Origin: Oscillospiraceae bacterium
GTDB taxonomy: Bacteria > Bacillota > Clostridia > Oscillospirales > CAG-272
Assembly (NCBI GenBank): GCA_015063695.1
Contig: SVTQ01000005.1
Location: forward strand, 5,572-69,571
Direction of reading: 5' to 3'
Length of the DNA stretch: 64,000 nt
Each line of letters begins with the position of its first letter. Positions within the stretch are counted from its first letter, which is position 1. A model generated the notes under the pieces. It did no database searches and was not told the origin of the DNA. It saw nothing but the letters and a program-made list of their open reading frames with translations. Both the position numbers and the translations under genes were made by a program. Below, piece after piece: positions 1 to 64,000 of this stretch.

Positions 1-809
1 TCGTCAAAGGTTCTTGTCATACGTGAGACCTTCTTCTCACCGACCTGCTTTTTCAGCTCGTCTTCAAGTCCGAAGGCAACGAGGAGGTTAATATCCGTTT
101 CCGTTGTTTGGCCGCTCTCGAGGTGGTCAAGAGAAGCGTGAACGAATTCGTCGTATTCATCCTCGTTTGTAATCTCACCGTATTTATCGGGAGTTTTATC
201 GGAATAAGTTTTTTCTTCAGTTACAGGAGCTTCCTCTGCAGAAACTTCTTCAAAATCGGAAGTTGAATCAAAACCGCTGAGCGTTTCGATATCTTCAAAG
301 CCTTCGATTCCGCCGAACTGAGGAGTATCGTCGGCCATCAGCTCTGCGATCAGATCTTCATCAATGATGAATTCCTCATCATCACCCGTTACAAAGATTC
401 CCGAAGATTCAACTTCTTTTAAATCTTCCGCCTTTTCCTCGGATATTTCTGATGTATAAACCGGCTGAACAGGAACGGATTCCGAGCTTTCAAAGAGAGG
501 CTCGTCTTCGGTTTCTTCAAAAAACTCTGCGGGAATCTCAGTTGCGTATTCCACTGCTTCTTCTACGTCTCCGACAAGGTCAAAGAGAGAAGCGTCCTCT
601 TCTCCGCTGAAAAGGAAGGTATCATCTCCTTCCGTTTCTTCGGCATCGTGAACGTCATTCTCCAGATAAAATTCATTATCGGATTCTTTGCTTTCCGGGG
701 CGTGAGATGCCGCCGCCTTTTCCTCATCGGGCAAATACTTATCGAGAAGCGCCTGAAGATCAAGCTCTTCGTCATTATATTCTGTTTTTTTCTGGTCCTT
801 GTGGTCCAT
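1..809 (-). CDS. hypothetical, extremely acidic protein (3' end runs off the window)
   Basis: Own minus-strand translation from ATG at 809 (MDHKDQKKTEYNDEELDLQALLDKYLPDEEKAAASH...) stays open to position 1. It is absent from the ORF track because there is no stop inside the window. Asp/Glu-rich with no recognisable family. It begins 32 nt after the rlmB-like stop. Confidence 0.5.
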   Translation of the reverse strand, partial: MDHKDQKKTEYNDEELDLQALLDKYLPDEEKAAASHAPESKESDNEFYLENDVHDAEETEGDDTFLFSGEEDASLFDLVGDVEEAVEYATEIPAEFFEETEDEPLFESSESVPVQPVYTSEISEEKAEDLKEVESSGIFVTGDDEEFIIDEDLIAELMADDTPQFGGIEGFEDIETLSGFDSTSDFEEVSAEEAPVTEEKTYSDKTPDKYGEITNEDEYDEFVHASLDHLESGQTTETDINLLVAFGLEDELKKQVGEKKVSRMTRTFD

Positions 810-840
810 CGTGTCTGGTCCGTCCTTTCATCATTTTGTG

Positions 841-1929
841 TCAGGAGCGCTGCATTCTCGCCGCATGGCAAAGTATTACAGATGCCGCTGTTGACACATT
901 CAGTGAATTAACTTTTCCGTACATGGGTATTGAAACCGTAAAATCGGATCTTTCTTTTATAAGTCTGCTGACTCCGAAGCCCTCGCTTCCCAGCACTATC
1001 GCTGCGGGAACCTTGAAATCCGCTTCGTAGTAAGGAGTTCCGCCTGCTTCAGCGGCAAATATCCAGAGCCCCGCCTTTTTGAGCTTTTCAACAGCATCCG
1101 CAAGATTTGATACCTTTGCGATAGCCATGTGCTCAATAGCGCCTGCAGATGCTTTTGTAACAATAGGGGTGAGCCCCACCGCTCTTCTCTTGGGAATTAT
1201 AATTCCGTGAACGCCAGCACACTCTGCACATCTGATGACCGCGCCGAGGTTTTGAGGATCTTCAATGCCGTCTGCAATTACTATAAGGGGAGTTTCTCCT
1301 CTGTCCTTTGCTATCTGAAGGATAGAATCGATGTCCGTATACTGCTTTTCAGCCGCAAGTGCAACTACACCCTGATGGTGAGAGCCGCCTGCCAGCATAT
1401 CAAGCTTTGCGTCGTTTACTTCGACGATGGGAATCTTCTTACTTACGGCCTCAGCCACGATAACGACGATCGAGCCTTCGCGGGCACCGCTCTTAACGTA
1501 AAGCTTATCAACGCTTCTGTCACTTCTGAGAAGCTCTCTGACTGCGTTTCTGCCGACAACCGCGCCGGGAACACCACCGTCTCTGCCGTCATTTTCATCG
1601 TTTCTGCGCTGACCCTTCTTGCCCTTCTTACCGCCGTGCTCGTTTTTCTTGCCACCGCGATCAGCATAAGGTTCAAAGGAATCGTAAGCATCGGCAGTCT
1701 CAGGGATTATGTCGTCACCGTCGTCATAGAGATCAACGGGGATATACTTGCTCTTAGAATTCTTCTGACTGTAAAATTCATCAACACTTTCAAACTTCTT
1801 CTTTTCGGGTCTCACGCTCTTATCATAAGAAGCTGAATTCTTCGCACCGGAATTATTTCCTGTGTGGTATTTCTTTTTATTGTAAGGTTTATTATTATTG
1901 GGTTTTCTGTTCTTCCCGTTTTGTTCCAT
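841..1929 (-). CDS. rlmB: 23S rRNA 2'-O-ribose methyltransferase, TrmH/SpoU family (RlmB-like), with a Lys/Asn-rich N-terminal extension
   Basis: ORF 841..1977. The C-terminal ~240 aa carry SpoU methylase motifs (IADGIEDPQNLGAVIRCAECAGVHG, LGSEGFGVSRL, NSLNVSTAASV). Start moved to ATG 1929 (MEQNGK...), which has an AAAGGAAAA RBS just upstream. Confidence 0.85.
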   Translation of the reverse strand: MEQNGKNRKPNNNKPYNKKKYHTGNNSGAKNSASYDKSVRPEKKKFESVDEFYSQKNSKSKYIPVDLYDDGDDIIPETADAYDSFEPYADRGGKKNEHGGKKGKKGQRRNDENDGRDGGVPGAVVGRNAVRELLRSDRSVDKLYVKSGAREGSIVVIVAEAVSKKIPIVEVNDAKLDMLAGGSHHQGVVALAAEKQYTDIDSILQIAKDRGETPLIVIADGIEDPQNLGAVIRCAECAGVHGIIIPKRRAVGLTPIVTKASAGAIEHMAIAKVSNLADAVEKLKKAGLWIFAAEAGGTPYYEADFKVPAAIVLGSEGFGVSRLIKERSDFTVSIPMYGKVNSLNVSTAASVILCHAARMQRS

Positions 1930-2133
1930 GTATAGTTTTCCTTTACTGTTTCGCTGTAAAATCCAATAATACTGCAATTTTACTCTGCTTATTATAACAT
2001 AATATTATTAAAAAGTATATAGTTTTAGATAATTTTCTTTATTTTTTATCGAGACAAAATCTTCCCGCTTTCCATACCATAATATTTTACCCCGATTATT
2101 TTTATTCTCACCACGGTTCTGCCTCTCCTTCGG

Positions 2134-2166
2134 CAAACAAAAAGGAGAGGTGAAGAACACCTCTCC
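2134..2166 (-). terminator. rho-independent terminator after the zinc-ribbon gene
   Basis: GGAGAGGTG-AAGAA-CACCTCTCC (2144-2166), followed on the minus strand by TTTTTGTTTG. Confidence 0.6.
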
Positions 2167-2187
2167 GTATCAGTCGGAATATATTAA

Positions 2188-2469
2188 TTATTCAGGCTTA
2201 TTCTGCGCATTTCTCATTGCGTTGAAGCAATCTCTGCAGTAGATGGGTCTGTCGTTTGTAGGTTCAAAGTTGATTACAGCTTCGCCGCCGCACTGAGCGC
2301 ATACTGTTGTAATCATTACCTTGCCTGCATTTTTACGGGCCATGCGGCACTTCTTGCACTTTTTGGGCTCGTTCTGATAACCCTGCTTTTCGTAGAATTC
2401 CTGTTCACCTACTGTAAACACGAACTCTTCACCGCATGAATTACATGTAATGGTCTTGTCTTCAAACAT
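2188..2469 (-). CDS. small zinc-ribbon protein (CxxC-x17-CxxC type)
   Basis: 93 aa with two Cys pairs (CNSC...CKKC and CAQC-x17-CRDC). Compact ORF with its own terminator. Confidence 0.7.
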   Translation of the reverse strand: MFEDKTITCNSCGEEFVFTVGEQEFYEKQGYQNEPKKCKKCRMARKNAGKVMITTVCAQCGGEAVINFEPTNDRPIYCRDCFNAMRNAQNKPE

Positions 2470-2580
2470 TTTGTACCTCGCTTAAAGTATAAAAAAATTA
2501 ACTGCCCCGATCGGACTTAAACCGACACCTTTGATATCAACGCTCTACTTAAGCTACGAGGACGTATGGACGTATTGAAA

Positions 2581-3150
2581 TCACTTTTTGTATATGGTCT
2601 TTATCTTTTCCTTACTGCGATACACCGCATTGTTGACAGATTTTTCATCCTTACCCAGTTCCGACGAGATCTCCGATGCACTGAGACCTTCGATGTATCT
2701 GGAAAAGACAGCATATTCATAAGTTGTGAGAGCCTTCGCCAGCACTTCCAGCACGGCAGACTTATCCTCTCTGAGGGGAGAATCCGCAAAGAAGGTTTCA
2801 AAGGTGTGCTCCCGACTAAGTCTTTCCACCGCTTCCCCTTCTTTTCTGTGTCTGCTGCGAACTTTTCTCAGCACAGATACGGCACAGTTTTCAAGACATC
2901 TTTTAGCAAACTTTCCAAAGGTGACCTTATCCTGCTCCGCATTAAAGCTTTTGCAAGCTCTGTACAGAGCGAGAGACAATTCCTGCTTTAAGTCTGTGTC
3001 TGAAAAATCTCCGAATTCTTTAAAGGACGGTCTGAACTTATGACAAACCGCCATAACAAGAGGATCAAACCTCTCTACGATTTCTTCAAAAGCATCATCA
3101 CTGCCTTTTTTCACTTTTGTAATAAGTGATATAAGTTCTTTATCCTGCAT
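2581..3150 (-). CDS. sigma-70 family RNA polymerase sigma factor, SigH-like
   Basis: Region 2 (FEEIVERFDPLVMAVCHKF). A SigH-like middle segment (DKVTFGKFAKRCLENCAVSVLRKVRSRHRK). A region 4 HTH (LTTYEYAVFSRYIEGLSASEISSELGKDEKSVNNAVYRSKEKIK). Proximity to rlmB recalls the Bacillus rlmB-yacP-sigH neighbourhood. Start moved to ATG 3150 (GGGAGA RBS). Confidence 0.75.
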   Translation of the reverse strand: MQDKELISLITKVKKGSDDAFEEIVERFDPLVMAVCHKFRPSFKEFGDFSDTDLKQELSLALYRACKSFNAEQDKVTFGKFAKRCLENCAVSVLRKVRSRHRKEGEAVERLSREHTFETFFADSPLREDKSAVLEVLAKALTTYEYAVFSRYIEGLSASEISSELGKDEKSVNNAVYRSKEKIKTIYKK

Positions 3151-3305
3151 ATTTCTCCCGGGATGGCGCCCTTTTTCCACTGTTTTTACACAGTTCTTTT
3201 CTAAATTAGTATACCATATTTTACAAAAATGTCAATATATTTTTAAAATATATTTCCAAAATACTAAGTTGATTTCAAAACAATCCATTCTCTTGTAACA
3301 AATGC

Positions 3306-3337
3306 ACAAGCCGCACATAAAAAACAGTGCGGCTTGT
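3306..3337 (-). terminator. terminator-like hairpin after the DUF4364-like gene
   Basis: ACAAGCCGCAC-10 nt-GTGCGGCTTGT. The downstream U-tract on the minus strand is weak. Confidence 0.4.
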
Positions 3338-3443
3338 ATAAATATAGATTAATTTTGCGATATCGCAAACTTTTTAGTTATTTACCTTGAAAAGTATAGA
3401 TTAATTTACACAACAGAACAAAATCCACGGGAAACCGAGCGAA

Positions 3444-4103
3444 TTATTGTTCAAAAAGATAATTTACGTCTCCGCTCATAAGGGCAACGATTCCGCGGAA
3501 TATGACCTCGGGTCGTTCATCAAAATTCCCCATCATTCTGTCAAGCTGATAACGGCTGTCTGCGCGGACGGTAAGGTCCATGGCAAGACCGTCTTTATCG
3601 GATATCTTACAGTTAACCAGATATCTTTCCCCATCTTCGGTGTAGCTTTTTTCAAAGGTTGCACCTCTCTTTTTAAGAGAAAGGTGACGCAGTGCGCTTC
3701 GGTAACTTCTTTCGCGTACGGATTCCATAAGACTGTCTGCAAGTCCTATGGCTACGGCATGTCCCTTCTCACTGACTTCATACAGCTTTCTGGGCTTCTT
3801 TGCCTCGTCCTCTTCCGTATACTGTATTTCGTATTCTTCCTCGACCCCGTCAAAAGGAGCAACATCGGGATCATCGAGAATACTGTTTGTTTTTTCGGGA
3901 CCGTCTCCGTCGGGATATATCTCTCTTATATGACCTGCCTCCACAAGGGCGAAAAAGCACTCGGCAAAATCAAAAAAACTGACCACACTATCCTGCATCA
4001 CGATAGAGCCTATACTGGGATAATCAAGGGGATAGCCTATTTTATCAAGAAGATACAAAATGAATATCTTTATTTCATTGGCATCTGTCAGCAGTGACCT
4101 CAT
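3444..4103 (-). CDS. DUF4364-like protein (putative winged-helix regulator)
   Basis: The N-terminus MRSLLTDANEIKIFILYLLDKIGYPLDYPSIGSIVMQD resembles the DUF4364 family, from memory. Start moved to ATG 4103 with an AAAGGAG RBS. Confidence 0.55.
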   Translation of the reverse strand: MRSLLTDANEIKIFILYLLDKIGYPLDYPSIGSIVMQDSVVSFFDFAECFFALVEAGHIREIYPDGDGPEKTNSILDDPDVAPFDGVEEEYEIQYTEEDEAKKPRKLYEVSEKGHAVAIGLADSLMESVRERSYRSALRHLSLKKRGATFEKSYTEDGERYLVNCKISDKDGLAMDLTVRADSRYQLDRMMGNFDERPEVIFRGIVALMSGDVNYLFEQ

Positions 4104-4269
4104 ATTTACTCCTTTCTGCAGTTTCGGCAAATGGCAAAAACTACTGATATTAAATGGGTATAAAAACCAAGAACCCGACCCTGCCTACGCATAACGCGAA
4201 AGGCGCGGACGGATACACAAAATCTCTGTTTACCTGCAACGGTCTTTTTAAACAAGACCGTTTAGTGAA

Positions 4270-4299
4270 GGATAACGGGAGGCGCGCCTCCCGTTATCC
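4270..4299. repeat. perfect 30-nt palindrome (terminator-like, no U-tract)
   Basis: GGATAACGGGAGGCG|CGCCTCCCGTTATCC, 25 nt downstream of the SBP gene stop. There is no T-run on either side. Confidence 0.8.
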
Positions 4300-4324
4300 G
4301 TATATTCGGTTGTTAAAGTGACGA

Positions 4325-6103
4325 TTATTCTACTTCGTTGAGGTAATCGTCAGCGTTTGTTGTTTCGCCTTCGGCAGTTTCGTTTTCAAGCTTATAGGAC
4401 ATGTAGTCCTTCATCATCATGCGCTTAAAGTCACGACCGAAGTATGTTGCATCCATATCACTGAGAACGTCAGAGAAGAGGAATGCATCCTGTTCGAAGA
4501 ATATAGGCATAACAACTGCATCTTCGAGGAGCTTATCTTCTGCCTGGTGCAGGAGAGCCCCGATCTCAGCTTTATCTGCAGATGCATAAATGCTTTCAAA
4601 GATAGCATTGTATTCTTCGCTGTTGTATCCGTTTACGTGGCCGTACATGGGATAGTCTTCGGAATCCATTTCAACGCCGTTACCGGAGAACGCTGTTGCA
4701 AAAGGAGCAAGCGCACCATATGCTTCGGATGTGAGCATCTGAGCATCAACTGCCATTACGTCATAGTCACCCTTTGCATAAGCTGTTGCGAAATCATCAA
4801 CTACGATAGTACTGTCGTTTGCATCATAGGAGTAGCTGAGAACTCTGATCTTAACTGTGAGACCAAGCTGTTCCCATACGCTCTTTACATATTCGGCAAC
4901 TGCAAAATCAACCTCGTCATCTCTTACGGAAATAGTAAGTGTTCCGCCGTTTACGCCTGCCTTCTTAATAAGGGACTGCGCTCCTGCAAGGTCGGCAGTT
5001 GTAGAAATAGCAGCTCCGTCAGCGTCAGCAACGTCACGGAAGCTCTTACCCTTTTCCGCATCGTTTACAGTGAGAGGAATAAATCCTGTTGCGGGCTTAG
5101 CATACTTAACGATGTTTACGATCTCTTCTCTGTCGATTGCCATAGAGAGAGCACGTCTTACGTCAGCATTTGCAAGGAGCTCGTTGTTGAGGTTAAAGTA
5201 GTATGTATGAGTTGCACTGATATCGGTCGCGTTTGCGTAGTCTGCATATTCTTCTCTTGATTCAAGAGGAATCTCGCCGAGATAGAAGAGTTCGCCGCAA
5301 AGGAGAGCATCAAGCTGGTCGGCAAGTGTACCGATATCGTAGTGTGTGATAATTCTGTAAGGAATAACGTACTTATCGAGGGGATCGTTTTCCTCTGTGT
5401 TACGGTAGTAGTATGCGCTTCTTTCAAGACGCATTGTTTCGCCGTATGTAAGTTCCTTAACGTCGAAGGGACCGTTTGTGATCATTGTGGAAGCCTTCTT
5501 AGCCCAGTTAGCGTTTTCGGAAACGATATCTTCACGAAGGGGAACGAGGGCGGGGCTTGCAACAGTTCTGAAGAAGCTGTCAAGGTCGATCTTCTTTTCG
5601 AATTCTATCTCAAGAACGTAAGTTTCGATAGCGGATACACCAAAGTCGTCAATGGACATATCGCCCATCTTTACTTCGCGTGCATTCTTAATATCGTAAA
5701 GCATAGAAGCAGCTTCACACTTGAATTCGGGTTCAAGGATTCTCTTCCATGCAAATACAATGTCGTTTGCCTGAACAGGCCTTGAGTCACTCCACTTTGT
5801 ATCTCTGAGTGTAATTTCAATTTTAAATCCGTCTGCATCATCCTGAGACACTACGTAGTCCTTCATAAGGGCCTTTTCCCAGTTTCCTTCGGAATCAAGA
5901 CGTGTAAGACCTTCAAAAACCAAGGACAGTATCTTGGCACATGAAGCATCGGTAAAACCGAATGCGGGGTCATAGTTGTAAATCTCGTTGGTAAGGTATA
6001 CATCGATCACAGCACCCTTATCGTCTTCTTCCAGCGTTGTGCAGGAAGTAAAGGTGCAAACAAGCATGATCATGCAGAGAACCAGCGCCAAAACTCTTTT
6101 CAT
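4325..6103 (-). CDS. ABC transporter substrate-binding lipoprotein, family 5 (peptide/nickel type)
   Basis: Lipoprotein signal MKRVLALVLCMIMLVCTFTSC. Length 592 aa, with overall SBP_bac_5-like sequence. No permease or ATPase genes are adjacent. Confidence 0.8.
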   Translation of the reverse strand: MKRVLALVLCMIMLVCTFTSCTTLEEDDKGAVIDVYLTNEIYNYDPAFGFTDASCAKILSLVFEGLTRLDSEGNWEKALMKDYVVSQDDADGFKIEITLRDTKWSDSRPVQANDIVFAWKRILEPEFKCEAASMLYDIKNAREVKMGDMSIDDFGVSAIETYVLEIEFEKKIDLDSFFRTVASPALVPLREDIVSENANWAKKASTMITNGPFDVKELTYGETMRLERSAYYYRNTEENDPLDKYVIPYRIITHYDIGTLADQLDALLCGELFYLGEIPLESREEYADYANATDISATHTYYFNLNNELLANADVRRALSMAIDREEIVNIVKYAKPATGFIPLTVNDAEKGKSFRDVADADGAAISTTADLAGAQSLIKKAGVNGGTLTISVRDDEVDFAVAEYVKSVWEQLGLTVKIRVLSYSYDANDSTIVVDDFATAYAKGDYDVMAVDAQMLTSEAYGALAPFATAFSGNGVEMDSEDYPMYGHVNGYNSEEYNAIFESIYASADKAEIGALLHQAEDKLLEDAVVMPIFFEQDAFLFSDVLSDMDATYFGRDFKRMMMKDYMSYKLENETAEGETTNADDYLNEVE

Positions 6104-6424
6104 AATTCGGGTATTCCTCCTTGTTTATGCCAAAGTATATTTCTTCAGCATATTCATAATCCACTTTATATATCACCTTTTAAATAATAAATCAATATGC
6201 TGTATTTAACCTATTTTTCGGTTTTCACACTTTCGTTGACATGCACAATAATAGCGCAGTCATATTATCAAAAATACACAATATTATTATAATATAAAAC
6301 GACAATACATCTGCCTAAAAAATAAACCCTACTCCCTTCACGCAAATATCATTCACCGGGCTGAATAATTCCCCTCTTTTCGGCAAACGAATAAATAAAG
6401 CAAAGTGTTGCGGAGGAAAACAAA

Positions 6425-7330
6425 ATGAAAGAAACAAATTGCAAACAAAAATACATCAGAACCGATCTCGCCTGCGAAAGCGGAAGGATCTCTCCCGACA
6501 AATACGAGAGCGCGGTATATTCTCGCCGAGAAGAAGGAGCGGTTGTAACGGAACGGCTTCACGTTCCCGACGAAAAAGCAGAAAAAGAAACGGGAAAACC
6601 CAAAGGTTCGTACACCACCGTATTTGCGCCCACGCTGAAAAATTATTATTTAAAGGATGACAGTGCGGGAGAAATTCTAAGCCGAGAAATAAAGGAAATG
6701 GCAGAAAAGCTTCTGGATCACGAGATCACGTCTTCGACAAGAGTTCTTATTGCAGGACTTGGAAACAGATTTATAACTGCCGACTCACTGGGACCGCTCA
6801 CTGCTGACAAGATACACGCCACCCGCCACGCCAAGGGAGCACTTCCCGTTCTTGAGAAGCTTGGTTGCAGTGAAATATCAGTCATTCACACGGGAGTCAT
6901 GGGACAGACGGGAATCGAAAGCGGCGAACTTATAAAAGGGACTGTGGGCAAGGTACGTCCCGAGCTTGTGATAGCCGTCGATGCGCTGGCAGCAAGAAGC
7001 CCTTCGCGACTTGCAACCACGGTTCAGCTATCCGACTCGGGCATATCCCCCGGCGCGGGCATCGGAAACAGAAGAAAGGCAATAAACGCTTCTTCCGTGG
7101 GATGTCCCGTCATCGCAATAGGTGTGCCCACCATAGTCGACTCCTCCACTCTCATCTATGATGCTCTCGAAAGAAGCGGAATTACAGATATATCCTCTCC
7201 TTTAAAAAAGATTCTCGACAATTCAAAAAGCTTCTTTGTTTCACTCAACGATTCCGACATGGTGATAGAATTCCTCTCAGACGTTATCTCCTTTGCCATC
7301 AACAAAGTTTTCGGAACTGAAAGTCTGTAA
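6425..7330 (+). CDS. gpr: GPR endopeptidase (spore germination protease)
   Basis: IRTDLACE near the N-terminus, GLGNRFITADSLGP and VIAVDALAARS motifs. Followed by spoIIP, as in Bacillus. Confidence 0.9.
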   Translation: MKETNCKQKYIRTDLACESGRISPDKYESAVYSRREEGAVVTERLHVPDEKAEKETGKPKGSYTTVFAPTLKNYYLKDDSAGEILSREIKEMAEKLLDHEITSSTRVLIAGLGNRFITADSLGPLTADKIHATRHAKGALPVLEKLGCSEISVIHTGVMGQTGIESGELIKGTVGKVRPELVIAVDALAARSPSRLATTVQLSDSGISPGAGIGNRRKAINASSVGCPVIAIGVPTIVDSSTLIYDALERSGITDISSPLKKILDNSKSFFVSLNDSDMVIEFLSDVISFAINKVFGTESL

Positions 7331-7409
7331 TATACCGCACCGCATCGTCATATATTTGAGCAGAAGGATATTTCCTTTTTGTATTCAAAACAAAGGAGTA
7401 TAAAGAAAG

Positions 7410-8681
7410 ATGGACAACCCGATATTTGAAAACAACGTAAAGGATGAGGCAGCGGACTCTTCCCTGCCCGAGCCGAGAGAGCCTTTCGAAATACTTGAAT
7501 ATATGCAAGGCGGCGAGGTCATTCCTTACAAGCCTGACCCTTACGAAAAAACCACGTCCGACAATGAGGAGAAAAAGACGGAAGAGAGGTTTTTACTAAA
7601 GCTTACGGGGCGTATACTTGCTCTGTTTTTCTGTGCGATATCTCTTTTTATCCACTGCTCAGCCGCCGTATCAATTGCAGAGAAGATCAACACAAAAGAC
7701 CTTGAACGCATTTTTATCAGTGAAGTTTTAGGATATTCGTTCTTGCTTTCCGATGCTGAAGAAAGCATAGAAGATACAAAAGAGGACACAGCAGATAATA
7801 GTATTGCGGACGTCACGGAACCGAGCGAAAGCGGAGAGCTTCCCGAAAGCTATCCTATAGAAAAAGCAGACCTCTCCGTTTCGGAAAAGAATGCTTTCTC
7901 TCTCAATAATCAGACCTATTTTTCAGTAAAAGCAAGTGAGCTTATGGAAAAGGGACACTCCGTCCCCGACCTTGACAGCATATACGGAGAATACGGAAAA
8001 AGCGCTCCTGCCGTGCTTATCATCCACACCCACGGAACAGAAGCATACTCCGAAAACACGGAAAGCTACACATCGGAAAGCCCCTTCCGAAGCGACGACA
8101 TTTCAAAAAATGTAGTTGCAGTGGGAGACGTTATGGAAAAGGTCTTTCTCGATGCAGGAATTAACGTTATCCATGACAGAACTCTATACGATAAAAGCTC
8201 CTACCGCGATTCCTACAACAGAAGCCGCGCCGCAGTAGCGGAGCATCTTGAGAAAAATCCGTCCATCACTTATATTTTCGACGTTCACAGAGACGCGATA
8301 ATAAGAGAGGACAAAACGGCGATCTGCCCCGTGGGTACATACAACGGAAAAGAGGTTGCTCAGGTGATGACCGTCGTGGGCACAGACCAGGACGGAGCAG
8401 ACCACAAGGATTGGAGGCTTAATCTCGCCCTCGCACTCAGCGTACAAAAAGAGCTTGTAAGTGATGCCCCGGGCATTGCGCGAAGCATAAATCTCAGGAC
8501 TTCCGCTTTTAACCAAGGACTTTCAAGGGGATATCTTCTCCTTGAGATAGGTTCCTGCACCAACACTCTCACGCAGGCAAAGAGAGGAGCAGTAATCAGT
8601 GCGGTCGCTCTGACCAAGGTTATAAAAAACGAAACTCATTCCACGGCTATTGAAGTTCTTATGGAGAAATACGCAAAATAA
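7410..8681 (+). CDS. spoIIP: stage II sporulation protein P
   Basis: An N-terminal TM segment, then a SpoIIP amidase-like domain (LIIHTHGTEAY, IFDVHRD, SRGYLLLEIG). Conserved gpr-spoIIP synteny. Confidence 0.85.
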   Translation: MDNPIFENNVKDEAADSSLPEPREPFEILEYMQGGEVIPYKPDPYEKTTSDNEEKKTEERFLLKLTGRILALFFCAISLFIHCSAAVSIAEKINTKDLERIFISEVLGYSFLLSDAEESIEDTKEDTADNSIADVTEPSESGELPESYPIEKADLSVSEKNAFSLNNQTYFSVKASELMEKGHSVPDLDSIYGEYGKSAPAVLIIHTHGTEAYSENTESYTSESPFRSDDISKNVVAVGDVMEKVFLDAGINVIHDRTLYDKSSYRDSYNRSRAAVAEHLEKNPSITYIFDVHRDAIIREDKTAICPVGTYNGKEVAQVMTVVGTDQDGADHKDWRLNLALALSVQKELVSDAPGIARSINLRTSAFNQGLSRGYLLLEIGSCTNTLTQAKRGAVISAVALTKVIKNETHSTAIEVLMEKYAK

Positions 8682-8784
8682 CTTAATTTATCCGTAATAT
8701 TGATTTTCCATACGGATTATGGTAAAATCAATAAAGCAGAAGTTCAAAGCGCCGAATATTCGGCGTTCCCGAAAGGACACGGAT

Positions 8785-9630
8785 ATGGAAAAGAAAGTTA
8801 TAATAGGTATAGATATAGGCGGAAGCACCACCAAGATCGTTGGCTTTGATATAACAAACGGAGAAAAGAAGCTTATAACTCCTTTGTTTGTCCGCGCCAC
8901 CGACCCCATCACCTCGGTCTTCGGAGCTTTCGGACGATTCACCTCGGAAAACGCCCTTGAGCTCTCAGATATTTCAAAGGTGATGATAACGGGCGCAGGT
9001 TCCTCCTTTTTGAAAAAGCCTCTTTACGGGCTTCCCTGCGAGATAATCTCAGAATTCAGAAGCATCGGTCTCGGGGGCCTTTACCTCAGCGGTTTCGAAA
9101 GATCGATCATAACAAGCATGGGTACCGGTACGGCTCTCGTTTATGCCGAAAAAGGAAAAGAGCCCGTTTACATGGGCGGCACGGGCATCGGCGGAGGTAC
9201 TCTCATGGGACTTTCAAGACAGATGCTCGGCATGGACAATATTGAGCACATCGCAGACCTTGCAAAGGACGGCGACCTTGACAAAATCGACCTTAAAATC
9301 GACGACATCACAAGCAACGATATCGTCGGTGGGTTTTCCGACGTTATGACTGCATCAAACTTCGGCAACATCAGTGACCTCGCTACAAAAAGCGACATCG
9401 CCCTCGGCATCATGAACATGGTCTTTGAAACTGTCGGCATGATAAGCATTTTCGCGGCAAGGAATTACGGTCTTCGCGATATTGTAATTACGGGAAATCT
9501 GACGGGAACAGAGATGGCAAAAACTGCATTTGGGCTGTTCAACAGAATGTTTGACATGAATTTTGTTCTTCCCGAAAACTCACAGTTCGGAACTGTTATC
9601 GGTGCAGCTCTTGCAGGATGCGAAGAATAA
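8785..9630 (+). CDS. coaW: type II pantothenate kinase (CoaW-like, ASKHA fold)
   Basis: GIDIGGSTTKIVG, SMGTGTALV, GGTGIGGGTLMGLS, GDLDKIDLKIDDI and TASNFG align by eye with staphylococcal CoaW. Start moved to ATG 8785 (AAAGGA RBS). Confidence 0.75.
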   Translation: MEKKVIIGIDIGGSTTKIVGFDITNGEKKLITPLFVRATDPITSVFGAFGRFTSENALELSDISKVMITGAGSSFLKKPLYGLPCEIISEFRSIGLGGLYLSGFERSIITSMGTGTALVYAEKGKEPVYMGGTGIGGGTLMGLSRQMLGMDNIEHIADLAKDGDLDKIDLKIDDITSNDIVGGFSDVMTASNFGNISDLATKSDIALGIMNMVFETVGMISIFAARNYGLRDIVITGNLTGTEMAKTAFGLFNRMFDMNFVLPENSQFGTVIGAALAGCEE

Positions 9631-9640
9631 ATTACACACA

Positions 9641-9778
9641 AAGAGAACCCCAAGCCGTCTTACGACAGCTTGAGGACCCCTTTCCCAAGAGAACCCCAAG
9701 CCGACTTACGACAACTTGAGGACCCCTTGCCCAAGAGAACCCCAAGTCGTCTTGCGACAACTTGAGGACCCCTTGCCC
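9641..9778. repeat. tandem repeat, 3 x 46 nt, each unit a 12-bp hairpin
   Basis: Units begin at 9641, 9687 and 9733 (aagagaaccccaag[c/t]cg[t/a]ctt[a/g]cgaca[g/a]cttgaggacccctt[t/g]ccc). They lie between the coaW stop and the shared terminator. Confidence 0.9.
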
Positions 9779-9781
9779 AAC

Positions 9782-9821
9782 AAAAAAGGCGGAAGCAATT
9801 TTAAAACTTCCGTCTTTTTTT
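9782..9821. terminator. bidirectional rho-independent terminator (coaW / ABC exporter)
   Basis: AAAAAA-GGCGGAAG-11 nt-CTTCCGTC-TTTTTTT between convergent genes. Confidence 0.75.
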
Positions 9822-9825
9822 GATG

Positions 9826-11538
9826 TTATGTCCGAACCGAAATATTCCAGAGCTCCGAATAAATACCGCCTGATGCAAGAAGCTCGGCGTGAGTTCCGCG
9901 CTCTTCTATACCGCGGTCGGTAATTACGAGTATTTCATCTGCGTTCTTAACGGTTGTAAGTCTGTGGGCAACAACTATGGTCGTTCTGCCTTTGCAAAGC
10001 TCTTCGAGGCTGTTCTGAATAAGAACTTCCGTTGCGTTATCAAGGGCACTTGTTGCCTCGTCAAGAATAAGAATGGGAGGGTTCTTAAGGAATACTCTCG
10101 CAATGGATACCCTCTGCTTCTGACCGCCCGAAAGCTTGATGCCCCGTTCACCTACAAGCGTATCGTATCCGTCGGGAAGGGTCATGATATAATCGTGAAT
10201 ATTGGCAAGCTTTGCCGCTCTTTCAACTTCTTCTCGGGATGCGCCCACAGAACCGTAGGCAATATTATCGTAAATGGTGGAATCGAAGAGGAACACGTCC
10301 TGCGACACGATACCGATGCTACGGCGCAGAGATGCTCTTGTCACAGAGGTAATATCCTTGCCGTCAATCTCAATACTTCCCTTTTCCACTTCGTAAAATC
10401 TTGGGATAAGGTTACAGATAGTAGTCTTCCCGCCGCCGGAAGGACCTACGAGAGCAAGTGTCTTTCCTTTTTTGAGGGTAAATGAAAGTCCGTCGAGAAC
10501 AGTTTTACTGTCGGTATAGGAGAAGGATACGTCTTTGAATTCAACGGTTCCTTCAACCCCTCCCATATCAACTGCCCCTTCACTGTCCTCTTCGGGCTTT
10601 GTATCCATTATTTCAACGAATCGTTTAAAGCCGGTCATACCGTCCTGAAACATTTCCATGAAGCTGACAAGTCTTCTTATGGGATTTGTGAATATGCTGA
10701 TATAGAGAATGAAAGCCGTGAAGTCTGCAAGGGTGATCTTATCAAACATGAAAAAGAGACCGCCTGCAACGTACATGGCAAGCATAAGGAAGTCAGTAAT
10801 AAAAGAATTTCCCGAATGAAATTCCGCCATGGCTTTATATGCTTTTCTTCTTGCATTCACGAAATTGCCGTTTCCGACTTCAAACTGCTCTGTTTCATAC
10901 TTTTCATTCGTATACGCTTTAGAAACTCTGATGCCTGAAATACTGTTTTCAAGACCTGCGTTTATCTCACCCACTCTTTTTCTGCTTTCGGTGAATGCCG
11001 CGCTCATTTTCTTTCTCTTACCCGAAGAGAAGATTATCATAACGGGAACACCTGCAAATATGATAAGGGTCAGCGGAAGATGAATTCTTGACATTACGAT
11101 GAAAGAACCCACAAGCATTATGATAGAAAGAAAAAGGTCTTCGGGACCGTGGTGGGCAAGCTCGGAAACTTCCATAAGGTCGTTAACGATTCGGGACATT
11201 ATAGTTCCCGTTTTAGCATCGTCAAAATACTTCATAGGAAGCTTCTGAAGATGAGTGAATATATCCCTTCTCATATCTGCTTGCATACCGACTCCCACAA
11301 GGTGACCGTAGTAGGCAACAAAATAGTTGAGCGCAAGCTTCAAAAGATATATACCAAGCATAATGACCGCCCACAGAATAAGGCTTTTTGCCATTTTTGC
11401 AGGGATAAATTCGTTTATCATTTTTCTTGTTATGACGGGATAGACAAGATCGCATACTGCCAGAAACAGCGCCGCCAGAAGGTCAAGAAAGAAGATAAGT
11501 TTATGGGGCTTATAATAATTTATAAATCTTTTAACCAT
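9826..11538 (-). CDS. ABC exporter, fused permease/ATP-binding protein (MsbA/MdlB-like)
   Basis: N-terminal six-TM domain. Walker A GPSGGGKTT, signature LSGGQKQR, Walker B ILILDEATSALD. Confidence 0.9.
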   Translation of the reverse strand: MVKRFINYYKPHKLIFFLDLLAALFLAVCDLVYPVITRKMINEFIPAKMAKSLILWAVIMLGIYLLKLALNYFVAYYGHLVGVGMQADMRRDIFTHLQKLPMKYFDDAKTGTIMSRIVNDLMEVSELAHHGPEDLFLSIIMLVGSFIVMSRIHLPLTLIIFAGVPVMIIFSSGKRKKMSAAFTESRKRVGEINAGLENSISGIRVSKAYTNEKYETEQFEVGNGNFVNARRKAYKAMAEFHSGNSFITDFLMLAMYVAGGLFFMFDKITLADFTAFILYISIFTNPIRRLVSFMEMFQDGMTGFKRFVEIMDTKPEEDSEGAVDMGGVEGTVEFKDVSFSYTDSKTVLDGLSFTLKKGKTLALVGPSGGGKTTICNLIPRFYEVEKGSIEIDGKDITSVTRASLRRSIGIVSQDVFLFDSTIYDNIAYGSVGASREEVERAAKLANIHDYIMTLPDGYDTLVGERGIKLSGGQKQRVSIARVFLKNPPILILDEATSALDNATEVLIQNSLEELCKGRTTIVVAHRLTTVKNADEILVITDRGIEERGTHAELLASGGIYSELWNISVRT

Positions 11539-11650
11539 ATAATACCTCTTCTCACAGATATTATTTTACTAAGTAATTCTGTTTATTTCACAAACATTTT
11601 ATCACAAACGCGACCGTTTTTCAATAGCCGATTTGTTAATTGAGAAGTCA

Positions 11651-11684
11651 AAAAAAGAGCTCCTTCAAATGAAGGAGCTCTTTT
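11651..11684 (-). terminator. rho-independent terminator after the LRR protein gene
   Basis: AAAAAA-GAGCTCCTTC-AAAT-GAAGGAGCTC-TTTT. Confidence 0.7.
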
Positions 11685-11698
11685 AAATCAAGTCTTAA

Positions 11699-13114
11699 TT
11701 ATTTTGCATTAAAGTTAAGTCCGAGGCCGTTTGCATAGTTTTCAGCTGTGGAGCCTGCGAGACCGATAAGTGTGCTTCCTTCGGAAATGGAGAAGCCTTC
11801 ACCCTTTGCGAAGAAATAACCGTATGCGTACTTACCGATAAGAGTTGCCTTGGAAGGAATCTCAAGAGATGTGAGACTTTCGCAACGGCAGAATGCGTAC
11901 TTACCAATGTTGGAAACAGAAGAAGGTACGTTTACGGATGTGAGAGCCTTACATTCATAGAAGCAGTCACTGCCTACAGATGTGAGACCTGCGGGAAGAT
12001 CAATGCTCTTGAGAGAAGAACAACGGTAGAAGATACCCTTACCGAGGGATGTGAGTGTGGAAGGAAGGTCGATGGACTCAAGTCCTGTGCACTCATAGAA
12101 CATATAGTTTGTAAGAGTTGTGATACCTTCGGGAATAGCAATCGTCTTGAGAGAAGAACATCTGCCGAAAGCTCTGGAAGCGAGCTTTGTTACAGCTGCG
12201 GGGATATCAAGAGCCTTGAGCGCGTAGCACTGATAGAAGGCTTCCTTTTCAATAGTTTCTATCGTAGAAGGAAGTTCGATGGTTTCGATGGATTCGCAAC
12301 CGTAGAAGAGACCTTCGTTTACTACGTCGATACCTTCGGGAATTGCAATGGCTTTGAGAGCCTTGCAGTACTTGAATGCGTTTTCGCCGATGTAGTTAAC
12401 TGTTGCGGGAATATCGAAATGGTCGATAAGGATACATCTTCTGAATGCGTTTGCACCGATGTGTTCAAGGCTTGCGGGAAGTTCAAAGTTTACGAGCTTG
12501 GGGTTATTGGAGAACGCAAATTCACCGATGGACGTAACTGCATCGTTCATATGAACGGTTGTAAGCTCGGGCATACATTCAAATGCGCTGTCACCGATAA
12601 CCGTCATGCCTTCAGGAATTGTGAGTTCTGTAATCGCAGAGTACATGAACGCATACTTTCCTACTGTCTTTACAGAGGAAGGAATATCAAGGTCAGAAAC
12701 CTGAGAGTCTCTGAAAGCTTCCTTACCGATATGCTCGACAGAATCGGGAATATTCATTTCATCTGCGTTCTTGAGAAGCGCGAATGCATAGTCGGGAATA
12801 GACTTGATTCCGTCTTCAACTTCGAGAACCATTATGTAATCGTAAACTGCGCTTGTTACGCAACTGATCCAGGGAAGTTCAAGTGCAGAGCCGTATTCGG
12901 GAAGGATACCGTCAGCTTCGCCTTCATAATCGGGATTGAAACCGATAGAAAGCGTGTTCTCTGTAATTCCGCCCCAGCCCTTGGTGTAGTCCCATTTGTA
13001 ATAATACTCATCATTGGGACCAAACGTGCCGTCAACAACCTTTGCAGAAACAGCAAAAGGAAGAACGGATACGAGCATTACCGCACAAAGGATAATAGCT
13101 AAAAGTTTTTTCAT
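11699..13114 (-). CDS. secreted leucine-rich-repeat protein (BspA-like LRR_5)
   Basis: Signal peptide MKKLLAIILCAVMLVSVLPFAVSA. At least 12 tandem ~23-aa units of the form IP.SV..IG..AF..C..L. Confidence 0.8.
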   Translation of the reverse strand: MKKLLAIILCAVMLVSVLPFAVSAKVVDGTFGPNDEYYYKWDYTKGWGGITENTLSIGFNPDYEGEADGILPEYGSALELPWISCVTSAVYDYIMVLEVEDGIKSIPDYAFALLKNADEMNIPDSVEHIGKEAFRDSQVSDLDIPSSVKTVGKYAFMYSAITELTIPEGMTVIGDSAFECMPELTTVHMNDAVTSIGEFAFSNNPKLVNFELPASLEHIGANAFRRCILIDHFDIPATVNYIGENAFKYCKALKAIAIPEGIDVVNEGLFYGCESIETIELPSTIETIEKEAFYQCYALKALDIPAAVTKLASRAFGRCSSLKTIAIPEGITTLTNYMFYECTGLESIDLPSTLTSLGKGIFYRCSSLKSIDLPAGLTSVGSDCFYECKALTSVNVPSSVSNIGKYAFCRCESLTSLEIPSKATLIGKYAYGYFFAKGEGFSISEGSTLIGLAGSTAENYANGLGLNFNAK

Positions 13115-13241
13115 GAGGATATACCCCTTTCAATATTTGCGTATTATAATCTAAACTAATTATAAAGGTTTCCCGTCATTTTGTCAATATCAAAACCAAA
13201 AGATTTGAAAAATTCAAGATTTATTCAAACTCAAACTCAAC

Positions 13242-13267
13242 AAAAAACCTCCCGAAGGAGGTCTTTT
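13242..13267 (-). terminator. rho-independent terminator after ftsZ
   Basis: Minus strand: GACCTCC-TTCG-GGAGGT followed by TTTTTTG. Confidence 0.75.
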
Positions 13268-13302
13268 GCCGACAAGTATTTTGAAAAATTTAATATTTTA
13301 AA

Positions 13303-14520
13303 TTAATATCTGCGGCCGTAATCGGGCATACCGCCGTAAAGTCCTCCGCCTGTGTAACCATTGTTTCCGTTATTCATACCGTTACCGTATGCGGGAGCAG
13401 CAGGAGCAGGTTCTTCTCTGTCCTTCTTGAGCATTCCCATAAGCTCAGCGAAATCGGGATCTTCGTCTTCGCTGTCATCTTCATCATCGTCATCTTCGAT
13501 AACGGACTTCTTAACGGGAGCCTTTACGGGTTCGGCCTTTGCTTTCTTAGCTTCTTCTTCAGCTTTGTTTTCAAAGCCGGTTGCGATGATGGTGATATCC
13601 ATCTGGTCTTCAAGTGTAGGATCGAATACAACACCCCAGATAACGTTTGCGTCTTCATGAGCTTCGGAAGCTATCATGTTGGATGCAAGGTCAACTTCAT
13701 CAATTCCGATATCGGGAGAAGCTGTGATGCTGATAAGGATACCCTTGGCACCGGAAATGGAAGTTTCGAGAAGGGGACTGGAGATAGCCGCCTTAGCTGC
13801 AAGCTCTGCCTTGTCCTTGCCTGTTGCAGAACCGATACCCATGTGAGCATAGCCTGCATCCTTCATTACTGCTGTTACGTCAGCAAAGTCAAGGTTGATG
13901 TATCCGGGAATATTGATAAGCTCGGAGATGCTCTGAACACCGTGCTTAAGTACGTCGTCAGCCGCTTCGAAAGCGTTCATCATTGTAATGGGTCTTTCGG
14001 AAACCTGCTTAAGTCTTTCATTGGGAATGATAACAAGAGAATCAACGTATTCTCTGAGGTTTGCGATACCTGCCTCAGCCTGAGTCATTCTTCTCTTACC
14101 CTCGAATGCGAAAGGCTTTGTTACGATACCTACTGTAAGGATGTTCATCTCACGCGCAATTCTCGCAACTACGGGAGCCGCACCTGTGCCTGTACCGCCG
14201 CCCATGCCTGCTGTAAGGAATATCATGTCAGCGCCTGCGATAGCATTCTTAATTTCGTCAATGCTTTCTTCCGCACTCTGAGCACCGATCTCGGGGTTAG
14301 CGCCTGCACCGTGACCCTTTGTGATCTTTTCACCGATCGGAATCTTGTTTGACGCATTGGAATGAACAAGGGGCATCTTATCAGTGTTGATCACGATAAA
14401 GTCAACACCTCTTACGTTAGATGCGATCATGTGGTTTACAGCATTTCCGCCGCCACCGCCGACACCGATAACTTTTATATTTACGCCACTGGAAATGTTA
14501 TCATCAAGTTCAAATGCCAT
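13303..14520 (-). CDS. ftsZ: cell division protein FtsZ
   Basis: GVGGGGGNAVNHM and GGGTGTGAAPV tubulin signature. An acidic linker, then a DPDFAELMGML C-terminal peptide, followed by an unusual ~40-aa Gly/Asn/Tyr tail. Confidence 0.97.
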   Translation of the reverse strand: MAFELDDNISSGVNIKVIGVGGGGGNAVNHMIASNVRGVDFIVINTDKMPLVHSNASNKIPIGEKITKGHGAGANPEIGAQSAEESIDEIKNAIAGADMIFLTAGMGGGTGTGAAPVVARIAREMNILTVGIVTKPFAFEGKRRMTQAEAGIANLREYVDSLVIIPNERLKQVSERPITMMNAFEAADDVLKHGVQSISELINIPGYINLDFADVTAVMKDAGYAHMGIGSATGKDKAELAAKAAISSPLLETSISGAKGILISITASPDIGIDEVDLASNMIASEAHEDANVIWGVVFDPTLEDQMDITIIATGFENKAEEEAKKAKAEPVKAPVKKSVIEDDDDEDDSEDEDPDFAELMGMLKKDREEPAPAAPAYGNGMNNGNNGYTGGGLYGGMPDYGRRY

Positions 14521-14878
14521 TTTAATTTCCTCCGTTTACTTTTACTCGTATTATTTTTACGCCGTGTTCCGCCTTCTCAAAGACGGATTTCGGGGATATC
14601 TGCTTTCTCTGAGCCCGAAAAACAACACTACACAATATATAATATACTTTTTTTATTATATTTGCAATAGGTATAAACAAATTTTTTTGATAATTTTCAG
14701 TAAAATTCAAGTTTATTTAATATTATATGCTTATTTTTGACATTTAATGGTAAAAATGCGGGATTTTCAGACTATTTTACACAAATGCCTTTTTAGACGG
14801 CCGTTAAAACCTTTTATTTTACTCAAATGACTAAATCATTCTTATAGTATAGAGAGTCATTTCCTCATCAATATATTG

Positions 14879-14919
14879 AAAAAAAGAACCCCGGCGTTAA
14901 ATTAACGCTTTCGGGGTCC
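14879..14919 (-). terminator. rho-independent terminator after ftsQ
   Basis: Minus strand: GGACCCCG-AAA-GCGTTAA...TTAACGC-CGGGGTTC followed by TTTTTTT. Confidence 0.7.
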
Positions 14920-14964
14920 TTCTTCGCAGAGCCGCATCAAAAATCCTTCATATTAATATTATAT

Positions 14965-16020
14965 TCAGTCGAGCTCAAGCTGATTATCGATGATAACACT
15001 TGTCTTTGCCGTATCGGCAAGGTCGATTATCGCCTTGTTTTCCGGATTGAAGATAGGATCTTCAAGAATGGCTTCCGCAAGCTTGAGTTTTACACCCAAG
15101 TCATCCTGAGAACCGAAATCAAGCTTATATCTGCCGAGGGCGACCATAACGGTTTTGAAATCGTCTGTCATGTCAATGGAAGTAAGCTTTCCTTTGAGAG
15201 GTGATTTTTCTATGAGAGATGCGGTATTTTCAAGATATCTCTGTGCTCTTGAAGAGGCAAGCTCGATTACAGAACCCGATACAGCGTAAGACACGTCTTG
15301 AAGCTTAAGCTTAATGAGTCCTGCCTCTTTTGCGGTATCCGCATCGGTTCTGCTCATTATGCGAAGTGAAGATGAGAGAGTGAACACTTCGCCGTGAATT
15401 TCCGCATAGAATGCGGGAATCTCTTCCTCCACGTTTATGAATACCTTATCGGGAATACGGCGTTCAAAATCCGCATTCTTTATTCCGGGGCAGTAGAAAT
15501 AAATTCTGTCAGCCGCTTCTCTTGAGCTGAAGGAGAACAGATTTTCCTTTTCGTCAAGTCCGCAGGCACTTATAATATCCTCTGCGCTGTACGTGGAATT
15601 TCCTTCAATTATTATATTATTTGCCACGAAGAACAGCTTGTACACCGCAGTGAAAAGAATTACTACTGCAAAAAAGATTGCCGCCGTATTAATAAGCGCC
15701 GTTTTTATCTTCTGGGCTCTGACGTTCTTTCTGACAGCCGCTTTCCATTCTCTTCTGCGCCTGTCATACTCACGCTTGAACTGCGCTCTTCGGCCTGCTT
15801 TTGTGTGGTCGAAATAGTCGCTGCGTATACGCACGGGAGTTGTATTGATAACCTTGGTCTGTGTACGCTCGGTCTTTACGCTCTGCTTGTAGGAGGAATT
15901 ATTCCAACTGCTGTTGCCCTTGGAATATCCCTCTTTTCGGCGTCTTGGGTTTTCGGGGCGTGAAGCTCTGCCCGTTTTTGCGTTATTCTGTTTATAAGGC
16001 ACAACTTCACCTTCCTTCAT
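14965..16020 (-). CDS. ftsQ: cell division protein FtsQ/DivIB-like
   Basis: Position between murG and ftsZ. A single TM segment (AAIFFAVVILFTAVYKLFFV) is followed by a POTRA-like extracellular domain. It has a ~100-aa basic N-terminal tail. Confidence 0.75.
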   Translation of the reverse strand: MKEGEVVPYKQNNAKTGRASRPENPRRRKEGYSKGNSSWNNSSYKQSVKTERTQTKVINTTPVRIRSDYFDHTKAGRRAQFKREYDRRRREWKAAVRKNVRAQKIKTALINTAAIFFAVVILFTAVYKLFFVANNIIIEGNSTYSAEDIISACGLDEKENLFSFSSREAADRIYFYCPGIKNADFERRIPDKVFINVEEEIPAFYAEIHGEVFTLSSSLRIMSRTDADTAKEAGLIKLKLQDVSYAVSGSVIELASSRAQRYLENTASLIEKSPLKGKLTSIDMTDDFKTVMVALGRYKLDFGSQDDLGVKLKLAEAILEDPIFNPENKAIIDLADTAKTSVIIDNQLELD

Positions 16021-16042
16021 TAATTATATAATAGTATATGCT

Positions 16043-17176
16043 TTATTTCTTTTTCTTCTCGATTATGTCAAGTATGTCATTAAAAATGAGCTTGTTTGCA
16101 TCCTTTACGGAGAACGCTCCGATCTTTTCAGACATTTCGGTCCTTACTGCATCGCCCTTTTCACAAAGAAGCTCTTCGATCTTTCTTTCAAGGCGGTCAT
16201 CGGTAAGCTCTTTTTCCTCAAACACAACTGCCGCGCCTGCATCAGCCAATACCTTTGCGTTTTTATACTGATGGTTGTCGGTCACGTTAGGAGAAGGGAT
16301 GAACACAGCGCACTTTCCGCTCATGGAAAGCTCGGAAACTGTCATAGCACCCGCTCTGCAGATAATAAGGTCTGCCGCCGCCATCTGCACGGGCATATCG
16401 TAGATATATTCAACAAGCTTTATATTTTCACACTTGTCAAGACCTGCTTCTTTGAACATGGCAGTTGCAGTTTCGTGCTCAATGGAGCCTGTGGCGTGAA
16501 GGTGATAAACCTCGGGGTGCTTCGAAGTAAATTCCTTCATAAGTCTTATCACCGCTTCATTTACCTTCTGAGCACCGAGACTTCCGCCGTAGGAGAGAAG
16601 GAAGTATTTACAACCTTCGGGAATTGCCGCTTTCTTCTTTGCTTCCTCAAGAGATACTCCGGAGAAGGGAGCAAGAAGGGGATTTCCAACGTGGAGAAGC
16701 TTTTCCTTGCAGGAGAGGTTTTCCCCTGCCTTTTCAAAGTTAAGGTATATTCTGTCAACCTTTGAAGCCAGCATCTTTACTGCAACGCCGGGGATGGCGT
16801 TGGATTCATGAAGCACCGTAGGTATACCTCTGTCCGCCGCAGCTTTGATAACGGGCCAGCAAACGTATCCTCCCGTACCGATAACGATATCGGGCTTAAA
16901 GGAGGCAATAAGCTTCCCTGCCTTGGCAGGAGAGGTGAGAACGTAATATGCGGTTTTGAGGTTGGAAAGAGACAGACTTCTGCGAAGGCCTCTGATCTCT
17001 ACGTGGTGAAGCTTATATCCTGCTCTCGGAACAAGCTTGTTTTCAATTCCTCTTGACGTTCCCACGTATTCGATAACACTGCCTTCAACATTCTGTTTTA
17101 TTGTATTTGCAATGGCAAGGGCAGGATTTACGTGTCCGCCTGTACCGCCGCCTGTCATAAGAACTCTGAGTCCCAT
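16043..17176 (-). CDS. murG: UDP-N-acetylglucosamine--N-acetylmuramyl-(pentapeptide) pyrophosphoryl-undecaprenol GlcNAc transferase
   Basis: MTGGGTGGHVNPALA N-terminal motif, GT28 family layout, dcw context. Confidence 0.95.
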   Translation of the reverse strand: MGLRVLMTGGGTGGHVNPALAIANTIKQNVEGSVIEYVGTSRGIENKLVPRAGYKLHHVEIRGLRRSLSLSNLKTAYYVLTSPAKAGKLIASFKPDIVIGTGGYVCWPVIKAAADRGIPTVLHESNAIPGVAVKMLASKVDRIYLNFEKAGENLSCKEKLLHVGNPLLAPFSGVSLEEAKKKAAIPEGCKYFLLSYGGSLGAQKVNEAVIRLMKEFTSKHPEVYHLHATGSIEHETATAMFKEAGLDKCENIKLVEYIYDMPVQMAAADLIICRAGAMTVSELSMSGKCAVFIPSPNVTDNHQYKNAKVLADAGAAVVFEEKELTDDRLERKIEELLCEKGDAVRTEMSEKIGAFSVKDANKLIFNDILDIIEKKKK

Positions 17177-17224
17177 AATGTTCTCCCAAATTTTATATTA
17201 CTGTTTTTATCTTTATCTCGGATA

Positions 17225-18613
17225 TCAAGTCTGTTTTTCGTAAGAACGCCTTGAGACCGAGAGCACGATTCCCATTTCCGTCAGAAGAACAATAAGCGAG
17301 CTTCCGCCGTAGGAAAGGAAAGGAAGGGATATACCCGTATTCATAAAATTATCCGTTACAACAAGAAGATTGAGTATCACCTGAAGTCCTACCTGAGTCA
17401 TTATACCGAATACCATAAGGGACGAAAAAGTATCGGGTGCTTTAAGAGCGATCTTATAGCCTCTGAGAAGCAGTGCCATGAAAAGCACGATTACAAGAAC
17501 TGCGCCCACAAATCCCATTTCCTCGCACCAGATGGTGAAGATAAAGTCGTTCTGAGCTTCGGAAACGTAGCTGTTTTTCTGTCTGCTCTGCCCAAGCCCT
17601 ATGCCGAGAAATCCTCCCGAGCCAATGGCGAGCGAGCCTTGGTAGGTCTGCCAGTTTTCGTCAAGGTTGTCTGCATTTGCATCAAAGAAGGTCTTGATTC
17701 TTCTCAGCGCATAAGGGTTCATAATAAGGTAGAAGACACCGCCGAGAGAACCTATGACCGAATAATACGCCGCGGTCATCCATACGGGTGCACCGCCGAG
17801 GAACATTACGACGATACCGATGGCAACAACTATAAAAAGACCCGAAAGGTGCTTTTCAAGGGCAATAAGTCCTGCATAGAACAGAACGAACACGCTGGGC
17901 CACATGACACCGTAGAAGAACTTTTCTTTTCTTTCCGTTGTGTCTTTGAAAAGATGACCGTATTTTTCACAGTACCACGCAAGTATTACGGGCAGTGAGA
18001 ATTTTGCAAGCTCCGACGGCTGAAGTCTAAGGGAGCCCGTTATTTTTATCCATCTCTGAGCGCCGCCGCTCTCGGTGCCTATAATAAGCACCAGAAGAAG
18101 CAGCACTGCCACAAGCCCGTATATTACAAAAGAAAGCTTTCTTATGTATCTTGAAGGAACAAGTATGGCAACTCCCATACATGCGGCGCCGAATGCTACC
18201 CAGACAAGCTGTTTTCCCGCATAATAGAAGCCGTTTTCACCTTCGTTTATTGCAGTGGGATAGCTGGCACTGTAAACCATTATTATACCTATACTTATGA
18301 TTACAAGAAGAAGAACGAGGAAAACCGTATCGGGGCCGCCCTTTACTCGGGTGATACCCTTTGACCATTCTCTGTCCTTTATTTTACTCTGCAGAGCCAT
18401 CTCTTCGCGGACAGTGAGTCCCGACTGCTTCTGAGGGCTTCTTCCCGAAGCGGTCAATCTTTCGCCTCTCTCGTGCTGACGTCTCGCCGCTTCATGGGCG
18501 TTTTTACTGACGTAAGTCCTTCCACTGCCCTTGGCCGAAGGCTCACCGTGCACAATGCCTGCGTTTCCGCTTCTTCCGCTGTGGGCAGCTCTGTGTCCGT
18601 TTTTTTCGCTCAT
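17225..18613 (-). CDS. ftsW: SEDS family lipid II flippase/polymerase FtsW (SpoVE-like)
   Basis: SEAQNDFIF and PFLSYGGSS motifs, about 10 TM segments, dcw context. Start moved to ATG 18613 (AAAGGAG RBS). It has a ~95-aa basic N-terminal tail. Confidence 0.9.
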   Translation of the reverse strand: MSEKNGHRAAHSGRSGNAGIVHGEPSAKGSGRTYVSKNAHEAARRQHERGERLTASGRSPQKQSGLTVREEMALQSKIKDREWSKGITRVKGGPDTVFLVLLLVIISIGIIMVYSASYPTAINEGENGFYYAGKQLVWVAFGAACMGVAILVPSRYIRKLSFVIYGLVAVLLLLVLIIGTESGGAQRWIKITGSLRLQPSELAKFSLPVILAWYCEKYGHLFKDTTERKEKFFYGVMWPSVFVLFYAGLIALEKHLSGLFIVVAIGIVVMFLGGAPVWMTAAYYSVIGSLGGVFYLIMNPYALRRIKTFFDANADNLDENWQTYQGSLAIGSGGFLGIGLGQSRQKNSYVSEAQNDFIFTIWCEEMGFVGAVLVIVLFMALLLRGYKIALKAPDTFSSLMVFGIMTQVGLQVILNLLVVTDNFMNTGISLPFLSYGGSSLIVLLTEMGIVLSVSRRSYEKQT

Positions 18614-18664
18614 GGGAACTCCTTTCAATTTAAACTTTTAAGGAAAGCCGTTTTGGAAAAATCT

Positions 18665-19666
18665 TTATTTAAGTCCGAACCATGCAATGGCACAGCATAG
18701 AACGGTAATGCCCGTAAAGAGAGCAACGATGCCGATCTCACTGAAGCCGCTCTTTTCAAAATGGTGATGAATGGGAGCCATCTTGAAAAGTCTCTTTCCG
18801 TGGGTCAGCTTGAAGTAACCTACCTGAAGCATTACGGATGCGGTTTCGATTATGTATATAAGTCCGACTATCACTACGATAAGGGGATTGCCAAGCATAA
18901 ATGCCGCACCTGCAACCACCGCACCGAGGAAGAGAGAGCCTGTATCACCCATAAATACTCTTGCGGGATAGAAGTTGTAAACGAGAAATCCGAGAACACC
19001 GCCTGCAGTCAGTGCGCCGAGCACTGCCAAAGGAATATTCTGCGCTTCTCCGCCGAGGTATGCAGCAAGAACAAAGAATACGGATACGGCAAAGGTAACG
19101 CTTGAAGCGAGACCGTCGATACCGTCGGTAAGGTTTACGCTGTTATCGATACCTACGAGAAGGAAAAGTCCGATCACGTAATATGCAAATTTAAGTTCAA
19201 GCTCAACACCGATGAAAGGAATATAGAGCGCCGTGGAGATATGGCAGAAGAAGTGAAGTCCTGCAAGGTAGAGAGCCGCCGCCGCTATCTGAAGAGCAAA
19301 CTTCTGCTTTGCGGAAAGTCCTTCGTTCTGCTTTTTTCTGAGCTTTGCAAGGTCGTCAATAAAACCGATCATTGCGCAAATTACGCCGTAAGCAACAGTA
19401 AGAATAAGGGGAACTACTGTCTCAAAGCCGCTTTTTATGCCGAGATAAACGGATGCCGCGATGCAGGAGATAACTATTGCTATGATAAAGGAGAGACCGC
19501 CCATTGTGGGGGTTCCCTCTTTGCTTTTATGCCATCTGGGACCGATCTCAAGGATCGGCTGACCCATCTTCTTACTTTTGAGAACGGGAATAAGCTTTTT
19601 GAGAATGAGCACTGTAAGTACAAAGGGTACAAGTGCAGAAAGCAGAGTCAGAAGAATATCCGTCAT
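18665..19666 (-). CDS. mraY: phospho-N-acetylmuramoyl-pentapeptide transferase
   Basis: Polytopic membrane protein with NLTDGIDGLA and MGDTGSL motifs, dcw context. Confidence 0.95.
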   Translation of the reverse strand: MTDILLTLLSALVPFVLTVLILKKLIPVLKSKKMGQPILEIGPRWHKSKEGTPTMGGLSFIIAIVISCIAASVYLGIKSGFETVVPLILTVAYGVICAMIGFIDDLAKLRKKQNEGLSAKQKFALQIAAAALYLAGLHFFCHISTALYIPFIGVELELKFAYYVIGLFLLVGIDNSVNLTDGIDGLASSVTFAVSVFFVLAAYLGGEAQNIPLAVLGALTAGGVLGFLVYNFYPARVFMGDTGSLFLGAVVAGAAFMLGNPLIVVIVGLIYIIETASVMLQVGYFKLTHGKRLFKMAPIHHHFEKSGFSEIGIVALFTGITVLCCAIAWFGLK

Positions 19667-19696
19667 ATTTTTATATTCCTTTCGGAGTTCTGATTT

Positions 19697-21145
19697 TTAT
19701 TTTTTGCATCCGTTTTTGTAGGATGCCTTGAGGGCATCAAGAACTTTTTCCGCGGCAACTCCGCGGCTTGCCTTTACGAGGAGAATGTCACCGGGTTCTA
19801 TTGCCTTTTTTACCATTTCGGCCATGACCTCAGGTTTTCCGATATCGGAGCAAACGTATACGTGTTCAGCTCTGACACCTTTCTTGATAGCAGCTTCGGC
19901 AACACAGTCAGCCATTGTGCCGTAGCAGAACAGCTTTTGAATCTTCATCTGAGCCGCATACTGACCGAGCTGGTCATGGAGAAGTCTGCTTGATTCTCCA
20001 AGCTCAAGCATATCACCGAGAAGGGCACAGGGGTTCACTCCATCCTTCTGAGCCTTTGAAACAAGCACTTCAATTGCCGCTCTCATTGACTCGGGACTTG
20101 CATTGTAGCAGTCTTCGATAACTGTTATATCTCCAACGGGATATATCTTTTGACGCATATCGGTGCTGACAAAAGAGAGAAGGCCGCGTCTTATGGAATT
20201 CTCGCTCATACCGAGAAGCATACCGATCTTAAAAGCGCACAGCGCGTTATAAATATTATGACGTCCAAGGGTGGGAATCTCAACGTTTACGTAGGCGTTA
20301 CCGTCACCGAGAATATCGAAGATCATGCCGTCCGTGTTCTGTCTTGCGTTGATTGCTTTATAGTCGGCAGTTTTGCTGTAAAGACCGAGATAGCATACTT
20401 CGGGGGCTACAAAAGCATTCTTATCTGCAAGAAGAGGCTCGTCACCGTTGAGAAGAAGAACTCCGTTTTCATTCATACCTTCGGCGATCTCAAGCTTTGC
20501 CTCGCAAATATTCTCACGACTGCCGAGGTTTGCTATATGGGAGGTTCCTATATTTGTGATGATACCGAAGCGAGGCTTTGCAAGCTTTGTCATAAAGCTT
20601 ATTTCCCCTCTGTCCGACATGCCCATTTCAAGAACTGCGACCTCACACTCGGGCTCAATTGAGAAGAGGGTCATGGGAAGACCTATCTCGTTATTGTGAT
20701 TACCCTCTGTCTTCATTGTATTGAAGCTTTCCGAGCAGACTGCCGCTACAAAGTCCTTTGTGGTCGTTTTACCTACACTGCCCGTAACTCCGATCACAAC
20801 TGCACTGCTGAAGTCTCTGTAATATCCCGAAAGGATGCCGAGGGCGTTTACCGTGTCCTCAACGATCACTGCACAGAAATCACCCGCGCTCTTTGCCTCT
20901 TCGGGAACGTATGATGCAAGGATAACGGATGCCCCCTTTGCGACTACGTCTGCAATATATTTATGTCCGTCGGTGCGCTCTCCCTTGATGGCGCAGAAAA
21001 GGCTGTCCTCCTCTGCATCTCTTGAATCGTATACTACGGAAGAAACGTTCTTTGTTCCTCCGTTTCCGTACACCTCGAGGACTCCGCCTGTTACCTTTGC
21101 TGTTTCTTCCGCTGTGAGAGTTTTAAGTGTCAACTTAGCTTTCAT
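19697..21145 (-). CDS. murF: UDP-N-acetylmuramoyl-tripeptide--D-alanyl-D-alanine ligase
   Basis: GVTGSVGKTTTK P-loop, Mur ligase middle and C-terminal domains, position between murE and mraY. Confidence 0.93.
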   Translation of the reverse strand: MKAKLTLKTLTAEETAKVTGGVLEVYGNGGTKNVSSVVYDSRDAEEDSLFCAIKGERTDGHKYIADVVAKGASVILASYVPEEAKSAGDFCAVIVEDTVNALGILSGYYRDFSSAVVIGVTGSVGKTTTKDFVAAVCSESFNTMKTEGNHNNEIGLPMTLFSIEPECEVAVLEMGMSDRGEISFMTKLAKPRFGIITNIGTSHIANLGSRENICEAKLEIAEGMNENGVLLLNGDEPLLADKNAFVAPEVCYLGLYSKTADYKAINARQNTDGMIFDILGDGNAYVNVEIPTLGRHNIYNALCAFKIGMLLGMSENSIRRGLLSFVSTDMRQKIYPVGDITVIEDCYNASPESMRAAIEVLVSKAQKDGVNPCALLGDMLELGESSRLLHDQLGQYAAQMKIQKLFCYGTMADCVAEAAIKKGVRAEHVYVCSDIGKPEVMAEMVKKAIEPGDILLVKASRGVAAEKVLDALKASYKNGCKK

Positions 21146-21335
21146 CTTATCCTCCGTTCACATCAGTTGTTTTCAAGGTTTCTTCGAAAGGTGTTCTTTA
21201 CAGTTTCCAAGCGGAAAGAAAGACCACATTTCTAATATCATAATATTATAACATATATATTTCAAAATTGCTATATGTAAAGTAACAATTTTATATTTTT
21301 TCATTTGTTTTAAAACAATATTTATTTTTAATACT

Positions 21336-22820
21336 TCAAAGAGTTCCGAATTTATTGAAGACGGCGTTTTTTATTATTTCTCTCTCGGGAAAAGGGTGTC
21401 TTCCGTTTTTGTCTATTATGTACTCCTCGTGGCCTTTACCAAGGACAAGAATGACGTCACCCGCCGAGCTTTGGTACACTGCGCTTTCAAGAGCTTCTTT
21501 TCTGTCCCCTATAACGCAGATCTTCTTTTTGTCTTTTATGCCGTCAAGGATATCTCTTCTTATTTCGGAGGGTTCCTCCCCTCTCGGGTTATCATCGGTA
21601 ATTATAACGCGGTGGGCATATTTTTCGGCAATCGCTCCCATCACGGGTCTTTTTCCCTTGTCACGTTCCCCGCCGCATCCGAAGACTACAGTAAGCTTCG
21701 AGAGCTCCCTCGTGAGCTGTCTTGTTTCCGAAAGCACTCTTTCAAAGGAATCGGGAGTATGTGCATAATCGATTATTACTCTCGGCACGTCGTGCCCGAA
21801 GCAGACAGTTTCAAATCTTCCCGAAATGCCGCGAAACTCAGCCACCGCATTTGCAATGATATGAGGTTCAATTCCTCCGTACAGTGCCGCCGCAGAGGAA
21901 AGGAGCGTGTTATACAGAGCGTTTTTGCCCACAGTCACAGACATTACGGGAAAGACGGTCTCCCTGCAGCAAAACATATATTCTATGCCGTAAAATCCGT
22001 GATCTCTGTACATTGCCGCCGTTGCCCACACCCGTCTGTCAGCCGCTGTTTCGGGGGTTGCGGAAACCGCAAGGGCACGTGGAAATTCATCACATAATCT
22101 CTTCCCGTAATGGTCATCGTAATTTACGAGAAAGCTTTTTGATTTTTTCGCAAGAAGGCTTTTTGCTCTGTAATAATTCTCCATTGAGCCGTGAAAGTCA
22201 AGATGCTCGGGAGTGAGATTTGTGAAAAGCCCCAGATCGATATGCATACCGTCAAGCTTTGAGTGTGCAAGGGCATGGGACGAGGCTTCCATAATTACGG
22301 TGTCACATCCTGCATCTTTGATTTTACGAAGATACCCGTACAGCTTTTCGGGGTCGGGGGTAGTCATGTTGTCCTCTCCGCAGTCAAGCTCCTCTCCGCC
22401 TCCCCGTTTGTAAACCGTACCCAACATCCCCGTTTTTCTGCCGGCTCTGCCATATATATACTCAAGCAAGGCGCAAACCGTGGTTTTTCCGTTTGTCCCC
22501 GTTACGGCTATAATTTTCATATCCCTGTCGGGGTTTCCGTAAAAATTTGAACAGACCTTTGCCGCGGCACTCCTCACATTTTCAACTCTGATAACGGGGA
22601 TCTTTGAAAAAGAAATCTCTCCTTCGCATAAAACGCAGGATGCCCCTTTTTCTGCCGCCTCCGCGATATAATCTCTTCCGTCCGCCTTTGACCCTTTAAG
22701 GGCTGCAAACAAAGCTCCCTTCGTTACTTTTTTTGAATTGAAGCAAACGGAAGAAACGTCCGTCGTTTCGTTATAATCCCCCTTTGCCCCGCATCCCTCA
22801 AGTAATTTTCCAAGTATCAT
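21336..22820 (-). CDS. murE: UDP-N-acetylmuramoyl-L-alanyl-D-glutamate--2,6-diaminopimelate (or L-lysine) ligase
   Basis: AVTGTNGKTT P-loop, DNPR motif (ITDDNPRGE), dcw position. Confidence 0.93.
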   Translation of the reverse strand: MILGKLLEGCGAKGDYNETTDVSSVCFNSKKVTKGALFAALKGSKADGRDYIAEAAEKGASCVLCEGEISFSKIPVIRVENVRSAAAKVCSNFYGNPDRDMKIIAVTGTNGKTTVCALLEYIYGRAGRKTGMLGTVYKRGGGEELDCGEDNMTTPDPEKLYGYLRKIKDAGCDTVIMEASSHALAHSKLDGMHIDLGLFTNLTPEHLDFHGSMENYYRAKSLLAKKSKSFLVNYDDHYGKRLCDEFPRALAVSATPETAADRRVWATAAMYRDHGFYGIEYMFCCRETVFPVMSVTVGKNALYNTLLSSAAALYGGIEPHIIANAVAEFRGISGRFETVCFGHDVPRVIIDYAHTPDSFERVLSETRQLTRELSKLTVVFGCGGERDKGKRPVMGAIAEKYAHRVIITDDNPRGEEPSEIRRDILDGIKDKKKICVIGDRKEALESAVYQSSAGDVILVLGKGHEEYIIDKNGRHPFPEREIIKNAVFNKFGTL

Positions 22821-22900
22821 AATTCCTCCGCAAAAAACAAATTTTCTTTTGAGTTCCTTTGATTTTCACGGTCTTTTTTATTTTTCGTCAGAGTATATTT

Positions 22901-22930
22901 GAGCCGCAAGCTGGCATCAGCTTGCGGCTC
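22901..22930. other. 13-bp perfect GC hairpin between the PBP gene and murE
   Basis: GAGCCGCAAGCTG-GCAT-CAGCTTGCGGCTC, 27 nt after the PBP stop. There is no U-tract on the minus (sense) strand. Confidence 0.8.
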
Positions 22931-22956
22931 CTTTTACTTCCTTTTTGTTATTGGCA

Positions 22957-25404
22957 TCAGCCGTCAGAGCTGATTGCGTGACGCATTTCAACTGTTACAA
23001 GAGTACCTCTTGGTACCACTTCGCCTGCCGCAGGATACTGTGTTGAAACGGTGGCGGTTGCGCCGTTGGTTGCTCCGACTATGCTTACGTTGAGTCCGAG
23101 ATTTGTGAGAATTCTGTTTGCCGCCTCCGCAGTTTTACCTACAAGGTCGGGGACAGTGATATCTGCTTTGGGAGCTTCGCTTCCCGTATAGAGGTAAACA
23201 ATACCGTCCTGCTTGGAAATGGAACTGCCGCCTTCAGGTATCTGGGACACTACGGTGGGGCCGTCACCCATTATCTTATAGCTTATCTCTCTCCACTCAA
23301 GATCGGCTATCGCATTATCTCTTGCCGAACCAACATAATTAGGTACGCTTATTTCAGCGGTCTTCATCTCTTCCGCGGTATAAACGGGTTCATAGCCCAT
23401 ATAAGGAAGAATGAAGGAGAGAAGGTTTGAGACGTAGGGAGCCGCAACAACACTTCCGTATACACTGCCGTTTGACGGTTCGTCAACTACGATGAGCACT
23501 GCGACCTGAGGGTCGTCTGCAGGTGCAAATGCCACGCAGGAACCTACTCTGAGAGATTTTTCGCCGTTGGCATCAAGCTTATCTCGCTTTTCGGATGTAC
23601 CTGTTTTAGCCGCTACCTTATATCCTTTTACGTATGCGTTTCTCGCACCGCCGTCACCCGAAACACCTTCTTCAAGGATCTGAGCGATGGTGTTACAGGT
23701 CTCTTCGCTTACTATATGTCTTTTAACGTCGGTCTCGTAAGTTTCGATTACGTTTCCGTCATCGTCAACGATCTCTTTAAGTACGTGAGGAGTTACAAGA
23801 TACCCCCCGTTCGCAACGGATGAAATTGCCGTTATCTGCTGAAGAGGTGTGGTCTTGAAGGTCTGACCGAAGGAATATACCGCAAGTGATGCGTTTGTAA
23901 AGTCCTTGAAGCTGTGATACATTGCAGATGCTTCGTTGGGAAGGTCAATTCCTGTGAGGGACGTATAACCAAACTGTTCGAAGTAGTTGTAGAACTTTGT
24001 CTGACCCAATCTGAGACCGAGGGTCATGAGCACGGGGTTGCAGGACTGCTGAAGTCCTACCGCAAAGGATACCTGACCGTGACCCGTTCTCTTATGGCAG
24101 TGAATGGGTTTCGGATATCCTTCGATGGTCATTGAACCGCCGCAGTAAAAGCCTTCGTCAACTCTTACCACTTTTTCTTCAAGAGCCATGGCGGTCGTCA
24201 TGATCTTGAAGGTTGAACCGGGTTCATAGGTTTCCGTTATCGCCTTATTTTTCCACGCGGTGAACAGCATAAGCTGTTTTTCCTGGGTCTCATACTCCTC
24301 TGTTCCCGGAGTGAGTTTGGAAAGCTTTGCAAGCGCATTTGCATCAAGGGCTGAATGAAGAGCATCGAAGTTCTCGGCACTTATGGTTCGGGGATCGTTA
24401 AGGTCGAAGGAGGGGTAGGTCCCCATTCCGAGAATACCGCCCGTGTTTACGTCCATTACGATTCCCGTAACTCTGCACGCCGCTTTATGGTCTTTAAGTG
24501 CATTTTCAAGCTGGTTTTCAAGCTCGTACTGTATATACATATCAAGAGTGGAAACAAGGTTATAACCGTCCTTCTCTTCCACGTAAGTCTCGTATTCAAA
24601 GGGCATATCCTGATGATGAGCATCCTGAGCTGTAATATATCTGCCCTTGGAGCCTTCCATAAGGTTATTGTAATACTGCTCCATACCGTAGGCTCCTCTG
24701 CCGTCCACGTCGGTAAATCCGATCACGTGAGAAGCGAGTGAATCATAGGGGTAATATCGGATGGAGGTTGCTACGAGATAAAGCTGAAGCTTAAGCTCGT
24801 ATTTATCAATAAATTCTCTTATTGCGTCGGCGGTGTCTTCGTCAACAAGTCTTGCGACGACCTCGTAACGTCTTCCCACCTTCTTTGTTTTCTCCATGAC
24901 TTCGTCGTATTCAACGTCTTCTATAAGTCCCGAGAGAAATCCTGCGATAAGTCTGTCCATGGTGAGGTCTTTTTCAAGAACACCGTCAAAATTCTGCCAT
25001 TCGAAAACAGGCTGTTCGTTTTCCTTTTCTTCACCTTTGCTTCTAAGAGAGATCAGAAAATCAACTATTTTTTCTATAAATCCGTCTTCCTCGACTTCTT
25101 CCTCACCCTTTGCATTCGGGTCGGTTATATCGAGGATATCCTGGGGAGAGATTACAACCATATATCTTGTTGCGTTTGTTGCAATTACGTTTCCGTTGGT
25201 ATCGTGTATATCTCCTCTTTCGGGATTTACTTCTATTTCCGTGGTCATCTGCTCAAGAACAAGGTTCTGGTAGTATTCGTGGTCGATGACCTGCATTTTA
25301 AACAAGGATATTATTATAAACAGTGCAAATGCAAAGAACACAGCAAGCAGAAAATAAGCTTTTTTATGGGTTGCTCTGTCCATTCTCATGTTAAACCCTG
25401 CCAT
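22957..25404 (-). CDS. class B penicillin-binding protein (FtsI/SpoVD-type) with two PASTA domains
   Basis: Transpeptidase motifs STFK (GSTFKIMT), SCN and KTGT. An N-terminal TM segment. Two PASTA repeats at the C-terminus. AAAGGAG RBS before ATG 25404. Confidence 0.9.
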   Translation of the reverse strand: MAGFNMRMDRATHKKAYFLLAVFFAFALFIIISLFKMQVIDHEYYQNLVLEQMTTEIEVNPERGDIHDTNGNVIATNATRYMVVISPQDILDITDPNAKGEEEVEEDGFIEKIVDFLISLRSKGEEKENEQPVFEWQNFDGVLEKDLTMDRLIAGFLSGLIEDVEYDEVMEKTKKVGRRYEVVARLVDEDTADAIREFIDKYELKLQLYLVATSIRYYPYDSLASHVIGFTDVDGRGAYGMEQYYNNLMEGSKGRYITAQDAHHQDMPFEYETYVEEKDGYNLVSTLDMYIQYELENQLENALKDHKAACRVTGIVMDVNTGGILGMGTYPSFDLNDPRTISAENFDALHSALDANALAKLSKLTPGTEEYETQEKQLMLFTAWKNKAITETYEPGSTFKIMTTAMALEEKVVRVDEGFYCGGSMTIEGYPKPIHCHKRTGHGQVSFAVGLQQSCNPVLMTLGLRLGQTKFYNYFEQFGYTSLTGIDLPNEASAMYHSFKDFTNASLAVYSFGQTFKTTPLQQITAISSVANGGYLVTPHVLKEIVDDDGNVIETYETDVKRHIVSEETCNTIAQILEEGVSGDGGARNAYVKGYKVAAKTGTSEKRDKLDANGEKSLRVGSCVAFAPADDPQVAVLIVVDEPSNGSVYGSVVAAPYVSNLLSFILPYMGYEPVYTAEEMKTAEISVPNYVGSARDNAIADLEWREISYKIMGDGPTVVSQIPEGGSSISKQDGIVYLYTGSEAPKADITVPDLVGKTAEAANRILTNLGLNVSIVGATNGATATVSTQYPAAGEVVPRGTLVTVEMRHAISSDG

Positions 25405-25519
25405 TTGAACTCTCCTTTGTCAGTTATAATATTTATATGCCGTAGGACTTAAAAAATTACAAAAAGTGGTGACTTACCGTTCACCACTTTTTTGCCGAAG
25501 ACGGTCCGTTTTCGGGAAA

Positions 25520-26410
25520 TCAGTCAATATACTCAAGAACTCTTTCCCAGTTGCCGCCCATAGCGGAAAGAAGTGTTGAGAAAAGTCCTTCCGTTTCTCC
25601 TTCGCCGTTGTCTGCGGAGATAACTTCTATTCTTTCTCCGTCGGCTATGGATACGTATTTTGTTTCAACGTAGTCACTCTTTACCATGCCGATAACGTTG
25701 GTTGCGTAGTCTTCGATCTCTCTGATATCGTCGCGGACTGCGAGAAGGCCTTCAAGATGTTCTCTTTCAGCCATAAGTGTCTGCTTTTCAGCCTTAAGTT
25801 CGTCAACTCTCGCGTTCAGCTGAGCGTATGATGAATATGTAAAGAGCACTGTCATAAGCATTACCGTGCAGAGAATAACGGAAACGATAAGGCTCTTTGA
25901 CACGGGAAGTGTCTTAACTCTTTTTTCGCCTGTTTCATTTTCGTCCTTTTCGGTGAATGCGTGCCACATATCAACAAGAGAGAGCCTTGCTTTCGCTGTA
26001 TGGGTCTTCTTCTCGATTGCCGCATCCTCACGGTATGCGCGGTCATATGAGGGGCGTCTGCGTGACTGAGCACCAATGTCACGCTGAGCACTCATAGCTG
26101 CCCATGATCTTACACGCTGTGCTCTGGCAAAAGCATAGCCGTAATTTCCGTCGGATACAAAATTCTCGAAAGAAGGCTCGCGCGCCGCTTTTTTGGCGCT
26201 TGTAAAACCGGGAATCTGCTTAACGGCATTGGATCTTGCATCTCTTGCCATTCCCGATCTTCTTCTGTTTTCTGCAGTTGCCTGCGCTTTCTTACGGGAG
26301 ATATCTTCTGTTATATTTTTTGCATTTGTGCAAGCCGCGTCAACACGGTTTCTGTACTTTGCTGTAAGTCTTGTGCAAAGTTCTTCGTTTGTCATATTCT
26401 GATAGGTCAT
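25520..26410 (-). CDS. FtsL/DivIC-like septum formation protein with a long N-terminal cytoplasmic region
   Basis: Position between rsmH and the PBP gene. A single TM segment (LIVSVILCTVMLMTVLF) is followed by a coiled coil (LNARVDELKAEKQTLMAEREHLEG). Start moved to ATG 26410 (AAGGGAG RBS). Confidence 0.6.
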   Translation of the reverse strand: MTYQNMTNEELCTRLTAKYRNRVDAACTNAKNITEDISRKKAQATAENRRRSGMARDARSNAVKQIPGFTSAKKAAREPSFENFVSDGNYGYAFARAQRVRSWAAMSAQRDIGAQSRRRPSYDRAYREDAAIEKKTHTAKARLSLVDMWHAFTEKDENETGEKRVKTLPVSKSLIVSVILCTVMLMTVLFTYSSYAQLNARVDELKAEKQTLMAEREHLEGLLAVRDDIREIEDYATNVIGMVKSDYVETKYVSIADGERIEVISADNGEGETEGLFSTLLSAMGGNWERVLEYID

Positions 26411-26533
26411 TTGACTATCTCCCTTCTGAAATCTGTTTATGGACAAGTAATTTACTTAATTTATTAAGTCGCTTTGCAAAAAAATCTTCCTTAATTAATA
26501 AGGCAACGGGAGAGCGTCCGTTTTTCCCGTTTA

Positions 26534-27472
26534 TCAGATCTTTTCGACTCCTCTGACCTTTGCGCTTCTTGAACGGGGGTTTACCGCAAGTTCATCGTCC
26601 TTCGGGGCGAGAGGCTTTTTGGTCAGTATTTTTACGGAAGGCTTCTTTCCGCAGACGCAAACGGGAAAATCTCTGGGACATTCACAGGGATTAGCCATTT
26701 TAACGAAGGTCTGCTTTGCAATTCTGTCCTCTCCCGAATGGAAGGTTATAACTGCTGCTCTTCCGCCCACGTTAAGTCTTGAAATTGCTTCTTCGAGAGA
26801 AGGCTCTATAACTTCAAGCTCTCCGTTTACTTCAATTCTTATTGCCTGAAAGGTTCTCTTGGCAGGATGCTGAGCTTCCTTTTTTCTTGAAGCCGCGGGA
26901 ATCGACGATGCGATTATATTTGCAAGCTCAAGAGTTGTTTCGATAGGCTTTTCTGCCCTTTTCTTTTCGATATTGGAAGCGATAAATGCGGCAAATCTCT
27001 CTTCGCCGTAATCGCTTATGATTCTTCTGAGCTCGTCCTTTGAGTATCCGTTCACCACGTCCGCTGCGGTAATTCCACAGGAGGTATTCATTCTCATATC
27101 AAGGGGAGCATCGTGCATATAGGAAAATCCGCGCTCAGGCTCATCAAGCTGATAGGAGGAGACACCGAGGTCCCACATTACGCCGTCTATCTTTTCGATG
27201 CCGAGCATATCGAGCACTGCGCCTATATTTCTGAAATTTGATTTTACTACCGTACATTTATCACCGAAGGGTTTCAGTCTTTCGGTACATGCGGCGATTG
27301 CCGCATCGTCCTGGTCGAGACTTATAAGCCTTGAGCCTTCGGGAAGAAGCTTTGCTATTTCATAGGAGTGTCCGCCGCCGCCTGCCGTACAGTCAACGTA
27401 TATTCCGCCGCGCTCGGGCTGAAGGATCTCAAGACACTCTCTTACCATTACGGACACGTGGGAAAATTCCAT
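26534..27472 (-). CDS. rsmH: 16S rRNA (cytosine1402-N4)-methyltransferase
   Basis: HVSVM...GGIYVDCTAGGGGHS SAM motif, follows mraZ. Start moved to ATG 27472, after the mraZ stop at 27480. Confidence 0.95.
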   Translation of the reverse strand: MEFSHVSVMVRECLEILQPERGGIYVDCTAGGGGHSYEIAKLLPEGSRLISLDQDDAAIAACTERLKPFGDKCTVVKSNFRNIGAVLDMLGIEKIDGVMWDLGVSSYQLDEPERGFSYMHDAPLDMRMNTSCGITAADVVNGYSKDELRRIISDYGEERFAAFIASNIEKKRAEKPIETTLELANIIASSIPAASRKKEAQHPAKRTFQAIRIEVNGELEVIEPSLEEAISRLNVGGRAAVITFHSGEDRIAKQTFVKMANPCECPRDFPVCVCGKKPSVKILTKKPLAPKDDELAVNPRSRSAKVRGVEKI

Positions 27473-27479
27473 TGTTTCC

Positions 27480-27902
27480 TCACAGTCTGTAAGCGGAGAG
27501 CTTTGCAGCTGCCGCCGCGGGATCAAAGCCTCTGTTATATGCTTCCCATTTATCGGGAGCCCATATTTCAGCGCGTTTTCCGCATCCTACGATAACTGCG
27601 CCGTCCTTAAGACCTGCATATTCCATATAAGAAGCGGGAATAAGAATTCTTCCCTGAGAGTCAACCTGAACGTCCGTCGTACATCCGAAGAAGTAACGGA
27701 GGAGGTCTCTGTCATCTGTTTCGGAAACAGCTTCAAGAAGTCTGTCTCTGTATGCTTCCCAGTCTTCAACGGTCATGATGTAAAGATTCATGTCAACGCC
27801 CATACACAGATAAAGTGAAGAGCCCAGCTTTTCGCGATATTTTGCAGGGATAAACATTCTGCCCTTGCCGTCTATGGTGTGTTCGTACTGATTTGTAAAC
27901 AT
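27480..27902 (-). CDS. mraZ: transcriptional regulator MraZ
   Basis: Two SpoVT/AbrB-like halves with DGKGR (IDGKGRMFIP) and DSQGR (VDSQGRILIP). Start moved to ATG 27902 (AGGAGG RBS). Confidence 0.93.
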   Translation of the reverse strand: MFTNQYEHTIDGKGRMFIPAKYREKLGSSLYLCMGVDMNLYIMTVEDWEAYRDRLLEAVSETDDRDLLRYFFGCTTDVQVDSQGRILIPASYMEYAGLKDGAVIVGCGKRAEIWAPDKWEAYNRGFDPAAAAAKLSAYRL

Positions 27903-28067
27903 CAAGCGGGCCTCCTTTCTCTGTTTTTCAGCAGACATCTGCATAAAATCTTAACTCTTTTTATGGTTTTTGAGCTGTATTTCACTCATTTTGCACCGTT
28001 TTGATGCATTTCACTTTAATTTTACACCACTTTGATTGTTTTTTGGTGTTCTAAGAGTTGTGTTTTA

Positions 28068-28096
28068 ATTATACTACACCTATATAAAAAAATCAA
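28068..28096 (-). promoter_or_regulatory. candidate sigma-A promoter of the dcw cluster
   Basis: Minus strand: TTGATT (28096..28091), 17 nt, TATAAT (28073..28068). It lies ~165 nt upstream of the mraZ ATG. AAAGTG-type boxes lie between it and mraZ. Confidence 0.4.
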
Positions 28097-28339
28097 TAGC
28101 TTAGAGCAATATTTTTTACAAAAACAGAAAAAATATATAAAAGTTTTTTGCATTTCCCTATAATCTCCGTCAAAAATACCCTTGTTTTTTACAAATATTG
28201 TAAAACAGTGCCTTTCCCTCTGTTTTCACGCTTGTTTTCTTTTAAAAATGTCGTTTTACACATTTGCAAAATTGACACTTTTTGCTACGGTTTTACAAAA
28301 AGTTAACATCTTTCGCGGCGCATCGGGCGGGGAAATAGC

Positions 28340-28373
28340 AAAAAAATACCCTCGGGCGAATTTCCCGAGGGTA
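28340..28373 (-). terminator. rho-independent terminator after coaD
   Basis: Minus strand: TACCCTCGGG-AAATTCG-CCCGAGGGTA followed by TTTTTTT. Confidence 0.75.
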
Positions 28374-28498
28374 AATATTCAATTCATCCAAACTGCACGG
28401 ATGATTTTCTCAAAGTGCACACATAATGGTTCAGGCATCCTTTCTGATTGTTCTGCACTTTACGTTTTCGTTCTTTCCGATAGCTTCTCTATGCACTT

Positions 28499-28981
28499 TT
28501 ACTTTTTCAAAAGAAGCTCTTCGATCTCTTCGGGTACTGCTCCCTTCACGTCCATTCCGTATCTTATAAGTCCGCGGACGTAGCTTGAGCTGATATGGTC
28601 AAGAGAAGGGTCGGAATAAAGGAGTACCGTTTCAACGGAAGGACAAAGTGCCTTTGTCTGAAGGGCAAGGGTCTTTTCGTATTCGAAATCAACGGTATTA
28701 CGGACACCCTTTACTATGTGATAAACACCCTCCTTGAGGCAGTATTCAAAAAGGGGTCTTTCCCATGCCACGCATACGATCCGCTTGTCTTCGGTACTAT
28801 ATTTTGCAGTTGCCGTTTTTGCCATATTTACGCGTTCAGAAGCGTCAATAAGGCATTTTTTATCGGGGTTTACGGCAACAAGCACGTGCACCTCATCAAA
28901 GAGAGAAAGAGCTCTTTTTATGATGTCGGTATGACCTAACGTGATAGGATCAAAGGTTCCTGCAAACACACATTTTTTCAT
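28499..28981 (-). CDS. coaD: phosphopantetheine adenylyltransferase
   Basis: FAGTFDPITLGH nucleotidyltransferase motif, 160 aa, ISSSYVR near the C-terminus. Confidence 0.93.
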   Translation of the reverse strand: MKKCVFAGTFDPITLGHTDIIKRALSLFDEVHVLVAVNPDKKCLIDASERVNMAKTATAKYSTEDKRIVCVAWERPLFEYCLKEGVYHIVKGVRNTVDFEYEKTLALQTKALCPSVETVLLYSDPSLDHISSSYVRGLIRYGMDVKGAVPEEIEELLLKK

Positions 28982-28984
28982 GTT

Positions 28985-29605
28985 TCACACTCCTTCCAAA
29001 AGGGTAAGTCTCGTTCTGCCGTAGCGGGCTGTTTTTCTTATAACGAACTCTGACATAAGAGCCTCGTCTCCGCAGAAAACGTCACGGAGAACTGCCGTTT
29101 CATCATCCTCGCGAGGCGCTTTTTTTCTCTTCTGTCTTTCTTCGGGAATAGTATCCGTTTCGCAGGCGATAATACCGCCTTCCGCCAGAAGAGAGCCCTC
29201 GGAAATAAGGCGAAGCGCATTTACCATTGCATCGGTATTATAAGGCGGGTCAAGGAAGATAATATGAAAATCTTCCTTTCCCGCGGCACCTTCGAGATAG
29301 GTCTCATAGTCATATACCGCCGCGCGGCATCTGTCCTTCAGCTTTGTTTTCGCGGCATTTTTCAGAACGATATTAACAGCATCTCTTGAATTATCAACAA
29401 ATACTGCAGAAGATGCTCCTCTGCTAAGAGCTTCAAGCCCAAGCTGACCGCTTCCTGCGAAAAGGTCGAGCACGCGTCTTCCTTCCATATCAAACTGAAG
29501 CATGGAAAACATAGCTTCCTTCACTCTGTCGGCGGTAGGTCTCGTTGCCTCGCCTTCAAGGGTCTCAAGATTTATTCCTCTTGCGCTTCCCGTAATTATT
29601 CTCAT
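28985..29605 (-). CDS. rsmD: 16S rRNA (guanine966-N2)-methyltransferase
   Basis: RPTADRVKEAMF, LDLFAGSGQLGLEALSRGA and DPPY motifs. rsmD-coaD synteny. Confidence 0.88.
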   Translation of the reverse strand: MRIITGSARGINLETLEGEATRPTADRVKEAMFSMLQFDMEGRRVLDLFAGSGQLGLEALSRGASSAVFVDNSRDAVNIVLKNAAKTKLKDRCRAAVYDYETYLEGAAGKEDFHIIFLDPPYNTDAMVNALRLISEGSLLAEGGIIACETDTIPEERQKRKKAPREDDETAVLRDVFCGDEALMSEFVIRKTARYGRTRLTLLEGV

Positions 29606-29626
29606 GATCTCACCTCTCGAATGGGG

Positions 29627-31558
29627 TTATTCTCTTGCATCACTGCCGTGAAAATACTCATAGATATTTTCAGCATCGCGACGGCTTACCTTCTCCGTTT
29701 TTTCAAGCTCCGAAACACTTGCATTCTTTATACTGTCAAGTGTTCCGAGGGTCATAAGAAGTCTTTTTGCCTTTTCGGGGCCTATGCCCTTTATCTTTTC
29801 AAGCTCAGAAGTTTTAAGGGCCTTAAGCTTTGCCGCCGTCATTCTGCCGACGGTGTATCTGTGCACCTCTTCCTGGAGCTTATATATAAACTGGAATAGG
29901 GTCATATCCTTGGCAATGCTTATCTCTCTGCCGTCGCCCACAAGGGTTCTCGTTTTATGGTGGCTGTCTTTTACCATACCGAAAACGGGTATTTCAAGCC
30001 CCATGGCATCCACCACCTGACGTACCACCGAAACGTGGTTTTCGCCGCCGTCAAGAAGAATAAGGTCGGGCATGACGGAAAAGGACTTATCGTCCCCCGA
30101 AAGCTCCGAAAGTCTTCTGGAGATAGCCTCGCGCATGGAGGCGTAGTCATCGGCAGTCTCCGTACTCTTTATACGGAAATATCTGTAATCACTTTTTTTG
30201 AACACACCGTCGGCGGCAACTATCATGCCTGCGGTAATATGCTCGTCCCCGAGGTTTGATATATCATAGCACTCAATTCTCTCGGGAAATACTTCAAGAT
30301 GCAGAGCTTCTGCAAGAGCGCCCAGCACCCTCTCGTTGGCATCTGCACGTCTGCGGCGGCTTTCTGCATGACGTCTCGCATCGTTTTCCGCCATGGTGCA
30401 AACGTGGCGAAGCTCACCTCTCACGGGAGTTTTGATAGTTACCCTTCTGCCCGCTCTGCGGCTGAGGTATTCTCCCACAAGCTCCCTTTCGCTTTCGGGC
30501 ATTTCAAAGGAAATGAGGATCTCCTTCGGTATATATTCCCTGCCCATATAAAGATTGACGATAAAGGCGGAAAGAGGAAATTCAAAGCTCTCGGTATTTT
30601 CCTCTTCAAGCTCTTCCCCCCCGTTTTCGACAACGCTTCCGTCAACCTCATTTCTTGTTATATAGCCCGTTATTTCATCGGCACCGAAGATAAACTGCTC
30701 GCTGTCGGAGATTATGCCGTCGCGTATATAGAATACTGCGGCACACTGGCTTCCCTCGGAGCTTGCGACGGCAATTACGTCGTACTCGCTGTCGGGAGCG
30801 AGCGAAGTTACCTTTCTTCTCGTTTCAAGCTTTGAAAGGGCTGTTATGCTGTCACGGCAACGGGCAGCTTCTTCGAAGCGTTCCTCCGACGCCGCTTTAT
30901 ACATTCTCTCTTCAAGGCTGTTTTTTGCCTCTTTCGTGTTACCCCTGAGTATCTGAACGGCACAGGAAATAATCTCTCCGTATTCCGCTGCATCAACATC
31001 CCCCGCGCACACTCCGCAGCAGCGGCCTATCTGTCTGTAAACACAGGGGCGTACCTTTCCGATATCCTTCGGGAAGGAATGCTTGCAGGACGGAATTCCG
31101 AGAATTTTCTCAAGGGTGGATATAACTTCAAAGATAACGCCTGCTCCCGAATAAGGGCCGAAATACTTACCGTCTGACGTTCTTTTCCTCGTCATTACAA
31201 TTCTCGGGAACTCTCCGTCGGTCACCTTGATATAAGGGTAGGATTTTGAGTCCTTCAGAAGAATATTATACTTGGGAGTGTACTTCTTTATAAGGTCGTT
31301 TTCAAGGATAAGGGCATCCATTTCCGTATTACACACGATAAAACGGAAGTTGTTTACGTTTGATGCCATTTTAGCGGTCTTTATGTCATGAGAGCCGTGG
31401 AAATACTGACTTACTCTGTCGCGAAGAGAGCGGGATTTACCCACGTAAATGACCTCGCCGTGTTTATTCTCCATGATATAGACTCCGGGAAGTCTCGGAA
31501 GGGATGCCGCCTTTGAACGCAGAAAGCCTATATCGTTTATCACTATGGTATTCTTCAT
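29627..31558 (-). CDS. uvrC: excinuclease ABC subunit C
   Basis: GIY-YIG N-terminus (GVYIMENKHGEVIYVGKS...YF), UVR domain, Endo V-like and C-terminal (HhH)2 regions. 643 aa. Confidence 0.95.
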   Translation of the reverse strand: MKNTIVINDIGFLRSKAASLPRLPGVYIMENKHGEVIYVGKSRSLRDRVSQYFHGSHDIKTAKMASNVNNFRFIVCNTEMDALILENDLIKKYTPKYNILLKDSKSYPYIKVTDGEFPRIVMTRKRTSDGKYFGPYSGAGVIFEVISTLEKILGIPSCKHSFPKDIGKVRPCVYRQIGRCCGVCAGDVDAAEYGEIISCAVQILRGNTKEAKNSLEERMYKAASEERFEEAARCRDSITALSKLETRRKVTSLAPDSEYDVIAVASSEGSQCAAVFYIRDGIISDSEQFIFGADEITGYITRNEVDGSVVENGGEELEEENTESFEFPLSAFIVNLYMGREYIPKEILISFEMPESERELVGEYLSRRAGRRVTIKTPVRGELRHVCTMAENDARRHAESRRRRADANERVLGALAEALHLEVFPERIECYDISNLGDEHITAGMIVAADGVFKKSDYRYFRIKSTETADDYASMREAISRRLSELSGDDKSFSVMPDLILLDGGENHVSVVRQVVDAMGLEIPVFGMVKDSHHKTRTLVGDGREISIAKDMTLFQFIYKLQEEVHRYTVGRMTAAKLKALKTSELEKIKGIGPEKAKRLLMTLGTLDSIKNASVSELEKTEKVSRRDAENIYEYFHGSDARE

Positions 31559-31596
31559 TGTTTCTGCGCTCCTTTCAATATGTAATGTACAAAGAC

Positions 31597-31620
31597 AAAA
31601 AGCCGCCCAACAGGACGGCT
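31597..31620 (-). terminator. terminator after ptsH
   Basis: Minus strand: AGCCG-t-CC...GG-g-CGGCT hairpin followed by TTTTGTCTTTG. Confidence 0.55.
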
Positions 31621-31634
31621 AATAAGCTATGCGG

Positions 31635-31898
31635 TCAGTCTTCAAGTTCCTTATCGATAAGGTTTACAAGCGCTTCCATTGCTTCTTCTTCATCGGGACC
31701 GTCAGCAACGAGAGTTATCTCCATGCCCTTTACGATACCAAGAGAAAGTACGCCCAGTAAGCTCTTAGCGTTTACTCTGCGGTCTTCTCTTTCAACGGAC
31801 AGTGCGCTTTTGAAAGAATTTGCTTTCTGGATAAAGAATGTTGCAGGTCTTGCGTGGAGCCCAACACTGTTTTTTATTGTTATATCACGTGTTATCAT
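31635..31898 (-). CDS. ptsH: phosphocarrier protein HPr
   Basis: GLHARPA (His15) and NAKSLLGVLSLG (Ser46) motifs. 87 aa after moving the start to ATG 31898 (AGGAGA RBS). Confidence 0.88.
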   Translation of the reverse strand: MITRDITIKNSVGLHARPATFFIQKANSFKSALSVEREDRRVNAKSLLGVLSLGIVKGMEITLVADGPDEEEAMEALVNLIDKELED

Positions 31899-32116
31899 TA
31901 TTATTCTCCTGTTAGAAAACTGTAACGGCATACGCCTCTTAATTAAGTAAAATAAGTATACCAAATTTTATGTTCAAAATCAATAGTTTTTTAACTTTTT
32001 GACATTATTGCCGTTTCCTGCCCCTTAATTTGCCAAAACATTGTTTATTTTACACATCTTAATTTGTTTTATTTACCGCAAAATATATAATAATATAATT
32101 ATAGCTAAAATAATGG

Positions 32117-32145
32117 TTGAAATACTTCGAAGTTTATGGTAAAAT
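32117..32145 (+). promoter_or_regulatory. candidate sigma-A promoter of ppa
   Basis: TTGAAA (32117-32122), 17 nt, TAAAAT (32140-32145), with TG at -15/-14. Confidence 0.5.
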
Positions 32146-32212
32146 ATTTTAATAACTATGCCTTGTATTACACGGCAATTCATTTAACACCCTTTCCGAA
32201 AGGAGATCTGAA

Positions 32213-32758
32213 ATGAACATCTGGCACGATATAGACAGCAGCTTCATTACGCCCGACAATTTCACCGCAGTTATTGAAATTTCAAAGGGCAGCAGAAATA
32301 AATATGAAATAGACAAGTCAACGGGGCTTCTGCGCCTTGACAGAATTCTTCACACGGCGACCCACTATCCCGCAAACTACGGTTTTATTCCCCGTACCTT
32401 TGCAGATGACGGAGACCCCCTTGACGTCCTCGTTCTTTGCTCTGAGCCCATTGCACCCATGACACTTGTGCAGTGCTACCCCATCGGCGTTATCAAAATG
32501 AAGGATGGCGGAAAGCTTGACGAAAAGATCATCGGCATTCCTTTCACCGCCCCCATTTATAATTACTATAAGAATTCAAACGACCTTCCCGCTCACGTTT
32601 TCGAAGAAATAAGACATTTCTTCTCCGTTTACAAGCAGCTTGAGGACAAGCAGACCGAGGTTGACGACCTTTTTGACAAGAATGAGGCTGTTTCTATCAT
32701 ATCCAAGGCGATAAATGATTATAACGAAAAGTTCGGCTTCGGTTTCATGAATAAATAA
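32213..32758 (+). CDS. ppa: inorganic pyrophosphatase (family I)
   Basis: YPANYGFIP and DGDPLDVLV motifs, 181 aa. Confidence 0.93.
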   Translation: MNIWHDIDSSFITPDNFTAVIEISKGSRNKYEIDKSTGLLRLDRILHTATHYPANYGFIPRTFADDGDPLDVLVLCSEPIAPMTLVQCYPIGVIKMKDGGKLDEKIIGIPFTAPIYNYYKNSNDLPAHVFEEIRHFFSVYKQLEDKQTEVDDLFDKNEAVSIISKAINDYNEKFGFGFMNK

Positions 32759-34057
<1,299 letters not shown>

Positions 34058-34066
34058 CTTTCACGT

Positions 34067-34096
34067 AAAAGAACCCCGAAAAATCGGGGTTCTTTT
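34067..34096 (+). terminator. rho-independent terminator after obg
   Basis: AAAA-GAACCCCGA-AAAA-TCGGGGTTC-TTTT. Confidence 0.8.
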
Positions 34097-34157
34097 CATG
34101 TAATAAAGGCGGTCAGTTTATACCGTGCAAAACGACCGCCGTTATTCGTATTACTGA

Positions 34158-34185
34158 GTACGGGAGGAGCAAGCCCCTCCCCTAC
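34158..34185 (-). repeat. singleton GTAG-hairpin (REP-like)
   Basis: Minus strand: GTAGGGGAGGGGCTTGCTCCTCCCGTAC. It has the same GTAGGG...CCGT frame as the arms of the 53882-54004 element, but a different stem. Confidence 0.6.
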
Positions 34186-34195
34186 CTGATTGTTT

Positions 34196-34240
34196 GAAAG
34201 TTTTGAAGGGGTGTGGGGAAACTTTTTCAAAAGTTTCCCT
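34196..34240. repeat. copy 1 of a ~50-nt hairpin element placed just after a stop codon
   Basis: gaaagttttgaaggggtgtgGGGAAACTTTTtcAAAAGTTTCCCt. About 85 percent identical by eye to 48498-48549. It ends 9 nt from the E1 stop codon. Confidence 0.7.
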
Positions 34241-34248
34241 GCATTTCA

Positions 34249-36735
34249 TCAAAGGCCTACTTTATTTCTTTCGATATGTTCGAGTTCAGATTCGTTTACC
34301 GTGTATGTTCTTCCTGCGATGGGCATAAGCTTCTGGGAAATTACGTCGATAATGCCGTCTGCCTGAGGGAAGAAGTACTTTTCGAATTCGTAAGCGGGAG
34401 TGATCCAGTTACGGGAACCGAAAACTACGGGCGGAGCATCGAGATAATCGAATGCCATTTCAGTAATATTGGAAGCCATATCACGCATTACGGAGTTTCT
34501 GTCGCAAGCGTCGCCGACGATAATGATCTTACCTGTCTTCTTAACGCTTTCGATAACCTTTTCATAGTTGAAGGGAACGATGGAGCGAGCGTCGATAACT
34601 TCTGCGCTGATGCCGTATTCAGACTCAAGCTTCTTAGCCGCATCAAGAGCACGGTAAAGAACTGCACCGATCGTAAGGATAGTAACGTCCTTACCTTCGC
34701 GCTTAACGTCGGGTTCGCCGAACTTAACTGTATAGCTTTCAGCAGGAACGCCGCCTTCATGGAACTGCTCGCCGATATCGTAAATTCTCTGAGATTCAAA
34801 GAAGATAACGGGGTCAGTGCCATTGAGAGCTTCTGCCATAAGACCCTTTGCATCGTAAGGTGTTGCAGGGAAGCAAACCTTGAGGCCGGGGATATGAGAA
34901 CAGAGTGCCGTCCAGTCCTGAGAGTGCTGTGCGCCGTACTTGGAACCAACGGAAACACGAACTACTACGGGCATCTTGAGGATACCCGCACTCATGGACT
35001 GCCACTTGGAGAGCTGGTTGAATATTTCGTCGCCTGCACAGCCGATAAAGTCAGCGTACATAAGCTCAACGATAGCACGGCCGCCTGCCATAGCATAACC
35101 TACTGCAGAACCGACGATAGCCGCTTCGGAAATGGGAGAGTTGAAGAAACGGTGGTAAGGCAGAGCTTCTGTAAGTCCGCGGTAAACTGCGAACGCGCCG
35201 CCCCAGTCACGGTTATCTTCGCCGTATGCGATAGTTGTGGGGTCTTCATAGAACTTGTCGAGAATAGCTTCAAAGAGACCGTCACGGAGACCGAACTGCT
35301 TGATCTTGGGAATCATTTCGCCCTTTTCGTCGTAAGCAAAGCGTGCCTTTGTTGCAAGCTGCTTAACTCTGGGGTTTTCTTCCTTGGGCATGAGAACTTC
35401 GGGTTCTCTTTCAGTGTCCATGCTGGGTGTGAGTGTATTGGAGAACATGATGGAGGAGATCATGTCGGGAGTCTTGTCAAGATCCATTCTGGGAGAGATG
35501 GTTTCATCTACTGCCATTTCACAGATCTTTGTTACTCTCTTAATGATATCTTCTTCGATCGCATCGAATTCAGCAGCTGTTGCTACCTTGCCCTTGATCA
35601 TCTTAGCACGGTATGCCGCGATGGGACATGCGTTCTTCCATTCTTCGATCTCCTCTGCTGTTCTGTATGTGGAGGAGTCGGAAGGAGAGTGACCGCTTAC
35701 ACGGTATGTTGCAACTTCGAGAAGTGCAGGACCTTCGCCCTTGAGGAGAAGCTCCTTCTTTCTTGTTGTTGCGTCGATAACTGCGAGAGGATCGTAGCCG
35801 TTGACCTTTTCAGCGTGCATCATTTCGGGAGAGAAGCCTGCGCCGAGACGAGCCGCGATATCGAAGCCCATGGTCTCGCCCTTTGTCTGGCCGCCCATGC
35901 CGTAGAAGTTGTTGAATACGTTGAAGAGGATAGGCATACCGGAATCATCATACTTGCCGTCCATGCCCCAGAGCTTTCTGATCTGGTCCATGTTAGCCAT
36001 GTTGAGAGCTTCAAGAACGGGACCGCGTCCGAGAGCACCGTCACCGGAGTTAGCGATTACGATACCCTTCTTGTGGCAGCTTCTCTTATAGAGAGCGGCA
36101 CCGAGAGCTACGGGAGCAGCTCCGCCAACGATGGCGTTGTTGGGGAAGATACCGAAAGGAATGAAGAATGCGTGCATGGAGCCGCCGAGACCTCTGTTGA
36201 AGCCTGTTGTGCGAGCGAAAATTTCAGCGAGAGCGCCGTAAAGAAGGAAGTCGATAGCGAGATCCTTTACGTCACCCTTCTTGTTTTCCTTACCTTCAAC
36301 TACGGAGAGGATGTTACCGCCGAGGAATTCCTTCATGATATCGTAAAGCTCTGTTTCGTCGAGCTTGTTGATGGAGGAAAGACCCTTTGCGAGAATTTCG
36401 CCGTGGCTGCGGTGAGAACCGAAGGTGTAGTCATTGATATCGAGGCAGTAAGCCTGACCTACTGCAGAAGCTTCCTGACCGATGGAGAGGTGAGCGGGGC
36501 CGGGGTTGTTATATGCAACGCCGTTGTATACGCTCTTTACCTTTATCTCGTTGAGCATTGTTTCAAACTCACGGATAATTCTCATGTCACGGTAGATGCG
36601 GAGAAAATCGTCCTTTGTATAGATCTTCTTTTCTTCAGCGAGAGTTTTGCTGTACTGACAAAGGGGAATCTTATCAAATTCGATAAAACCTTTTTCAAAA
36701 GCCACTTCGGGGCTTATATATTGACTCTTAGGCAT
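34249..36735 (-). CDS. 2-oxoacid dehydrogenase E1 component, fused alpha and beta subunits (TPP-dependent)
   Basis: 828 aa. The N-terminal half has the TPP motif GDGALGRGPVLEALNMA. The C-terminal half is transketolase-like pyrimidine-binding plus C-terminal domain (FNSPISEAAIVGSAVGYAMAGG). It lies in an operon with E2 and E3. Confidence 0.88.
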   Translation of the reverse strand: MPKSQYISPEVAFEKGFIEFDKIPLCQYSKTLAEEKKIYTKDDFLRIYRDMRIIREFETMLNEIKVKSVYNGVAYNNPGPAHLSIGQEASAVGQAYCLDINDYTFGSHRSHGEILAKGLSSINKLDETELYDIMKEFLGGNILSVVEGKENKKGDVKDLAIDFLLYGALAEIFARTTGFNRGLGGSMHAFFIPFGIFPNNAIVGGAAPVALGAALYKRSCHKKGIVIANSGDGALGRGPVLEALNMANMDQIRKLWGMDGKYDDSGMPILFNVFNNFYGMGGQTKGETMGFDIAARLGAGFSPEMMHAEKVNGYDPLAVIDATTRKKELLLKGEGPALLEVATYRVSGHSPSDSSTYRTAEEIEEWKNACPIAAYRAKMIKGKVATAAEFDAIEEDIIKRVTKICEMAVDETISPRMDLDKTPDMISSIMFSNTLTPSMDTEREPEVLMPKEENPRVKQLATKARFAYDEKGEMIPKIKQFGLRDGLFEAILDKFYEDPTTIAYGEDNRDWGGAFAVYRGLTEALPYHRFFNSPISEAAIVGSAVGYAMAGGRAIVELMYADFIGCAGDEIFNQLSKWQSMSAGILKMPVVVRVSVGSKYGAQHSQDWTALCSHIPGLKVCFPATPYDAKGLMAEALNGTDPVIFFESQRIYDIGEQFHEGGVPAESYTVKFGEPDVKREGKDVTILTIGAVLYRALDAAKKLESEYGISAEVIDARSIVPFNYEKVIESVKKTGKIIIVGDACDRNSVMRDMASNITEMAFDYLDAPPVVFGSRNWITPAYEFEKYFFPQADGIIDVISQKLMPIAGRTYTVNESELEHIERNKVGL

Positions 36736-36760
36736 AATTTATTTCCTTCTTTCTGTATTT

Positions 36761-38143
36761 TTAGTCTATCATGAACATTCCCTCACGGATAACTTCGCAT
36801 ACCGTGGGATGGGGGAATACTATCTTTCTTACGTCGGAAACTCTGTCCTGACGGGCAACCATTGCCGCCGCGCCGTAGATGATTTCGGAAGCGTAAGAGC
36901 CTATCATGTGTACACCGATAATAGTCTTGTGTTCGTCGTCAACTACTATCTTAACGATACCGTCGCCGCCTTCGTTTTCAGCGATATATCTGCCGCTGTA
37001 ACGGAGGCTGATTGTATGTTCGGTTGCTTTGATGCCGACCTTAGCCGCGCTCTCAGCAGTTTCACCTACACAGCCGACCTCGGGCTTTGTATAGATAACT
37101 GCGGGGATAGCACGGTAATCAACAGCGTCCTTGATGCCGAGCATGGAGTTAACAGCCGCTTCACCTTCACGGTAAGCTGTGTGAGCGAGCATACTCTTGC
37201 CGTTAACGTCACCTGCCGCCCATACGCCGGGAACGCTTGTACGTCCCGTTTCATCTGTAACGACAGAACCGCGGTTGGTGAGAACACCGAGTGTTTCAAG
37301 ACCGATATCCTTTGTTCTTGCGCGTCTGCCCGTACTTACAAGTACAAGCTCGCAGTTTACCTTTTCGGTCTTATCACCTATCTTATATTCAACGAAACCG
37401 TCGCCGTACTTACCGCCGACATTGCAAACTGCCGCGCCGAGAATAAACTTAACGCCCTTCTTTGCATAGTTGTTCTGAAGAATATTTGAGATATCGCGAT
37501 CTGTGGGACCTGCTATCTTATCCATCATTTCGATTACGGAAACCTCGGAGCCGAGAGTGTTGAAATAGGATGCCATTTCAAGACCGATAACGCCGCCGCC
37601 GATAACTGCGATGGTCTTCGGAACTTCACGAAGGTCAAGAATTTCGCGGTTTGTTACTGCGAGACCGCCTTCAACTGCTTCTCGAAGGCCGGGAATGGGA
37701 GGCACTGCCGCTTCGCTGCCTGTGCAGATAAGAAGCTTTGCGCCTTCATATTTTTCGCCTGCACATTCAACGGTGAAGCCGCCTGCGCTCTTGCCTGCGA
37801 TCTTTGCAGTGCCTTCAATGACCTTAACACCTGCGCCTCTCATTTTTGCGCCGACACCTGAAACAAGAGTCTTTACGACCTTGTTCTTTCTGTCGATAAC
37901 TGCGTTATGGTCTATCTTTGCGCCTTCCACGGATACGCCGAAGGCTTCGCCGTGAATTGCCGCTTCATATATCTTTGCGGAATTGAGAAGGGTCTTTGTG
38001 GGTATACAGCCTTCGTTGAGGCATACACCGCCGAGAGCTCTCTCTTCAAAGAGGGCTACCTTCATTCCTGCGTGAGCGGCACGTTCTGCGGCATTATATC
38101 CGCCGGGGCCGCCGCCGAGTACAATAAGATCAAAAATTGCCAT
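36761..38143 (-). CDS. lpdA: dihydrolipoyl dehydrogenase (E3)
   Basis: GGGPGGYNAAERAA FAD motif, redox disulfide CLNEGCIPTK, a second GGGVIGLE dinucleotide fold, C-terminal HPT motif. Confidence 0.93.
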   Translation of the reverse strand: MAIFDLIVLGGGPGGYNAAERAAHAGMKVALFEERALGGVCLNEGCIPTKTLLNSAKIYEAAIHGEAFGVSVEGAKIDHNAVIDRKNKVVKTLVSGVGAKMRGAGVKVIEGTAKIAGKSAGGFTVECAGEKYEGAKLLICTGSEAAVPPIPGLREAVEGGLAVTNREILDLREVPKTIAVIGGGVIGLEMASYFNTLGSEVSVIEMMDKIAGPTDRDISNILQNNYAKKGVKFILGAAVCNVGGKYGDGFVEYKIGDKTEKVNCELVLVSTGRRARTKDIGLETLGVLTNRGSVVTDETGRTSVPGVWAAGDVNGKSMLAHTAYREGEAAVNSMLGIKDAVDYRAIPAVIYTKPEVGCVGETAESAAKVGIKATEHTISLRYSGRYIAENEGGDGIVKIVVDDEHKTIIGVHMIGSYASEIIYGAAAMVARQDRVSDVRKIVFPHPTVCEVIREGMFMID

Positions 38144-38155
38144 CTTTCAAGCTCC

Positions 38156-39457
38156 TCACTGTGCAAGAAGAATATCGAAGTTTTCGAGAGCTGTAGCAAG
38201 GTCCTTAAGGAATCTTGCCGCAGGTGCTCCGTCGATAGCTCTGTGGTCAAAGGTGAGGGAGAGTCCCATTGCGGAATATACGCTTCCGTCAGCCTTCAGT
38301 CTCTGTGTAATTGCACATACACCGAGGATAGCTACCTGAGGAGGATTGATAACGGGAGTGAAGCTTTCAATTCCGAGAGAGCCGAGGTTTGTAATTGTGA
38401 ACGTACCGCCTGACATTTCGTCGGGAGTGAGTGTTCCCTCTCTTGCCTTGCCTGCCGCTTCTTTATTAGCCTTTGAGATCTCAGCGAGGCTGAGTGTATC
38501 TGCGCCGAAGATAGTGGGAACGAGAAGTCCGCGTTCCGTATCTACTGCGAGACCGATATTTGCGTGCTTATACTTTCTGATAACGTCATCCTTCAGAGTT
38601 GCGTTAACGTCGGGGTGCTTCAGAAGTGTACGGCTTACTGCAAAGAATACCATATCGTTGAGGGATATCTTGGGAAGACCGAGAGCCTCTGCGCCAGCCT
38701 TGAGGGATGCGCGGTATGCCATAAGCTTTGTTGCATCAAAGCTTGCATTAAGTGTAAGCTGAGCCATTTCGGAAAGGGATGCGTGCATAGAACGGGAAAT
38801 AGCACGGCGAACTCCGGACATGGGAACCTCTTCACATTCAGCGAAATTAACCGCTGCAGCTGCTACGGGAGCTGCGGGAGCTACTGCTTCGGGAGCTTCT
38901 TCGGGTACTTCAACAGCTTCGCCTCTGAGGAATGCTTCAACAGCCGCCGACGAAGCTCTGTAGCCTGCATCAAGCGCGAGATTGATATCTCTTTCGATAA
39001 TTCTGCCATGAGGGCCTGTGGGAACTACCTTAGTCATATCAACGCCTGTCTTGAGAGAGAGCGCCTTTGCTCTGGGAGAGATCTTAACTCTTTCGCCCTT
39101 TACAACTTCGCCTGTTGCAACGGGTGCCGCTACGACCTCTTCCTTCTTTTCTTCGGCTTTTACTTCGGGAGCTGCTTCTTCTGCCGCACCGCCGGGAATG
39201 AGTGCTGAGATATCCTCGCCCTCTTCACCAATGATGCAAACGGGATCAAGACAGGGTACAACGTCTCCTTCCGCCGCAAACACTTCAAGAATTGTTCCTG
39301 AATAGAGGGAAGGTTCGTCAAATGCGGACTTATCCGTTTCGTAAGAATAGATAATGTCGCCTTCTGCTACCTTGTCTCCCTTTTTCTTGTGCCAAGCCGT
39401 GATGATACAGCTTTCAACACTCTGCCCCTGACGGGGCATGATTACAAGATTTGCCAA
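38156..39457 (-). CDS. dihydrolipoamide acyltransferase (E2)
   Basis: N-terminal lipoyl domain (YETDKS), peripheral subunit-binding domain (ISPRAKALS), catalytic DHRAIDGA motif. Confidence 0.9.
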   Translation of the reverse strand: MANLVIMPRQGQSVESCIITAWHKKKGDKVAEGDIIYSYETDKSAFDEPSLYSGTILEVFAAEGDVVPCLDPVCIIGEEGEDISALIPGGAAEEAAPEVKAEEKKEEVVAAPVATGEVVKGERVKISPRAKALSLKTGVDMTKVVPTGPHGRIIERDINLALDAGYRASSAAVEAFLRGEAVEVPEEAPEAVAPAAPVAAAAVNFAECEEVPMSGVRRAISRSMHASLSEMAQLTLNASFDATKLMAYRASLKAGAEALGLPKISLNDMVFFAVSRTLLKHPDVNATLKDDVIRKYKHANIGLAVDTERGLLVPTIFGADTLSLAEISKANKEAAGKAREGTLTPDEMSGGTFTITNLGSLGIESFTPVINPPQVAILGVCAITQRLKADGSVYSAMGLSLTFDHRAIDGAPAARFLKDLATALENFDILLAQ

Positions 39458-39533
39458 ATTTATTCATTCCTTTCATTAAATTATTCAAAGTTTAAGTATT
39501 TATAAATTGGGCAAAAGCCCAAATTACCGTATG

Positions 39534-40304
39534 TTACGCGGAAACGTCGATAATCCTCGTTCCGCTTTCCTTTGCTTTCCTTTCAAGCTCTTCGGGGAGC
39601 TTTCCGTCAGTTACAAGAACGTCAACGTCCTCCATACCGCAGAAGGTAAAGGGGAGCATCTTGTCCACCTTGGTCTTGTCCATCAGCATCACCACAAGAC
39701 GGGCTTTTTTAGCCACCGTGGACTTCAGCTCGCACTCGCTGTAATTACCGCAGGTGAAGCTGCCCGAAAGGGAGAGCCCCGAGGGACAAAGAAATGCAAC
39801 GTCGATATTCATATCGGAAATAAACTTCATAGCGTACATTCCCGACACGGAGAAATTGTCACGGTCAACTCTTCCGCCGACTATGTTTACCACGTGCACT
39901 CCCGTTTTACAAAGCTCGAGGGCTATTGACGGGCTTGTGGTGGTGAAGGTCAGCCTTTCGGAAGGGAGAAAATAAGAAAGTCTTCCCACCGTTGAGCCTG
40001 AGTCCACAAATATGGAACGCCCCGGTTCGAGATATCGTGCCGCCGCCTTTGCTATCTTCGTTTTTTCCTCAACACGGGAGTTCATTCGGCTGGCGATGGA
40101 CTCCTCCGTGGTGTCACCGATAAACTTTACGCTTCTCGCTCCCCCTCTGACCTTTATAGCCGCACCTATCTTTTCGAAATACTCGATATCGCGCCTAATG
40201 GTCATGTCGGAAACGCTCGGGAACATCGAGCAAAGCTCCGCCAGTGAAACGAAGGGTTTTTCAGACAAAAGCACCCTTATTTTTTCACGTCTTTCCTCTG
40301 TCAT
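39534..40304 (-). CDS. DeoR family transcriptional regulator
   Basis: HTH VSLAELCSMFPSVSDMTIRRDIEYFEK plus a DeoR C-terminal sensor domain. Start moved to ATG 40304 (GAGGAG RBS). Confidence 0.85.
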   Translation of the reverse strand: MTEERREKIRVLLSEKPFVSLAELCSMFPSVSDMTIRRDIEYFEKIGAAIKVRGGARSVKFIGDTTEESIASRMNSRVEEKTKIAKAAARYLEPGRSIFVDSGSTVGRLSYFLPSERLTFTTTSPSIALELCKTGVHVVNIVGGRVDRDNFSVSGMYAMKFISDMNIDVAFLCPSGLSLSGSFTCGNYSECELKSTVAKKARLVVMLMDKTKVDKMLPFTFCGMEDVDVLVTDGKLPEELERKAKESGTRIIDVSA

Positions 40305-40323
40305 AACCCCACTCCTCTCTGCA

Positions 40324-40381
40324 TTTAACACTATGTTATATAAAATGTTAACTTTATATATTCTTATGTTAATTTTAACAT
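40324..40381. promoter_or_regulatory. candidate operator repeats upstream of the DeoR gene
   Basis: ATGTTA at 40333, 40345 and 40366. The last is part of the palindrome ATGTTAAttTTAACAT (40366-40381). TTAACA recurs at 40325 and 40436-40441. Confidence 0.3.
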
Positions 40382-40503
40382 ATTTCATCATTTCTGTCAA
40401 TGAAAAGAGCGTAGTTTTCAGAGCATATTTTAACTTTTAACACATTGTACACGAAGCGAAAAGGGCATAAAAAAACGCCCGAAAAATTCGGGCATTTTTA
40501 ACT

Positions 40504-41916
40504 CTATTTCATCATGGGAATTACTGCGGGAATATCCCCTGCTCCCATCACAAGCACCAGTTCATTTTCACCTGCTGTCTGTGCCACGTAAGCGGCAAGG
40601 TCGGAGAAATCTTCGAAGCAGAGAGCCTTTTTACCCTTCTCTCTTATCTTTTCTGCCATAAGCTCAGAGGAGACACCGAGAGTGTCTGTCTCACGTGCGG
40701 AATAGATGTGAGAAAGGATTATCTCATCGCAACTGCTTTCGGCAAGAACGGAAACAAAATCATCAAAGAGCTCTTTTGTTCTTGAATAAGTATGGGACTG
40801 GAATACGCAGTACACCTTGGAATACTCCATCTTCTCAACCGCCGAAAGAGTTGTGGCAATTTCAGTGGGATGATGAGCGTAGTCGTTGTAGATGTCGGCA
40901 CCCTTTACGGTCTTGCCCGAATATTCCATTCGTCTTGCGGCTCCCGCATACTCGGAAAGTCCCTTCCCGATATCCTCGGGGGCAATTCCCATAAGGTGTG
41001 CTACCGCCGCAGTTGCAACGGCATCGCAAACGCTGTGATTACCGAATACTTTCAGCTCTGCGTGGCAAAGGAATTCTCCTTTATGATAAACGTCGAACAC
41101 ACCGCGGCCTTTGTTGAAGGTAATATTCTCTGCGCTGTAGTCTGCATCCTTACATTCAACTCCGAAGGTAACGAGTCTGCCCTTATAGTCTTTAACCGCT
41201 CTCATTACGTTTTCGTCACATAAGTTGACAACCGCAATTCCGTTTTCTCCCGTCTTGGCGGCAAACTTTGCATAAGACTCTTCGATCTGCTCCATGGAGT
41301 GGAAATAGTCCACGTGGTCCATTTCGATGTTAAGAATGACCGCGAGAGTGGGATAGAAATCGAGGAAGGAGTCCATGTACTCACAGGCTTCGAAGATAAA
41401 GAATTCCTCAGAGCCTATTCTGTGGGCCTTCCCCGTGTCCGCCATTACGGCACCGCAATTAACGGTTGGGTCAGTCCCTGCATAAGCGAACACCTTTTCG
41501 AGCATAGAGGTAGTTGTACTCTTGCCGTGCATACCCGAAACACCGATACTGTTCTTATATCCGCTCATAAGATAACCGAGATAATCAGCTCTTGAGATAC
41601 GGGGTATCCCCCTCTCTCCTGCCGCCTTGTACTCGGGATTATCTGCCGAGATAGCAACCGTATAAACAAGCACGTCAACGCCGTCAATGTGAGAAACGTC
41701 GTTTTCATAGTAAACGGTTATGCCTTCTGCCTCAAGATCAGCCGTTGCCTTTGAGGGAGTTCTGTCATATCCCGTTACGTTATGTCCGCGGAGCTTCGAA
41801 ATATATGCAAGGGAGCACATACTTACTCCGCCGATGCCTGCAAAAAAGAGGTTTTTCTTCCCTTTCATAAGCTCTGCTATATGTTCAGCTCCGAAATGAG
41901 TGTTTGGAAGTGCCAT
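40504..41916 (-). CDS. murC: UDP-N-acetylmuramate--L-alanine ligase
   Basis: GIGGVSMCSLA and GVSGMHGKSTTTSM motifs, Mur ligase domains. Start moved to ATG 41916. Confidence 0.93.
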   Translation of the reverse strand: MALPNTHFGAEHIAELMKGKKNLFFAGIGGVSMCSLAYISKLRGHNVTGYDRTPSKATADLEAEGITVYYENDVSHIDGVDVLVYTVAISADNPEYKAAGERGIPRISRADYLGYLMSGYKNSIGVSGMHGKSTTTSMLEKVFAYAGTDPTVNCGAVMADTGKAHRIGSEEFFIFEACEYMDSFLDFYPTLAVILNIEMDHVDYFHSMEQIEESYAKFAAKTGENGIAVVNLCDENVMRAVKDYKGRLVTFGVECKDADYSAENITFNKGRGVFDVYHKGEFLCHAELKVFGNHSVCDAVATAAVAHLMGIAPEDIGKGLSEYAGAARRMEYSGKTVKGADIYNDYAHHPTEIATTLSAVEKMEYSKVYCVFQSHTYSRTKELFDDFVSVLAESSCDEIILSHIYSARETDTLGVSSELMAEKIREKGKKALCFEDFSDLAAYVAQTAGENELVLVMGAGDIPAVIPMMK

Positions 41917-42116
41917 ATCACACCGCCCTTTCGTACATTCATGGATGAAATTATTACTACTTACTAAAACTTTATTCCCTCTTATTATATAATATTGTGA
42001 AAAAAATCGCAATAGGCAACGGAAATTTATTTTTTTTTGCACATTGTTAAAATTAAATTCATTTTTTCAAAGTATACTAATTTTGGAAAGATTTTATACC
42101 CTACGGAGGACCCAAA

Positions 42117-42428
42117 ATGAAAATTACAGACATCAGAATCAGAAAGCTTTTTAACGAAGAAGGACCCATGAAGGCTATCGCTTCCGTTACTTTCAATGAA
42201 TGTCTCGCAGTACATGACATTAAGGTCATTTACGCAAGAGAAAGATACTTTATCGTAATGCCCAGCAGAAAGAACGCTGACGGCACATACCGTGATATCG
42301 TTCATCCCATCAACGCTGATTTCAGAAACGCTCTCGAAGCTGCTGTTCTTGATGCTTATGAAAGAGCAATGGCTGAAGCAGAAGCTATGGAAGCTGCTGA
42401 AGCAATCGAAGCTGCTGATGCTGAATAA
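42117..42428 (+). CDS. spoVG: septation protein SpoVG
   Basis: MKITDIRIRK...AIASVTFNECLAVHDIKVI...IVMPSRK...DIVHPIN is a typical SpoVG sequence. Ala/Glu-rich tail. Confidence 0.93.
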   Translation: MKITDIRIRKLFNEEGPMKAIASVTFNECLAVHDIKVIYARERYFIVMPSRKNADGTYRDIVHPINADFRNALEAAVLDAYERAMAEAEAMEAAEAIEAADAE

Positions 42429-42450
42429 TAACCGATAACATATAGAATTT

Positions 42451-42478
42451 AAGGAGCCTTTAAGGCTCCTTTATTTTT
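42451..42478. terminator. terminator after spoVG (abuts the SGNH gene stop)
   Basis: AAGGAGCC-TTTAA-GGCTCCTT followed by ATTTTTAT. Confidence 0.7.
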
Positions 42479-43247
42479 ATACAATTTCTTCTGCGGCACG
42501 CACAATACACTGCCCGAGCTTTGCATAGCCTGCGCCGTTCAGATGGGCTCTGTCGGCAAACATGGGGTAGGGGGCGACGTATTCCTTTTCGGGATCATAG
42601 TCGGGGCGAAGCTCCGTTTCTGAATTGGTGTAGATGTGCCAGTTATCCTTCCCTATTCCGCTGGCATGCCACGCATCGCAGAAAGGAAGTCCGTTTTCTC
42701 TTGCAATATCCGAAATAAGCGCCGACATGGTTTCAAGACTTCTTCCCGTGCCTCTCGGCCAGTCCTCGTATCCGTCACGGTCGACCCAGTCGTATTTACC
42801 CACACAGTGAGGCGCAACAAGCATCACTGTGCAGTTTTCGTTTTTAGCTTCAGCAAGAAGCTCACGGAGCCTTTTAAGGACAAAAGCGAACTTTCCGCGA
42901 AGAGTATTGTTTTCGGGGAACATATCTCCCCTCTCGCCGTATTCCATGTGTCTTTCGTTATAGGCTCCGAGAAATATAATGAGGTCAACACCCTTTACTT
43001 CTTCCACAGAAAGGGGGCCGAAGCTTCCGTTTGTTCCCGTGAAGGGATCATATTTAAAATCGGGGCTGTCTGCAACTTCCTTGCCCTCCGTCATATCGAT
43101 AATACCTATGCCGCCATGGGCATGGGTCTTTATATTGCACCCCGTAAGACGGGCAAATTCCGCCTGCCACCTTCCGTCGGAGGTGATACTGTCACCAATG
43201 GCAAGAACGTTTTTATTTTTCCATTTTTTAAAGGTCATATTTTCCAT
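42477..43247 (-). CDS. SGNH/GDSL family hydrolase
   Basis: Block I VLAIGDSITSDG. A C-terminal D..H-like block (ADRAHLNGAGY). No signal peptide. Confidence 0.75.
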   Translation of the reverse strand: MENMTFKKWKNKNVLAIGDSITSDGRWQAEFARLTGCNIKTHAHGGIGIIDMTEGKEVADSPDFKYDPFTGTNGSFGPLSVEEVKGVDLIIFLGAYNERHMEYGERGDMFPENNTLRGKFAFVLKRLRELLAEAKNENCTVMLVAPHCVGKYDWVDRDGYEDWPRGTGRSLETMSALISDIARENGLPFCDAWHASGIGKDNWHIYTNSETELRPDYDPEKEYVAPYPMFADRAHLNGAGYAKLGQCIVRAAEEIV

Positions 43248-43280
43248 AACCGCTCACTTTTCAACTAACTATTTATGACG

Positions 43281-44717
43281 TTACAAATTGACGGAATAAT
43301 CCTTTTTAAATCCGTGTCCTCCGAATATCTGCCACTTGCCAACGCCGAGGCGCTGAAGAACAGCCTTTCTTTCAGCCGCGCAAAGCTTGGGGTCAGTATC
43401 AACGGAGGTCATCAGAATGGGAGCATACTGATTGTAGTCCGCCTGCGCCGCCGTAAGACCCTGCATATTGATATAGATATCTCCCGTAAACGCGATGTTC
43501 CTTCCGTAGTCGATAAGAACTATCTCACCGGGGATATGGCCGCCCTTTCCTTCGTAAACCTCAAAATGAAGCTCTTCAAAATCAAAAAATCCTATCTGAG
43601 TAAGAGGCTCTCTCAGCTCCCGGACATCATTCCACATGGCTGTGATCTTAGACGGATCTGTGGGTCTGTATGAGGTCAACTTTTTACAGATATTGATATA
43701 GGGCTTATGAAGGGGATTTTTCTCTCTGTATCCGTCAAGTCCATGATATTCATCCTCGAGACATCTTGCGGATCTATGGCTTGTTATGACCTCGTCAAAC
43801 AGGTCAAGAAGTCCGCAGTGGTCAAGGTCTGCATGAGTAACAAGAACTGTCTTCTTAACATTATCGAAATCGGGAATAAGGCTTCTCAGCACCTTAAGCA
43901 TTTCCTCGCGGTAACAAGCATATCCGCTGTCTACAAACAAATATTTGCCGTTGCTTTTGATAATTACCGTGTTGCTTCCGCAGGGAGGCTCAATGAGAGT
44001 TATCTCCGTATTGTCGGTCACTTTATGGGTGCTTATTCTCGGCATAAAGGCACTTCCCGTTGAGGCACCGAGAAGCTCCGCAAATTTGCTTATGCTGTCA
44101 AAGGTTCTGTAAGGGGAAAGTCCCTGCTCGTCAAGTGTCTGCATTGCAAGATTAACGTGAACGAGAAGCTCGCGGCGCACGTCCTCGGGAAGTCCCATCG
44201 TTTTGGAAAGTCCCAGAACGTAGGCATTATAAAAGATACTGTTGTCGAAAACCTTTTCGGAGCTGTTATAATCAATAACGCGAACCTTGCAGATCTTTTC
44301 CGCTTCGCTCAGAAACAGCGATATCTTATCAAAATCATCGACACACAGACCCATTTTGAAATACTGATAATCTGTTCCGTTTTCCTGGGAGCTGATATAG
44401 GAAATATTGAAATTGAAATCATTGATAAGTGTAAGAATATTTTCAACACTGCCGGGAACGTCTTTAAGACGGAATTCAATGAGAACGATGCTCGTTTTAT
44501 TAAAATTGCTCTGAAGATATCCTATCTTTTCAAGCTCGATATCCGCCTTGGCAAGCTTCTCCTCAGTTCCTTCCGCATCAATAAAGAGAGTATGAGAGTC
44601 AACTGCTTTGTTATAGTTTACACGGGTGATGTTTATTCCAAGGGCAGAAAAGCATTTACTTGCTTTAAGAAACGCACCGATATGATTTGGCATTGATGTT
44701 ACGTATGTTTTCTTCAT
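43281..44717 (-). CDS. tandem ACT-like domains fused to an MBL-fold metallo-hydrolase
   Basis: The N-terminal ~150 aa have two ACT-like units (VTSMPNHIGAFLKASKCFSALGINITRVNY and IEFRLKDVPGSVENILTLINDFNFNISYISS). The C-terminal half has MBL motifs (FVDSGY, VLVTHADLDHCG, GGHIPGE, FTGD). Confidence 0.65.
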   Translation of the reverse strand: MKKTYVTSMPNHIGAFLKASKCFSALGINITRVNYNKAVDSHTLFIDAEGTEEKLAKADIELEKIGYLQSNFNKTSIVLIEFRLKDVPGSVENILTLINDFNFNISYISSQENGTDYQYFKMGLCVDDFDKISLFLSEAEKICKVRVIDYNSSEKVFDNSIFYNAYVLGLSKTMGLPEDVRRELLVHVNLAMQTLDEQGLSPYRTFDSISKFAELLGASTGSAFMPRISTHKVTDNTEITLIEPPCGSNTVIIKSNGKYLFVDSGYACYREEMLKVLRSLIPDFDNVKKTVLVTHADLDHCGLLDLFDEVITSHRSARCLEDEYHGLDGYREKNPLHKPYINICKKLTSYRPTDPSKITAMWNDVRELREPLTQIGFFDFEELHFEVYEGKGGHIPGEIVLIDYGRNIAFTGDIYINMQGLTAAQADYNQYAPILMTSVDTDPKLCAAERKAVLQRLGVGKWQIFGGHGFKKDYSVNL

Positions 44718-44765
44718 TAATATATCACCTCGTTTGTGTTTTCAAAGACATCTGCGCTTTATACG

Positions 44766-45197
44766 TTACACCTGTCTGCATTTTACTATGGCTTCGGTCA
44801 CGTCCTTCAGAACAAGCTCACCGTTTTGGTTATAAACGTCGAAGGATATCTCCACAAGTCCGTTTCTTTCATTCCTTCTCACCGTGTTTGTAACCGTTGC
44901 TTTTCCCGTAAGAACGTCGTCGGCATAAACAGGTCTCAGCCATTCGATCTTTGTTGATTTTCCCGCAAGAAGCTCTTCTCCGAAGAAATCCACCTCAAGA
45001 TATTTTGCCCATACGGACATAAAAGACATTACCCCCGGTGCAATAAGCTTTCCAAAGATAGTGGTCTTTGCATATTCCTCATCGGTATGGAGAGGAACGT
45101 TATCGTAGTCATGAGCAAAGTCAAGCATTTTTTCTTTTTTTATAACAGCGGGAGCGGTCTCCACCGACATCCCGAGCTTTATGTCATCAAAAAACAT
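44766..45197 (-). CDS. MaoC-like (R)-hydratase / hotdog-fold protein
   Basis: 143 aa. DYDNVPLHTDEEYAK...IAPGVM is characteristic of MaoC dehydratase hotdog domains. Confidence 0.8.
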   Translation of the reverse strand: MFFDDIKLGMSVETAPAVIKKEKMLDFAHDYDNVPLHTDEEYAKTTIFGKLIAPGVMSFMSVWAKYLEVDFFGEELLAGKSTKIEWLRPVYADDVLTGKATVTNTVRRNERNGLVEISFDVYNQNGELVLKDVTEAIVKCRQV

Positions 45198-45279
45198 TTT
45201 TTCACCTTAGTATAATTATTTACTTTTTAAAGTATATCACAAAACCGAATGCTTGTATATAGTAAAATCAGTATTTGTT

Positions 45280-46374
45280 TTAGTTTAAAACCCCCTTCAT
45301 ATCTTTTCTCATCTTTCTTCTGACACGGTTGATATGCCGTTCAAAGTCGCCGTTATCTATAAGCTCCGCGAGAACGTACTGCATGAAGGTTGGAACGGTG
45401 CAGGAATAGAACCCGAGCTTTTCTTCGTAAACACCGACAAGATGCTTCGGCAGAACCATGTATCCGATACGAAGGGACGGAGAGATAGTTTTTGAAAAGG
45501 TATTCAGATATATAACATTGTCAGAATCGGAAAGCGCAAAAAGTGTTTCCGTTGGTTTGGTAAGCACCGAGAATTCGGACTCATAATCATCCTCAATAAT
45601 GTAACGTCCGTTTTCGTTTGCCCAACGCACGTATTCATGGCGTTTGGATGCCGTTGCCGTAACTCCGCTGGGATAGCTTCGATACGGAGTAGTATGCAGA
45701 ACGTCGGCATTTGTTGAAGAAAGAGCACTGCTGTTTATTCCGGCAGACGTTAATGGCAGACGTTCATATTCTATTTCGGTCGCTCTATACACCTGCTCTA
45801 TCTTCTTATACGACGGGGACTCAATTGCAAATATCTTATTTCTTCCGAGAAGCTCTATGATTAGTCCGTAAAGATATTCCGAGCCGGAGCCTATAACGAG
45901 CTGTTCGACGTCAACGTTTATTCCGCGGTTTCTCGCAAGATATCGTCTTATCGCTTCCCGAAGCTCTGTGCAACCGATATTAGGTGATTTTTCAAGAAAA
46001 ATATCTCCGTGCTCCGTCAGAACCTTCCGCATGGTTTTACTTAAAACGGAAAGGGGGAAATCGGGATATGAAGGTACTGAATGGTGTACGTTATGATAGA
46101 CAGGAGCGGTTCTGACGGAAGCCGCAAAGCCGTCATCCTTCCGAAAGGTCACTATATACCCGACACGCTCCTTTGCTTCCGCATAGCCTTCATCGCAAAG
46201 GAGCGCATACGTGTGCTCTACCGTTACCGTACTGAGACCGGTTTCTTCCGCAAGGCTTCTTTTTGAGGGGAGTTTGCTGTTATAGGCGTATATCCCGTTT
46301 ACTATATCCTCTCTCAGCTGACTGTAAAGCTGAAGATATACGGGCCTTTTTTCTTTATCTATAATATATTTCAT
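45280..46374 (-). CDS. MocR-type regulator (GntR wHTH fused to an aminotransferase-like domain), short form
   Basis: wHTH (LPSKRSLAEETGLSTVTVEHTYALLCDEGY) plus a class I/II aminotransferase-like domain with a PLP-lysine motif (TFSKTISPSLRIGY). Only ~60 aa follow the Lys, so it is shorter than typical MocR proteins. Confidence 0.8.
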   Translation of the reverse strand: MKYIIDKEKRPVYLQLYSQLREDIVNGIYAYNSKLPSKRSLAEETGLSTVTVEHTYALLCDEGYAEAKERVGYIVTFRKDDGFAASVRTAPVYHNVHHSVPSYPDFPLSVLSKTMRKVLTEHGDIFLEKSPNIGCTELREAIRRYLARNRGINVDVEQLVIGSGSEYLYGLIIELLGRNKIFAIESPSYKKIEQVYRATEIEYERLPLTSAGINSSALSSTNADVLHTTPYRSYPSGVTATASKRHEYVRWANENGRYIIEDDYESEFSVLTKPTETLFALSDSDNVIYLNTFSKTISPSLRIGYMVLPKHLVGVYEEKLGFYSCTVPTFMQYVLAELIDNGDFERHINRVRRKMRKDMKGVLN

Positions 46375-46468
46375 CTGGTTATATAAATTTCCTTGAAATT
46401 GGTGATTGTTATATACTCAGATATATTATACACTATGACGTAGCCAATGTAAAGGAGACAGACATAAA

Positions 46469-46978
46469 ATGAGTTCAAAAATAAAAAATACCGTCATGGC
46501 GGCGCTTATGGCTGCTCTCGCATGCGTTGCAACGATGATCGTTAAAATTCCGTCACCGTTGAACGGATATATAAATCTCGGAGACTGCATCGTTTTAACT
46601 GCAGGATGGATGCTTCCCTCGGGATATGCTTTCCTCGCAGCAGGTCTCGGCTCTGCCCTTGCAGATCTGTTCTCGGGTTACGTCACCTATGCTCCCGCAA
46701 CCTTTATTATCAAAGGGATCATGGCTCTTATCGCCTTTGGATGCTTTAAGCTTATGAACAAAAAAACAGGCAAGCTTCCGTCAAGACTTATCGGCGGCGT
46801 ACTTGCTGAGATCACGATGATACTCGGGTACTTCGTATTCGAAGGCTTTCTGTACGGATTCGGCCCGTCACTCGTAAATATACCCGCAAATGCCGTTCAG
46901 GGTGCTTTGGGTATCATTGTCGGTATTGTTTTGATTAAGATATTTGAAAAAGCGGGGTTTGGGGCGAAGGAAGAGTAA
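46469..46978 (+). CDS. ECF transporter S component (substrate unknown)
   Basis: 169 aa with five to six TM helices, small and Gly/Ala-rich, typical of ECF S units. Divergent from the MocR gene. No EcfT or EcfA genes nearby. Confidence 0.65.
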   Translation: MSSKIKNTVMAALMAALACVATMIVKIPSPLNGYINLGDCIVLTAGWMLPSGYAFLAAGLGSALADLFSGYVTYAPATFIIKGIMALIAFGCFKLMNKKTGKLPSRLIGGVLAEITMILGYFVFEGFLYGFGPSLVNIPANAVQGALGIIVGIVLIKIFEKAGFGAKEE

Positions 46979-47024
46979 GACTTTAAAGGCTGACATGCCC
47001 TTCTTTTCCTAACATGACTGACAT

Positions 47025-47057
47025 AAAAAAAGCCATCCGATATGCGAATGGCTTTTT
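47025..47057. terminator. bidirectional terminator (ECF-S / NUDIX)
   Basis: AAAAAAGCCAT-11 nt-ATGGCTTTTT. Confidence 0.6.
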
Positions 47058-47102
47058 GTGTAAAGACGAATTCAGGTAAAAGTAATCAAGAAAAAAGCAA
47101 GA

Positions 47103-47561
47103 TCACTTCAGCTCATACCGCCATTCGTCGTTTTCTTTATAATAAAAAAATTCACTTAAACTATCGTCCATGAAAACCTTGATCATATCAATCATATCCA
47201 AAGAAAGACGCTCGCCCATTGATAACAAATCATCAAGGCGCATCCAAAACACATCTCCTTCTTCAGACGACCTTATCTCACCGCTAAATCTATCGGTTTT
47301 ATAAAACAATGCTAAATACCGAGAGCCATCATCATTCACCCAACCTTTTGTTCCGCACAGAATCGGTGATGAAATAGTTAGACCGGTTTCTTCTTTAACC
47401 TCTCTGATTACCGCATCCGTTAACGATTCATTCATCTCAACATGTCCGCCGGGAAAACAAAGTCCTTTGTACTCATCATCAACTTTATCCTGAATTAATA
47501 CAAGATCACCTTTATATACTAAACACATATTGACGATTTCCGTCTTTTGTGCTCTATCCAT
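47103..47561 (-). CDS. NUDIX hydrolase
   Basis: Nudix box GGHVEMNESLTDAVIREVKEETGL. Start moved to ATG 47561 (AAAGGAGAA RBS). Confidence 0.85.
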   Translation of the reverse strand: MDRAQKTEIVNMCLVYKGDLVLIQDKVDDEYKGLCFPGGHVEMNESLTDAVIREVKEETGLTISSPILCGTKGWVNDDGSRYLALFYKTDRFSGEIRSSEEGDVFWMRLDDLLSMGERLSLDMIDMIKVFMDDSLSEFFYYKENDEWRYELK

Positions 47562-47679
47562 TTTTGTTCTCCTTTTCGGCGTTGAGATTATTCTTTGCTT
47601 TATTATGACCTGGATTCGTGAAAAATTCAAGAAAGGTTAGAATTTGTTCTCAAAAACAATCCTAAAAACCTTATTTATT

Positions 47680-48033
47680 CTATTTCTCCAGTATTTTTTC
47701 TTTCAATGTTTTGCAACTTGCTATCAACATACGTCTAATACGCCCACAAAGATTTCTATAAAATTTATATGTTTTTTCATCAATACAACTCGTATTAAAC
47801 AATAATTGCAACCAACCTTCTGTTTCACTGCATTCTTTGAGAGCAATTTCAAATTTTGAAAGCATATCGGCTTTGCTTTGACCGTAATTGGCTTCACGTA
47901 TATTTGCATAAACACTGCTTGAGCTTTTGCGGAGTTGAAATAGAGAGTTAGATGGTGCTTTTATCTTTTGACAAAGCAATTCCATATCAGTTGCAAGCTG
48001 TTCTGAATAATCCAACAAGTAGTTTTTAATCAC
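47680..48033 (-). CDS. four-helix-bundle protein (23S rRNA intervening-sequence protein / Avd-like family)
   Basis: QLRKSSSSVYANIREANYGQSKADMLSKFEIALKECSETEGWLQLL matches the family core (..S..SI.ANI.EG......F...L.IA.GS..E....L), from memory. GTG start with a GGGGAG RBS. Confidence 0.7.
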   Translation of the reverse strand: MIKNYLLDYSEQLATDMELLCQKIKAPSNSLFQLRKSSSSVYANIREANYGQSKADMLSKFEIALKECSETEGWLQLLFNTSCIDEKTYKFYRNLCGRIRRMLIASCKTLKEKILEK

Positions 48034-48082
48034 TTGATCACTCCCCTTCAGAAAGCATTATATTATACTTTCATTAAAAAAT

Positions 48083-48296
48083 CAAGGCGAAGCCTTGTAT
48101 ATCATCCGCAACTTGTTGCGGTATATCATCAATGCGAAGCATTGCATATCATCAAGCTGCAGGAAAATACACGCTGACGCGTGATGAGATACAAGGGCGG
48201 CTTTTCGCCCTTGATGATATACACCACGCTTCGCGCGGCGATGATATGCCAAGCCTGCGGCTTGGATAAAAAATACACCAAGGCATACGCCTTGGT
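48083..48296. repeat. array of eight diverse hairpins joined by a conserved 10-nt linker (GTATATCATC x3, then GATGATATAC x3-4)
   Basis: Read directly. Hairpins at 48083-97, 48107-20, 48131-43, 48170-83, 48193-212, 48224-38, 48250-64 and 48277-96. Linkers at 48098-106, 48121-30, 48144-53, 48183-92, 48213-22, 48240-49 and 48265-76. Confidence 0.9.
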
Positions 48297-48303
48297 GTAT
48301 TTT

Positions 48304-48379
48304 TGGCAGGGGCAGAAGGACTTGAACCCACGACACCCAGTTTTGGAGACTGGTGTTCTACCAACTGAACTATACCCCT
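48304..48379 (-). tRNA. trnW: tRNA-Trp (anticodon CCA), CCA end encoded
   Basis: Minus strand: AGGGGTA TA GTTC AGTTGGTA GAAC A CCAGT CTCCAAA ACTGG GTGTC GTGGG TTCAAGT CCTTC TGCCCCT GCCA. The cloverleaf folds with one T-stem mismatch. It closely resembles Bacillus tRNA-Trp. Confidence 0.92.
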
Positions 48380-48393
48380 ATATCGACTTTGCT

Positions 48394-48422
48394 ATTGTAC
48401 CATATTATTTTGTATTTTGCAA
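48394..48422 (-). promoter_or_regulatory. sigma-A promoter of tRNA-Trp
   Basis: Minus strand: TTGCAA (48422..48417), 17 nt, TGgTACAAT with the -10 at 48399..48394. The tRNA 5' end lies 15 nt downstream of the -10 hexamer. Confidence 0.6.
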
Positions 48423-48497
48423 GTCTTTTTTTGATTTTTTTCAGATTTATTTGAAAAACATAAAATACGGTGTTTTTTCTTCTGTTTTTACCCGTTC

Positions 48498-48549
48498 AAA
48501 AGTCTTTGAAGGGAGTTTGAGGGAAACTTTCTTCAGAAAGTTTCCCTCA
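48498..48549. repeat. copy 2 of the ~50-nt hairpin element placed just after a stop codon
   Basis: aaaagtctttgaagggagtttGAGGGAAACTTTCttcaGAAAGTTTCCCTCa. 13-bp stem. It ends 7 nt from the icd stop codon. Confidence 0.7.
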
Positions 48550-48555
48550 TAAAAA

Positions 48556-49767
48556 TCACAGAGTCTTTTCAAGATTTTCTCTGATTGCCGAGAAGAATTC
48601 GGAGGTTTTAACTGCTTTTGCTTCAAAGCCATCGGGGGTGAGGTTAACAAGGTCCTTTGTCATGATACCCGAGGAAAGGGTCGTCATACAAGCCGCCTCC
48701 AGCTTATCCGCGAAGGAAACAAGCTCCGCTATTCCGTCAAGTTCGCCTCTCTTACGGAGAGCACCGGTCCAGGCATAAATAAGAGCCATGGGGTTTGCAG
48801 TGGGCTCTTCGCCTTTAAGGTATCTGTAATAGTGACGTGTTACGGTACCGTGAGCCGCTTCGTATTCAAAGCAGCCGTCGGGAGATACTAAAACACTTGT
48901 CATCATAGCAAGAGAACCGAAGGCGGTGGAGACCATATCGCTCATTACGTCGCCGTCATAATTTTTCAGCGCCCAGATAAAGCCGCCCTCGCTTCTGATA
49001 ACACGTGCAACTGCATCGTCGATGAGGGTATAGAAATACTCGATGCCTGCCGCTTCAAAGGCTTCCTTATAGAATTCATTATATATCTCTTCAAAAATAA
49101 GCTTGAAGGTCTGGTCGTACTGCTTGGAGATAGTATCCTTTGTGGAGAACCAGAGATCCTGTTTTGTGTCAAGGGCAAACTTGAAGCAAGCGTGAGCGAA
49201 GTCCTTTATGGATGAGTCCTTGTTGAACTGACCTTGAAGAACACCTGCACCGTCGTAATCGCAAATGGTTTCACAGAAGCTCTCACCGTTTTCGCCTTCA
49301 AAGACAAGCTTTGCAACGCCCTTGCCGGGAACGCGGAATTCAGTTGCCTTGTAAACATCGCCGTATGCGTGACGGGCGATGGTGATAGACTTTTTCCAGG
49401 AGCGGACGGAGGGGATGATAAAATCGGTCATGATGGGAGCACGAAAAACAGTACCGTTGAGAATGTTACGGATGGTGCCGTTGGGGCTCTTCCACATTTC
49501 GGTGAGGTTATATTCTTCAACTCTCTGCTTATTGGGCGTGATGGTCGCACACTTTACGCCGACACCGTACTTCTTATTGGCATAAGCCGCATCGTAGGTA
49601 ACCTTATCCTTTGTTGCCTCTCTGTTCTGAAGGGAGAGGTCATAGTATTCGCATTTGAGGTCAATGAAGGGAGAGAGAAGCTCGTCCTTGATCATTTTCC
49701 AGAGAATACGGGTCATTTCGTCCCCGTCCATTTCGACGAGGGGAGTTATCATTTTAATTTTTTCCAT
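48556..49767 (-). CDS. icd: NADP-dependent isocitrate dehydrogenase (eukaryote-like subfamily II)
   Basis: The N-terminus [23 protein letters not shown]...VKCATITPN is typical of IDH1/2-like enzymes. Start moved to ATG 49767, after the aconitase stop at 49778. Confidence 0.92.
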
Positions 49768-49777
49768 GTTATGCCTC

Positions 49778-51703
49778 TCAGTTATCTTTAGTGTAAGGGA
49801 GGAGACCACCTGCAAGGAGCATACCGCACTGGCGGGAGGAGAAGTCGCCTGCAAGGGGAATTCTTATATTTTTTGTTACGTCGTAAAGCTCGAATTTTCC
49901 TGTTTCAAGGGAGCCCTTTGCATTTTCAATTACAAGCTCGTCATCCTGCTCTACCTTGTCATAGTCGTCTGCATTTACGAATGTGAGGGGGAGAATACCT
50001 GCGTTAATAAGGTTTGCCGCGTGAATACGCGCAAAGCTCTTGGCAACTACTGCGCGCACTCCGAGATAAAGGGGAACCAGCGCCGCATGCTCACGGGAGG
50101 AGCCCTGACCGTAGTTTGAGCCGCCCACTATCACAGTATTTCCTGCCGCCTTTGCTCTTTCAGGGAAGCTCTCGTCGCAAACTGCGAAGCAGAACTTTGA
50201 AAGGTGAGGAATGTTGGAACGGTAAGGGAGTATCTTTGCGCCTGCAGGCATGATATGGTCAGTTGTGATATTATCGCCAACCTTGAGAGTAAGCTTTGCG
50301 CTTATCTTGTCGGGCAGGGGCTCTGTTTCGGGGAATTCCTTGATGTTGGGGCCTCTTATGATCGGAATATTTGCCGCGTTTTCAGCGGAAGCGGGCATTA
50401 GCACTGCACTGTCGTCTACCTTGAAAGCTTCGGGCATTTCGATCTCGGGATAGTCGCCGAGCTCAGAGGGATCTGTAATATAGCCTGTGAGGGCGGATGC
50501 CGCCGCAACCTCGGGAGAAACGAGGTATACACCTGCGTCTCTTGTTCCGCTTCTGCCTTCAAAGTTGCGGTTGAAGGTACGAAGTGAAACACCTGCGGAG
50601 TTGGGAGAGAAGCCCATGCCGATACAGGGGCCGCAGGCACATTCAAGAACTCTTGCACCCGAGGCTAAAATATCGGAGAGTGCGCCGCAGTCCGCAAGCA
50701 TGGAAAGAACCTGCTTTGAACCGGGGGAGACGGACATGCTTACGCTGTCTGCAATCTTTTTACCCTTCAGAATAGCCGCAACGCGGAGCATATCGCGAAG
50801 GGATGAATTCGTACATGAGCCTACACATACCTGGTCAACCTTAATTTCCGAGAGCTCGGATGCGCTCTTGATATTGTCGGGAGAATGGGGACATGCAAGC
50901 ATGGGACGGAGGGATGAAAGGTCGATATCAATGATGCGGTCGTAAACTGCATCCGCATCGCTTTCGAGAGGAACGTAGTCCGCTTCCCTGCCCTGAGCTT
51001 TGAGGAATTCTCTTGTTATCTCGTCGGAGGGGAAGATCGAGGTCGTTGCGCCGAGCTCGGTTCCCATATTTGTAATGGTCGCTCTTTCGGGAACGCTGAG
51101 GGTCTTTATTCCCTCTCCGCCCCATTCGATGATAGCTCCCACACCGCCCTTAACGGACAGAATACGGAGTATCTCAAGGCTTACGTCCTTTGCGCTGACC
51201 CAAGGAGAGAGCTTGCCTGTAAGGTTTACCTTATACATCTTGGGCATTGTGATATAGTACGCGCCGCCGCCCATGGCAACCGCAACGTCCATGCCGCCTG
51301 CGCCCATGGCAAGCATACCGATACCGCCGCCTGTGGGGGTATGGCTGTCGGAGCCTATAAGAGTTTTACCGGGAATGCCAAAGCGTTCAAGATGAACCTG
51401 GTGGCAAATGCCGTTACCGGGGCGGGAAAAACGGATGCCGTATTTCTTCGCCACGGACTGGATATACAGATGGTCGTCTGCATTTTCAAAGCCCGACTGC
51501 AGTGTGTTATGGTCTATGTAAGCAACGGAAAGCTCGGTCTTTACGCGAGGCAGGCCTATCGCTTCAAACTCGATATATGCCATGGTGCCCGTTGCATCCT
51601 GAGTAAGTGTCTGGTCTATTCTGAGGGCAATTTCAGTCCCTCTTATCATTTCACCTTCAACAAGGTGGTTTTTTATTATTTTCTCGGCTATTGTAAGTCC
51701 CAT
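49778..51703 (-). CDS. aconitate hydratase (short, ~640-aa type)
   Basis: Fe-S ligand motifs GSDSHT, GSCTNSS and CGPCIGMG. Swivel domain at the C-terminus. Confidence 0.9.
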
Positions 51704-51704
51704 C

Positions 51705-52349
51705 TTAGTTTATCCCCCTCTTTTTGATACTGTCTCTTGCATTCTCAACGTGCTCAATGACAAGCTTCTCAACGAGCTTTGCGTCACGGGCGATAAGTGC
51801 TTCAAGAATTGCCCTGTGCTCCGCAAGAGTCTTTTCGGCTCTGCTTGTATGAGAAACGGAAGCTTTGCGGTACTTTACCACTTTTCTGTGAAGAGCTTCA
51901 AGGGTATCCGCAAGGGGAGCACATCCGCACAATCCGTAAAGCTTTTTATGGAACTCGCTGTCCTCGTTTTTGATATTGTCTGCGTTTTTCTTTATAGTAT
52001 AAAACTCCTGTAGGTCAAGTATATGACGGAGCTCTTCTATATCCTTTTCGGTTGCCTTTTCCGCCACCATCGCCGCAGCCATTCCTTCAAGGCGGAGGCG
52101 CATTTCGTATATTGTTTCAATATCCTCGTAAGAAATACCGACAACAACTGCGCCGCGGGGGCCCATTTCGATGATATGCTCCTGTTCAAGACGGCGGAGC
52201 GCCTCTCTTATGGGGGTTCTGCTGACACCGAGCTTTTCGGAAAGCTTCAGCTCTGTGAGAACTTCCCCTCTTTCGTATTCACCGCTGAGAATTTCTCTCT
52301 CCAATTTTTCGAAAACCTGATCGGCTATTGATACGCTTTTTGTTATCAT
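51705..52349 (-). CDS. GntR family regulator (FadR/FCD subfamily)
   Basis: wHTH LSEKLGVSRTPIREALRRLEQEHII plus a helical FCD domain. Start moved to ATG 52349 (AAGGAGA RBS). It sits inside the citrate synthase-aconitase-icd operon. Confidence 0.85.
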   Translation of the reverse strand: MITKSVSIADQVFEKLEREILSGEYERGEVLTELKLSEKLGVSRTPIREALRRLEQEHIIEMGPRGAVVVGISYEDIETIYEMRLRLEGMAAAMVAEKATEKDIEELRHILDLQEFYTIKKNADNIKNEDSEFHKKLYGLCGCAPLADTLEALHRKVVKYRKASVSHTSRAEKTLAEHRAILEALIARDAKLVEKLVIEHVENARDSIKKRGIN

Positions 52350-52359
52350 TGTTATCTCC

Positions 52360-53736
52360 TTATTTACGGGCAAATCTGTCGCCTGCAAGCTCTTTTATCT
52401 TATCCTCGATCTCGCCTGCGGAAATAGAGGAAACTCTTCCTTCCTCATATTCCTTATCGACCCATTCCTTGAGACGGGCAACGAGAGGGTCTCTCTTATC
52501 AACTGCGGCTTCTCCCGTCAGTCCGTAGTTGCCGTTTATCCAGTAAGCGATACCTGCAAGTCCTGAGGTCTTGCTTATCATTACGGATGCAGGACGGTTC
52601 AAAAGCTTTTCAGTATTGAAGATGTTATATATCTCCTCGTCCTTAAGAAGACCGTCTGCATGAATTCCCGCTCTTGTCATGTTGAAATTCTTGCCTGCAT
52701 AGGGGGTCATGGGAGGGATATCATAGCCTATCTCGTTTTTGAAGTAGTCTGCAATTTCGGTAATTGCCGTGGTATCCATTCCGTCAAGTGAGCCTCTGAA
52801 CGCAGCGTACTCAAATACCATGGCTTCGAGGGGAATGTTGCCCGTTCTCTCGCCTATACCGAGAAGCGAGCAGTTTACGGCGCATGCACCGAAGAGCCAT
52901 GCGGCGGAGGCGTTGGCAACGGCTTTATAGAAGTCGTTATGTCCGTGCCATTCAAGGTATTCGCTCTTTACGTCGGAGTAGTGCTGAAGACCGTAGATGA
53001 TACCGGGAACGCTTCGGGGAAGGGCAACCTCACTGTAAGGAATACCGTAACCCATTGTGTCACAGGCTCTTATCTTTACGGGGATGCCTGCATCCTTTGA
53101 CATCTTCATGATCTCGTTTACAAAAGGAACAACAAAACCGTAGAAGTCAGCTCTTGTGATATCCTCAAGGTGGCATCTGGGAACTACTCCTGCTTCAAAA
53201 GCATCTGCGATAACTCCGAGGTAGTGGTTCATTACCTCGCTGCGGGTCATTTTCATTTTCTTGAAGATATGGTAGTCACTGCAGCTTACGAGAATTCCCG
53301 TTTCCTTTATGCCCATATCGTGAACCATTTTGAAGTCCTCTTTATTTGCTCTTATCCACGTTGTAATTTCAGGGAATCGAAGTCCCAGCTCCTGGCACTT
53401 TTCAACGGCTTCTCTGTCCTTTTTACTGTAAATAAAGAATTCTGTCTGTCTGATAATTCCGTAGGGGCCGCCGAGCTTTGAAAGGAGCTTATAGATATCA
53501 ACTATCTGCTTTACCGTGTAAGGTTCAACAGACTGCTGACCGTCGCGGAGAGAGGTATCTGTTATCCATATCTCCTCGGGCATACCCGTAGGAACTCTGC
53601 GGTGGTTAAAGGGAATTTTCGGAACCTCGTCGTATGTATATATTTCTCTGTACAGATTAGGCTCAGCTACGTCCTGAAGGGAATATTGATAGCTTCTCTG
53701 TTCCAGAAGGTTAGTCTTATTGGATATTTCAAGCAT
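52360..53736 (-). CDS. IPMS/homocitrate-synthase family enzyme, probable Re-citrate synthase
   Basis: HMGL-like TIM-barrel motif ITDTSLRDGQQS and HGHNDF. The operon context with aconitase and icd fits the Re-citrate synthase known from Clostridium kluyveri. The specificity itself is inferred. Confidence 0.65.
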   Translation of the reverse strand: MLEISNKTNLLEQRSYQYSLQDVAEPNLYREIYTYDEVPKIPFNHRRVPTGMPEEIWITDTSLRDGQQSVEPYTVKQIVDIYKLLSKLGGPYGIIRQTEFFIYSKKDREAVEKCQELGLRFPEITTWIRANKEDFKMVHDMGIKETGILVSCSDYHIFKKMKMTRSEVMNHYLGVIADAFEAGVVPRCHLEDITRADFYGFVVPFVNEIMKMSKDAGIPVKIRACDTMGYGIPYSEVALPRSVPGIIYGLQHYSDVKSEYLEWHGHNDFYKAVANASAAWLFGACAVNCSLLGIGERTGNIPLEAMVFEYAAFRGSLDGMDTTAITEIADYFKNEIGYDIPPMTPYAGKNFNMTRAGIHADGLLKDEEIYNIFNTEKLLNRPASVMISKTSGLAGIAYWINGNYGLTGEAAVDKRDPLVARLKEWVDKEYEEGRVSSISAGEIEDKIKELAGDRFARK

Positions 53737-53756
53737 GTTTCATTTCTCCTTGTGTT

Positions 53757-53795
53757 ATTGTATACAATTATACCACTATGCGCATTGGTTGTCAA
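53757..53795 (-). promoter_or_regulatory. consensus sigma-A promoter overlapped by a 12-bp palindrome (candidate GntR operator)
   Basis: Minus strand: TTGACA (53795..53790), 17 nt, TGgTATAAT with the -10 at 53772..53767. This is immediately followed and overlapped by ATTGTATACAAT (53768..53757), then the AAGGAG RBS and ATG 53736. Confidence 0.65.
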
Positions 53796-53881
53796 TACAT
53801 ATATTCATATATTATAGAGTGCAAGGTGATTTGTGAGGATTTTTCATTATTATATATAAGTAGTTTTTTCATCAATTATTA

Positions 53882-54004
53882 AACGGACAGTCGAGGACGC
53901 CTGTCCCTACGAATAAATTCAACGTTCGTTATCCGTGAGATATAATCCACCAAAAAAAACGTTCCCTCTATCGTTGTAGGGACAGGCGTCCTCGACTGTC
54001 CGTT
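53882..54004. repeat. REPIN-like element: two perfect 29-bp inverted GTAG-hairpin arms around a 65-nt spacer
   Basis: Left arm 53882-53910 aacggacagtcgaggacgcctgtccctac. Right arm 53976-54004 is its exact reverse complement (GTAGGGACAGGCGTCCTCGACTGTCCGTT). Each arm also folds on itself (GGACAG-10 nt-CTGTCC). Confidence 0.85.
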
Positions 54005-54030
54005 CATATTCATAAATCCTCCAAAAGCGC

Positions 54031-54060
54031 AAAAAAGGGAGGCATTTCTGCCTCCCTTTT
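54031..54060 (-). terminator. rho-independent terminator after the surface-protein gene
   Basis: AAAAAA-GGGAGGCA-TTTC-TGCCTCCC-TTTT. Confidence 0.8.
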
Positions 54061-54101
54061 AATCAGGTTCAGACTTTACGTCCTATTATGCATTTGCCGA
54101 A

Positions 54102-56435
54102 TTAGAATTCAACTGTGCTTCTCTTTCTTCTGTAAACTACAACACCTGTACCGAGAGCGAGAACTACGAGAAGTGCTGCGCTTACCCAGATTACAGTGTC
54201 GCCTGTTGCAGCAGAAACTGTTGTAACTGTAGCCTTGATTGTTACGATAGACTTAACGTCTTCAGCTTCGAGACCGTCAACCTTGGGAGCAACGATAACT
54301 CTGAGAAGAGTTGCGCCTGCTTCAACGTTCTTGAGAACTGCAAGGTCCTTGATCTTTATAACAGCGTTGCCGTTACCGTCGTCTGTGATCTCAACTGCCT
54401 TTTCGTCGATAGTATCAACGCCCTTGAAAGAAACCTTTGCTGCATCGTAAGAAACTGTGAAGGAAACTGCCTTTACGTTAGCCGCCTTAAATGCTTCAGT
54501 ATTGGGAACTGCAAGAGCAAAGGAACCGTCAGCGAGCTTTTCAACTGTTGTGTCAACATCAACAACTTCATCCTTTTCAACAGGAGGAACGTATCCGCCG
54601 TTATCATTGTCACTCTGGTCCTTATCAATGATTTTACCCTTGGAGAAGTCAACGAAGTTATAGAACTGAACGTTGTCCATCATGATCTGAGCGTTCATTC
54701 TTCTGAAGATCGCAATAGTCTTTTCAATTGAACCGTAGTCAAAGTACTTATACTTGAGGTTGAATACAGGCTGTGCCTCCGATGATACCATATCGCCGTC
54801 CATTGCGGGGTCAAAGTAGAAGCGGAGTACGCATGTTTCGTTATCATACTGGAATACCCAGTGATGCCACTCGTTGAGAGTGAGCTCTGCGTTTGCCTGA
54901 GCAACGATCTCAGAGGGGTCGGTCGTATTAACGATCTTGAACTTGCTATCGTCGAAGAAGTAACCGCACTGATAGTCGATGGCACTTGTGCCGCCGAACC
55001 AGTTGGCAAGATAGGAAGAATAGCCGTTTTCAAAAGTAACAAGGTCTGTTACCATCATATCGAATTCAAATGTGAAGGAAGGACCCTTGTTACCTGTTGC
55101 TTCCCAACGTGCATCTGCACCGTCGGGGAGTTCACCGTCTGTGGAGAGGTAGTTGTGTGTGTTGTGTGTGGGTTCTGTGGGATTAGCCACGGGATCCCAT
55201 TCGTCAAGGTCACGGTCAGTAACCTTATCCCATTTTACTACCCAGTTGCCGTCGTCAAGCTGAACTCTTTCACCATTGGAAACAGTACCAAAGGTATTCA
55301 TATCATCTTCATTGTCGTATGTAAGGATTACGGGATCCTTCTTTTCTGTATCATAATCCTTTACAATAGGAGTAGGTTCAGGACCGCCTACTGTATACTT
55401 AGCATAACCTGCATTGTATGAAGGATCTTCACTTACCTTATCACCGGAAAGGATAACTGCGTTGGAGCCTGCACATGTCTTATAGTTTTCATCTGTGTGC
55501 TGGATACCTACGATACCGGAACCCCATGTAAGGAGAGCGTTCCAGTGGTTGCCGCCGGAAGCACCGTCAGCGTTGAGAACAACTGCGGACATACCGTATT
55601 CGACACCGATAGCGCCGCCGGGGCCCTGCTTGTTGCCCTGCTTGTCAGTACCGTCTTTAAGCGCATATTTGTAATAGTTGTGCTGACGTCCGGGATTATT
55701 GTAGTCAATATAAGACCAGGGAATAGCAACTTCGTATGTTGTGATACCGTTCTGTGTATCGGAAGTGTAGGAAGAGCCTGCTGTTGCAATTGCCATATCA
55801 ACAAGACCCATGGACTGTGTATATGCATTGTTTGCAAGCATACCCTTGTTTACGTCTATTGTGTTGTTCCAAGCTTCCTTGTAACCGCCTGCATTGAGAC
55901 AGTAACCGAAGAGAAGGTCGCAAACATTAGCGGAACCCCAAGGCTTACGGTCGGTAGAGTCAAGAGCGGGGTCAAATTCGAAACCGCCGTTGACAGCATT
56001 TGCTCCTTCGGGGTCGATTCTTACCTGAAGAGCATCGCCGTCCCATGTTTCGCCTCTGCCGTTACGGAGAGAATGACCGTCGGGATCGTTTACCTTAGCG
56101 CCGATGTAGAAGTAGTTCTCGTCCCAGGAGAGCCAAAGCATATAGCTCATGGAAAGAGTAGCTGCGTCATAACCGCCGCCGTTGGCTGTTGCGAAAAATC
56201 TGTTGGGAGTGGGACTTTGTCCGCCTACTGTCTGAGCATCGCTCTGTTCAGCAAGAACCAGAGGAGCGCCCCATTCAGCTTCTGAAATGTAGCCGTCGAT
56301 CGTAGGCTTCACGTCAAAATACTTTGCTTCAACTTCGTCAACGTTAAATGCATCAACAGCCTGTGCAGGGATTGCGCCTGCAACAACTGCGAAAAGCATT
56401 ACAGAGACGAGAGCAAGTGAAAGAAGTTTTTTCAT
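54102..56435 (-). CDS. large membrane-anchored surface protein with carbohydrate-binding-like and LamG-like domains
   Basis: Signal peptide MKKLLSLALVSVMLFAVVAGAIPAQA. CBM9/DOMON-like start (KPTIDGYISEAEWG). LamG-like block (LTLNEWHHWVFQYDNETCVLRFYFD). C-terminal beta-sandwich. TM anchor (IWVSAALLVVLALGTGVVVY) plus RRKRS. The domain names are tentative. Confidence 0.6.
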   Translation of the reverse strand: MKKLLSLALVSVMLFAVVAGAIPAQAVDAFNVDEVEAKYFDVKPTIDGYISEAEWGAPLVLAEQSDAQTVGGQSPTPNRFFATANGGGYDAATLSMSYMLWLSWDENYFYIGAKVNDPDGHSLRNGRGETWDGDALQVRIDPEGANAVNGGFEFDPALDSTDRKPWGSANVCDLLFGYCLNAGGYKEAWNNTIDVNKGMLANNAYTQSMGLVDMAIATAGSSYTSDTQNGITTYEVAIPWSYIDYNNPGRQHNYYKYALKDGTDKQGNKQGPGGAIGVEYGMSAVVLNADGASGGNHWNALLTWGSGIVGIQHTDENYKTCAGSNAVILSGDKVSEDPSYNAGYAKYTVGGPEPTPIVKDYDTEKKDPVILTYDNEDDMNTFGTVSNGERVQLDDGNWVVKWDKVTDRDLDEWDPVANPTEPTHNTHNYLSTDGELPDGADARWEATGNKGPSFTFEFDMMVTDLVTFENGYSSYLANWFGGTSAIDYQCGYFFDDSKFKIVNTTDPSEIVAQANAELTLNEWHHWVFQYDNETCVLRFYFDPAMDGDMVSSEAQPVFNLKYKYFDYGSIEKTIAIFRRMNAQIMMDNVQFYNFVDFSKGKIIDKDQSDNDNGGYVPPVEKDEVVDVDTTVEKLADGSFALAVPNTEAFKAANVKAVSFTVSYDAAKVSFKGVDTIDEKAVEITDDGNGNAVIKIKDLAVLKNVEAGATLLRVIVAPKVDGLEAEDVKSIVTIKATVTTVSAATGDTVIWVSAALLVVLALGTGVVVYRRKRSTVEF

Positions 56436-56533
56436 GTTGTGTCTCCTTGTTGAATATACAGCTTTTAGCTGTGTTCTTATTTTTTTGACCGTCCCTTAGC
56501 AAAGGGCAGTCTTACATAATAAGTATATCAAAT

Positions 56534-56579
56534 AAAAGGGCGCATGTCAATCTGTAAAACAGATTTTTTGCGCCCTTTT
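56534..56579 (-). terminator. terminator after the Cys/Asp-rich protein gene
   Basis: AAAAGGGCGCA-24 nt (with an inner TCTGT-AAA-ACAGA hairpin)-TGCGCCCTTTT, followed on the minus strand by a T-rich tail. Confidence 0.55.
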
Positions 56580-56618
56580 GGTTAATTATTTGTTAACTCG
56601 GCTATTTAATATATATTA

Positions 56619-57065
56619 TTAGCCTTCGATCTCCTCTTCGTCTGCACAAAGAGCTGCACCGCACTTGGGGCAGATGATATCAGAGGGGTCTACGCTGTCG
56701 TCAAAACAGATAGTCTCACCGCATTCGGAGCAGATAGCGCAAAGCATATCGTCGTCACAGCAGTCGCATCCGCAGTCACAGTCATAATCGTCGTCGCAGC
56801 AACAGTCACAGTCGTCAAAATCTTCGTCGTCAAGATCATAGAGGAGCTCTTCAACTTCGCCGAGATCTTCATCAAGTTCTTCTACGTAATCTTCGAGTTC
56901 AGCGAGGTCGTCATCGATCTCGTCAACTGTTTCAACTACTTCTTCAAGCAGGTCGATCATAGCATTGATAAGCTTAACTTCAGCCTTTTCGCCGTCGAGG
57001 TCAAGACCTGCAGCAAGACCCTTGAGGTATGCAAATTTTTCTGTAATGTTCATATTTTTATCCAC
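56619..57065 (-). CDS. hyper-acidic protein with a Cys/Asp-rich tract and a C-terminal zinc ribbon (CD1247 N-terminal-domain-like)
   Basis: 148 aa. N-terminal helix KFAYLKGLAAGLDL. An acidic coiled region. Residues 84-106 are DCDCCCDDDYDCDCGCDCCDDD. Then CAICSEC...CPKC. It lies downstream of efp. Confidence 0.6.
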   Translation of the reverse strand: MDKNMNITEKFAYLKGLAAGLDLDGEKAEVKLINAMIDLLEEVVETVDEIDDDLAELEDYVEELDEDLGEVEELLYDLDDEDFDDCDCCCDDDYDCDCGCDCCDDDMLCAICSECGETICFDDSVDPSDIICPKCGAALCADEEEIEG

Positions 57066-57127
57066 CTTTCAGGTAATATTTATTATTGTACCCGCCCGGA
57101 GGGGCGGGTAAACAAACTTTTTCGGAC

Positions 57128-57685
57128 TTATGCTCTTTCGAGATATTCGCCTGTTCTTGTGTCGATACGGATCTTTTCGCCCTGAGCTATGAAGAGGGGA
57201 ACTCTGATAACTGCGCCTGTTTCAACAGTTGCGTTCTTTGTTGCGCCCTGAGCTGTATCACCCTTAACACCGGGTTCTGTGTCAGCAACCTCAAGTTCAA
57301 CGAACATGGGAGGTTCAACTGCAAATACGTTGCCCTTGTAGCTCTTTACCGTGCAGAGCATTTCTTCCTTAACGAACTTGAAGTTCTCGGAAAGCTTGTC
57401 AGCGTTGAGGGGGAGCTGTTCGTATGTTTCCATATCCATGAAATAGTAAAGCTCGCCGTCGCTGTAAAGATACTGCATTTCCTTGCGGTCAACACGTGCA
57501 TCTTCATACTTATCTGTAGGGCTGAATGTCTTTTCAATAACTGCGCCTGTGATTACGTTACGAAGCTTTGTACGAACGAAAGCCGCACCCTTACCGGGCT
57601 TAACGTGCTGGAATTCGATTACCTGCATTACGTTACCGTCCATGTCAAAAGTAACGCCGTTTTTAAAGTTACCTGCTACTACCAT
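57128..57685 (-). CDS. efp: elongation factor P
   Basis: [10 protein letters not shown]...[16 protein letters not shown] (the modified Lys loop), three OB/KOW-like domains. Start moved to ATG 57685. Confidence 0.95.
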
Positions 57686-57832
57686 ATAGATCATCCTTTT
57701 CCCGAAAGGCAAAGGCGCCCTTCGTATAAATTATTTATAAAATTACACTCTATTTTATACCATATCTCTGGATATTTCAAGGGGGTAACGGTATTTTTTT
57801 AAACTTTAATTGTTAAATTACACAAAAATCTC

Positions 57833-58258
57833 TTAAAAAAGGTTATTAACGTCAAATCTTTCGGAGCATTTGGGGCATACCACGGTGTGTTTACCCTTCT
57901 TTCTCGGAAGTCTTATTACCGCCTTACATTTCGTACATTTCTTATATACGTGAGTTTTTCTGTCCTTGATTTTGCCCTTCTGAAGTCTGAAGAAAGCTTT
58001 TACTTTGTTCCAGAAAGACATAAATCTGCCGTTTTCCTTGCTCCTTGCGTATATATTCTTTGAGAAAAACCTGAAGAATAAAAATACGATCGCCGCTGTT
58101 GAAAGTGCCGTGAGCACAACACGGGGTATTCCTCCGAAAAATCTTCCTGTAACGGAAAGCACAAAATAACTGATGAACAGGCACCAGCCGAGGCCGTCAA
58201 TACCTGCCGAAGCACCGTATCTTCCGTACATAAATCTGATAAATTTCTGTTTTAACAT
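57833..58258 (-). CDS. small membrane protein with a C-terminal zinc ribbon
   Basis: Two TM helices, then CTKC...CPKC. 141 aa, basic. Confidence 0.5.
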   Translation of the reverse strand: MLKQKFIRFMYGRYGASAGIDGLGWCLFISYFVLSVTGRFFGGIPRVVLTALSTAAIVFLFFRFFSKNIYARSKENGRFMSFWNKVKAFFRLQKGKIKDRKTHVYKKCTKCKAVIRLPRKKGKHTVVCPKCSERFDVNNLF

Positions 58259-58419
58259 TTTTTCACCATTTCTAAAGGGCTCTGAGAAAAGAGCCGTTTT
58301 TTATTTTCATATTATATATCGAAACTTAATTTTAGTCAAGTAAGGTATTGCGAAAGGTGTTTATTTGTGATAAAATATACGGTAACGAAAAATGCCTTTT
58401 ATTCTGAAAGGAGAATTCC

Positions 58420-58926
58420 GTGCTTTTCGAAAAAACACTTATGCCCGATTTCTTCTTCGGGGCTTTCGGAGAAGTTACGGTGGAATTTCTGATTTCAAAT
58501 GGTTTTTCTGCCGTTATAAGCGATATTGACAACACTCTTGTACCTTACGAGATACACTCACCCACGGAAGAGGTGAAAAAGTGGCTTTCTTCCCTTGAGG
58601 CGGCAGGCATTTCAGTTGCTTTCGTTTCAAACAACCACGAGGACAGAGTAACCGAATTTAACCGCGATCTGTCGTGTCCTGCTTACTGGGACGTAAAGAA
58701 GCCCTCGGCAAAATATCTTCATATTGCAATGAAGGCGCTTGGTTCAGATCCCGAGAACACTCTTTTTCTCGGAGATCAGCTTCTCACCGATGCCTGGGCA
58801 GCTCACAATGCAGGCCTGAAGGCGGCAATAGTTCCGCCTATAAGGGACAAAAAGAACCTTTTCTTTAAAACAAAGAGGCTTATCGAAAAGCCTTACATAA
58901 AAAAGTTTCTGAAACTTAAGGGATAA
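58420..58926 (+). CDS. YqeG-family HAD-IIIA phosphatase
   Basis: DIDNTL motif I, VSNN motif II, GDQLLTD motif III. GTG start with an AAAGGAG RBS. Confidence 0.8.
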   Translation: MLFEKTLMPDFFFGAFGEVTVEFLISNGFSAVISDIDNTLVPYEIHSPTEEVKKWLSSLEAAGISVAFVSNNHEDRVTEFNRDLSCPAYWDVKKPSAKYLHIAMKALGSDPENTLFLGDQLLTDAWAAHNAGLKAAIVPPIRDKKNLFFKTKRLIEKPYIKKFLKLKG

Positions 58927-58970
58927 TTCTTCCCTATTTATTACTAAAATACACTCTACGGGAGCTTATA

Positions 58971-60041
58971 ATGACAAGACTTGAAAAGATAAAAAGAGAA
59001 ATGACAGCGGCGGGATATGATGCCCTCTACGTTACGTCACCCGAAAACCACCTTTACGCCTGCGGATTCAATAATCCCGACGGACAGGTGCTTATCACGA
59101 AGGGCAAGTCCTACGTTTTCGCGGACTTCAGATACACCGAGGCGGCAAAGCGCGAATGCTTCGAGGGCTTTGAAATTATTATGCCCGAAACAGCAACGGT
59201 AAATCTTCTCGGCGACCTTCTTGAAGAAAACGGATGCAAAACAGTCGGCTTTGAAGAAAACAACGTAAGCTATCATGATTACACCGTAGCCGCAGAAAAG
59301 CTCAGCGGATATACTCTCGTCCCTGCGGCGATAGTTTTTGAAAAGCTGAGGATCACAAAGACACGCGATGAAGTTGACAAAGTGATAAAAGCACAAAGAA
59401 TTGCAGAGACGGCTCTTGAAGCACTTATTCCCCGTATCAATTATGACATGACTGAAATTGAAGTCGCCGCAGAGCTTGAATACCTTATGAAGCGCGGCGG
59501 TGCCCACGGCTTCAGCTTTGAGACCATTGCAGTTTCGGGCGGTAATTCCTCAAGCCCCCACGGTGTTCCCCGTAACGTAAAGCTTGAAAAGGGATTTCTC
59601 ACCATCGACTTCGGCGCACTCATTGACGGTTACCACTCCGACATGACCCGTACCTTCGTTATCGGCAAGGCTGACGAGGATATGAAGCGTCTTTACAACA
59701 CTGTTCTTGATGCACAGCTCGCCGTTCTTGAGGTTATTTCAGAGGGATGCTCCAATATGGAAATGGACAAAATCGCCCGCGATATCATTTACGGTGCAGG
59801 CTACGAGGGGTGCTTCGGTCACAGTCTCGGTCACGGCGTAGGTCTTCTTATCCATGAGGCCCCCAACCTTTCTCCCAAGTCCCCTTCCGACATGGTGCTT
59901 CACGAGGGCGAGATAGTTACGGTTGAGCCCGGCATCTATGTTGAAGGAAAATACGGATGCCGAATTGAAGATATGGTTTACATCACCAAAGGCGGAGCTG
60001 AAAATCTGACAAAGTTCAGAAAAGAGCTTATTGAGATTTAA
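58971..60041 (+). CDS. Xaa-Pro aminopeptidase / M24 family peptidase
   Basis: Creatinase-like N-domain plus a pita-bread domain with metal ligands (DFGALIDGYHSD, HSLGHGVGLLIHE, TVEPG, RIED). Confidence 0.9.
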   Translation: MTRLEKIKREMTAAGYDALYVTSPENHLYACGFNNPDGQVLITKGKSYVFADFRYTEAAKRECFEGFEIIMPETATVNLLGDLLEENGCKTVGFEENNVSYHDYTVAAEKLSGYTLVPAAIVFEKLRITKTRDEVDKVIKAQRIAETALEALIPRINYDMTEIEVAAELEYLMKRGGAHGFSFETIAVSGGNSSSPHGVPRNVKLEKGFLTIDFGALIDGYHSDMTRTFVIGKADEDMKRLYNTVLDAQLAVLEVISEGCSNMEMDKIARDIIYGAGYEGCFGHSLGHGVGLLIHEAPNLSPKSPSDMVLHEGEIVTVEPGIYVEGKYGCRIEDMVYITKGGAENLTKFRKELIEI

Positions 60042-60127
60042 AAACCAAATCGATTGATGAACTTTTACAAAGTTTGATCTCCTCATCCACCGCTATGCGG
60101 TCCCCCTTCTCCGCTGGAGAAGGCAAC

Positions 60128-60421
60128 AAGGACGTTGCGAAAATCGCAACGTCCTTTCAGACCGAAGACAAACTTGGTATAACGCAGATGCTAGAAGAAA
60201 AGCTTCTTCAAAACAATTATTTCTTGATGAAATCATCTGACATGGAAAAGGCGGGCAAAATGCCCACCACATCTGCTTTTGGCGAGTTTTTCCCTCTACC
60301 ATAGGCAACTATGCCTACGAGGAAAAAATCGCCAAATCTACCTGCGTTTCTCTCAGTCTGATCCAGAGTGCAGACTTTGTCTGCACTCTGAAAGGACGTT
60401 GCGAAAATCGCAACGTCCTTT
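60128..60421. repeat. 294-nt hairpin-dense non-coding element bounded by ~47-nt imperfect inverted repeats
   Basis: An identical 30-nt hairpin AAGGACGTTGCGA-AAA-TCGCAACGTCCTTT occurs at 60128-60157 and 60392-60421. The flanks TTTCAGA..G.AGACAAA..T continue the inverted symmetry. There are at least five further internal palindromes. Confidence 0.75.
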
Positions 60422-61204
60422 TTATCTTTCAAGAAGTACTTCGGAAAGCCTCAATATTTCGGGGTCGTCAAGGGTATTTTCAAGGCTTACGTAGCCGTCG
60501 TTTTCCTCGGAGAGAAGTCCCAAAGCTTCAAGTCTGCGCCTTGTTTCAAGTGCGGCACCGCGGCCGCCGTCATATATGCGCTTTGCTCCGGTGACTTTGG
60601 AGATAGCATCCGTGACGAAAGGAAAATGAGTGCATCCGAGAACCACGGATTCAATGTTTTTTTCTTTATAAGGTTCAAAAAGCTCTGCAAGGTAACCTTC
60701 AAGCTCTTCGCCTTCAAATACACCCTTTTCAACAAATTCGACTATCTTCGGAGCGCCGACGGTTATTATCTCGGTATTTTCCTTATATCTGTCATAAAGA
60801 ATTCTGAATTTTTCCTCGGAGAGAGTTACAGGTGTTGCCATTACCGCAACAGCTCCGCCTTCACAGTTTTCAACCGCAGGCTTCAGAGCCGGCTCAAGTC
60901 CTATTATGGGAAGCTCTGCGTATTTTTCACGCAGGTATTTTACCGCCACCCCCGTCGCCGTGTTACAGGCGATAACAAGGGCTTTTATTCTTCGCTCTAA
61001 AAGGGCTTTGACGGAATTCTCCGTCAGCATGAGTATTTCTTCGGGACCCTTTACTCCGTAGGGAGCATTGGCAGAATCACCGATATATATATACTTTTCG
61101 TTTGGCATGGCAAGAAGAAGTTCTTTAAGAACTGATATTCCGCCAAGTCCCGAGTCTATTACTCCTATGGGAAGTTCTCTTTTTTCCACCGTGTATTCCT
61201 TCAC
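60422..61204 (-). CDS. murI: glutamate racemase
   Basis: VIDSGLGGISV, the two catalytic Cys motifs ACNTA and GCTHFP. 260 aa. Confidence 0.93.
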   Translation of the reverse strand: MKEYTVEKRELPIGVIDSGLGGISVLKELLLAMPNEKYIYIGDSANAPYGVKGPEEILMLTENSVKALLERRIKALVIACNTATGVAVKYLREKYAELPIIGLEPALKPAVENCEGGAVAVMATPVTLSEEKFRILYDRYKENTEIITVGAPKIVEFVEKGVFEGEELEGYLAELFEPYKEKNIESVVLGCTHFPFVTDAISKVTGAKRIYDGGRGAALETRRRLEALGLLSEENDGYVSLENTLDDPEILRLSEVLLER

Positions 61205-61224
61205 TGTTTATCTGTCTTTAAAGT

Positions 61225-61851
61225 TTACTTTTTCTTTTTTGTGCTTTTTCCTTTAGAAGGTGCTTTTCTTTTTTCAGGTGCCTTATGCTTTTTCTTCTTT
61301 GCAACGGAAAAACCGAAGCTTCCTATCTTTCTTCCGAGCTCATAGTACGCTCCGTGGGCAAACGCCGCAAGGTGCGCTCTTTCAAGGTGAAGCTTTCCGC
61401 TTTTGTCTATAAGCGCCTCATCAACGTCCATGCAGAGAATATCCGCGAGGAACATATCGTGGGAGCCCATGGGGATCATATCGGTTACTCTGCATTCGAG
61501 AGAAAGAGGGCTCTCCCCGATAATGGGACATTCTATCTGCGATGCCTTCTCTTTTGTAAGTCCGCTCTTTGCAAACTTATCGATCTTTCTTCCCGTATGA
61601 ATTCCGAGATAATCAGCGTTTCTCACCATATCTACCGTTGTGAGGTTTATGGCAAACTCTCTTTTTTCCTTGAGGATCTCATAGGAATATCTTTCGGGTC
61701 TTACGGAAATATAGGTCTTGGGCGGAATGGTGTTCACGATTCCCGTCCAACCTATGGTGATTATATTCGCTTCTTCAAAGGTTCCGACCGTCACCATTAC
61801 GGGCGGAATAGGGCCGAGAAGCGTGCCGCCCTTCCATGTTACTTTACTCAT
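61225..61851 (-). CDS. flavin reductase-like (split-barrel FMN-binding) protein with a Lys-rich C-terminal tail
   Basis: PPVMVTVGT...ANIITIGWTG is a typical flavin_reduct domain. The last ~25 aa are KKKKHKAPEKRKAPSKGKSTKKKK. Confidence 0.75.
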   Translation of the reverse strand: MSKVTWKGGTLLGPIPPVMVTVGTFEEANIITIGWTGIVNTIPPKTYISVRPERYSYEILKEKREFAINLTTVDMVRNADYLGIHTGRKIDKFAKSGLTKEKASQIECPIIGESPLSLECRVTDMIPMGSHDMFLADILCMDVDEALIDKSGKLHLERAHLAAFAHGAYYELGRKIGSFGFSVAKKKKHKAPEKRKAPSKGKSTKKKK

Positions 61852-61872
61852 AATTTATCTATAATATGTACT

Positions 61873-62574
61873 TTAAAAATAGAAATAATTGTTTTTGAAA
61901 AATCCTTTCAGATATCCGTTATTGAATACGGAATATGCAATGAGAGCACCGCCGATACCAAGAATGATATCGTCCGTTTCAAAGGAGCCTATTCCGAACA
62001 TTCCCTGGGCAAGCTCCACGAAAACAACGAGGAATACCATGAAGGGAAGGAAAGAATCAAGCTTTCTCATTGAGGGCGATACCGCAGGCACGAAAAATGC
62101 AAAAGGACTGTACAGGAAAAGATTTCCGAAAACGTTAACAAACAACGACATGTGGTGCACCTTGCCCAGAGCAAATCCTTTTATGGCTCTTGTGAGAGAG
62201 CTGAAGGGGATAAGATTGGGAAGAGCATCTTCAAGCCAATATTTGTTATACTGAAATACAAAGCCCGTGCGGTTCCCCACCACTTTTGCAAGAAGAAGCG
62301 CGCTGAGAAAAACGACAATATAAAAAACAAACATAAAGAGCACTGCACCTCTTACAAGGTGTTTTTTTACGTGCTCATTCACCTCGGTCACGCTTCTGAG
62401 AAGTGCCGCCGCTGTGGGAAATACAAAGGAGCCTGTGATGAGAAGAAAAAAGTATCTCAGTCTCAGGGATACGGCAGGCAAGACGATCACCGCTATAACC
62501 GACAGGGCGCACAAAACGGCTGCAAGGCAACAAAGCCATGACAGAGCTACTATAAGTTTGTCCTTACTTTTCAT
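61873..62574 (-). CDS. VanZ family membrane protein
   Basis: NLIPF, NVFGNLFLYSPFAFF and ETDDIILGIGGALIAY motifs. Multi-TM. Confidence 0.75.
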   Translation of the reverse strand: MKSKDKLIVALSWLCCLAAVLCALSVIAVIVLPAVSLRLRYFFLLITGSFVFPTAAALLRSVTEVNEHVKKHLVRGAVLFMFVFYIVVFLSALLLAKVVGNRTGFVFQYNKYWLEDALPNLIPFSSLTRAIKGFALGKVHHMSLFVNVFGNLFLYSPFAFFVPAVSPSMRKLDSFLPFMVFLVVFVELAQGMFGIGSFETDDIILGIGGALIAYSVFNNGYLKGFFKNNYFYF

Positions 62575-62614
62575 CCTGATCCTCCTTGATCTTTTTATGC
62601 AAAAACGCCTTGGT

Positions 62615-63526
62615 TTATATTTTTCTGCAAATGCAGAATTTCACCTGTACCGTAACTTCAAGGGATGAAAGAGAAGAAAGCTTCTCCTTATCCTTTTCGC
62701 TTGTTCTGTAATAGAAAGGGGTCATTTCAAAAAGATTTAAAATTTCCGCGTTTGTTCCCACGGTGATTTTATATGTGAGGAGCTTTTCGTCAGCCTTTTC
62801 AAAGCCTTCCGGAATTTTTATTTCTCCCGAGGCTCTTCTCGGCTCGTCATAGAGCGCGGCTCTCAGTTCATAAAGATGGTCAGCACCCGATGCGGCGATT
62901 ATAAGATAACCGCCTTTCTTAAGAACTCTCATATTCTCTTCACCTGCGACGGGTGCAAACATGCTGACCACAAAGTCCATACTTTCGTCTGCAAGAGGGA
63001 GTGAAAAAATGTTTCCTGCGGCAAAGAAGGCTTCCGAATTCTCCGCACCCTCCGTCTTTCTGTCATAGGCGAGCTTTTCGCGGCGGCTTCTTTTGGAAGC
63101 GGCGGCGGCTCCGTGCTTCGAAGCGTCAAAGCCCACTGCTGTTATGGATACACCGTTTTCGGCAGATGTCTTAACGGTGTTACAGGTATGAAAACCCTCT
63201 CCGCATCCGCTGTCGGCAAGGAAGACCCTTGAAAGCCCCTCAGCCTTTGCGATGTCGGCAACCATGGTTCCCACTGCCTTTGAAATTTCGGTATAATAAC
63301 CTTTACTCAGAAATTCGACTCTTGCCGAAATCATACCCTTATCGTCACCCGTATGGGCATTCTTACCCTTTCCCGGAGGAAGAAGGTTCACGTAGCCCGA
63401 GGACGCAACGTCAAAGCAGTGAGGCTTTTCGCCGAGGCAGACGAAGGTGTTTCCTTTTTGCTCAAGCTCCGAGGCACAAAGGGGGCACGCAAGCACTTCA
63501 AATATAGATGTTCTGAATTCTTCCAT
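62615..63526 (-). CDS. SAM-dependent rRNA methyltransferase, RlmA(RrmA)-like, with an N-terminal zinc finger
   Basis: CPLC...C...HCFDVASSGYVNLL N-terminus, then the SAM motif LADSGCGEGFH. Confidence 0.75.
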   Translation of the reverse strand: MEEFRTSIFEVLACPLCASELEQKGNTFVCLGEKPHCFDVASSGYVNLLPPGKGKNAHTGDDKGMISARVEFLSKGYYTEISKAVGTMVADIAKAEGLSRVFLADSGCGEGFHTCNTVKTSAENGVSITAVGFDASKHGAAAASKRSRREKLAYDRKTEGAENSEAFFAAGNIFSLPLADESMDFVVSMFAPVAGEENMRVLKKGGYLIIAASGADHLYELRAALYDEPRRASGEIKIPEGFEKADEKLLTYKITVGTNAEILNLFEMTPFYYRTSEKDKEKLSSLSSLEVTVQVKFCICRKI

Positions 63527-63535
63527 AACAGCTCC

Positions 63536-64000
63536 TTATTCCACAAAGGCAACAAGCTTTGCGTGAAGAGCGTATCTGCCGGGGCCGTTTACTCCGCCGT
63601 TGGTGCAGGTGGAGAGAGTGATGATGGTGTCACCCGACTTCACTTTTTCATCACAAGGAACTTCACTGTTGCCTGCTACTCTTTCGGCAAACTCTAAAAA
63701 TTCGGTTTCATTTTCAAAGCTTGTCTGAATATAGTTATAGTCGCTGAGAGTTTCGTAAACCGAGAAGGGCTTGTATATATAAGCTCCGTCAAAGGTATAT
63801 ATGTAGATATAGCTGTTTGCAAAGAACTCGGGGTCAAAGAACTTGGTCACATCATGGAACATGGAGCCGTTGACGACGTTATGTCCGTAAATAAGTGAAT
63901 TGTAGTTCTCGGTGAGAACGGGAGAACATTCTCCCACAAGGTAAATGGAGCCAACTGCAAGGTATTCACCCGTATAGGCATGGGTAAGATAGTACTCGTC
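63536..64000 (-). CDS. srtB: class B sortase (5' end beyond the window)
   Basis: IYGHN..NGSMF, TLSTC catalytic Cys motif, C-terminal R. The frame stays open upstream of the GTG at 63937 through position 64000. Confidence 0.8.
   Translation of the reverse strand, partial: DEYYLTHAYTGEYLAVGSIYLVGECSPVLTENYNSLIYGHNVVNGSMFHDVTKFFDPEFFANSYIYIYTFDGAYIYKPFSVYETLSDYNYIQTSFENETEFLEFAERVAGNSEVPCDEKVKSGDTIITLSTCTNGGVNGPGRYALHAKLVAFVE

Follow-up and report, generated by a model that had tools for sequence, protein, structure and literature searches.

Architecture of the locus

What is the ladder of hairpins that lies at positions 48083–48296, directly 3′ of a tRNA-Trp gene, in the 64-kb stretch of DNA analysed here (the window), and what could it be for? 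A preliminary description had reported a series of eight GC-rich hairpins, connected by a 10-nt linker whose orientation is reversed in the middle of the array, and the sequence reads exactly so. A search with the linker GATGATATAC, allowing at most one mismatch, gave 10 matches in the 64 kb, where 2.6 are expected by chance (none of 100 shuffles reached 10); six of them fall inside the array, at 48097, 48121 and 48144 on one strand and at 48183, 48213 and 48240 on the other, and the window holds a single copy of the array. The description had also failed to assign the array to a repeat class. Our searches agree with this: no Rfam family matched it, and the literature consulted on PF05635, on the linker and on palindromes or cassettes linked to tRNAs does not describe the element. 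In the Rfam scan, run at permissive E-values, only tRNA reached its gathering score; the best match overlapping the array, rli38, scored 27 bits against a gathering score of 49 and spans the end of the array next to the terminator and part of the tRNA gene, and no rRNA was matched between 47000 and 49000. What had been taken for a free-standing repeat in fact heads a gene cassette equipped with a promoter, genes and a tail of its own. The features of the locus are the following:

48394–48422, minus strand: promoter-like site of tRNA-Trp (TTGCAA, 17-nt spacer, TG-TACAAT); host context, outside the cassette
48304–48379, minus strand: tRNA-Trp (cca), Rfam tRNA at 63 bits; the cassette begins right after the encoded CCA
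48269–48303, minus strand: terminator 1 (hairpin 8 of the preliminary description), with A-tract, 16-bp stem and T-tract
48264–48269, minus strand: TTATCC motif at the junction of terminator 1 with the array (columns 32–37 of alignment A2)
48250–48264, minus strand: P1 hairpin, CAAGCC-GCA-GGCTTG read on the minus strand; outermost, next to the terminator
48183–48249, minus strand: left half of the array, three linkers and hairpins A and B
48240–48249, minus strand: linker L1, GCATATCATC
48224–48238, minus strand: hairpin A
48213–48222, minus strand: linker L2, GTATATCATC
48193–48212, minus strand: hairpin B
48183–48192, minus strand: linker L3, GTATCTCATC
48154–48183, minus strand: array centre, with hairpin C, spacer and anti-P1
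48170–48183, minus strand: hairpin C
48164–48169, minus strand: TATTTT spacer of the array centre
48154–48163, minus strand: anti-P1, CCTGCAGCTT, complementary to the 5′ arm and loop of P1
48083–48153, minus strand: right half of the array, three linkers and hairpins D, E and F
48144–48153, minus strand: linker R1, GATGATATGC
48131–48143, minus strand: hairpin D
48121–48130, minus strand: linker R2, GATGATATAC
48107–48120, minus strand: hairpin E
48097–48106, minus strand: linker R3, GATGATATAC
48083–48097, minus strand: hairpin F, promoter-proximal
48057–48085, minus strand: sigma-70 promoter of the cassette (−35 TTGATT at 48085–48080, 17-nt spacer, −10 TATAAT at 48062–48057)
47680–48033, minus strand: PF05635/TIGR02436 four-helix-bundle gene, Avd-like (117 aa, GTG start, GGGGAG Shine-Dalgarno)
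47103–47561, minus strand: NUDIX hydrolase gene with its own promoter-like site

The complementarity of P1 (48250–48264) to the array centre (48154–48163) had escaped the preliminary description, as had the sigma-70 promoter adjoining the array and the PF05635 gene at 47680–48033. In the window copy anti-P1 pairs with the P1 positions AAGCCGCAGG, with one C·A mismatch. The stems, previously called unrelated in sequence, are not so: H1, H3, H7 and H8 have a common CAAGNC core and differ by compensatory changes, and across loci the stems are of recurrent types, e.g., AANNC-TTC-GNNTT. The G·U pair noted in hairpin A (48224–48238) on the tRNA strand is present in the window. As for termination, only the tRNA-proximal hairpin had been credited with a U-tract. 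When the hairpins were assessed as GC-rich hairpin plus U-tract, the tRNA-proximal one fitted, hairpins F and C of the window fitted weakly, and the remaining ones did not fit, nor did hairpin F of the long subfamily; that most hairpins are not terminators appears to hold, but hairpin F (48083–48097) is followed by ATTTTTT and has a terminator-like score on the tRNA strand.

Terminator 1 could terminate transcription in both directions, since its stem lies between an A-tract and a T-tract. The same type of terminator is found behind other tRNAs (tRNA-Val in locus L087, tRNA-Leu in locus L088), and it therefore travels with the cassette. The TTATCC motif that follows is nearly invariant across loci. 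At the other end of the array, the −35 box of the cassette promoter overlaps the 3′ arm of hairpin F, an arrangement also seen in related loci. The NUDIX gene may be cassette cargo or a host gene, and the neighbouring genes in the window are housekeeping genes. Downstream of the window cassette no repeat of tRNA-Trp was found, and the match there to the conserved cassette tail was not above that of shuffles.

A family of small cassettes

The ladder in the window belongs, with little doubt, to a family of cassettes. The array recurs in related genomes, where the preliminary description had proposed to look for it: the same layout is present at more than 110 loci in metagenome-assembled genomes (MAGs) of Oscillospirales. 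These small cassettes form a multi-copy family in Oscillospirales, rumen and gut Clostridia, apparently undescribed so far, and the ladder is their conserved non-coding head. The cassettes, about 0.7–1.4 kb in size, are laid out from the CCA of a tRNA, or from a pseudo-tRNA 3′ end, onwards and continue with an A-tract, a terminator hairpin, a T-tract and TTATCC. The array then runs from P1 through three units made of an xxATATCATC linker and a hairpin, a centre with anti-P1, and three to four units made of GATGATATxC and a hairpin; it is followed by a sigma-70 promoter, often by a PF05635 four-helix-bundle gene, and then by variable cargo (GNAT, immunity-like, MazG, lipoproteins). The tail resembles a tRNA 3′ half and ends in ..GCA or ..CCA.

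In GTDB species genomes, 439 relatives of the PF05635 protein of the window were found. Among 80 fetched protein-anchored loci, 63 have the linker pattern LLLRRR(R) at −250 to −70 from the start codon, and most of those lacking it run off the contig end; a metagenome scan gave at least 51 further arrays. Gene callers turn the non-coding array into spurious ORFs or N-terminal extensions, as is seen from homologues called at 134–205 aa where about 115 aa would be expected. The four-helix-bundle gene occurs in only 16 of the 46 array-anchored loci, about one third, among the matches listed, and module 2 of L066 as well as L124 consist of array, promoter and cargo only. The array is hence the constant part of the cassette; among the proteins of the family only that of PF05635 is conserved, and it is optional. 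Cassettes stand in tandem at L017, L036, L066 and L075, and L006 carries tandem arrays with a 225-bp period and neither gene nor promoter. The distance from array to promoter varies by about 35 bp between subfamilies. A phage origin was also considered, and rejected: viral contigs were scanned for paired linkers, and of the 37 loci obtained only L124 was a true array, the others being unrelated coding or giant-virus repeats.

The fallback of the preliminary description had been that the array is a functionless local duplication artefact of the tRNA terminator. The CAAGGC core common to the terminator hairpin and to several array hairpins is what such an origin would leave; nevertheless, the occurrence of the architecture, with compensatory changes, at more than 110 loci in many species and contexts refutes this explanation, to which we give practically no credit.

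Folding and covariation of the array

On both strands, the array folds far better than shuffled sequences (z = −10.0 and −9.3 with RNA parameters); with DNA parameters, z was −7.8. The proposal that the linkers pair in nested order, as a ladder of four-way junctions, stood in part: this is the minimum-free-energy fold, but linker–linker pairing is predicted by energy alone, and its variable positions are uncompensated. Across an alignment of 65 arrays, 92% of the linker cells are paired, but only because the linkers hardly vary; 40 of 62 sequences are unpaired at columns 55/267 and 43 of 65 at columns 135/184, and the linker–linker covariation is below that of all 500 shuffles. The ladder also crosses the helix between P1 and the array centre, which covaries. 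The stems are paired in 97.1% of the cells, versus 76% in shuffles, with a covariation score of 0.51 versus 0.15, and none of 500 shuffles reached either value; double changes were observed in 25 of 35 pairs, the P1/anti-P1 helix among them. The array is genuine and non-random, with a conserved structure that is under selection and a variable sequence.

Not one of 69 arrays repeats a hairpin, and 153 distinct hairpins were counted in them. Whole units are inverted between the two halves, loops included (26 GNA/GNNA vs 5 TNC/TNNC loops in the left half, 0 vs 32 in the right). Throughout the family, three alternative folds come out at about the same energy: the P1 hairpin, the P1/anti-P1 helix and the ladder. 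The G·T and A·C mismatches are balanced overall (27 vs 23), so that no RNA strand can be assigned, and a rough stem count in the left half gave 24 G·T vs 6 A·C.

Compensatory change is a classic RNA signature, and the array could be read as a structured RNA, an explanation that we regard as unlikely. It would then be a tRNA 3′-trailer of about 220 nt, made by read-through from the tRNA promoter and folded either into a domain of several hairpins that the P1/anti-P1 helix closes or into the linker ladder; a role as protein scaffold or sponge (e.g., for the PF05635 protein), or as a processing or stability element separating the tRNA from the cassette mRNA, would be just as unlikely. The strong covariation in the stems and in the long-range helix, the folding z of about −10, the equal-energy folds that look like a switch, the G·U pair of hairpin A on the tRNA strand of the window and the excess of G·T in the left half all point in this direction; moreover, Avd, a relative of the PF05635 protein, works with RNA, and tRNA promoters are strong, so leaky termination would suffice to give transcripts. 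Nonetheless, the array is preceded by a strong 16-bp terminator with T-tract and followed by the cassette promoter, and so sits in the expected transcriptional gap. In addition, the polarity of linkers and loops inverts mid-array, so that one RNA would show two different motifs, the near-equal G·T and A·C counts are unlike those of typical structured RNAs, and no Rfam family matched. The dyad symmetry of the array, together with the balanced mismatches, speaks for folded DNA rather than for a single strand of RNA.

The position of the array would suit a regulatory role just as well, since it lies just upstream of the promoter, with the −35 box overlapping hairpin F. With the same low probability as the RNA, the array might be a control region acting as duplex DNA, in which the 10-bp linkers would be operator or activator sites, possibly for the four-helix-bundle protein on its own promoter; they would regulate the cassette promoter and shield it from the highly transcribed tRNA, the palindromes being spacers or cruciforms that absorb supercoils. 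The right-half repeats do adjoin or overlap the −35 box, the linker resembles the extended −10 region of the cassette itself, TATGATATAAT, sites in both orientations are natural for duplex-binding proteins, and the balance of mismatches fits selection at the DNA level. By contrast, the shift of about 35 bp in the array–promoter distance between subfamilies, and the arrays of L006, which persist and amplify without promoter or gene, fit such a region poorly; covariation of P1 with anti-P1 over about 120 nt has no role in a duplex, and mere spacers need no compensatory maintenance.

Linkage to tRNA genes and proposed mobility

The tie to tRNA 3′ ends, suspected from the window, holds across the family: 42 of 66 protein-anchored loci, and 17 of 36 array-anchored loci among the matches listed, have an intact tRNA immediately upstream, in every case on the same strand. 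In the former group the tRNAs represent 21 anticodons and end 260–310 nt upstream of the gene. Elsewhere, the array is preceded by tRNA 3′ fragments with variable 5′ ends; because of these ends, retro-mobility by 5′-truncated copies of tRNA read-through transcripts was considered. Nearly the same cassette is found behind different tRNAs. L016 and L080, both of one genome, have 1224 bp in common at 89.5% identity, one following a tRNA-Ser fragment and the other tRNA-Val. L087 (after tRNA-Val) and L088 (after tRNA-Leu) have 1062 bp in common at 92%. The breakpoints differ among cassette pairs, being CCA|AAAA in some and TTTT|ATCC in others. A conserved 3′ tail was recognised in 15 loci with differing cargo, and degenerate copies of tRNA 3′ ends lie downstream of the cassette in L042, L068, L072, L075, L078 and L154; these copies and the conserved pseudo-tRNA tails may represent a distal direct repeat of the tRNA 3′ part, and none was detectable in the window.

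No integrase or transposase recurred in 186 clusters of neighbouring ORFs (149 representatives searched against Pfam; best 25 of 181 families), and the homology blocks of 1.0–1.3 kb hold only the four-helix-bundle gene and cargo, with no integrase. For the window locus no empty site or excised circle was found, the contigs with the neighbouring NUDIX gene either carrying the cassette or being too short. An invertible switch based on P1 and anti-P1 came into question, since all units would become direct repeats if the left half were inverted; it was rejected, as no array with all linkers in one orientation occurred among about 110 examined.

The array itself could be a miniature transposon, MITE-like and targeting the flank of tRNA terminators, its halves being abutted terminal inverted repeats with three subterminal transposase sites each (cf. 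the ends of Tn7 and Mu) and its association with genes secondary. The global dyad symmetry (P1, CAAGCC-GCA-GGCTTG, against the reverse complement of hairpin F, CAAGGC-GAA-GCCTTG), the 3 + 3(4) sub-repeats and the gene-less arrays of L006 resemble such an element. We consider it quite improbable: the array is almost never apart from the promoter/gene module or from the tRNA/tail junction, there is no target-site duplication around the array itself, no associated transposase was seen in the best 25 of 181 neighbour families, and the 64 kb contain a single copy.

The reading that we favour, tentatively and ahead of the others, is that the array is a folded-DNA site that moves or controls the cassettes, i.e., a cis-acting recombination or attachment module of mini-cassettes mobilised in trans. 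Site-specific recombination where the tRNA 3′ end meets its terminator would move the cassettes, through a recombinase supplied in trans and a still hypothetical catalytic step. Once a cassette is excised as a circle, its attachment region would consist of the tail together with the crossover point, terminator 1 and the array. The array would be an arm of this region, with the invariant 10-bp linkers, three per orientation, as putative protein-binding sites, and the distinct, compensated GC-rich palindromes and the P1/anti-P1 helix could give the arm a defined fold when single-stranded or cruciform. Such an arm may be likened to integron attC, where structure is conserved and sequence is free, or to the arm sites of lambda-type attP; to our knowledge, no known attP arm has GC-rich palindromes between its arm-type sites. 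The PF05635 protein readily suggests itself as the candidate factor that would bind the array.

A more far-reaching proposal, which we hold doubtful, is that gut and rumen Clostridia possess a gene-capture system of a new, integron-like kind. Here, mini-cassettes with promoters of their own would dock between any tRNA and its terminator by means of the generic pseudo-tRNA tail and of a folded-DNA ladder that switches between a form closed by P1/anti-P1 and a form with paired linkers, and the Avd-like PF05635 protein would act as specificity or architecture factor.

Implications

If the array is a recombination module, uncultured and abundant Oscillospirales of rumen and gut would carry an overlooked cassette-exchange system without an integrase of its own, of which the non-coding array would be the hallmark. 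This would account for one source of the variation between strains in small accessory genes, e.g., those for immunity-like proteins, acetyltransferases and lipoproteins, and would provide a second natural recombination site, besides attC, defined by fold and not by sequence. It would also give the PF05635 four-helix-bundle family a testable function outside diversity-generating retroelements. Members of this family also occur inside 23S rRNA intervening sequences, and in the gene-capture proposal the orphan four-helix-bundle/23S-IVS family would gain a mobility role at stable-RNA genes. Even as a regulatory or RNA element, the array would be a clean, deeply sampled and strongly covarying motif missing from Rfam.

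Comparison with known systems

CRISPR arrays have direct repeats of at least about 23 nt, unique non-palindromic spacers, a leader and cas genes. The array described here has a 10-nt repeat that inverts mid-array and palindromic "spacers", and the ORFs of 100 aa or longer in the roughly 8 kb flanking it on each side include no cas gene; it was therefore not assigned to CRISPR. With REP/BIME elements it has in common the clusters of short palindromes, the alternating orientation, the recognisable linkers and the location at 3′ ends of transcription units. However, the REP palindrome is conserved and dispersed genome-wide, whereas in the present family it is the linker that is conserved, with variable palindromes and one array per cassette; the single array in 64 kb and the 153 distinct hairpins in 69 arrays led us to reject this class. 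In type III toxin–antitoxin systems (ToxIN), too, a small protein gene comes after a non-coding repeat array and a terminator-like hairpin. This class was rejected as well: the units here are inverted and not direct RNA repeats, a promoter lies between array and gene, and the PF05635 protein is optional and not ToxN/AbiQ-like. The only PADLOC match of the four-helix-bundle protein was a weak one (E = 0.006), to the candidate family PDC-M49A.

The protein belongs to the same family, PF05635, as Avd, the accessory protein of diversity-generating retroelements, and the ORF of 23S rRNA intervening sequences (PMC10053308). As in the latter, the gene is carried by an insertion attached to a stable-RNA gene, but its site is behind a tRNA and not within 23S rRNA. 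In contrast to diversity-generating retroelements, neither a reverse transcriptase nor, in a non-exhaustive search, a template/variable repeat pair was seen next to the cassettes; no reverse transcriptase was found in the best 25 of 181 neighbour families, nor in the five window ORFs scanned against Pfam, the other window ORFs having been read by eye only.

Similarities are also found with tRNA-integrating islands, tycheposons (bioRxiv 10.1101/2020.12.28.424599) and integrase-less cis-mobilisable elements (CIMEs), which likewise insert in fixed orientation at tRNA 3′ ends, accrete in tandem and include cargo-only members that need mobilisation in trans; their partial tRNA repeats at the far end may have a counterpart here as well. 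The elements described here differ from them in being about 1 kb in size, in having no integrase in any of those sampled, in using more than 20 tRNA identities, and in possessing the hairpin-and-linker array and the Avd-like gene. The linkers, in turn, recall the arm sites of lambda-type attP, being repeats of about 10 bp, in several copies and both orientations, about 50–270 bp from the presumed crossover at the tRNA end; the known arms differ in that they are not known to have covarying GC-rich palindromes between their sites.

With integrons the differences are several. No IntI gene was seen nearby in the fetched loci (among the best 25 of 181 neighbour families), docking occurs at the 3′ end of a tRNA gene and not at attI, and the cassettes carry a −35/−10 promoter, whereas integron cassettes are mostly promoterless. 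The attC site is bounded by the inverse core RYYYAAC and the core GTTRRRY; no such R″/R′ sequence (GTTRRRY) is present at the array boundaries, where the edges of the A2 consensus are TTATCC/P1 and GATT, with linkers GATGATATAC. Furthermore, the array is about 215 bp long, with 7–8 hairpins, and is placed 5′ of the genes, next to the cassette promoter. On the other hand, the cargo is likewise small and very diverse (GNATs, immunity-like proteins, lipoproteins, unknowns) and the cassettes likewise stack in tandem; like attC, the array is an imperfect palindrome with conserved structure and a sequence that is free except for short conserved boxes, and it is plausibly read, as attC is, in the form of a folded single strand.

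The Hairpin Array and Its Surroundings

On re-reading, the plus-strand sequence of 48083-48296 was identical to that of the preliminary description, which had seen there a ladder of eight hairpins joined by a conserved 10-nt linker. Linker counts and folding against shuffles confirmed this: with at most one mismatch, the 10-mer GATGATATAC occurs 10 times in the 64 kb window (2.6 copies expected by chance; 10 reached by 0/100 shuffles), and six of these copies lie inside the array, three per orientation, while folding of the two strands gave z = -10.0 and -9.3 as RNA and z = -7.8 as DNA. Read on the tRNA strand, the elements are arranged as follows:

48304-48379, minus strand: tRNA-Trp(cca), by ARAGORN and Rfam
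after the tRNA CCA, minus strand: 16-bp terminator between an A-tract and a T-tract (terminator 1), then TTATCC
next, minus strand: hairpin P1, CAAGCC-GCA-GGCTTG
left half, minus strand: three units of linker xxATATCATC (L) plus hairpin
centre, minus strand: hairpin C, TATTTT, CCTGCAGCTT
right half, minus strand: three units of GATGATATxC (R) plus hairpin
promoter, minus strand: -35 TTGATT, 17-nt spacer, -10 TATAAT
47680-48033, minus strand: 117-aa ORF, with Shine-Dalgarno site

Upstream of the tRNA (48556-53736) are isocitrate dehydrogenase, an aconitase-like ORF, a GntR regulator and a homocitrate/citrate-synthase-like ORF; this TCA-cycle-branch block places the window cassette in a housekeeping region, not in a prophage. 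A long and perfect palindrome at 48503-48562, GAGGGAAACTTTCTTCAGAAAGTTTCCCTC, separates the tRNA promoter region from the 3' end of the isocitrate dehydrogenase gene; it is probably the terminator of that gene, and explains several spurious miRNA-type Rfam matches.

The 117-aa ORF encodes a four-helix-bundle protein (PF05635/TIGR02436) whose closest solved homologue, 2RLD, is uncharacterised; the family resembles the DGR accessory protein Avd (PMC10053308). The protein gave 3363 matches to relatives, the best 120 of these at 79-99% identity, and the relatives occur in quite different genomic contexts. Many homologue gene calls are 134-205 aa long instead of the usual ~115 aa, a length compatible with start codons placed within the array; in the sole long call checked, the homologue P0004 (205 aa), the extra length is at the C-terminal end instead. 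A figure legend in a large clustering study lists a '23S rRNA IVP' family among CRISPR-array-associated genes (PMC10910872), and it is our speculation that hairpin-and-linker arrays upstream of PF05635 genes might score as CRISPR-like in repeat finders.

Recurrence of the Array

A scan of GTDB species genomes with the PF05635 protein gave 439 relatives; ruminant and human gut MAGs assigned to Oscillospiraceae, Acutalibacteraceae or 'Eubacteriales' were the source of all 80 loci fetched. In nearly every locus with enough upstream DNA, the same array was present at -250 to -70 from the start codon, with the linker order LLLRRR in 43 loci and LLLRRRR in 20, the fourth R being the promoter's own TATGATATAAT in some and elsewhere a degenerate linker, GATTATATAC, followed by one more hairpin. 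The association with tRNA 3' ends, suggested from the window, was borne out, since an intact same-strand tRNA ends 260-310 nt upstream of the gene in 42/66 loci (21 different anticodons), and most of the others have a tRNA 3' fragment at the same place. Independently of the protein, a search of metagenome contigs for two L-type linkers gave at least 51 true arrays; among the matches listed, an intact tRNA was found upstream in 17/36 and the four-helix-bundle gene downstream in 16/46. The array is thus not a local accident, and its conservation refutes a functionless duplication, a reading to which we assign practically no weight.

Some arrays stand without the four-helix-bundle gene: besides those among the listed matches, module 2 of locus L066 and locus L124 have array, promoter and cargo, and L006:2080-2930 carries four tandem gene-less arrays with a 225-bp period, connected via a tRNA T-arm fragment, GTGGGTTCAAGTCC, and a decayed terminator. 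The constant part of the module is therefore array plus promoter, the four-helix-bundle gene being a frequent but optional first gene, and L006 demonstrates that amplification of the array unit needs neither promoter nor gene.

Cargo and Boundaries of the Cassette

In many loci the four-helix-bundle gene and a second gene overlap at their stop and start codons (ATGA), the second gene varying between loci: GNAT acetyltransferases, WapI-like immunity protein, DMP19-like, DUF6678 and YcxB-like proteins, MazG, YbjQ, and many small lipoproteins and membrane proteins. The unit was defined by pairs of loci carrying the same cargo at different places. L016 and L080, in one genome, have 1224 bp in common at 89.5%, one after a tRNA-Ser fragment and the other after tRNA-Val. 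L087 (after tRNA-Val) and L088 (after tRNA-Leu) have 1062 bp in common at 92%; their homology starts within the last 25-26 nt of the tRNA, at ~70% identity there, and is near-identical from the terminator A-tract onward. The 1287 bp common to L075 and L044 start with TTTTTTTATCC and end with GGTTCAAAAGTGAGACGTACTGCCAAAAA, a pseudo-tRNA 3' half. Fifteen 'long-class' cassettes of differing cargo end in a common ~57-nt tail, GGACACCTTTTGTTCG..AGACACCTTTTATCACGTTTAAGGCA, followed by a locus-specific terminator with A-tract, and several cassettes have downstream a degenerate copy of the resident tRNA's 3' end and then a different terminator, presumably the native one. Tandem cassettes occur in L017, L036, L066 and L075.

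For the window cassette, no tRNA-Trp repeat was found downstream, the best match to the conserved tail was no better than shuffles, and the contigs with the neighbouring NUDIX gene, in which an empty site was sought, were all cassette-occupied or too short to tell. Among 201 neighbouring ORFs in 186 clusters, no integrase or transposase family recurs; that the array, with its two inverted halves, consists of abutted transposon ends, i.e., a MITE, seems to us very improbable. The features of the module are those of a non-autonomous mobile cassette of small size which docks at the junction of tRNA 3' end and terminator and carries a tRNA-like tail, and we are confident that the array is the head of this tRNA-linked family.

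A Conserved Fold with Orthogonal Hairpins

The consensus structure obtained by RNAalifold from an alignment of 65 distinct arrays (A2) comprises local hairpins and a long-range helix in which the 5' arm and loop of P1 pair with a segment just before the first right-half linker (anti-P1). Compensatory changes, which the preliminary description had proposed to look for, were found in A2 as double changes at 25/35 pairs; 97.1% of cells are paired (76% in shuffles) with a covariation score of 0.51 (0.15 in shuffles), values reached by 0/500 shuffles, and pairing collapses to 29-40% in all slid controls. The P1/anti-P1 helix changes as a block, AAGCCGCAGG with CCTGCGGCTT versus ATTGCGAAAGC with GCTTTCGCAAT, and GACA/TGTC and AAGTC/GACTT are additional variants; one divergent array, L179, read by eye, may represent a third class, in which AACCGAAGCG is paired with CGCTTCGGTT. 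The local P1 hairpin covaries too, hence P1 has two alternative partners.

The nested pairing of linkers proposed earlier is the minimum-free-energy structure of the array at 48083-48296, but has no compensatory change in A2. Its helices are paired in 92% of cells solely due to near-invariant motifs, linker columns 55/267 are unpaired in 40/62 sequences and columns 135/184 in 43/65, variable positions are uncompensated, and linker-linker covariation is lower than in every shuffle. Ladder and P1/anti-P1 helix cross each other, and when enforced have about equal energy family-wide (-73.3 vs -71.5 kcal/mol). The ladder may be an alternative state but is not the fold visibly maintained by selection.

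The same hairpin occurs twice within one array in 0/69 arrays, which together contain 153 distinct hairpins, and one type can sit at different positions in different arrays; this points to selection for mutually orthogonal stems.

RNA or DNA

A strong terminator precedes the array and the cassette promoter follows it, and the units of the array are inverted whole, loops included. On the gene strand, loops of unique hairpins are GNA/GNNA in 26 cases versus TNC/TNNC in 5 in the left half, and 0 versus 32 in the right half, so that the array has true dyad symmetry; its reverse complement likewise reads LLLRRR. C-GNA-G triloops are classic extra-stable DNA mini-hairpins. In structured RNAs, G·U is tolerated much more frequently than A·C, and stem mismatches here are balanced (27 G·T vs 23 A·C). 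Position, inverted units and balanced mismatches argue against a single functional RNA strand, and a structured RNA serving as tRNA trailer, with which the conserved pairing would be compatible, is in our opinion unlikely. The P1/anti-P1 covariation, spanning ~120 nt, requires a single-stranded form; a duplex operator or insulator array serving the adjacent cassette promoter appears similarly doubtful. Taken together, these arguments point to a DNA that would fold when single-stranded, or extrude cruciforms, on either strand.

Variant Arrays and Insertions

Two further hairpin arrays lie upstream of a five-tRNA operon (L066:220-310 and L066:360-480), one with a different linker, GATTCCATAC, in three copies, the other with four GATGATATxC units in one orientation and without left half; there are thus half-arrays as well as other linker 'dialects'. 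Between array and gene (about -230 to -60 from the start codon), L041 and L046 contain insertions of ~115-135 bp and differing sequence, exactly in the -10 region of the cassette promoter and each between duplicated TATGATATAAT, as if a small element targeted this linker-like motif. The P1 loop of L017, L082 and L239 holds a ~45-nt GC-rich insert, TAGGGGTTCCCCGAAGCGAGCTTGACGAGCTTTGGGGGTTCCCG, and in L066 and L082 a 35-nt hairpin, GAATGTATAACTCGCC..GGCGAGATATACATTC, replaces hairpin A; hairpin positions tolerate nested insertions. In L007 the tRNA-Ser terminator hairpin recurs downstream of the cassette (2726-2760 and 3408-3440) with identical stem and reverse-complemented loop (TTTCAA vs TTGAAA), each copy then reading ..TTATCC, which is a loop flip between two copies of one palindrome. 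In L183, a 310-aa ORF encoding an IS-type DDE (rve-like) transposase (1000-1950, array-oriented coordinates) directly follows an array with disrupted last hairpin and promoter, apparently as the result of an IS having inserted secondarily in a cassette.

Possible Mechanism and Comparison with Known Systems

Of the readings considered, the most likely, proposed tentatively, is that the array would be the arm of an attP-like region on which a recombinase acts in trans. Such a region would form in an excised circle, where the tail (a mimic of the tRNA 3' half) would be joined through the CCA|AAAA junction to terminator 1 and the array. Proteins would bind at the invariant 10-bp linkers, which occur in both orientations, the arm would owe a defined architecture to the orthogonal palindromes and the P1/anti-P1 helix, and the generic tRNA-like tail would explain why docking is possible at more than 20 different tRNAs. 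The recombinase would necessarily be supplied in trans; a candidate array-binding factor is the Avd-like four-helix bundle, as the only conserved element-encoded protein.

Such cassettes are abundant in uncultured gut and rumen Clostridia; they suggest a role at stable-RNA genes for the orphan PF05635 family, and the array would be a second DNA site in nature that is defined by its fold. Rfam has no model for the array, and the searchable literature gave no description of the element. Readings of it as CRISPR, REP/BIME, type III TA, DGR or 23S-IVS were rejected. In its way of working, the family comes closest to integron attC sites and cassettes, and also resembles the integrase-less satellites of tRNA-integrating islands (tycheposons, CIMEs). 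Unlike integrons, however, the cassettes have no IntI and no R'/R'' boxes and carry their own promoters, and unlike tRNA-integrating islands they were not found to encode an integrase; by these defining features they belong to neither, and the element is best classed with tRNA-targeted integrative cassettes, as one with a cis element of a new type.

Follow-up and report, generated by a model that had tools for sequence, protein, structure and literature searches.

An inverted doublet of GTAG-footed hairpins in an Oscillospiraceae bacterium and its REP/REPIN-like relatives in gut and rumen Clostridia

Work on REP/REPIN-RAYT systems has, to our knowledge, been almost confined to Proteobacteria. 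The REPINs of Pseudomonas fluorescens SBW25, which Bertels and Rainey reportedly described in 2011, are said to be inverted pairs of REPs around a short spacer that form a long hairpin, with a RAYT proposed as the mobiliser. Structure 4ER8 contains E. coli TnpA_REP bound to a REP hairpin, and nuclease activity is cited by Quentin et al. (PMC6006769). A survey of GTAG-tagged REPs (Di Nocera et al. 2013, PMC3733652) described dimers 20–100 bp apart and occasional copies within ORFs; Clostridia and Firmicutes are absent from the main text of that study. Two further reports bear directly on the present locus. Bertels et al. 2017 (PMC5581495) stated that Group 1 RAYTs are 'also found in the Clostridia'. 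Quentin et al. 2018 (PMC6006769) defined RAYT subclass 2.4, which corresponds to Bertels Group 4 and in which REPs lie in frame inside tnpA_REP; this subclass occurs mainly in Cyanobacteria and Bacteroidetes, and a clostridial REP family is not described there. Our literature search for REP-associated tyrosine transposases in gut clostridial families found none among its 15 top results, all of which lacked the transposase term.

Here we analyze a 123-bp intergenic doublet in a 64-kb stretch of Oscillospiraceae DNA, hereafter the window. We consider it probable that this doublet consists of two inverted, GTAG-inward REPs in a REPIN/BIME-like arrangement, and that it belongs to a RAYT-mobilised REP family whose hosts are Clostridia of the gut and rumen (Oscillospiraceae, Ruminococcaceae, Acutalibacteraceae).

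Anatomy and setting of the doublet

The doublet comprises the following parts.

53882–53910, minus strand: REP arm A, reading GTAGGGACAGGCGTCCTCGACTGTCCGTT with TC before it; its GTAG foot (53910–53907) points toward the spacer
53911–53975, no strand: A+T-rich spacer of 65 nt, partly self-complementary (AACGTT...AACGTT), which lengthens the long hairpin
53976–54004, plus strand: REP arm B, reading GTAGGGACAGGCGTCCTCGACTGTCCGTT with TT before it

An initial annotation of this DNA had described perfect 29-bp inverted arms with 65-nt spacing. A repeat search of the window bears this out: the arms are complementary at 29 of 29 positions (100%) with 65 nt between them, and the doublet sequence is identical in three independent assemblies. 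The 64-kb window has no further copy of the 29-mer, which also had no match in 100 dinucleotide shuffles. The whole 365-nt intergenic region is 100% identical between the window and the JGI metagenome contigs L129 and L130. Given that both contigs carry the identical region, the doublet is not an assembly artefact; since they have the window's own sequence, they are uninformative as a strain comparison.

The same annotation had read each arm as GTAG followed by a hairpin from the outside inward. This orientation is reversed. CTAC at 53907–53910 and GTAG at 53976–53979 border the spacer on its two sides, so each arm reads GTAG-hairpin from the inside outward. Di Nocera et al. (PMC3733652) call an inverted, GTAG-inward pair of this kind a 'tail-to-tail' dimer.

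The arms have the foot and fold by which REPs are recognized, a GT[AG]G foot at a short hairpin, with GTAG directly 5' of GGACAG...CTGTCC in both. Folded as single-stranded DNA, the individual arms gave energies of -8.7 and -8.8 kcal/mol (z = -3.8). The predicted hairpin has a GGACAG/CTGTCC stem, a G-A mismatch, two inner pairs and a TCCT loop; the nine-position stem of this arm variant thus comprises eight pairs and one G-A mismatch. A strict perfect-stem hairpin scan of the window missed the REPs because their stems contain a mismatch, and it listed mostly terminators. DNA folding of the entire 123-nt element predicted one long hairpin of -42 kcal/mol (z = -12.1), which was also predicted for the element as RNA, so that the doublet has the architecture of a REPIN, two inverted REPs and a short spacer within one long hairpin. 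Like the E. coli REP/BIME elements associated with TnpA_REP (4ER8), it combines a 5' GTAG foot beside an imperfect palindrome with an extragenic location and inverted pairing. It differs from them in its clostridial host and in a shorter stem (nine positions) closed by a tetraloop.

Three neighboring features define the setting of the doublet.

56435–54102, minus strand: gene for a 777-aa surface protein
54033–54060, minus strand: hairpin followed by a T-run, read as the intrinsic terminator of the surface-protein gene; 12-bp perfect stem, kept in the sister locus L131
53767–53795, minus strand: sigma-70 promoter TTGACA-17-TATAAT (with TG), 12/12 consensus, of the HMGL-like synthase / GntR / aconitase operon

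The doublet had been placed between the terminator of the surface-protein gene and the promoter of a citrate synthase operon, and the context is as stated. The order on the minus strand is surface-protein gene, terminator hairpin, doublet, promoter, HMGL-like synthase, GntR/FCD regulator and aconitase, with isocitrate dehydrogenase next in the operon of relatives. This gene set (synthase, GntR, aconitase, isocitrate dehydrogenase) fits a clostridial Re-citrate-synthase operon. In the direction of transcription, the terminator-like hairpin at 54033–54060 lies 29 nt upstream of the doublet; a consensus terminator scan reported no terminator-like site at these positions. The -35 hexamer of the promoter (53795–53767) begins 87 nt beyond the doublet, and both promoter hexamers are invariant across six related loci.

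A position exactly between a terminator and a promoter, together with a very stable predicted structure, would suit a local cis-regulatory or structural element, which might provide backup termination or insulation, stabilize RNA, or bind a factor controlling the operon, and side functions of this sort have been reported for E. coli REPs (Di Nocera 2013, PMC3733652). Comparison with sister genomes, which had been proposed in the annotation, argues against such a role. In the nearest relative found (L131, synthase 97% identical), the terminator, promoter and operon are kept but the doublet is absent; about 115 nt of unrelated DNA stand where the window has about 176 nt comprising the doublet with the sequence directly beside it. 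More distant relatives, at 87–88% identity, also have no REP here, the gap before the synthase being 132 nt (L133, L134) or 159 nt (L136). Since L131 and these more distant relatives lack it at this site, the doublet is a gain/loss polymorphism and not a conserved element of the operon. The gain or loss was recent, given that the closest sister genome is without the doublet. L131 represents a replacement rather than a clean empty site, and the insertion boundaries are therefore not defined.

Other observations point the same way. Lying downstream of a terminator and upstream of a promoter, the doublet is probably untranscribed, and no T-run follows it. A search of Rfam found no family at the doublet at the gathering threshold, and at E <= 1 only weak chance matches on the terminator. 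Finally, class-1 arms, the class to which both arms of the doublet belong, adjoin unrelated genes in many species and also occur inside RAYT genes. We regard a cis-acting function as very improbable. Most likely the doublet does not contribute to the citrate-synthase-like operon, and it is probably a neutral passenger at 53882–54004.

A REP family across gut and rumen Clostridia

The REP units are 28–31 nt long and follow the consensus YY-GTAG-GGACAG-GCG-TCCY-CGA-CTGTCC-GT, of which the window arms are the commonest variant. A family scan with the pattern GTAGGGACAG-N10-CTGTCCGT, counting one genome per species, found this class-1 REP in at least 120 genome stretches, mostly Clostridia MAGs from ruminant and human gut; most hosts among the matches listed were Clostridia, Oscillospiraceae, Acutalibacteraceae or 'Eubacteriales'. 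Several genomes hold 3–7 or more copies each, these numbers being lower bounds (at least seven units in SIG709 and at least six in JAZRRX01). Dozens of species share the same class-1 REP, which is also seen in phage-like contigs; for the 147-nt doublet region itself, blastn gave no match among INPHARED phages and PLSDB plasmids.

Of the 143 copies among the matches listed, 58 have GCGTCCTCGA and 18 have GCGTCCCCGA as the free 10 nt of the pattern. The two arms of the window doublet are the commonest variant (58/143), and recent mobility, one of two explanations that the annotation had offered for their perfect identity, is not needed to account for it. Other variants preserve the inner stem through two-sided changes (CCG-TCCC-CGG, ACA-TCCT-TGT). 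In a set of 44 distinct sequences, the inner stem has three pairs left free by the pattern, and these were paired in 73.5% of cells, compared with 50% in shuffles, none of 500 of which reached the observed value, and 21–46% in slid controls. All three inner pairs change on both sides, as the compensatory changes of a REP stem do. The GTAG foot is conserved, the two bases 5' of it are pyrimidines in 91/107 and 101/107 copies, and GT(T) follows the stem.

The distribution of the copies is that of an extragenic repeat. Open frames of at least 150 codons contain 26% of them, versus 83% of random positions, and another GTAG-footed hairpin lies within 150 nt of 62% of copies. GTAGG-footed hairpins number 360, against 9–120 for control pentamers, and are 3–8-fold or more commoner in these loci. 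A REP copy lies within 40 nt of the end of several contigs, which is how an assembly-breaking repeat should behave.

Relaxed matching yielded 168 units, among which were 11 GTAG-inward doublets like that of the window (spacers of 18–86 nt), 12 GTAG-outward doublets, seven tandems and 110 singletons. The GTAG tag, the dimers, the sites downstream of genes and in convergent or co-directional gaps, and the in-frame ORF copies are all shared with the GTAG REP superfamily of Di Nocera et al. We also considered whether the GTAG-outward doublets between genes could have arisen from RAYT genes by internal deletion and rejected this idea: their spacers are stop-rich, and their likeness to RAYTs is confined to the REP-encoded residues.

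These arrangements bear on a further reading of the doublet, in which the 29-bp inverted repeats would be recombinase sites that flip the 65-bp spacer as a promoter switch. The doublet is indeed a short segment between perfect inverted repeats, and a TTCAAC-17-TATAAT sequence can be seen by eye on the plus strand of the spacer. However, the promoter scan did not report this spacer site, all three independent assemblies show one and the same orientation, and none of the six neighboring genes scanned against Pfam encodes a recombinase. Across more than 100 loci, moreover, the arms are mostly single or otherwise arranged. For inversion by a recombinase, a 65-bp segment is very short. We find an invertible switch scarcely credible at this locus.

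Copying of the doublet as a unit, the strict sense of a REPIN, is supported in SIG709. This genome has three doublets at different sites, beside different genes and with homologous spacers and flanks, which lie in a composite repeat of about 300 nt. Doublets in L003, L023, L033 and L113 were examined as a single orthologous site on the grounds that their flanks align. This was rejected: the neighbors are glyA/murA in one case versus flippase/dUTPase in the other, and because the neighboring genes differ, these doublets are copies of the composite repeat of about 300 nt. For the 65-nt spacer of the window, no other copy was found in 216 loci or in a viral collection, and the spacer aligns weakly to doublet spacers of other genomes; unit copying is therefore shown only for genomes other than that of the window. 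The family thus resembles the SBW25 REPINs in that two inverted REPs form a long hairpin and the SIG709 doublets share homologous spacers and flanks. It is unlike them in that the window spacer lacks a second copy, in that exact-class singletons make up 110 of the 168 units, and in that the same 28-nt clostridial REP is common to many species.

A second class of REP is represented once in the window.

34160–34185, minus strand: single REP of the second class, GTAGGGGAGGGGCTTGCTCCTCCCGT, between the terminators of two convergent genes

The annotation had listed a singleton at 34158–34185 with the same frame as the doublet arms. It is a REP, and an exact copy of class 2, but its position is 34160–34185 on the minus strand. 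In the compared loci, class-2 REPs amount to 25 copies and compensatory variants (e.g. GTAGGGCGGGGGCTTGCTCCCGCC, GTAGGGTTGGGGCTTGCTCCAACC), and the same class forms the in-gene pairs of the RAYT loci L166 and L167. A further GTAGGG...CCGT match at 23434 looks like chance, since no stem is obvious by inspection. With one doublet and one class-2 REP, the window holds three REP units in its 64 kb, a low density compared with the REPs of Pseudomonas or E. coli.

RAYT-like partners and the hairpins within their genes

At six genome loci, the class-1 REP lies within an ORF of 165–200 aa that encodes the RAYT-like motifs PNHIH (HUH), NIWQxRxxDHxIR and YIxxNP. The best PDB sequence match of these proteins is E. 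coli TnpA_REP (4ER8), at about 21% identity. In this alignment the catalytic Tyr and W94, Q95, E100 (D here), H101, R104 and N119 are in register, and the roles of these E. coli residues in contacting GTAG are given by Quentin et al. 2018 (PMC6006769). By sequence alignment, the clostridial proteins therefore have the set of features that marks a RAYT: HUH motif, catalytic Tyr and GTAG-contact residues. An AlphaFold model built with 47 homologues (pLDDT 75.6) had 4er8_A as its top Foldseek match (E = 6.3e-8, TM 0.58), followed in rank by IS200/IS605 TnpA structures.

The clostridial partner is thus closest to E. coli TnpA_REP in sequence, fold and active-site residues; it differs in its low identity and in having REPs within the gene instead of flanking it. 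The comparison with IS200/IS605 ends (IS608, ISDra2) is similar in kind, since these too are hairpins read on single-stranded DNA by HUH/Y1 enzymes, and the fold matches fall just below 4ER8. In contrast to those elements, the clostridial units enclose no transposase gene and no tnpB, their arms are inverted rather than on the same strand, and the GTAG foot is typical of REPs.

Curated family cut-offs were narrowly or clearly missed, with 57.5 bits against 80 for NCBIfam NF047646 (REP_Tyr_transpos) and a score of 22.2 against a cut-off of 23 for Pfam PF01797 (Y1_Tnp). These proteins are divergent relatives of the curated families. About 2,000 protein clusters match the clade at E <= 1e-10. NCBI names the proteins, of which MBE6546432.1 is a class-1 example, 'hypothetical protein', and one JGI homologue is named 'REP element-mobilizing transposase RayT'.

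A RAYT and class-1 REPs occur together in two genomes, JAZRRX01 (RAYT locus L014 with REP loci L002 and L043) and CAYRQA01 (L096 with L029); the RAYT gene of L096 is interrupted by a stop codon and is a pseudogene. No RAYT was found in the 64-kb window, where the tblastn matches were REP-encoded peptides only. RAYTs with the locus tags E7668, E7642 and E7607 were considered as the source genome's own and set aside, as they come from different MAGs produced in that study; the source MAG encodes protein MBE6562504.1.

Each RAYT gene at the genome loci (6/6) contains two in-frame REPs, inverted and GTAG-outward, placed around the HUH motif and translated as VGTGVLDCP and GQS(R/G)TPVPT. Among metagenomic RAYT loci, 54 of 80 have such an in-gene pair, in the same frame in all 54 (GTA GGG = Val-Gly) and with 132–177 nt between the arms. 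The gene is in this way physically tied to its own REP class, as expected of a RAYT, and where a comparison could be made, the in-gene copies are of the class to which REPs at other sites of that genome belong. Only 10 of the 54 loci have a further REP of the class within 3 kb of the gene, unlike classical REPtrons.

The two in-gene arms change together. Within a gene they differ at 0–4 of 22 nt, whereas between genes they diverge strongly. RAYTs 54–60% identical to that of L014 carry a near-identical class-1 REP (0–1 mismatch to the consensus), and the RAYT of L115, which is 36% identical to L014 by tblastn, has GTAGGGGCGCGCATTGCGCGCCC, another REP class, at these two positions. In the homologues listed for the class-1 RAYT of L137, a stem change from TGT/ACA to GGT/ACC occurs jointly at the two sites; the two-site protein combinations are C/Q in 39, G/P in 58 and others in four. 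The loop position of the in-gene REPs varies independently. In the L137 RAYT itself, the arms have no mismatch to each other and match the first 22 nt of the window arm exactly. Both REP-encoded segments are low-confidence loops in the AlphaFold model, and L038 has an in-frame tandem duplication of a 33-nt unit.

In-frame REPs are what these clostridial RAYTs share with subclass 2.4 of Quentin et al., to which they can be assigned by resemblance only; two fixed, frame-locked and co-varying sites are an observation of the present analysis. A frame-locked, co-varying hairpin pair in RAYT genes is thus partly known already. We suggest, as a tentative possibility that we would not favor, that the two in-gene hairpins take part in the function of the system and are not passive insertions (they might serve as a master copy to which REP sequence and enzyme specificity are anchored, in autoregulation, or as a switch for self-excision), that the family might spread horizontally among gut Clostridia, and that the window doublet is a dispersed product of it.

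The partner enzymes also bear on whether the doublet could be a MITE, with 29-bp terminal inverted repeats moved by the DDE transposase of a conventional insertion sequence. Its 123-bp size and terminal inverted repeats are MITE-like. Yet there is no target-site duplication (...ATTATTA / element / CATATTC...), the supposed terminal repeat is a self-folding, GTAG-footed hairpin that stands alone in most copies, and spacers differ among copies. Only HUH/Y1 proteins were present among the transposase-like genes found carrying the repeat. A MITE origin consequently appears extremely improbable.

Overall, the multi-copy extragenic repeat, the covariation in its stem, the RAYTs that carry the same hairpins, the class-2 singleton and the lack of the doublet in the sister genome uphold, at the level of the family, the REP/REPIN-like and RAYT-associated reading first proposed in the annotation.

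Proposed mechanism and significance

For the RAYT-mobilised REP doublet that we favor, the following route is plausible. Each 28–31-nt unit would fold when single-stranded into a hairpin whose nine-position stem is closed by a TCCY tetraloop and has GTAG as its 5' foot. A RAYT-type HUH/Y1 transposase, presumably encoded elsewhere in the genome, would bind this hairpin and read GTAG. The enzyme would then cut and rejoin DNA near GTAG, with the conserved YY 5' of the foot as the candidate cut site, and REP units or doublets could thereby be copied to new extragenic sites. By homology with E. coli TnpA_REP, we infer that a RAYT may bind, cleave and mobilise these units and that it may be active at present in the source genome.

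Present-day activity is the sole difference between this reading and one in which the doublet is an inert relic, that is, a REP-family doublet that is now immobile, its RAYT lost or inactive, and persists as neutral intergenic DNA. The lack of a RAYT within the 64-kb window, the low density of REPs there, a spacer that is single among 216 loci and the viral collection, and the RAYT pseudogene of L096 in another genome would all be consistent with a relic. Decay, however, would erode the match of the arms to the family, and both arms are still exact copies of the commonest variant (29/29). The absence of the doublet from the closest sister, which makes its gain or loss recent, also speaks against a relic. 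We consider this alternative unlikely, and hold to a REP doublet mobilised by a RAYT.

The annotation had judged a clostridial family to be worth documenting. The family is real; it is less new than supposed, because clostridial RAYTs and RAYT genes with internal REPs have already been published (PMC5581495, PMC6006769). The doublet itself is a newly documented clostridial lineage of a known small mobile repeat. For the adjacent operon the outcome is negative, in that its conserved regulatory parts do not include the doublet. For the genomes that carry them, REPs of this family make small strain-level intergenic differences, are also found in frame within genes, and break metagenome assemblies, with contigs ending at copies. 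The analysis documents a large, un-annotated counterpart of the REP/REPIN-RAYT systems in gut and rumen Clostridia. Since enzyme and hairpin share a gene and co-vary in this clade, it is a convenient natural data set for how Y1 enzymes read their hairpins.

Flanks of the doublet and the adjacent promoter

An inverted-repeat search of the window revealed that the segments flanking the REP doublet, 53830-53850 and 54006-54026, are 76% complementary to each other across 21 nt. These segments lie approximately at the borders of the stretch that differs from L131, the sister locus lacking the doublet. This complementarity may have arisen by chance in A+T-rich DNA, or it may be the remnant of a larger inserted unit.

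A separate palindrome is present at the promoter of the neighboring synthase operon.

53757-53768: perfect 12-bp palindrome ATTGTATACAAT, overlapping the synthase operon promoter at its -10 hexamer and start region

When synthase-operon loci were compared, GTATAATTGTATACA was unchanged in all six related loci, with divergence of the spacer around it. ATTGTATACAAT is a plausible candidate operator for the operon's own GntR/FCD regulator.

Composite and tandem repeats

A third recurring palindrome type, GGGAAACTTTC-TTCA-GAAAGTTTCCC, occurs twice in the window, each time immediately 3' of a gene end.

34216-34239: GGGAAACTTTC-TTCA-GAAAGTTTCCC type
48518-48549: GGGAAACTTTC-TTCA-GAAAGTTTCCC type

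At L003, L023, L033, and L113, in other Oscillospiraceae genomes, this type adjoins REP doublets inside a composite repeat of ~300 nt, a mosaic of doublets and palindromes that resembles BIMEs. Elsewhere, some REP units sit within tandem arrays.

Tandem arrays containing REP units
L017, 4087-5343: four copies, period 410 nt, with a second GTAG hairpin in every period
L046 (Planctomycetia), 2027-2165: four copies, period 37 nt
L068, 5354-5551: three copies, period 85 nt

REP sequences within reading frames

The exact 26-nt REP core was also found within stop-free frames of 528-1126 codons in IMG/VR viral contigs.

REP cores in long open frames of IMG/VR contigs
L121/L127: 5445/2359
L123: 10492
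L124: 8847
L126: 891

These cores may represent in-frame REP insertions into large phage or prophage genes. A search for RAYT homologues in these same contigs detected none. A further IMG/VR contig, L122, holds a class-1 core at 4580 together with an exact copy of the class-2 REP at 12745, and it shares its source metagenome, JGI sample 3300031555, with L129, a contig identical to the window in the doublet's intergenic region. L122 may originate from the same organism as the window or from a close one.

RAYT genes themselves contain in-frame pairs of REP hairpins, as observed among metagenomic loci L137-L216 and in L014, L038, L052, L058, L096, and L115. Each such gene has two hairpins that flank the HUH motif at constant positions and are invariably translated as Val-Gly, and the arms co-vary within one gene and differ from gene to gene. 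Duplication has produced additional in-frame units in L038 and P0122, and the L096 gene is broken by a stop codon.

Related units beyond Clostridia

A related unit whose stem is longer and whose loop spans 6 nt, GTAGGGACAGGC-CCCCGT-GCCTGTCCGT and variants, occurs in environmental MAGs, including Nitrospira/Nitrospirales, Nitrospinota, Omnitrophota, and Sedimentisphaerales (L020, L022, L024, L030, L037, L086, L089, L094, L104, and others). The class-1 outer stem is therefore in use far beyond Clostridia.
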